From: an uncultured virus (IMG/VR IMGVR_UViG_3300042876_000347)
Lineage: Duplodnaviria > Heunggongvirae > Uroviricota > Caudoviricetes
Length of the DNA: 20,000 nt
Direction: 5' to 3' (one strand)
Virus record (IMG/VR): IMGVR_UViG_3300042876_000347
In this document: positions 1 through 20,000 of the stretch, in pieces
Layout of the letters: each line of letters opens with the position of its first letter
How positions within the stretch are numbered: the first letter of the stretch is position 1
Notes under the pieces: generated by a model
Database searches by the model: none
The model's input: only the letters and a program-made list of their open reading frames with translations
Told to the model about the DNA's origin: nothing
Made by a program: the position numbers and the translations under genes

Positions 1-2092
1 TCTGCTCTGGGTGCTCCCAGTGAACTATCGCTTCCTCGTCCTCCCTAAAGAGGAGGACTGCTTGGTAAAGCTTAGGATGCGTAGAAGAGCTCTCACTCCA
101 CTGGAAGTCGAAGGCAATGCTCTTTGCGTAGTAGTCGTCAAGCGAGTAGGTGGCAACTCTCCTACCAGCGTTGTCATTAGCAGTCCCAGTCTTGAAAGAA
201 GTCCCAGCTGTCTTCTCCGAGTCATAGTACGGGGTGATGGTGATATCCACGTTGTTCGGGTCGAAGTCGAGCATCAGGGTGCCGAACTCCTTGTGGGTAA
301 GAGGGATGCCGGAGTCCCAGCTGCCGGTCCGTAGTTGCACATTCAGGGTCTCATTCACATTCGAGTAGGAGTCATTGAAGTCCCAGAGGTACTGGTCCTG
401 TGCGGTGCCGATGATGAGCTGGTTCCAGTTCTGGCCCTCGTTGTAGTACACAACTGAGGCCCTATCGGGAGTCCACTCAAACCACTTGCCATCTTCGAGC
501 TGCATCACTAGGTGGAAGAGCTTTTGAGTTGTCTGCCCAGGGTAGATGAAGTGGAGCTCCCTGTTGGTCACATAGAGTCTGATCTTGTCAGACTGCACGT
601 AGTCGATAGCCTCTAGGTCACCAGCGGGCCGCCCCCTAAAGATCGGCCTGATAGTGGTGTCTGTCAGATTGACTGGTGTATCCGGCTGGCAGTTCGTTGC
701 ATAGATGCCATCCTTGGAGCAGATGTACACTGCGTTAGGGCCAACGGCGCAGGCCCACTTACCAGCAACTCCCATCCCAATCGGGATCTCCCTAGGGGTG
801 AACTCAGGCGTAGAACTCGGCCCACCATAGTCTAGGGCATAGAGTCTCTTGGTCGAGAACACGAATGGGTTCCCACCAAAGACGAAGCCATTCAGCAGTT
901 CCTCCGCTGGGTCACTCACTGCATTCACATTGTTCAACTGGTTATGCTTCCCTAGGTCATCAGTCGAGTTCCAGTACACGTAGTTCTTCTTGACTGGATC
1001 CCCAACCCAGAAGAGGTACTTCCCCTGGAAGGGGCCGAAGCAGTAAGAGAACTTCTGTCCTGTCAGTGCTGCCCCACTAGAGTCAATGGTTGAGAAGATC
1101 TCCACTAGCTCAGCATCAATGGTCTCCGCTAGGGCTGCAGTAGCATCAGGCACGTTGTCGGTGATGTTCGTGGTGCCTACAGTGCCGTCATTCACCGCAG
1201 TGCCAACTAGCCGCCAGGAGTTGCTAACCGCACCTCCCTTGCGCCATAGCCTGATCTGGTCCACCGCACCCGCTGTAGTCTTCGTGCAGGTGATCACTGC
1301 GTTCTGCGCGCTAAGCACTACCGAGGAGGCAATGATTGCTCCTAAGGGACTCTCGAAGCCGGTCTTGGTGTTCTTGTAGGTGGCAGCATAGTAGTAGGTG
1401 CCAGTGAGTACACCAGCAGGGGTGGAGTCCTTAGTGGGAGCAATCGGAGCGGTGATCCCTAGGTTGTAGGCATAGAGGATCGGCACGTTCGGTAGTGTTG
1501 GTCCTCCAATGGCGAAGCTAGTTGCTGTCACTGGTGGAGCCGTCAGGTTGCAATCCTTCAGGGCGATCCACCACTTTCCATCCACGATCACTAGTGGAAT
1601 CCCATTAGGCGCGTTAGCCAGAATGATCGAGTTCCCTGTGGGATCAATGAAATCCCCGTAGCGAGTAGCGCTAGTGGGCCACCCTGCTGGGTTGGAAAGA
1701 GCCACCTGGGAACTCTTTAGCATCACTGGCACGCCATTGATAAAGACTCTCGCGAGAGGATCAGTGTAGCCTGTCATCCTAGGAGTGGCAGCATGAATAG
1801 TCAAGTAACCATTTACTAAGCCAGCGCTAGTGGTAACCTTACCGATGTAGCGCACAGCCCTTAGGGAGCCTACTCCCCAGAGCCCTGGGTAAGGACTATC
1901 CAAGTACCCTGCTAGCTGCTGCTGCGGCATTACAAAGTACCCACTTGCAGGCCGAGCTTCAATAGCTCCTTCAATGTTGGGCCTAACATTCAGTGCCCTA
2001 GTTAGCTGCCCATCATTTAGGAGCTCTGGAGGGTGCGTAACATCAAGGCCTCCTAGGACGAACCTGAAGGGTTGATTTCTATAGTCTGCCAT
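1..2092 (-). CDS. Tail hub / DNA stabilisation protein (P22 gp10 / tail tubular B-like), partial, runs off the left edge
   Basis: Absent from the ORF track. I translated it by hand: ATG at 2092 overlaps the upstream TAA (TAATG) and the frame stays open for 697 codons to the edge. It starts MADYRNQPFRFVLGGLDVTHPPELLNDGQLTRALNVRPNIEGAIEARP, which resembles the F-x-x-GG-L-D...N-V start of podovirus hub/nozzle proteins. It has beta-propeller-like segments (YLFWVGDP..NYVYWN, AVYICSKDGIYA) and an Ig/FN3-like insert (GTYYYAATY...ESP...IRLWRK). It lies directly after the adaptor genes. Confidence 0.75.
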   Translation of the reverse strand, partial: MADYRNQPFRFVLGGLDVTHPPELLNDGQLTRALNVRPNIEGAIEARPASGYFVMPQQQLAGYLDSPYPGLWGVGSLRAVRYIGKVTTSAGLVNGYLTIHAATPRMTGYTDPLARVFINGVPVMLKSSQVALSNPAGWPTSATRYGDFIDPTGNSIILANAPNGIPLVIVDGKWWIALKDCNLTAPPVTATSFAIGGPTLPNVPILYAYNLGITAPIAPTKDSTPAGVLTGTYYYAATYKNTKTGFESPLGAIIASSVVLSAQNAVITCTKTTAGAVDQIRLWRKGGAVSNSWRLVGTAVNDGTVGTTNITDNVPDATAALAETIDAELVEIFSTIDSSGAALTGQKFSYCFGPFQGKYLFWVGDPVKKNYVYWNSTDDLGKHNQLNNVNAVSDPAEELLNGFVFGGNPFVFSTKRLYALDYGGPSSTPEFTPREIPIGMGVAGKWACAVGPNAVYICSKDGIYATNCQPDTPVNLTDTTIRPIFRGRPAGDLEAIDYVQSDKIRLYVTNRELHFIYPGQTTQKLFHLVMQLEDGKWFEWTPDRASVVYYNEGQNWNQLIIGTAQDQYLWDFNDSYSNVNETLNVQLRTGSWDSGIPLTHKEFGTLMLDFDPNNVDITITPYYDSEKTAGTSFKTGTANDNAGRRVATYSLDDYYAKSIAFDFQWSESSSTHPKLYQAVLLFREDEEAIVHWEHPEQ

Positions 2093-4260
2093 TACTGCCC
2101 TCCATAGATGAACTTAGTAAGTTCGACGCCAGCACTGTAGAGTTCCTCGCAGGCCCTTGCTCTAGCGGGGTCATTCATCTCCCCTTCCTGGGAAAGCAGC
2201 TCTGCTAACACCCCGTATTTCACTGGCCACCAGAGCACGTAGGGTAGTGGGAAGGGAGACCAGGGACTTGCAACTCCGCCTCCACCCCAGGGAGTGCCCA
2301 CGCATCCACAGCCAGTTGGAACTGTCGCTAGCGTTGGCGCTGGTACATACCATGCCTTCAGGGTGGTGACATTCGAGGCTGGTACTAGCTGGATGCTCAG
2401 GCCATCAGGTAGGGGATCCCGGATGTACTGTACACCACTTAGGGAGCCCTGTGAGAGATCAGCTTCTAGCTGGTCTACAGGAAGAATGGCGTAGCTGTCG
2501 GCCTCCAGGCGACGGAGTTCAACTAGATCTGTCGGAAGGGCATACAGGCCTGAGGAACCCGTGATCGTGGCTTCCTTCCTAAGGAGACCCGTGTCTAAGA
2601 GGAACCTTACTAGCCTGTCATAGGTGACTCGTAGGACCTTAGTGATCCCACCAAATCTAGTAAAGCCACCAGTAGCTAGGTAGGCTGTGCTGGAAGGAAG
2701 GGGCTCGATCAAGTGATTCCAAAGCTCGTCTAGGAAGTCTGCGTAGCTCGCTCCTGCGGGTAGCACACACACGTAGTTAGTCTGAGTGCTGGTGGAGTTG
2801 TCTGAACCATTCACTACCTGCAGAGCTACCGTGTAGGTCCCTGCAGTGGTATACGTATGTGAGGGACTCTGGCTTGTGCTAGTGCCTGTGTCTCCAAAGG
2901 TCCACCCCCAGCTCACCACATCCCCCGTGGAGGTATCCTTGAACTGCACTACTAAGGGTGCTACTCCAAAGGTAGGTGAGGCTGTGAAGGAAGCTGTAAC
3001 TTTAGCTGGTAGGATAGTAAAGTTTGAAGTGGTGCTCTTGGTCCCTGCAGGGTTAGTAGTTGCCAGGGTAGCCCAAGCAGCGCCTGCTGTGGTGAACACA
3101 TGTACTGGGTTCTGTGAATCACTAGTGCTCCCATCTGAGAAGGTCCAAGCCCAAGTGGTTGGGTTATTAGTAGCGCTTCCTGTGAAGGCAAAGCTCACTG
3201 GCCGTCGAAGAGTAGCAGGTGTAGCCACATAGCTAATCGTCGGCGTGGGCCTGCCATCCGCTGCCACAATGAGGTTGCTCTTAGTAACTGTGCTGGTATC
3301 TGCCCCTGTGCCTCCTGCCCTAGTGGCAGTCAGGCTCACAGAGTAGGTCCCTGCAATCATGTATGCATGTGAGGGATTCTGTAGGGTGCTAGTTCCCCCA
3401 TCACCGAAGGTCCAACTCCAAGTTGTGGGAGCTGGCGTACCTGTAGTGGTGTCAGTGAACTGGACAGCGAAAGGTGTAGACCCTGAGGTATAGTTACAGC
3501 TAAAGCCTGCCTGTAGGTCAGTTGAGCTAGCATTAACCGTAATGTATGAGGTCTTAGTAACTGAGCCTGAACCCGAGGAGTTGGTGGCTGTCAGTGTAAC
3601 CGTATAGGTCCCTGGGTTCGCGTAGGGGTGCGTGGGATTCTGCGTAGTTCCATGCGTAGTGCTATCCCCATAGTCCCAGTCCCAACTAGTGGGAGTGTTG
3701 CTCGAAGTGTCAGTAAAGGTGACACTTAAGGGGTTGAAGCCACTTAGAGGTGTAGCTGTGAAATTCGCCACTGGCGCAGCTGCAGCTACATAGGTGATGG
3801 TAACGTAGAGGTTATCCACCCCGAAGTACACACCTGAGTTCAGCGCCTTGTTGATCTCGACTCCGAAGATCAGAGAGGACAAATCGGAGGAAGTCCAGCT
3901 TCCCCCACCCGGCCTAGCTAGTGCTCCCGTAGTACTGAAGTAGTAAGAGTGCCCATCATTCTCTGGACCATATACCCTAGTAGAGCCCAGCTGCACGAAG
4001 AACTTCAGCCGGGAGTCCGTGCTCCCCGAGCGCTGTACCGTGCTATAGATCTCCACCTGGGAGATGCTAGTGATGCTAGGAATGCTGGCGGGGTTCAGCG
4101 TATACGAGTCCCTGCTTTGGCTTCCTAGGTCCTGCACCTGAATAATCTTGCTATCCCCAGCTGCTACCACGCAGGGTACATGGTCTAAGGCTGTCCCTGC
4201 TCCTACATTAGTCCAGTCTCTCTCACTCTGCGCGTAGGGGATGAAATCAAAAGTTGCCAC
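2092..4260 (-). CDS. Virion protein: N-terminal beta domain, four PKD (Ig-like) domains, C-terminal head-tail adaptor/ring-like domain
   Basis: 722 aa, GTG start overlapping the upstream TAG. Four PKD signatures: WDWDYGD..QNPTHPYANPGTYTVTLT, WSWTFGDG..QNPSHAY..AGTYSVSLT, WAWTFSDG..QNPVHVF and WGWTFGD..QSPSHTYTTAGTYTVAL. The last ~220 aa contain YALPTDL and YGVLAELL, matching YLDLPTDY and YGALAELA in the 310-aa adaptor. Confidence 0.8.
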   Translation of the reverse strand: MATFDFIPYAQSERDWTNVGAGTALDHVPCVVAAGDSKIIQVQDLGSQSRDSYTLNPASIPSITSISQVEIYSTVQRSGSTDSRLKFFVQLGSTRVYGPENDGHSYYFSTTGALARPGGGSWTSSDLSSLIFGVEINKALNSGVYFGVDNLYVTITYVAAAAPVANFTATPLSGFNPLSVTFTDTSSNTPTSWDWDYGDSTTHGTTQNPTHPYANPGTYTVTLTATNSSGSGSVTKTSYITVNASSTDLQAGFSCNYTSGSTPFAVQFTDTTTGTPAPTTWSWTFGDGGTSTLQNPSHAYMIAGTYSVSLTATRAGGTGADTSTVTKSNLIVAADGRPTPTISYVATPATLRRPVSFAFTGSATNNPTTWAWTFSDGSTSDSQNPVHVFTTAGAAWATLATTNPAGTKSTTSNFTILPAKVTASFTASPTFGVAPLVVQFKDTSTGDVVSWGWTFGDTGTSTSQSPSHTYTTAGTYTVALQVVNGSDNSTSTQTNYVCVLPAGASYADFLDELWNHLIEPLPSSTAYLATGGFTRFGGITKVLRVTYDRLVRFLLDTGLLRKEATITGSSGLYALPTDLVELRRLEADSYAILPVDQLEADLSQGSLSGVQYIRDPLPDGLSIQLVPASNVTTLKAWYVPAPTLATVPTGCGCVGTPWGGGGVASPWSPFPLPYVLWWPVKYGVLAELLSQEGEMNDPARARACEELYSAGVELTKFIYGGQ
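2761..3778 (-). repeat. Four tandem PKD domain repeats (protein-level, about 85 aa each)
   Basis: The pattern A-x-F..P..V-x-F-x-D-T..W-x-W-x-F-G-D..Q-N-P-x-H-x-Y..G-T-Y-x-V-x-L recurs four times. The third copy is the most degenerate. Confidence 0.9.
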
Positions 4261-4970
4261 TAACTACCTCCCTTAAGACCAGGGGTTGCTACTGCACTAG
4301 GTGCCTGTGGGGTACGCTCTACTCCCATGTACTTGCTGTAAAGGGCAATCCCTGCAAGCTTGGAGTTTCTAGTCCTAGCTGCGAGGAGCATCATCTCTCG
4401 GAGGGGAGCGGAGTTCTCAAGGCCTTCCTTTGGGCTCTCCTTGAAGCTGAGGTACCACTGTGCGTACTCTAGGATCCTCACCAGTTCTTCGTCCCCTAGG
4501 TTCACATAGCTGGAGTCAGAGGTCAGGATCCGGTCACCCCTATAGTAAAAGGCCCCATAGGTAGTGCTAGTTCCTGTCTGTGGATAGACTACTACATGTG
4601 AAACCCCATAAGGTGCCCAGTAGGTAGGGGTTCCTGTTACTGCTGCCCTCCACCCATACTTCTCAAAGTCTAGGTCATCCACACTAGTGGGGTTCAGCGT
4701 TGCGCTTCCCTGAGTTACCCTGAGGATGTTTAATGGCACAGGGCTTAGAGCGTTAGCATTCGCCCCTGTGGGGTCGAACACTTCGACTAGGTTGCCTGTG
4801 CCAGTAAAGTTCGCTGAGGCCACGAAGTCCCCTGTCATGAGTTGCCACACCGCTAGGGCCTCGTTGATCGCGTCTTCCCGTTCGTGCTCTGACCAGAACT
4901 TCCCTTGACTTCCTACTTGCTGCGCTAGGCGATCCTTTAGGGCGAGAAAAGTAGTTCTAGCATATGCCAT
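4260..4970 (-). CDS. Head-tail adaptor / tail ring protein (P22 gp4 or tail tubular A-like)
   Basis: 236 aa. Helical N-terminus (TTFLALKDRL...FWSEHEREDAINEAL), central GTPTYW..VVVYP..FYYR segment and C-terminal helices (LVRILEYAQWYLSFKE). This is the layout typical of podovirus adaptor proteins. It sits between the capsid and tail hub genes. Confidence 0.65.
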   Translation of the reverse strand: MAYARTTFLALKDRLAQQVGSQGKFWSEHEREDAINEALAVWQLMTGDFVASANFTGTGNLVEVFDPTGANANALSPVPLNILRVTQGSATLNPTSVDDLDFEKYGWRAAVTGTPTYWAPYGVSHVVVYPQTGTSTTYGAFYYRGDRILTSDSSYVNLGDEELVRILEYAQWYLSFKESPKEGLENSAPLREMMLLAARTRNSKLAGIALYSKYMGVERTPQAPSAVATPGLKGGS

Positions 4971-4972
4971 CG

Positions 4973-5170
4973 TTACATCCCGCTAGAGAATCCGGGGCCT
5001 CCACCAATCTTGGGAATGCGTACTCCTGGGGGCTTAGGTGCGCTCACCTGGGGGAGCCCCTCAGTTAGGGGTGGGAGACCAACAGACTGCTTAGGCGCAG
5101 GCGGCTTCATCCCTCGGTATGCGCGAAAAGCTTCCAGAGCACTAGGCTTCTTCTTAAGAATCCCAGGCAT
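4973..5170 (-). CDS. Small Pro/Lys/Gly-rich hypothetical protein
   Basis: 65 aa. GGAG precedes the ATG, and the ORF fills the gap between its neighbours (8 nt and 2 nt spacers). Confidence 0.6.
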   Translation of the reverse strand: MPGILKKKPSALEAFRAYRGMKPPAPKQSVGLPPLTEGLPQVSAPKPPGVRIPKIGGGPGFSSGM

Positions 5171-5178
5171 CTGGGGGA

Positions 5179-5367
5179 TTACTCCAGGCTCTTTAGATAG
5201 CTAAAGAGGTCGCTGTCACCTAGGCCGATCACAGGCTTCTGGCCGTTGATCTCTAGGTCTCCGCCCACGTAAACAGGACCCGAACCATTGATCTCTAGAT
5301 CACTGGAGCCCGAGGAGGGCTTGACAATCGCATCCTTGAACACCGGCTTTAGAGTAGTGTTTGCCAC
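5179..5367 (-). CDS. Microprotein with an FKDAIVKP motif and two DLEING repeats
   Basis: 62 aa, GTG start preceded by AAAGGAAG. The motif copies differ only at synonymous positions, which supports translation. Confidence 0.75.
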   Translation of the reverse strand: MANTTLKPVFKDAIVKPSSGSSDLEINGSGPVYVGGDLEINGQKPVIGLGDSDLFSYLKSLE

Positions 5368-5384
5368 TTTGAAAACTTCCTTTC

Positions 5385-6317
5385 CTAAACAAGCCCATGC
5401 GATTGCATGAACTTAGCATCAATTGGGTACCCTAGCCCACCGTCGTCCGAGTCTAGGATCATCGTCTGTGACCGATCGAGGTCGTTCATCACTGAGTTCT
5501 GGAATGCCTCATCGAGCATCTCCGTGTACTGCCGATGTGAGTCGGGACTAAAGAACGGGTTCGGCTTTGCGCCAGTTCCTGGCCAGAGTGCAAGCTCTGC
5601 GAGTGCCCCATACACAAGGCACTCAGGTCTAAGTGCATCAATGATCCTATCTGAGTCAGCACTTAGTGTGTGATTCTTATAATACCTGTATACGAGCTCT
5701 CGTTCAACCTCAATCCGGGGCCAGAACTCAAGCCTAGGCACACGCACGTTGTTTGTGTCAAGTCGTGTTGGTGCAGCAACATACAGGATAGGAGTGCCAG
5801 CGAACGTTCGCTTCGGGTCAATCCGATCAATGTACGCCTGCTGACTCTGTTGAGTGCGTAGCCGCCAGTTCGTGTTGAGATCTCTGATCTCATCCATCGC
5901 CCTATAGTCAGTTGGGAGGTCCAGGTAGAAGTTGCCGATCCTGTAGGAGATTCCCGCCGGGAGGCTGGTGGGTCCTCCAAAGGCCCTATCAATCGTCATG
6001 CTGGTAACCCCAGCCACCGCTGTGATGGTATACCAGGGGGCGATGTTGTTCGGCGCAATCTGCCTGTTGATCATCGCTGAGGTCCAATCAGTGCCAACGC
6101 CACTCACTGTAGTACTGCCATTTGTGAATACTGCTGTGCCCGTAGTGCTGACTGCCTTAGTCAACAGAGAGGCTTCCGCCCGTAGCTCACTCCAGTAGTG
6201 ATCCGTGATCACCCGCTGGTATGTATTCTTAACTGCTTGCTGAATTACCCCGACTGGCGCATCGGGAGCGTAGAGTCTGACCCGATTCCACACCATACCA
6301 AACGTATCTTGTGCCAT
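5385..6317 (-). CDS. Head-tail adaptor / tail ring protein with an inserted beta domain
   Basis: 310 aa. Motifs TFGMVWNRVR, HYWSEL, YLDLPTDY, GTPILY, LEFWP, YRYYK and LVYGALAEL follow the adaptor pattern. The insert TGTAVFTNGSTTVSGVGTDW...YTITAV resembles fibre-attachment-type beta domains. Start overlaps the endonuclease stop (TAATG). Confidence 0.7.
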   Translation of the reverse strand: MAQDTFGMVWNRVRLYAPDAPVGVIQQAVKNTYQRVITDHYWSELRAEASLLTKAVSTTGTAVFTNGSTTVSGVGTDWTSAMINRQIAPNNIAPWYTITAVAGVTSMTIDRAFGGPTSLPAGISYRIGNFYLDLPTDYRAMDEIRDLNTNWRLRTQQSQQAYIDRIDPKRTFAGTPILYVAAPTRLDTNNVRVPRLEFWPRIEVERELVYRYYKNHTLSADSDRIIDALRPECLVYGALAELALWPGTGAKPNPFFSPDSHRQYTEMLDEAFQNSVMNDLDRSQTMILDSDDGGLGYPIDAKFMQSHGLV

Positions 6318-6700
6318 TAGAGATAACTTTCCAAGTAAGCAATTGCTCGGCGCATTCTATCTGTATCCTCATCAAAAAGCCCTAGAGCAGCATTACAGGG
6401 TTGGCACAAAATGCCTCTTACCTCTCCCGTAAGATGATCATGGTCTACATTGGTAGCTTTTGAATCAATGTTTAACGCTTTAAGACAAATCAAGCAACAG
6501 CCTCCTTGATCTGCAATACGCTGCTTTAGCTCTGCCTTGTCTATACCATATCGACAAAGAAGGCGTGCTTCTCGTGCACACGCTTTACAACGCCACTGCA
6601 AACCATCTGCAGCAGCTGCACACTTTGCAAAGTTAGGAAGGGGCAAGTGCTTCTTACAACAGGAGCAACGCTTTTCTGTATCACCCACTTTAATTTTCAT
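6317..6700 (-). CDS. Endonuclease VII-family nuclease (free-standing homing-endonuclease-like)
   Basis: 127 aa. N-terminal CxxC...CKAC Zn module, then YGI...QGGCCLIC...NVDHDHLTGEVRGILCQPCNAALGLFDED...AIAYL, the classic Endonuclease_7 signature. AT-richer than its neighbours. Confidence 0.9.
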   Translation of the reverse strand: MKIKVGDTEKRCSCCKKHLPLPNFAKCAAAADGLQWRCKACAREARLLCRYGIDKAELKQRIADQGGCCLICLKALNIDSKATNVDHDHLTGEVRGILCQPCNAALGLFDEDTDRMRRAIAYLESYL

Positions 6701-6710
6701 AAGCTTAACA

Positions 6711-6737
6711 GAAAAGGGGAGGCACTAAGCCTCCCCT
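6711..6737 (-). terminator. Rho-independent terminator after the capsid operon
   Basis: The minus strand reads AGGGGAGGC-TTAGT-GCCTCCCCT-TTTC: a perfect 9-bp GC-rich stem, 5-nt loop and short U tract, about 20 nt after the stop of the 88-aa gene. Confidence 0.8.
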
Positions 6738-6757
6738 CCATCCTAACTAGTTAACCC

Positions 6758-7024
6758 TTACCAACCGATGAACCCGAGCTTCTGACTTGCGGCACCAGAG
6801 GGGACAGCGCCATCAGTGCCGTAGACCGTTAGCGTACCCGACGCCCACGCGGCCCCTTGCACCGTAGCATTGCCCTGAAGGACCAGCACCCCAAGGATCG
6901 TCTGCAGGCCGACAGCGTTCGCTGCCAGTGCATTCACCCCCGTGGTGTTGACCGTCACGGTAGCCGTATGAAGCTTCAGGTCACCAATCCAGTGCTGTTC
7001 TAGACCTGTAACACCGATAGCCAT
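6758..7024 (-). CDS. Small beta-rich capsid-associated (decoration-like) protein
   Basis: 88 aa with a strong SD (TAAGGAGGT). Last gene before the terminator in the capsid operon. G/A/T/V-rich. Confidence 0.55.
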   Translation of the reverse strand: MAIGVTGLEQHWIGDLKLHTATVTVNTTGVNALAANAVGLQTILGVLVLQGNATVQGAAWASGTLTVYGTDGAVPSGAASQKLGFIGW

Positions 7025-7033
7025 GAAACCTCC

Positions 7034-7573
7034 TTACCAGCCGTTACGCGGAGGGGCGAGGAATACCGTCCGAGTAGTACCAGTAGCCGTGGTGAAAGCC
7101 TGAACCACAAAGCCCGCACCAACCTGATCGACCTCGTTGGTCTGCGAACCGGAAGCCTTGAAGACCGCCTCAGTCGTAGCCGCGATGAGCTTAGCACCCA
7201 CCACGCCAGTGCCAGTGACCTTCGCATTTACGGGACCAGCAACCTGAATGTACCCATACTGGGAGGTTGAAGGAACCGCGCTTAGGAAGACCCCTGCCAC
7301 CACCGGGTTAACCGCACCACCTAGCGCGCCAGTGGTCGCAGCCACTACTGTGTAGTTGCTTAGGTCAGCCCAGTAAGCCACCGCACCCGTAGTGGGGGCT
7401 GTGGCATCCGTCTGAGAACGCTTCACCTTCTGGAACGCCTGCATGCCAAGAGTACCCTGAATGAAGGTAACCTTGCCAAGTTCGCCCGGAATCTGCTGAG
7501 TCGCCTCGTCGGCCAGATTCATGTTGCCCGCTAGACCCTGAATCCAGAGCCCGTCCTGTCGCTTGTCTGCCAT
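7034..7573 (-). CDS. Capsid decoration / cement protein
   Basis: 179 aa, directly after the major capsid gene, AAGGAG SD. The motif VAGVFLSAVP..QYGYIQVAGP is typical of beta-tulip-type cement proteins. Confidence 0.65.
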   Translation of the reverse strand: MADKRQDGLWIQGLAGNMNLADEATQQIPGELGKVTFIQGTLGMQAFQKVKRSQTDATAPTTGAVAYWADLSNYTVVAATTGALGGAVNPVVAGVFLSAVPSTSQYGYIQVAGPVNAKVTGTGVVGAKLIAATTEAVFKASGSQTNEVDQVGAGFVVQAFTTATGTTRTVFLAPPRNGW

Positions 7574-7606
7574 TTTCTCTATAGCTCCTTTCTAAAACCC
7601 TAAGCC

Positions 7607-8668
7607 TTAGGCGAAGCCCCAGAGAACTCGCATGAGCCTAGGAGCCTGACAGGTGAAGTTACCCGCAAACTTGTAGTGGCCCACGACCATGGAGTTGTCC
7701 TGCGCAGGAAGGAACCCAGTGAAGCCGAAGCCAAACAGGGAATCCGTCGAGAGGTAGAACCGGAGGTACTTGGTGTTGAGGAACCAGAGGGTCTCGCCAC
7801 TCAGGGCAGAGATGCCTAGCTTAGTGGACTCCATGGTGCTCACCGTGTCAGTACCCGGGGCGTATCGGTCCTGGAAGATCGTAGCGCCGTTGAACTTGAT
7901 ACCCTGGAAGCCAAAGTCGGCCGTGGTACCCTCGTAGCGCTGCTGTGCGTGGAAGGCGAGCTTGATCATGCTCATGCCCTTGTTCGTAGTGATAAGTAGA
8001 TCAGGGCTCTCAGTTCCATACACCACTGAGTTATACGCCTGCTCTAGGATGGGGTAGGAGAGTGAACCCGAGCTCTGGTCACCCGCCACGTAGCCCTCAG
8101 TCGAAAGAATCGGGCTGTTGATCGCCGAGCCGATGTTGCCGTCGTTACGCGTTAGCGTGAGGTAGGAAGCATAGGTCTCCGCGAAGGGGCCATTGTTGGA
8201 GCCATTCGAAAGGGCCTCAGCAAGACCATTGATGTACTTGGTCCGGTCACCTAGGGCCGTGCCCGTCTGGCCGTGCCGGAAGATGTCCGTTGCTAGCTTG
8301 GCGCTCATCGTGAGGGCCGCCGCCTGCATTAGCATGTCAACATAGTTGAACACTGCCTCAGGACCCGCCATCTCGATCTTGACCTTCTCCAGTAGCGCGG
8401 GCACTGGAACGTTGTAGTACCGAGGCGTGACTGTGCCTCCGGTGAAGATCTGCTGCTGCTTGATGTCGAAGCTCTCACCCGGAACGTAGGGCTGAACGTC
8501 AAGCATGCCATAGAGGAAGTTCTCCTGCCAGCTGGGGCCTCCAGCGTACTTCTGCAGGCAATTCCTCTTGATGTACGCCATAGTCGGACCGCTCTTGAAA
8601 ACTAGGTCCGTGACGCCGGGCACGATGGTCTTTCGAGCAATCGTGTTAACCGGATCAAGAAATGCCAT
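7607..8668 (-). CDS. Major capsid protein (HK97 fold)
   Basis: 353 aa with an AAAGGAG SD, following the scaffold. Motifs INGLAEAL, PDLLITT, FQGIKFNGATIFQDRYAP, LWFLNTKYLRFY and GNFTCQAPR resemble podovirus major capsid proteins. Confidence 0.85.
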   Translation of the reverse strand: MAFLDPVNTIARKTIVPGVTDLVFKSGPTMAYIKRNCLQKYAGGPSWQENFLYGMLDVQPYVPGESFDIKQQQIFTGGTVTPRYYNVPVPALLEKVKIEMAGPEAVFNYVDMLMQAAALTMSAKLATDIFRHGQTGTALGDRTKYINGLAEALSNGSNNGPFAETYASYLTLTRNDGNIGSAINSPILSTEGYVAGDQSSGSLSYPILEQAYNSVVYGTESPDLLITTNKGMSMIKLAFHAQQRYEGTTADFGFQGIKFNGATIFQDRYAPGTDTVSTMESTKLGISALSGETLWFLNTKYLRFYLSTDSLFGFGFTGFLPAQDNSMVVGHYKFAGNFTCQAPRLMRVLWGFA

Positions 8669-8697
8669 TTGTTAACTCTCCTTTAAAAAAGACCCCG

Positions 8698-9465
8698 TTA
8701 GAAGTTCCCTTCCACGAACTCTTTCATGGCTGCAGAAACTCGGTCCCCTGAGGAGGGTGCCTTGTTCGCTGCGTCATTTAGGGAGTTCAGGTAGGAAACC
8801 ACGTTAGCCGTAGGCTGAATATGATCGGGGCTGTTGGTCAGTGCTTGGCGTCGACCCTCTGCAATCCACTTCTGCTTCTCGTCTTCCTGCGCCTTTTCAT
8901 AGCGCTTTCGACGTTCGTCAGCCGTTAGGCTCTCATAAGCCCTGTAGGGTTCGATACCTTGCTGTAGTGATAGCCGAATGACCTCTCGGGGATCAACGTT
9001 AAAGCCATTCTTGATGGCGTCATGGGTAAAGGCTGCAACGTCCCCTAGCACACTAGGTAGCATCTTATCCAGTACGTCCACCTTGTTAACCTTAGCCCTG
9101 AGCTCCGCAAGATCCTGCGAAGAGATTCCGAGGTCAGTACCCGAAGCGGCGGGGGCATTTCCTGAACCTAGGGTCTCAAGCTGCGCTCGGAGTGCATCCC
9201 GTTCAGCAATGAGAGCCTCATTCTTGGGTGCCTCCTCCTCATACCACTTGGCTAGTTCCGCAGCATCGTCCTTGAGCTGGCGCTCCTGGGCGGTGATATC
9301 GTTTAGCCGAGTGTAGTAATCCTCAGTACGAAGGGAGCCTCGGAAGACATCCCGAGCGAACTCCGTCTGAGAAAAGGCCTTGAAAGCTTCTAGCTCTGCG
9401 CCCGCTAGCTTAGCTTCTCCAGCCTCAATCCACCTCTTGTACTGTTCGTCCTCTTTTCGCGACAT
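8698..9465 (-). CDS. Capsid scaffolding protein
   Basis: 255 aa, charged and helical/coiled-coil (LRTEDYYTRLNDITAQERQLK). Directly upstream of the major capsid gene. GGAGGT SD. Confidence 0.65.
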   Translation of the reverse strand: MSRKEDEQYKRWIEAGEAKLAGAELEAFKAFSQTEFARDVFRGSLRTEDYYTRLNDITAQERQLKDDAAELAKWYEEEAPKNEALIAERDALRAQLETLGSGNAPAASGTDLGISSQDLAELRAKVNKVDVLDKMLPSVLGDVAAFTHDAIKNGFNVDPREVIRLSLQQGIEPYRAYESLTADERRKRYEKAQEDEKQKWIAEGRRQALTNSPDHIQPTANVVSYLNSLNDAANKAPSSGDRVSAAMKEFVEGNF

Positions 9466-9495
9466 ATTCCTTCGTTACCTCCTGGGGTTTACGGC

Positions 9496-9807
9496 CTAGT
9501 AAGGGAACTTAGCGTTAGGACTTTCCAGCCCCTGCTTACCCTCGAAGGACGCTCCACCGGAAATTGCCTGCGCTAGGATCTCAGAAAGGCGAGTTTTGAT
9601 CTCATCAATCTCCTCGGCCTGATCCGGGATAATGCTAGCCAGTGAATCCAGAACAAACTGGATCTCATCAAAAACGTCTTTCAGCCCTCCGCCGCCGCCA
9701 GACGGGTTAGGCTTTTCAGACCGCGCCATGGCGCTAAGCCCCTGCGGGGTAGAGCCAGGAGGCGGACCTGACATCTTGCTCGTGCTAACGGGCGGCATGC
9801 TAGCCAT
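9496..9807 (-). CDS. Hypothetical protein (disordered N-terminus plus helical hairpin) between portal and scaffold
   Basis: 103 aa, tightly packed between its neighbours. Confidence 0.65.
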   Translation of the reverse strand: MASMPPVSTSKMSGPPPGSTPQGLSAMARSEKPNPSGGGGGLKDVFDEIQFVLDSLASIIPDQAEEIDEIKTRLSEILAQAISGGASFEGKQGLESPNAKFPY

Positions 9808-9812
9808 TTAAG

Positions 9813-9932
9813 TTACTTCCCCGTCTTGTTGTTCTGCGCAGGAGCAGGACTAGAATGCCCACCGCCCGGCTTAACAATCGCATCTTTGAAGGGGGAGTTC
9901 ACTAGGGTGCTGCCCTTCTTGGTTTCTGCCAT
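9813..9932 (-). CDS. 39-aa microprotein MAETKKGSTLVNSPFKDAIVKPGGGHSSPAPAQNNKTGK
   Basis: Below the ORF-track cutoff. AAAGGAG SD at 9944-9950. First ORF after the internal promoter. Shares FKDAIVKP with the ORF at 5179-5367. Confidence 0.75.
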   Translation of the reverse strand: MAETKKGSTLVNSPFKDAIVKPGGGHSSPAPAQNNKTGK

Positions 9933-9966
9933 TTCGTTATAGTCTCCTTTCGACGGAACTACTGTT

Positions 9967-9996
9967 ATAGTAAAGTCCTAAAGCCCTAGGTGTCAA
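9967..9996 (-). promoter_or_regulatory. Sigma70-type promoter for the capsid operon
   Basis: Minus-strand TTGACA (9996-9991, overlapping the portal stop), 18-nt spacer, TACTAT (9972-9967). Lies in the intergenic gap upstream of a strong SD. Confidence 0.65.
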
Positions 9997-12095
9997 GCAC
10001 TTTCGGAAACTACTGGACGGGTTCCGCCGTCCCGGGTTTCGAAGTGAGGAGCCACCGCGCCCGAAGGAGGTCTGCCCCCTGAGGCATTAGGACCTGGGGG
10101 AGCTGGAGGCCCACCGGCTGGGGCCGGTCCCATTTGTGGAGGGGTACCCCCTGGGGGCATCCCACCGCCCATCTGCTGCTGCGCCATCATCTGCATCATC
10201 ATTTGCTGCATTTGAATCTGCTGCATCTGAAGCTGCTGGAGCTGACTCTGTAGCTGAGCCTGCACTAACTCAGGCGTTGGCCCTTGCATAAGGCCCTGCT
10301 CCCGGGCTTTGACGATCCGCTCTGGCACAGTCTCCGCAGGGTAGGGGCCAATGTCGGGAACGTCAAACTGCGTCCAGACTGTCCAGGGATCCATGAGGTT
10401 CGACCTAAGTAGCTGTAGCATGAACATCTTCTGGGTAGTGTGGCTAACATTGAGCCAAGAGTTTGGCGCCACCTGGAAGGAGAAGAGCTTGTGGTGTTCC
10501 ATGGCGCGCTCCTGCCTAGTGCCCTCACCAGCAGGCACAAGGGTACCTGGGTCAAAGTCGAAGTCCTCCCGAGTAAGGCCATCCTTGCCGAGAAGTTCGA
10601 TCCTCCTGGGAGCGGAGTACCACTGGAAGAAGCCAACCTTTAGCATCTCAGCTAGCTCAGAAAGGGAGATTTCCATGTTCCTAGACCTTAGCCGTAGGAT
10701 TGGGCTGAGCGCCTCCATGAAGCGCTCCATGGTATCAGCTGATGGCATCTGGCCTAGCTGAGAGAGTTGCTGAACGCCGCGCATCCCTGAGGCGTCATCC
10801 ATGGCTACTTTGAGGTATTCGATCAGATTGTTATAGATGGTGAAGACCTGCGGGTCAGGACCATCAAGCACCTTGAAGGGCTCCCCCGCCGCTGGGTTGT
10901 AATGGAACTTCACACCAGCCTTCCGGGTGTCTAGCGCATCTAGGGCACTCTTAGGCATAGCTCGCTTGTCAGCTGCCACGCTCCTTCGTACCCACTGGTT
11001 GAGACCATCCTCCGCTCCTCGGAGTGCTTCGTTAAGGGCATCCTGGAGGGGAATGAGATCTCCCAGCACGCTGGCACCTAGGAGGGTCCAAGGGATGGGA
11101 TCCATGGTAAACCTGACCACAGGGAAGAGCCCGTGCCAGTGAGGGTTGGGGAGGTCCTTAAGGACTGCCTCAGGAGTAAAGATGATTAGCCGGCCCCTAG
11201 GGTAGAGTTTAGCCTCCTCCTTAGTGACCACCGTTCCATCTTCCCTGGTCCAGCCCATTGGGTAGACCGTGTAGGACCATTCGCCCTCACCTAGAGTGAT
11301 AGGCTTGTCGCCTAGGTTTAGGGTGTCATCCTTCATGTACGCACGCATCACATCTACGCCCGGTGGGTCCTGAACGTTCTTCTTGCCCTCTAGGACTTCC
11401 CACTGGGGGCTAACGATAGAGCCCATTCCTGAGGAGCTATCCGTCCTTGGGATTGGTGCCCAGGTGAGCTCCTTACCGAAGATCTTCGGTGCCTTAGAGG
11501 GGAACATGCGCTTGACAGTTTCCAGGGGCATCCGCTGCCGTAGGATCACCCCACGCCAGTCCTGAATACTATCAGAGTAGACCGGATCAATAGGAACCAC
11601 ATCTCGGGGGTCAAAGGGGATCAGCTCAAGATCACCTTGCCCACCCTGCAACTCCTTGTTGAAAGTCAGGAGACCATAACCTGTGCCCCCACACAGGGCG
11701 TACAAGAGAATGCTAACTAGCCTCTTATCCGCCTTGGTGTTCTTCCACCATGCTCTCGCAAGCTTGTTAAGCACATCGCCCTGCTTCTTAAACTCCTCGG
11801 CGTAGGTCTCGTAGTTCCAAATCGGCCGCACGTCCGTCAGCGTGGCACACGCTTCCATGGCGATCTTCCGCATCCGGTTGTCCACAATCCTGGAGATCGT
11901 CCTACTCTTCATCGAGTACTGCTTACCCTCAAGGTAAAGCATCGCCTGAGGCATCTGATCCCAGGCACGCTCCTTCTTGAGGAGAGTCATCCCTTCGCCA
12001 TGCTTGATTCTAAGCCAGCTGAGAAGGACCTTTTCCTGCTCATCGGCTGAAGCTACTTTAGCTGCAGCGTTGTCGTAGTTTGATAGTTCAGCCAC
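9993..12095 (-). CDS. Portal protein (P22-like) with a Q/M/P/G-rich C-terminal extension
   Basis: 700 aa between terminase and scaffold/capsid. Motifs VDNRMRKI, YALCGGTGYG, FDPRDVVPIDP, YPRGRLII, NPHWHGLFP, GDLIPLQDALN and DDASGM. GTG start with AAGGAG SD. Confidence 0.85.
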   Translation of the reverse strand: MAELSNYDNAAAKVASADEQEKVLLSWLRIKHGEGMTLLKKERAWDQMPQAMLYLEGKQYSMKSRTISRIVDNRMRKIAMEACATLTDVRPIWNYETYAEEFKKQGDVLNKLARAWWKNTKADKRLVSILLYALCGGTGYGLLTFNKELQGGQGDLELIPFDPRDVVPIDPVYSDSIQDWRGVILRQRMPLETVKRMFPSKAPKIFGKELTWAPIPRTDSSSGMGSIVSPQWEVLEGKKNVQDPPGVDVMRAYMKDDTLNLGDKPITLGEGEWSYTVYPMGWTREDGTVVTKEEAKLYPRGRLIIFTPEAVLKDLPNPHWHGLFPVVRFTMDPIPWTLLGASVLGDLIPLQDALNEALRGAEDGLNQWVRRSVAADKRAMPKSALDALDTRKAGVKFHYNPAAGEPFKVLDGPDPQVFTIYNNLIEYLKVAMDDASGMRGVQQLSQLGQMPSADTMERFMEALSPILRLRSRNMEISLSELAEMLKVGFFQWYSAPRRIELLGKDGLTREDFDFDPGTLVPAGEGTRQERAMEHHKLFSFQVAPNSWLNVSHTTQKMFMLQLLRSNLMDPWTVWTQFDVPDIGPYPAETVPERIVKAREQGLMQGPTPELVQAQLQSQLQQLQMQQIQMQQMMMQMMAQQQMGGGMPPGGTPPQMGPAPAGGPPAPPGPNASGGRPPSGAVAPHFETRDGGTRPVVSESA

Positions 12096-12104
12096 TTAAG
12101 CTCC

Positions 12105-12401
12105 TTAAACCCAGCAGTTCGGCATGCCTACGCCGTTGCCTTCTTTGTACTCCTGCTTGCCAGTGCGGTGGTTGTAGCCCACATATTCCTTGTTAATCCA
12201 AGCAGAGTCATCCCGCTTCACGCAGCCATGCTGTTGCATCAAGGCGCGCTCATGGGCTCTGGAGGTCACTTCGACTTCCTGGCCTGTGAACATCTTCGTA
12301 GTGAAGGGGTAAGACTTCTCGGTGACTAGGTGGCTAGAACCATGTGGGCAATAAGGCCAGTCGCCAATTTGGATTTCCTTATTGCAAGTGTCACACTGCA
12401 T
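12105..12401 (-). CDS. Small Zn-ribbon-like protein upstream of the portal
   Basis: 98 aa with CDTC...WPYCPH and VTSRAHERALMQQHG. Small Zn-ribbon genes are often seen directly before portal genes. Confidence 0.6.
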   Translation of the reverse strand: MQCDTCNKEIQIGDWPYCPHGSSHLVTEKSYPFTTKMFTGQEVEVTSRAHERALMQQHGCVKRDDSAWINKEYVGYNHRTGKQEYKEGNGVGMPNCWV

Positions 12402-12402
12402 T

Positions 12403-12669
12403 TTAAGTTCCTAGAATAGCTGCAACCTGATCCTTCACTGCATCAGTGGCTGCTCTGTACTTGTCTGCAATTACCTTAGCACGGACATCCTTAGTAGTAT
12501 TAAGGTAAGAGTTCACTGCTGAGCCTAGGATGTAGCTAGCATACTCATTCATGTCCACAAAGGGGAGACCTGTTACTGGGTTAACCTGCCCAGCTAGGAA
12601 GTTAGAAGTTAGCTCTGTGAGCTCTTTTGCACTTACGATTACTTCACCTTGGATTTTAGCCATTTTCAT
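12403..12669 (-). CDS. Small helical protein, possible fibre assembly chaperone
   Basis: 88 aa; the second ATG at 12663 fits the GGGGG SD better. Directly downstream of two fibre-like genes. Function is inferred from position only. Confidence 0.5.
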   Translation of the reverse strand: MKMAKIQGEVIVSAKELTELTSNFLAGQVNPVTGLPFVDMNEYASYILGSAVNSYLNTTKDVRAKVIADKYRAATDAVKDQVAAILGT

Positions 12670-12675
12670 CCCCCC

Positions 12676-13413
12676 TTATGGGATTGTCGCCATTGCGCGC
12701 CAAGCGTAGGTATCAGCAGCCGCTTTGGCACAAATTGAAATAGAGTCTGCCACTCCGGCGCCACCCGCGTCGTACCAGATGGCACCCCGGATACCGGCTG
12801 CGCAGGTGGGCTGGGTGCCACCATCCACGATACGAACCGCGCCCGGTTCACCTGTGCTGGACTTGTCGCCGCCCGAGAGTAGCAGGTTGCCACCATTGGC
12901 GATGCCGGATGTTCCCGCGCCGCCCTTGACGGTCAGGTCGCCGCCTGCGATGGTGGCCCCGGTACTGTCCGAGCCCTTGATCGTCTGGGCGGTGGCTGTG
13001 GCTGCGTCGACGCCGAGCTGGAGAGTGGCTGCGGTGTCTCGCACAAGAGATAGGTCAGCGGATGCTGTAGGGCCGGCCGTTGAAGACCACGAGAAGGCCG
13101 ATGCAGCGGGGAGACGAATGCCAGATAGGTGCAGATATCCCGAGATCGTTCCTGAGCCAATCCAGTAAAAGCCAGCACTGCTGGCGAGGGATATCCCGAC
13201 AGTGGGGTAAGTGCTAAAGGCGATGCTGGGAGCAGGCGCCGTCCCATCAGGAATCAGAATTGGCCCCGTCGTGAACGTAGTCGGCTTGGCGATGGTAACC
13301 TTAGTGTTGTCCTCAGTAATGCTTGGAGTCCCACCTGTGCCTCCGCCACCATACTGCGCGTTAGCGCCAGTTGCTACTAGAAGGAGGGAAAGTGTTAAGA
13401 AAAGCTTTTTCAT
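12676..13413 (-). CDS. Fibre/spike-like protein with a Sec signal peptide (paralog B)
   Basis: 245 aa. MKKLFLTLSLLLVATGANA|QYGGGG is a textbook n-h-c signal peptide with an A-x-A site. Fibre-type motifs PDGTAPAPSIAF, GGDLTVKGGAG and GGNLLLSGG. Two Cys near the C-terminus. TAAGGAG SD. Confidence 0.7.
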   Translation of the reverse strand: MKKLFLTLSLLLVATGANAQYGGGGTGGTPSITEDNTKVTIAKPTTFTTGPILIPDGTAPAPSIAFSTYPTVGISLASSAGFYWIGSGTISGYLHLSGIRLPAASAFSWSSTAGPTASADLSLVRDTAATLQLGVDAATATAQTIKGSDSTGATIAGGDLTVKGGAGTSGIANGGNLLLSGGDKSSTGEPGAVRIVDGGTQPTCAAGIRGAIWYDAGGAGVADSISICAKAAADTYAWRAMATIP

Positions 13414-13423
13414 CTTAGGCTCC

Positions 13424-14578
13424 TTACTGAGGCGTACAAGTTGCTGGAGTCATGATGTCCCAGCGAGATTCAGACTGTAGGGTGGTCTGCGTTAGGGAGG
13501 AAACTGCGTTGAAACTAATCGCAAAGGAGTCTGTAGTGTCAGAACAAGTCACCGCATAGGTAAGGGTACCAGAGTTAATCGCAGCTGCGTTAGCATCAGT
13601 CGTCTCGTTAACAGTAGTGTTCCCGGTAACTGTGGTGAGGCCACAAGTTGTAGTGCCAGCCTTGTTTACAGCTGCTACTCGAATGTCAGCGCAGCGTTCC
13701 TGCTGATCTGTAGCATCAGCTGCGTAGACACAGTACTTAAGGGTACCTCCAGTGTGGGCGCCTGCTGCGAGGGCGCAATCCCAGGCTGCAGTAGCGGAGG
13801 ACTCGGTGAGGGCCTTGGACTTGCTGCCTTGGATGGAGCGGGAGAGGTAGGCGTTGGCAAAGAGTTTTGCACTAGTACCCAAATCGACTACGTCAGAACT
13901 TTCCGGCTGGAAGATGCTCGTGTTGTAATACACACCAGCACCAGAATTGGTTCTGAGATAGACACCCTTTCCGTTAGGAGAATTCAGAACAAGGTAGTCT
14001 GCGGAGTCGATTGTGATTCCGCGAGCAGTACCAGAGCCGAGAGACTGAGTCTTGATGTTGAATGCTGCCCCTGCTGTCCCGTAGATGCTCAGCCGCTCAT
14101 AGTTCGCCCCATCCGTATACGTGTTGTACACGTTGAATGTCTGAGCATTCGTGCTATTGCGGAGGGCGAGAGTGTTGGCGGCGTCCCGCACAAGAGCCAC
14201 GTCAATCCCAGATACCGGATCTGTCGTAGGGCTGAAGCCGAGCGTACACGCCGCACAAACCCGAAGGTAACCACCAGCGATTCCCGTTGTTGCAACACCT
14301 CCAGTACGAAATACAATTGCCGTAGCCCCGGCAACCTTGTAGAACCCCAGCGTTGGGTCAGAAGTAAATCCCAAAGCTGGGGCAGCGAAGGTCCCATCCG
14401 GCAGCAGAATTGGCACCGTCGCTGTCAGGTTGCTCCCGTTCGCTGCGAGGCCGGGGATGTTACTCCCTGTCCCTCCCGAGTACTGCGCCTTAACCTCCGC
14501 CACTGGCAGAGTTAGCGCTAGCAGGGAACCGACAAAAAGAAGGAAGCCTGAAAGCTTCCTCACAAGTTTATTAGGCAT
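13424..14578 (-). CDS. Fibre/spike-like protein with a Sec signal peptide (paralog A)
   Basis: 384 aa. MPNKLVRKLSGFLLFVGSLLALTLPVAEVKA|QYSGGT. Fibre-type motifs PDGTFAAPALGFTSDPTLGFY, LVRDAANTLALRNSTNAQTFNVYNTYTDGANYERL and DLGTSAKLFANAY. Eight Cys. Confidence 0.7.
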   Translation of the reverse strand: MPNKLVRKLSGFLLFVGSLLALTLPVAEVKAQYSGGTGSNIPGLAANGSNLTATVPILLPDGTFAAPALGFTSDPTLGFYKVAGATAIVFRTGGVATTGIAGGYLRVCAACTLGFSPTTDPVSGIDVALVRDAANTLALRNSTNAQTFNVYNTYTDGANYERLSIYGTAGAAFNIKTQSLGSGTARGITIDSADYLVLNSPNGKGVYLRTNSGAGVYYNTSIFQPESSDVVDLGTSAKLFANAYLSRSIQGSKSKALTESSATAAWDCALAAGAHTGGTLKYCVYAADATDQQERCADIRVAAVNKAGTTTCGLTTVTGNTTVNETTDANAAAINSGTLTYAVTCSDTTDSFAISFNAVSSLTQTTLQSESRWDIMTPATCTPQ

Positions 14579-14583
14579 CCCTA

Positions 14584-14892
14584 TTACTCCATCCCGTTAA
14601 CAACAAGATAATTAGTGGCTCCAACTGTGCCAATAGCATAAACCTCTGCAGGGTTACCGTTCCAGCCTTCCCCACTATAGAAGTCATAGCTCTGGCCAGG
14701 AACTAGCTCAATGTGAATGTTCGCTGAGGTAGTCACATCTGCGTTCCCAAGTAGGAGATTCGCTGTGCTCCCCGCTGAATTCTTCACCGTCATTCGCTTA
14801 GCAAACCTTCGGTCAGTAATCCCCAGTAGGTCAGCAATCGTTTTGGCTGTAGCCTGATGAGCTACGTTCGCGCCCCAAGCAACACAGGACAT
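14584..14892 (-). CDS. Small beta-sandwich protein, candidate head-spike base / vertex protein
   Basis: 102 aa. The strand pattern MTVKN..ANLLLG..DVT..IELVPGQSYDF..EVYAIG resembles small jelly-roll spike-base proteins. Directly upstream of the fibres; TAATG coupling to the previous gene. Confidence 0.45.
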   Translation of the reverse strand: MSCVAWGANVAHQATAKTIADLLGITDRRFAKRMTVKNSAGSTANLLLGNADVTTSANIHIELVPGQSYDFYSGEGWNGNPAEVYAIGTVGATNYLVVNGME

Positions 14893-15074
14893 TACTTATC
14901 CTCCCCTTCGAGCTCTTCCAGCTCTAGGTTAACCACCCCTGGTGCCCAGCCGCAGGGCTTGCTCCAGAGGCCATCATCCCGCTTCTCAACTTCGCTCTTC
15001 TCGTACTCCCTCCCCGTGTGCATCCCGAAGAGCCTACCCCCATGAACCTTCGTTACTTCCTCAACTAGCGCCAT
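14892..15074 (-). CDS. Small acidic hypothetical protein
   Basis: 60 aa with a strong TAGGAGGT SD. Its stop overlaps the next start. Confidence 0.65.
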   Translation of the reverse strand: MALVEEVTKVHGGRLFGMHTGREYEKSEVEKRDDGLWSKPCGWAPGVVNLELEELEGEDK

Positions 15075-15083
15075 TTAGACCTC

Positions 15084-15461
15084 CTATGGTCCAACAATAG
15101 TGGTTACTGCCTTAGTAACCATATCCCTAACATAGGTCTCGTAGGGCAGGCCCATGTACTTAGCCATGTCCTTCAGCCTCTGCCGCTGACCCTGGTTCAG
15201 GGGGATTTCCCCCACGTCCTGCAAGTTAACCCTAGCTGCCTTCTGCAGCCAAGCCTTCAGATCCTCAAAGGTCGAAACTGGAAACCCTAGGCCCTCACTA
15301 AGAGCAGCTAGCTCCTTAGTACCCAGCACCACGTATGGCCTATCTGGGTCGAAGCCCTGGAACTTCTCTAGAACCTTCTCCATAACCTTCCGAGGGTTCT
15401 TCGCGTCAAGGGCCACGTAGCTTTCGAAAAGCTCATCCGAGACCCTAAGGTTAATGTTCAT
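15084..15461 (-). CDS. Probable ribbon-helix-helix DNA-binding protein with two RHH-like segments
   Basis: 125 aa. The N-terminal MNINLRVSDELFESY is Arc/CopG-like. The C-terminal IPLNQGQRQRLKDMAKYMGLPYETYVRDMV is CopG-like. AAAGGAG SD. Confidence 0.55.
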   Translation of the reverse strand: MNINLRVSDELFESYVALDAKNPRKVMEKVLEKFQGFDPDRPYVVLGTKELAALSEGLGFPVSTFEDLKAWLQKAARVNLQDVGEIPLNQGQRQRLKDMAKYMGLPYETYVRDMVTKAVTTIVGP

Positions 15462-15488
15462 TTAGTTAATTACTCCTTTGTAAATACA

Positions 15489-15517
15489 ATTATACCTTAG
15501 AGGTTAGGTCCAGTCCA
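15489..15517 (-). promoter_or_regulatory. Sigma70-type internal promoter
   Basis: Minus-strand TGGACT (15517-15512), 17-nt spacer, TATAAT (15494-15489), in an AT-rich intergenic gap after terL. Confidence 0.6.
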
Positions 15518-17501
15518 CACCTTCCATCAGGCGGTCATAGAGAGAATCCATGTCCTCGCCTACCCCTAGTCCTCCCGCTAACTCCCAGAGCTGCTTGGGC
15601 TTCCGCGGGTTCTGCCTTTGCTTCTCCTTAGCCTCCTGTTCCCGCCTTCTCTCATCAGCTATGTTTAGGATGTCAAACTCATGTGCGATGTAAAGTGCAA
15701 TTCCAAGAGCAATAATCCTATCGTCATGGTAGCCCTCGAAGGCTTCAAAGTGCCACCTGCCCGAGGCACTCTTGGACTTTACGAAGCTTCCCATCTCCTC
15801 GATGAGTTTGGGCGAGTTGATAAGAACGTCCTCCCTCTTAAGGAACTCAATCAGAGTGTTCACTAGATAGGGCCTAGTGCCAGTGGTAGTCCACCAGCCG
15901 TAGACGGTTGCCATCTGCCCTGTGGTGGTATGTGGGCGCTGCTGGACATAGAAGTTGTTATAGCCAAGGCGCTCTAGCTCAGCCTGGGTTGTGCCACCAG
16001 GAGAGCCTGGGTTGCACTCCACGGCCATCAAGGCATCCAAATCCATCGACTTATCCCGGTAGATCCTACCAATTAGGGCAGCCACTACTGCTAACTCCGT
16101 AGGCGGAAGGTCTCCTGCCCACTCTGCTACCTGCTCGTCCTTCTCCCAGCGGTCACCAACCCGGAGAACCTGGACTACTGCGTTATCCTGCTCCAGCCCG
16201 TGGGAGGCATCCACAGCCACCACGTAGAGCTTCCCTGGCCGGGGCATCTCCCACATGACTAGCTTACGCTCCCACTTGTCAGGGCCACTGGCTAACTTCC
16301 ACTCCCCTAAGTCGACCTTAGTTAGCTTCTTGCTCATCAGGTTAACCTCCCCCACGAACACTGGAGGCTTGACCTTATCCCTCATACGGGAACGGAGCTC
16401 AAGGGAGAAGACACTCTTTACCCCTGTCTGGAAGGCTTCCTCCACCGTAGAGGGGTACTCCTGGTAGAACTTCTCTAGCTCACCCTTGTTCTCGAAGTCT
16501 CGTCTAGTGTACTGGTAGTAGGCTAGCTGCTCTTTGTCTAATGCCTCCCCTGTCTCCTGCTTCACCCTCTTCGCCATGTCGAGAGTGTGTGGGAGGAACT
16601 CGAAGCCCTCACTCCGAAGCCTATTGTTTGGCCTCAGGTACCATGCTGCAAAGACTGCCTTGAAAGAGGTCTTCTTCTCCCAGGCAGCCATGAAATGCTC
16701 GTAAAACCAGTTACCCTTAGCGCCTGCACCTGTTGACTCCATCAGAATAATCGAGTGATGCTTGTGCGAGGAGTTAAACGCAGGCATAAGGTCTTCATCA
16801 ATGTAGGCTGGGAACTCCCAAGTTGAGAGCTCAGTGAGGTGGCAAACATCAATGTTCATGCCCTGACCTAAGGTGGTGCGCTGGTTTCCAGCACCGACTA
16901 ACACTGAGGAGTCAAGCTTGGGGAACTGTAGGTGAGTACCTTTGACTCTGCCTCCTGCCATTGGCCTGAGCCACTTGGGAAGGTTGTCGTACATCCTAGT
17001 GAGGGTGCCGTAAAGGTTCAGCGAGGTATCGGGGTGGTCGCTCGCAATCAGCCCATAGGTGTTGGCGTTGAGGAAAACCATGTGCGCTACTAGGGCTTCC
17101 CCAATCACGGTACCTCCTACCTGACGACTCTTCAGGAGCACTAGGGGGATCTTAACCTCTCCGAACTCCCACTGCCGGGCTTCCTCATCCTCTAGGATCT
17201 TAAGCACCTTCTCCTGCGAGGGCCAAGGAATGATCGGCTCTAGCTTCTTTTGGTCAGTCAGGATCAGGCAAAACCTAGTCAGGAAGTACCTGAAGTCGAT
17301 CTTGCAGAGCAGGCGGTTCCTGGTGACAAACTCCTGCTCTTCAGCTGAGAGTGCCCTTAGGAGTTGACCTTCCTCATCGAAGGCATCCTTTAGGCGGAAG
17401 TTGAAATCCTGTACCTCCTGGTAGGTGTTCTCCCCCAAGGACAGTCCTAGTGCATCTTCTAGCTTCTTCCTGTTCTGCTCAACTACCTTGAGGGAGTACA
17501 C
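15504..17501 (-). CDS. terL: Terminase large subunit
   Basis: 665 aa. Walker A LLKSRQVGGT, Walker B-position CHLTE, motif C ESTGAG (then GNWFY), and RNase H-like nuclease motifs VAVDASHG...DNAV, AVECN and HDDRIIAL. Confidence 0.92.
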   Translation of the reverse strand: MYSLKVVEQNRKKLEDALGLSLGENTYQEVQDFNFRLKDAFDEEGQLLRALSAEEQEFVTRNRLLCKIDFRYFLTRFCLILTDQKKLEPIIPWPSQEKVLKILEDEEARQWEFGEVKIPLVLLKSRQVGGTVIGEALVAHMVFLNANTYGLIASDHPDTSLNLYGTLTRMYDNLPKWLRPMAGGRVKGTHLQFPKLDSSVLVGAGNQRTTLGQGMNIDVCHLTELSTWEFPAYIDEDLMPAFNSSHKHHSIILMESTGAGAKGNWFYEHFMAAWEKKTSFKAVFAAWYLRPNNRLRSEGFEFLPHTLDMAKRVKQETGEALDKEQLAYYQYTRRDFENKGELEKFYQEYPSTVEEAFQTGVKSVFSLELRSRMRDKVKPPVFVGEVNLMSKKLTKVDLGEWKLASGPDKWERKLVMWEMPRPGKLYVVAVDASHGLEQDNAVVQVLRVGDRWEKDEQVAEWAGDLPPTELAVVAALIGRIYRDKSMDLDALMAVECNPGSPGGTTQAELERLGYNNFYVQQRPHTTTGQMATVYGWWTTTGTRPYLVNTLIEFLKREDVLINSPKLIEEMGSFVKSKSASGRWHFEAFEGYHDDRIIALGIALYIAHEFDILNIADERRREQEAKEKQRQNPRKPKQLWELAGGLGVGEDMDSLYDRLMEGVDWT

Positions 17502-17504
17502 GAG

Positions 17505-17774
17505 TTAGTAATACCAAATAGGCTTGTTGTACGGCCAATGAGGAATATGACCATTACCCCTGCCACAGTGTGGGCAATACCCGCAGGAGGGGCAGCCACC
17601 ATAAGGGATCTGGTGCTGTATATAGCCACTAGTCTGAGGCACTGATTGCTTAAACGCATACGGATCTGGTGAAAGCCCCTTCAGTTCCATCAGCTCGTCA
17701 CTAACAGTATTCTGTGTGCCCATTTCACTCTGCATTAGCTTCTCCACGTCTTCACTACTTAGTCCCTGCTGCAT
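17505..17774 (-). CDS. Hypothetical protein with a CPSCGYCPHC motif
   Basis: I prefer the ATG at 17774 (GAGGAGG SD just upstream) to the track start at 17816, giving 89 aa. Confidence 0.55.
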   Translation of the reverse strand: MQQGLSSEDVEKLMQSEMGTQNTVSDELMELKGLSPDPYAFKQSVPQTSGYIQHQIPYGGCPSCGYCPHCGRGNGHIPHWPYNKPIWYY

Positions 17775-18255
17775 TCTTCTTCCTCCTCGGCTCAGTCGCG
17801 AACACATGTGAGCCAATCTTAGTGATACCTTTTAGCTGCTTCATCCAACCCGGTGCCCTGCCACTCTCGTAGAGATCCTTGCTGATGTAGTGGGTAAATG
17901 GCGGTGGTGCTGGACTCTCTAGGGCCTGCTTAACCGCTGTCTCGTAGGCCTGCCACTGTGGGTGCGCAGGAGTAAAGCTTTGCACCTTAGGGTAGTTCGG
18001 ATCCCTAGGGTCGAATGGATTGTACTGATGTGGCTGCTCCATCACCTGAATTGGATCCTCAGGATACCCCCTGAGGGCTGTCCTGTTCTTTACAGAGGCC
18101 ACTATGCCAGCGATCATCTGCGGGTCCACCCTTGTCTGATCCTCCCCATAGGCAAGCTGAGTCAGCCTATCAATCAGTGGATCCCTTTGCTGCACCTGCT
18201 CTGGCTGTAGGGGAAGAACCTTCGCGTTCGGTCCGCCTAAAATCCTATCACTCAT
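17755..18255 (-). CDS. Cell wall hydrolase, SleB/Hydrolase_2 family (lytic transglycosylase-like)
   Basis: 166 aa. LTQLAYGE (catalytic Glu position), VASVKNR, YP...V..QPHQYNPF, THY, PGW and KIGSHVF are the SleB family hallmarks. Confidence 0.85.
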   Translation of the reverse strand: MSDRILGGPNAKVLPLQPEQVQQRDPLIDRLTQLAYGEDQTRVDPQMIAGIVASVKNRTALRGYPEDPIQVMEQPHQYNPFDPRDPNYPKVQSFTPAHPQWQAYETAVKQALESPAPPPFTHYISKDLYESGRAPGWMKQLKGITKIGSHVFATEPRRKKNAAGTK

Positions 18256-19009
18256 TTGCTAACACCTCCGCATCAACAACGCTAGTATCAGGAGGAGGAG
18301 TAGCAGTTGGCCGAGCATAGAGGATCTCATCAGCCGCTTTAGACATTCTCTCCAGTAGGTCACTATTCATTCCCCCACTATTGTTCACCTGCACGGCTTG
18401 GTTTACGTTCACCATTGGAGCTTTCTTGGGGAGCATCTCGGTCATTTCTAGCACCTTCTGCATCGCGAACTCCTTATGCTTGCTAGAGGTTACCACCTTG
18501 CCCGAGCCTTTGCAGCGAGGGCAAACTGCCCCCACCTTAGCACCAGCTTTCTTCTGTACCTCTCCTAGCCCATAGCAAAGATCGCACGCATCCTCACCGT
18601 CGACTGCATGCTTCACTAGGTCCTTCATCAGGGTAGGCATCTCTTTGTAGAGCTCAAGCACCGTCTCCAGCTTCTTAAGCTCCAGTGCCCCCTTGCCGAA
18701 GCAGTTCATTACTACCGCTACATCAGCAGCAGCCTCGGCAATGGCCCTTGCTAGTCCATACCTTGGATTCTCCTGCATGAGAGCGACTACTCGCTGTATG
18801 CTCTGATTCTGGCTTCCTGAGGCTTGGAGCTTCTCAATAATGTCTTCCCGACCACCTGAGAGCTCCTTTTCGAGCTTCTGGGCTAGCCTAGCCGCTGCAT
18901 TCGGCTTTACCCCACTTAGGCTCTTCACAATGATCTGCCCAGCCTTGCCATTCCTGCTCTTAGCCACTAGCTTATCCTGGAAGAGCACCGGCAAAAGGTT
19001 CTCAGTCAT
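18248..19009 (-). CDS. Probable terminase small subunit with a DnaJ-type CxxCxGxG zinc finger
   Basis: The likely start is the ATG at 19009 (ATGACTGA overlap with the upstream stop), giving 253 aa rather than 305. Helical body, CDLCYGLG...CPRCKGSG, and C-terminal VNVNQAVQVNN and VVDAEV as seen in TerS-like proteins. Located upstream of terL. Confidence 0.5.
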   Translation of the reverse strand: MTENLLPVLFQDKLVAKSRNGKAGQIIVKSLSGVKPNAAARLAQKLEKELSGGREDIIEKLQASGSQNQSIQRVVALMQENPRYGLARAIAEAAADVAVVMNCFGKGALELKKLETVLELYKEMPTLMKDLVKHAVDGEDACDLCYGLGEVQKKAGAKVGAVCPRCKGSGKVVTSSKHKEFAMQKVLEMTEMLPKKAPMVNVNQAVQVNNSGGMNSDLLERMSKAADEILYARPTATPPPDTSVVDAEVLANE

Positions 19010-19355
19010 TCCGCGACTGAGGAGGTGCTCCCTGATTTTCTTCCGCACCTTCTGGCCCATAACTCCAGCCCCAGGGCATTCCGTGTTCATCCAACGGACT
19101 GAGGCTGGCTGAATCGGGAAGCCCCCATGCAAATTTCTGACGAGCTTCGGCTTCTTTCTTAGCAACTAGGTCCTCATCTGTGTAGGAAATTTCACCTTCT
19201 TCCGTACCTGTAACGACTGTTAGGCCTCCAATTCGCGTTAACTCCAGCTCTTTCAGCTCGATAAGTCGTGCTAGAGAGTGCGCTATTCTGTCTAAGCTCA
19301 CTTCCTGCGAGGGTGGACGGCCTCTTTTTCCTGCTAGCTTTCCTTCTCCTGCCAC
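19002..19355 (-). CDS. Hypothetical protein with an AT-hook-like KRGRPP motif, first gene of the operon
   Basis: GTG at 19355 has a perfect TAAGGAGGT SD (19361-19369), giving 117 aa. The track's extension to 19454 looks non-coding. Confidence 0.7.
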   Translation of the reverse strand: MAGEGKLAGKRGRPPSQEVSLDRIAHSLARLIELKELELTRIGGLTVVTGTEEGEISYTDEDLVAKKEAEARQKFAWGLPDSASLSPLDEHGMPWGWSYGPEGAEENQGAPPQSRND

Positions 19356-19369
19356 TTCACACCTCCTTA

Positions 19370-20000
19370 AAGAAAACAGCTGCTGCAGAGGGCTCACTGA
19401 GGAGGGGTAGGAGGTGGTAGTGAGGTACCTCGTGCAGCAGCATGAGGGAAGCATAGCAGGAAGAGGGGTTTAGGGCAAGTTGATAGTAGGAAGTATAATG
19501 AAAAAGTGAAATTTGTATTTTGCTTTTGGCATATGCGTGTTTTAGGGGGGTGCCTGAAACCCCTAAGTCCTTTAGAATCAGTCTCCTTCACCCCTCTTTC
19601 AGCGGGTTTTCAGGCCCTATATATAATAAGAAGTATGAAAGAAGCCAGACATCACTGCTAGACGACGTGCCCCCTGTTGGGGGGGCACGTATTCGCTGCG
19701 TTAAACCCTGAAGGCCTAAAAGCCTCTAGGAAGCGCCATAATAAGAAGGAATAGCCCGGCCTGGGAGAGGCTTAGAAGTCTCGTCTGGCGGGCAGCTAGA
19801 GGCCTTCCTACCCTAGTTTTCACGCCTCGCTAGCACCTTACTGGGGCTTGGTGGCCCCAGTGGGTAGGGAGGGTGGGTAGCTTTGCTTTCCCCCCTTCCT
19901 AAGCCTAGCTAAGTAATTGAAAAATAATAAAAAAAAAAATAAGTGGAGCTAGGAGCCCCACCCCTTAATCCCCCCCATAGGCTGACCCCCTCGGACAACC
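19370..20000. other. Non-coding control region rich in inverted repeats
   Basis: No credible ORF. Hairpins at 19665-19690 and 19840-19861, direct repeat ATAATAAGAAG at 19623 and 19738, an A-tract and C-runs. Confidence 0.6.
19929..19961 (-). terminator. Rho-independent terminator for transcription entering from the right
   Basis: The minus strand reads GTGGGGCT-CCT-AGCTCCAC followed by TTATTTTTTTTTTT. The 8-bp stem includes a G-U pair that works only on the minus-strand RNA. Confidence 0.7.

Follow-up and report, generated by a model that had tools for sequence, protein, structure and literature searches.

Two microprotein families conserved in a lineage of uncultured podoviruses carry one homologous N-terminal arm, a putative docking motif of the neck

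Profile comparison indicates that two separately conserved families of microproteins, encoded by an uncultured podovirus with an SU10/T7-type neck, have in common one homologous N-terminal module of about 17 residues; this arm may be a short linear docking motif. The window under study, 20,000 nucleotides long, belongs to a contig of 38,005 bp that is probably about half a genome. Both genes are located on the minus strand. Past the portal gene, the first ORF is that of microprotein A (9813–9932; 39 aa plus stop, ATG start); microprotein B (5179–5367; GTG start, 62 aa plus stop) is encoded directly behind the adaptor gene. In the hhalign alignment, the arm comprises residues 9–25 of A (9858–9908, minus strand) and residues 4–20 of B (5308–5358, minus strand). 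An earlier note had pointed out the octapeptide FKDAIVKP in both ORFs, and it is indeed encoded at 9890–9867 and 5340–5317; these 24-nt stretches are identical at 21 of 24 positions and the three differences are all third-position and synonymous (AAA/AAG, GTT/GTC, CCG/CCC). The G/S-rich stretch described after the motif is likewise present in both proteins (GGG and SSGSS). The (S/T)TL element claimed upstream holds in part: "TL" occurs in both, but the two copies align only with a shift of one residue. A six-frame pattern search gave only these two matches, in the window and in the whole contig. With a motif HMM, the two carriers of the 38-kb contig scored 27.0 and 24.0 bits (next best 5.1), and the two carriers of a complete relative of 70.8 kb scored 26.5 and 25.6 bits (next best 6.8). 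Motif carriers are exactly two per genome; a third one, sought in the longer ORFs of all loci, was not found in convincing form.

The bare octapeptide match is not significant, since 62 of 300 Markov-1 random windows show a shared 8-mer somewhere in their six frames, a frequency that would suit a chance match. Between the two real coding frames, however, a shared 8-mer appeared in only 8 of 3000 residue shuffles. In our reading of the sequences, the decisive support for the reality of the motif is its conservation in relatives and not the 8-mer alone: the ORFs and their motif are kept in dozens of relatives, while synonymous change is free. Across these relatives the alanine of the core is written with all four of its codons, and F, K and D each with both of theirs. 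Since the core codons take every synonymous form, what is constrained is the peptide, not the DNA, as had been proposed earlier, and a repeat acting at the DNA or RNA level was ruled out on the same grounds. The possibility of a coincidence, or of a nucleic acid element, is thus refuted at the sequence level by the relatives and their synonymous variation, and we give it practically no weight. The closest pairs yielded dN/dS values of 0.17 for A and 0.22 for B; pairwise values across the families are mostly saturated (median dS about 1.5), so that only these closest pairs are informative.

The earlier note had made its proposal depend on conservation of the 39-aa ORF and on retention of the motif in homologues, and both A and B turned out to be conserved genes whose homologues keep the motif. 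A-type ORFs were found at the same position in 22 loci (22 ORFs), with F-K-D-A exact in 14 of them and [FY]-x-D-A in 21; homologues form 54 clusters at E<1e-3 in a collection of 5.8 billion proteins, and F, D and A are each at least 90% conserved among 55 family-A sequences. These peptides, of 26–48 aa, are an almost bare arm, beyond which there is a short basic, SPxP/K-rich tail. A Shine-Dalgarno-like site precedes all 19 of 19 A starts; in the window it is the sequence match AAAGGAG at 9944–9950 (minus strand). Further upstream, a sigma-70-like promoter candidate was recognised by consensus match only (9967–9996, minus strand; TTGACA, an 18-nt spacer and TACTAT). With 10 of 12 matches, this site is the best between positions 4000 and 12500, although sites of this class show no enrichment (7 found versus 4.1 ± 2.3 in shuffles). 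The listing of RNA runs had no entry for positions 4900–10100. The earlier description of A as a "high-copy" peptide has gene position as its only basis.

The small conserved protein p103 (9496–9807, minus strand) starts 5 nt past the stop codon of A. This arrangement, with A first in its operon and conserved at the peptide level, would be compatible with a regulatory upstream ORF whose nascent peptide tunes the expression of p103, the scaffold and the major capsid protein (MCP), the likeness to B being incidental or derived. We consider this very improbable: B carries the same motif followed by a conserved domain, and A homologues differ in how far the motif is from the stop codon (0 to about 25 codons), which to our knowledge is unlike known arrest peptides. 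At one locus (L022) the A-type ORF has the motif at its C-terminal end; this shift of position suggests that it behaves as a linear motif, unlike a folded domain. The A peptide of another locus (L025) has F-A-E-P in place of F-K-D-A, and in the Tunturiibacter phage Tunturi_1 the A position is occupied by a basic ORF of 43 aa that has no motif. Among isolated phages the closest relatives are those of Tunturiibacter, with 24% identity in the capsid protein, and the motif is absent from them. From this motif-less counterpart, it follows that the A-type peptide may have a role independent of the arm.

B-type ORFs were found in 11 loci, directly 3' of a p310 homologue, and F-K-D-A is kept in 9 of them. 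Among 1.84 billion representatives, the B profile gave 34 matches at E<=1e-3, 25 of which are of 55–89 aa, and 24 of these 25 are family members; across 30 family-B sequences the conservation of F10 and of D12 is 90% or more. B starts 17 nt past p310, and its Shine-Dalgarno-like site, AGGAAAGGAAG (5376–5386, minus strand), overlaps the end of the adaptor gene; comparable sites precede 10 of the 11 B starts. The AlphaFold2 (AF2) model of B shows residues 1–25 without secondary structure, and beyond the arm there is a conserved beta/helix domain of roughly 40 residues. D-L-E-I-N-G is indeed present twice in B; nevertheless, what had been described as a "DLEING-repeat cargo" is instead a small conserved domain of a stand-alone family, given that all 24 true representatives are of 55–69 aa and none has a fibre shaft or receptor-binding part behind the arm. 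The core is absent from two representatives (P0174 and P0176); together with the A peptide of L025, they indicate that the motif is not indispensable. Longer matches of the B profile (P0165, P0172 and others) were discarded as unrelated tandem-repeat proteins with scores inflated by 4–16 partial stretches. P0172 has 13 copies of DUF7507, and each repeat contains a T-F-F-K-D-A-V-V-K strand, a resemblance to the motif that we regard as incidental.

The alignment of both family profiles with hhalign covers 17 N-terminal columns (probability 95.9%, E 5.5e-9), and outside this arm A and B have nothing in common. The core found in both families is [ST]-x-F-K-D-A, or more fully [ST]-[P/V]-F-K-D-A-[I/V]-x-K-P, with a G/S hinge behind it. 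In a comparison of the variable positions between -7 and +10, the identity of A and B is 0.354 within genomes versus 0.234 between genomes (permutation p=2e-5, 10 genomes); when a near-duplicate genome was dropped and L042 added, these values were 0.374 and 0.259 (p=1e-4). The excess is seen separately on the upstream (p=0.004) and the downstream (p=0.008) side of the core. In these permutations the genome is the unit, shared ancestry is incompletely corrected, and 10–11 genomes of the set analysed carry both genes. Because the variable residues that flank the core are more alike within than between genomes, the two arms evolve in concert. The idea of one signal placed in two otherwise different small proteins, put forward in the earlier note, fits both the 17-column match and this co-variation.

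A homologous module could also be the remnant of an old duplication, homogenised by gene conversion, in proteins whose jobs are unrelated and which have no common partner. Codons at identical residues are slightly more often the same within genomes (45/79, 57%) than between them (265/551, 48%), and in L024 the two arms agree in 10 of 11 codons, so that part of the within-genome likeness could come from conversion. Nevertheless, only the arm is common to both proteins and the remainder is unrelated. In addition, its core has been held while dS between relatives is saturated and all synonymous codons are used, which implies that each gene has independently been under purifying selection at these same residues; moreover, only functionally interchangeable arms would allow conversion tracts to persist. 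For these reasons we regard paralogy in the absence of a common partner as rather improbable.

The position of both genes places them in a conserved structural region. The order portal-A-p103-scaffold-MCP-p179-p310-B was observed in 15 of 15 loci, as far as each contig reaches, and the genes 3' of B differ between loci. The portal protein (9993–12095, minus strand) was assigned through phrog_156 (E 1.6e-27), with SU10_portal and P22_portal matches just under the Pfam cut-offs, and the MCP (7607–8668, minus strand) through phrog_9953 (E 7.7e-16). The 255-aa protein encoded between them (8698–9465, minus strand) is inferred to be scaffold-like from this location, together with coiled-coil hints. 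Protein p310 (5385–6317, minus strand; 310 aa) is the head-to-tail adaptor, with the fold of SU10 gp11, made up of a helix bundle, a beta dock domain and a C-terminal tail. This assignment is based on the PF24175 (SU10_adaptor) signature, present in 16 of 33 p310 homologues, and on an AF2 model (pLDDT 88.3, with a C-terminal tail, residues 288–310, of low confidence). Its top Foldseek matches are the adaptors of SU10 (7z47_A, E 4.9e-7), GP4, Pa223, A4 and N4. The first three ranks, held by SU10 and GP4, have E values of 4.9e-7 to 1.1e-6, and all 14 matches at E<=1e-3 are chains of podovirus tail or portal-tail entries. A comparison by hhalign of the p310 profile with p236 was not significant, though both are related to PF24175.

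In phage T7 the fibre protein gp17 docks on the adaptor ring through an N-terminal arm. A similar arrangement has been described for SU10, where the gene after the adaptor encodes the fibre protein gp12, whose extended N-termini rest on the helix-bundle and fibre-dock domains of the adaptor gp11 (PMC9509320). The likeness to our lineage is that p310 has the same predicted fold as gp11 and that B is directly 3' of the adaptor gene in every locus reaching there, which is untrue of A. On the other hand, gp12 has 786 residues whereas B, with 62 aa, lacks a fibre shaft, there is no sequence or Pfam match between them, and a free-standing second arm carrier, such as A beside the portal, has no counterpart in the SU10 article (PMC9509320). 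Another related case is that of KP32 and K11, podophages of Klebsiella; in their second receptor-binding protein, a conserved N-terminal peptide (CP) about 35 aa long serves only to dock this variable protein onto a tail component, namely another fibre's T4gp10-like branching domain (PMC13579863). The arms of A and B resemble CP as short N-terminal peptides with a putative docking role, but their carriers are microproteins and not enzymes. The sole T4_gp9_10_N match was sub-threshold (E 0.0044, 17.5 bits versus a cut-off of 25), in an ORF of 252 aa elsewhere on the contig (G000:C1, 15506–16264).

From the sequence evidence and these analogies we infer a docking role for the arm and a partner within the neck; that A and B carry one linear motif for a single partner in neck or head assembly is, in our judgement, somewhat probable. 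According to this proposal, one partner protein would recognise the flexible arm of both, and A (arm plus basic tail) and B (arm plus domain) would be tethered to the same kind of site, either during head-neck assembly or within the virion. Given that the neighbours of A are head genes and those of B are tail genes, the common partner is not obvious. By analogy with the gp12 arms on gp11, adaptor-like proteins, including the p310 ring, are tentative candidates; the portal is a less likely one, as is, to the same degree, the group formed by the capsid protein, the scaffold and p103, and the remaining weight falls on something else. A complex prediction with portal residues 1–640, p310 and A, in which A was scored, gave 0.00 and is neither support nor contrary evidence.

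A more specific scheme, to which we attach a small probability, is that A, in soluble form, takes the place of B's arm as a placeholder or timer of head-tail joining. In such a scheme the head operon would supply A early and in surplus, and A would fill a groove of the neck partner, on the portal or on an adaptor-like ring, so that B or its load could engage only at the right moment of assembly. As a variant, A might serve one and B another of three adaptor-like paralogues, the groove being the same.

The location of A is also relevant to a different destination, the capsid interior: through binding of the arm to the scaffold or core, A (as an internal basic peptide) and B would be packed in the head and perhaps ejected. 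In T4, small core proteins are also encoded right after the portal gene, and the capsid targeting sequence (CTS) of the internal proteins is removed by the prohead protease. Here, A is located between the portal and the scaffold, it is the ORF that comes first after the best promoter-like site, and its tail is basic, as is the small positional counterpart of Tunturi_1. The T4 internal proteins have in common only a conserved N-terminal targeting sequence, a short peptide that sends otherwise unrelated proteins to one assembly site (PMC3012670), much as A and B have in common only their N-terminal 17-column module, with the C-terminal motif of the L022 peptide as an exception. The differences are that the CTS has no sequence likeness to the arm and works with the scaffolding core (PMC3012670), whereas B is a tail-module gene placed beside the adaptor and not with the head genes. 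Furthermore, no prohead protease family was found among 25 ORFs scanned in the window and 10 others elsewhere on the contig, which is probably incomplete. The suggestion of a capsid-interior signal or protease site, made in the earlier note, was not borne out, and we consider interior targeting unlikely. Encapsulin cargo-loading peptides are another precedent for short linear tags, sufficient to address different cargos to one HK97-fold shell; their usual place is the C-terminus, and they come from nanocompartments of bacteria, not from phages.

The short, linear and N-terminal character of the motif, with Pro and Gly bracketing it, is compatible with a processing site, and a protease site was among the earlier suggestions. 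The arm might then be a tag for an enzyme or chaperone instead of a structural docking site, e.g., for a protease (of host or phage), a modifying enzyme or a chaperone of assembly that acts on both microproteins. No protease or modifying enzyme turned up beside either gene, however, and the co-variation of the flanks points to a phage-encoded, co-evolving reader and not to a conserved host enzyme; we judge such a tag improbable.

Phages rely on short docking peptides to direct components to their proper position, and such peptides serve as handles in particle engineering, e.g., for cargo loading and fibre swaps. With its roughly 17 residues, the arm would be a compact tag, kept throughout an entire lineage of uncultured phages, and the sequence evidence suggests that both copies, one on a near-bare peptide and the other on a small domain, follow one and the same reader. 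Should the partner come to light, the system could provide a minimal natural tag-and-socket pair for the podovirus neck or head, and two "hypothetical" microprotein families, of a kind that gene callers often miss, would be explained. The case also illustrates that shared linear motifs make it possible to recognise conserved microproteins of structural operons.

Neither family corresponds to a described one in Pfam-A, PHROGs v4 or the PDB sequences. A and B had no match in Pfam or PHROG (with PHROGs v4 at E<=0.01, 0/30 B-family and 0/55 A-family members match), and profile searches of the PDB gave only E values of about 0.5–1.5. Scans for further genomes were also negative: the p310 single-sequence scan of viral contigs and the capsid-profile scan of genome contigs found none, and the p310 profile scan added no new genome. 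The DNA of the region had no match among 50,697 phage records, and in the same collection the capsid protein found distant relatives only, with 22–24% identity. A search of the ESM Atlas with B returned unnamed viral clusters only, at about 0.90.

A phage structural module is encoded on the minus strand of the window; it comprises, in order, the large terminase (15504-17501), the portal (9993-12095), a 39-aa ORF here called A (9813-9932), the 103-aa ORF p103 (9496-9807), a scaffold-like protein of 255 aa (8698-9465), the major capsid protein (MCP; 7607-8668), ORFs of 179 and 88 aa (p179 and p88), an endonuclease VII gene (6317-6700), the 310-aa protein p310 (5385-6317), a 62-aa ORF with a GTG start, here called B (5179-5367), a 65-aa ORF (4973-5170), the 236-aa protein p236 (4260-4970), the 722-aa protein p722 (2092-4260) and another large ORF. 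The earlier note had claimed that the microproteins A and B share the peptide F-K-D-A-I-V-K-P, and had suggested that the constraint acts on the peptide. Searched in all six frames, the window and the entire 38,005-bp contig yielded these two matches only, and the corresponding 24-nt stretches (9890-9867 and 5340-5317) indeed differ at three positions, each a synonymous third codon position. The bare 8-mer match is not more than chance would give; of 300 random windows from a Markov-1 model, 62 have some common 8-mer in their six-frame translation. When the match was restricted to two real coding frames, 8 of 3000 residue shuffles gave one. The case against chance rests on the relatives. A motif HMM detected exactly two carriers both on the contig (27.0 and 24.0 bits, the next hit scoring 5.1) and on a complete relative of 70.8 kb (26.5 and 25.6 bits, against 6.8 for the next hit).

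No close relative was found among cultured phages: the DNA search was without any match, and the capsid protein search gave cultured matches at only 22-24% identity, in phages of Tunturiibacter, Myxococcus and Rhizobium. Relatives with 55-80% capsid identity are numerous among viral and metagenome contigs. In the 15 loci mapped, the order portal-A-p103-scaffold-MCP-p179-(p88)-p310-B is kept over whatever part of it each contig covers, and the genes that follow B differ between loci. An A-type ORF is present in 22 loci, with an exact F-K-D-A in 14 and [FY]-x-D-A in 21; the ORF of locus L025 has F-A-E-P at the core position. A B-type ORF is present in 11 loci, nine of which keep F-K-D-A. In large protein collections the A profile matched 54 clusters at E<1e-3 and 65 at E<=1, all of 30-61 aa, and the B profile matched 34 proteins at E<=1e-3. 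Twenty-five of the latter have 55-89 aa, 24 of them being true members (55-69 aa), and long repeat proteins make up the remaining nine. F, D and A each reach at least 90% conservation among 55 A sequences, and F and D do so among 30 B sequences; the core is missing from two B representatives. Neither family has a sequence match in Pfam, PHROGs or the PDB.

A Shine-Dalgarno-like site precedes 19/19 A starts and 10/11 B starts at a distance of 4-13 nt, every synonymous codon is used for the core residues across the relatives, and the closest pairs have a dN/dS of 0.17 for A and 0.22 for B, most other pairs being saturated; therefore, A and B are genuine protein-coding genes. The conservation of the core while all its synonymous codons occur, together with these ratios, upholds the proposed constraint on the peptide. 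An origin of the likeness by chance, or in a DNA element, has a practically negligible probability, and a regulatory nascent peptide is very improbable.

Only an N-terminal module of about 17 residues, referred to as the arm, is common to A and B. Profile-profile comparison of the two families aligned 17 columns (probability 95.9%, E 5.5e-9), which start two to five residues ahead of [ST]-x-F-K-D-A and reach to a G/S hinge. After the arm, A runs on into G-G-x-x-S-P-x-P and ends rich in lysine, and in some relatives it has just 26-28 aa; in B the arm is followed by S-S-G-x-S-D-L-E...G-D-x-E-I-N-G-Q-K-x-V-I-G and a short C-terminal helix. In L022, one of the relatives, the motif is found at the C-terminal end of the A-type ORF, and the low-confidence AF2 model of B (pLDDT 66.6) lacks secondary structure in residues 1-25. 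Taken together, these features characterise a short linear motif carried by a flexible arm rather than a folded domain. Two large tandem-repeat proteins match the B profile via a repeated strand: P0172 (1491 aa) consists of 13 copies of DUF7507, each with T-F-F-K-D-A-V-V-K, and the repeats of P0165 (1625 aa) contain T-V-F-R-D-S-I. Their likeness to the profile is probably incidental; they show that the core can belong to a beta-sandwich repeat, which hints at strand addition as a way in which the arm might bind.

When A and B were anchored on the Phe and compared from -7 to +10, excluding the F, D and A positions, their identity was 0.354 within the same genome versus 0.234 between different genomes (permutation p=2e-5, 10 genomes). 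This excess was maintained without a near-duplicate genome (p=1.4e-4) and without the window as well (p=4e-4); with locus L042 added the values were 0.374 versus 0.259 (p=1e-4), and here the stretches before the core (p=0.004) and after it (p=0.008) each showed the excess on their own, in a sample of 10-11 genomes where permutation of genome labels leaves some effects of shared ancestry. Such a pattern could also reflect paralogy without a common partner, the likeness being maintained by conversion. At identical residues, 45/79 codons agreed within genomes, as against 265/551 from one genome to another; because this excess is slight, except in L024 (10/11), recent gene conversion is not the source of most of the signal, and older or local conversion between the arms may have occurred. 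Paralogy of this kind is considered unlikely. With or without conversion, the two arms would seem, judging by their sequences, to behave as interchangeable copies that track one reader, i.e., a partner recognising the arm.

We lean slightly towards a docking arm that A and B share and that one common partner, whichever it may be, recognises. The arm would be a docking peptide, read by one phage-encoded partner during head-neck assembly; A would be scarcely more than the arm plus a basic tail, and B the arm mounted on a small domain. Conservation and selection on the peptide were observed, as were the two carriers in each genome, their concerted evolution and their synteny with portal and adaptor; binding by the arm, and its partner, are inferred. 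Gene position and likeness to SU10 make an adaptor-like ring or the portal our preference. By sequence and model, p310 is the head-to-tail adaptor: 16 of 33 homologues carry PF24175, and its AF2 model (pLDDT 88.3), in which a helix bundle is combined with a large beta domain and a C-terminal tail of low confidence, matched podovirus tail and portal-tail chains in Foldseek (E 4.9e-7 to 8.8e-4; SU10, GP4, Pa223, A4, KHP30, VP1, Carin-1 and N4). As described for SU10, the gene after the adaptor encodes gp12, the proximal long-tail-fibre protein, and the N-termini of three gp12 chains rest on the helix bundle and fibre-dock domain of the adaptor (PMC9509320). B holds the gene position of gp12, yet is only 62 aa long. 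A comes right after the portal gene, and just ahead of it lies the region's best sigma-70-like match (9996-9967, 10/12 matches), which is a consensus match only, of a class not enriched in the region.

Alternatively, the arm might target proteins to the prohead core, similarly to the T4 capsid targeting sequence (CTS). The position and basic tail of A would fit, and T4 is described as having a shared N-terminal tag (PMC3012670); however, B is placed in the tail module and no protease was detected among the 25 ORFs of the window and 10 others of the contig that were scanned, so that this reading is doubtful, albeit less so than any other rival. A tag for an enzyme or chaperone is a little less credible than the paralogy discussed before. 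As regards the preferred docking arm, it is already known that different proteins can be addressed to one site by a short, conserved peptide at their terminus, as in the T4 CTS and the fibre N-termini on podovirus adaptors; the "conserved peptide" of the second receptor-binding proteins of KP32/K11 is reported as a further case (PMC13579863). Unusual here are that one carrier, A, has almost nothing beyond the tag, that the carriers are split between the head and tail gene blocks, adjoining portal and adaptor respectively, and that the two copies co-vary within genomes.

Besides p310, the tail module holds two more adaptor-like proteins on the minus strand: p236, with a match to Pfam SU10_adaptor (PF24175; E 1.9e-9), and p722, in which four PKD domains precede a C-terminal SU10_adaptor-like part (541-711; PF24175, E 3.2e-7). 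The three make up a multi-ring or decorated neck and recall the stacked ring proteins of other podoviruses. The cultured distant relative Tunturiibacter phage Tunturi_1 (PP887698.1; capsid 24% identical) has the same gene order, with a basic, S/T/P/K-rich 43-aa ORF lacking the F-K-D-A core at the A position (5687-5818). No B-like ORF follows its 330-aa "tail protein"; the next protein starts with a signal-peptide-like hydrophobic stretch.

The endonuclease VII/HNH-type gene, between p88 and the adaptor gene, has no match at that place in the 15 mapped relatives and is likely a mobile insertion; in Tunturi_1 an HNH gene lies elsewhere, after the portal gene. The 65-aa ORF, rich in proline and lysine, gave no tblastn match in the same relatives, and may be lineage-specific or not a gene. 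The C-terminal ~90 residues of the portal (~610-700; 9993-10270) are of low complexity and rich in Q, M, P and G, a character conserved among relatives. The 38,005-bp contig is probably about half a genome, because the longest contigs of relatives reach 63-73 kb (one relative, of 70,830 bp, has a completeness rating of 100%) and a contig of 68,309 bp is on record for the window's own A and p310 proteins. A 2181-aa ORF without a Pfam match (contig positions 5212-11757, minus strand), located downstream of the tail genes, probably encodes a giant protein of the internal or ejection type. Finally, a 539-aa protein with a UDG-superfamily domain (contig positions 1337-2956, plus strand) adjoins a separate 394-aa protein with a family A DNA polymerase domain (3264-4448, plus strand); their proximity suggests that the polymerase is split or otherwise unusually arranged.
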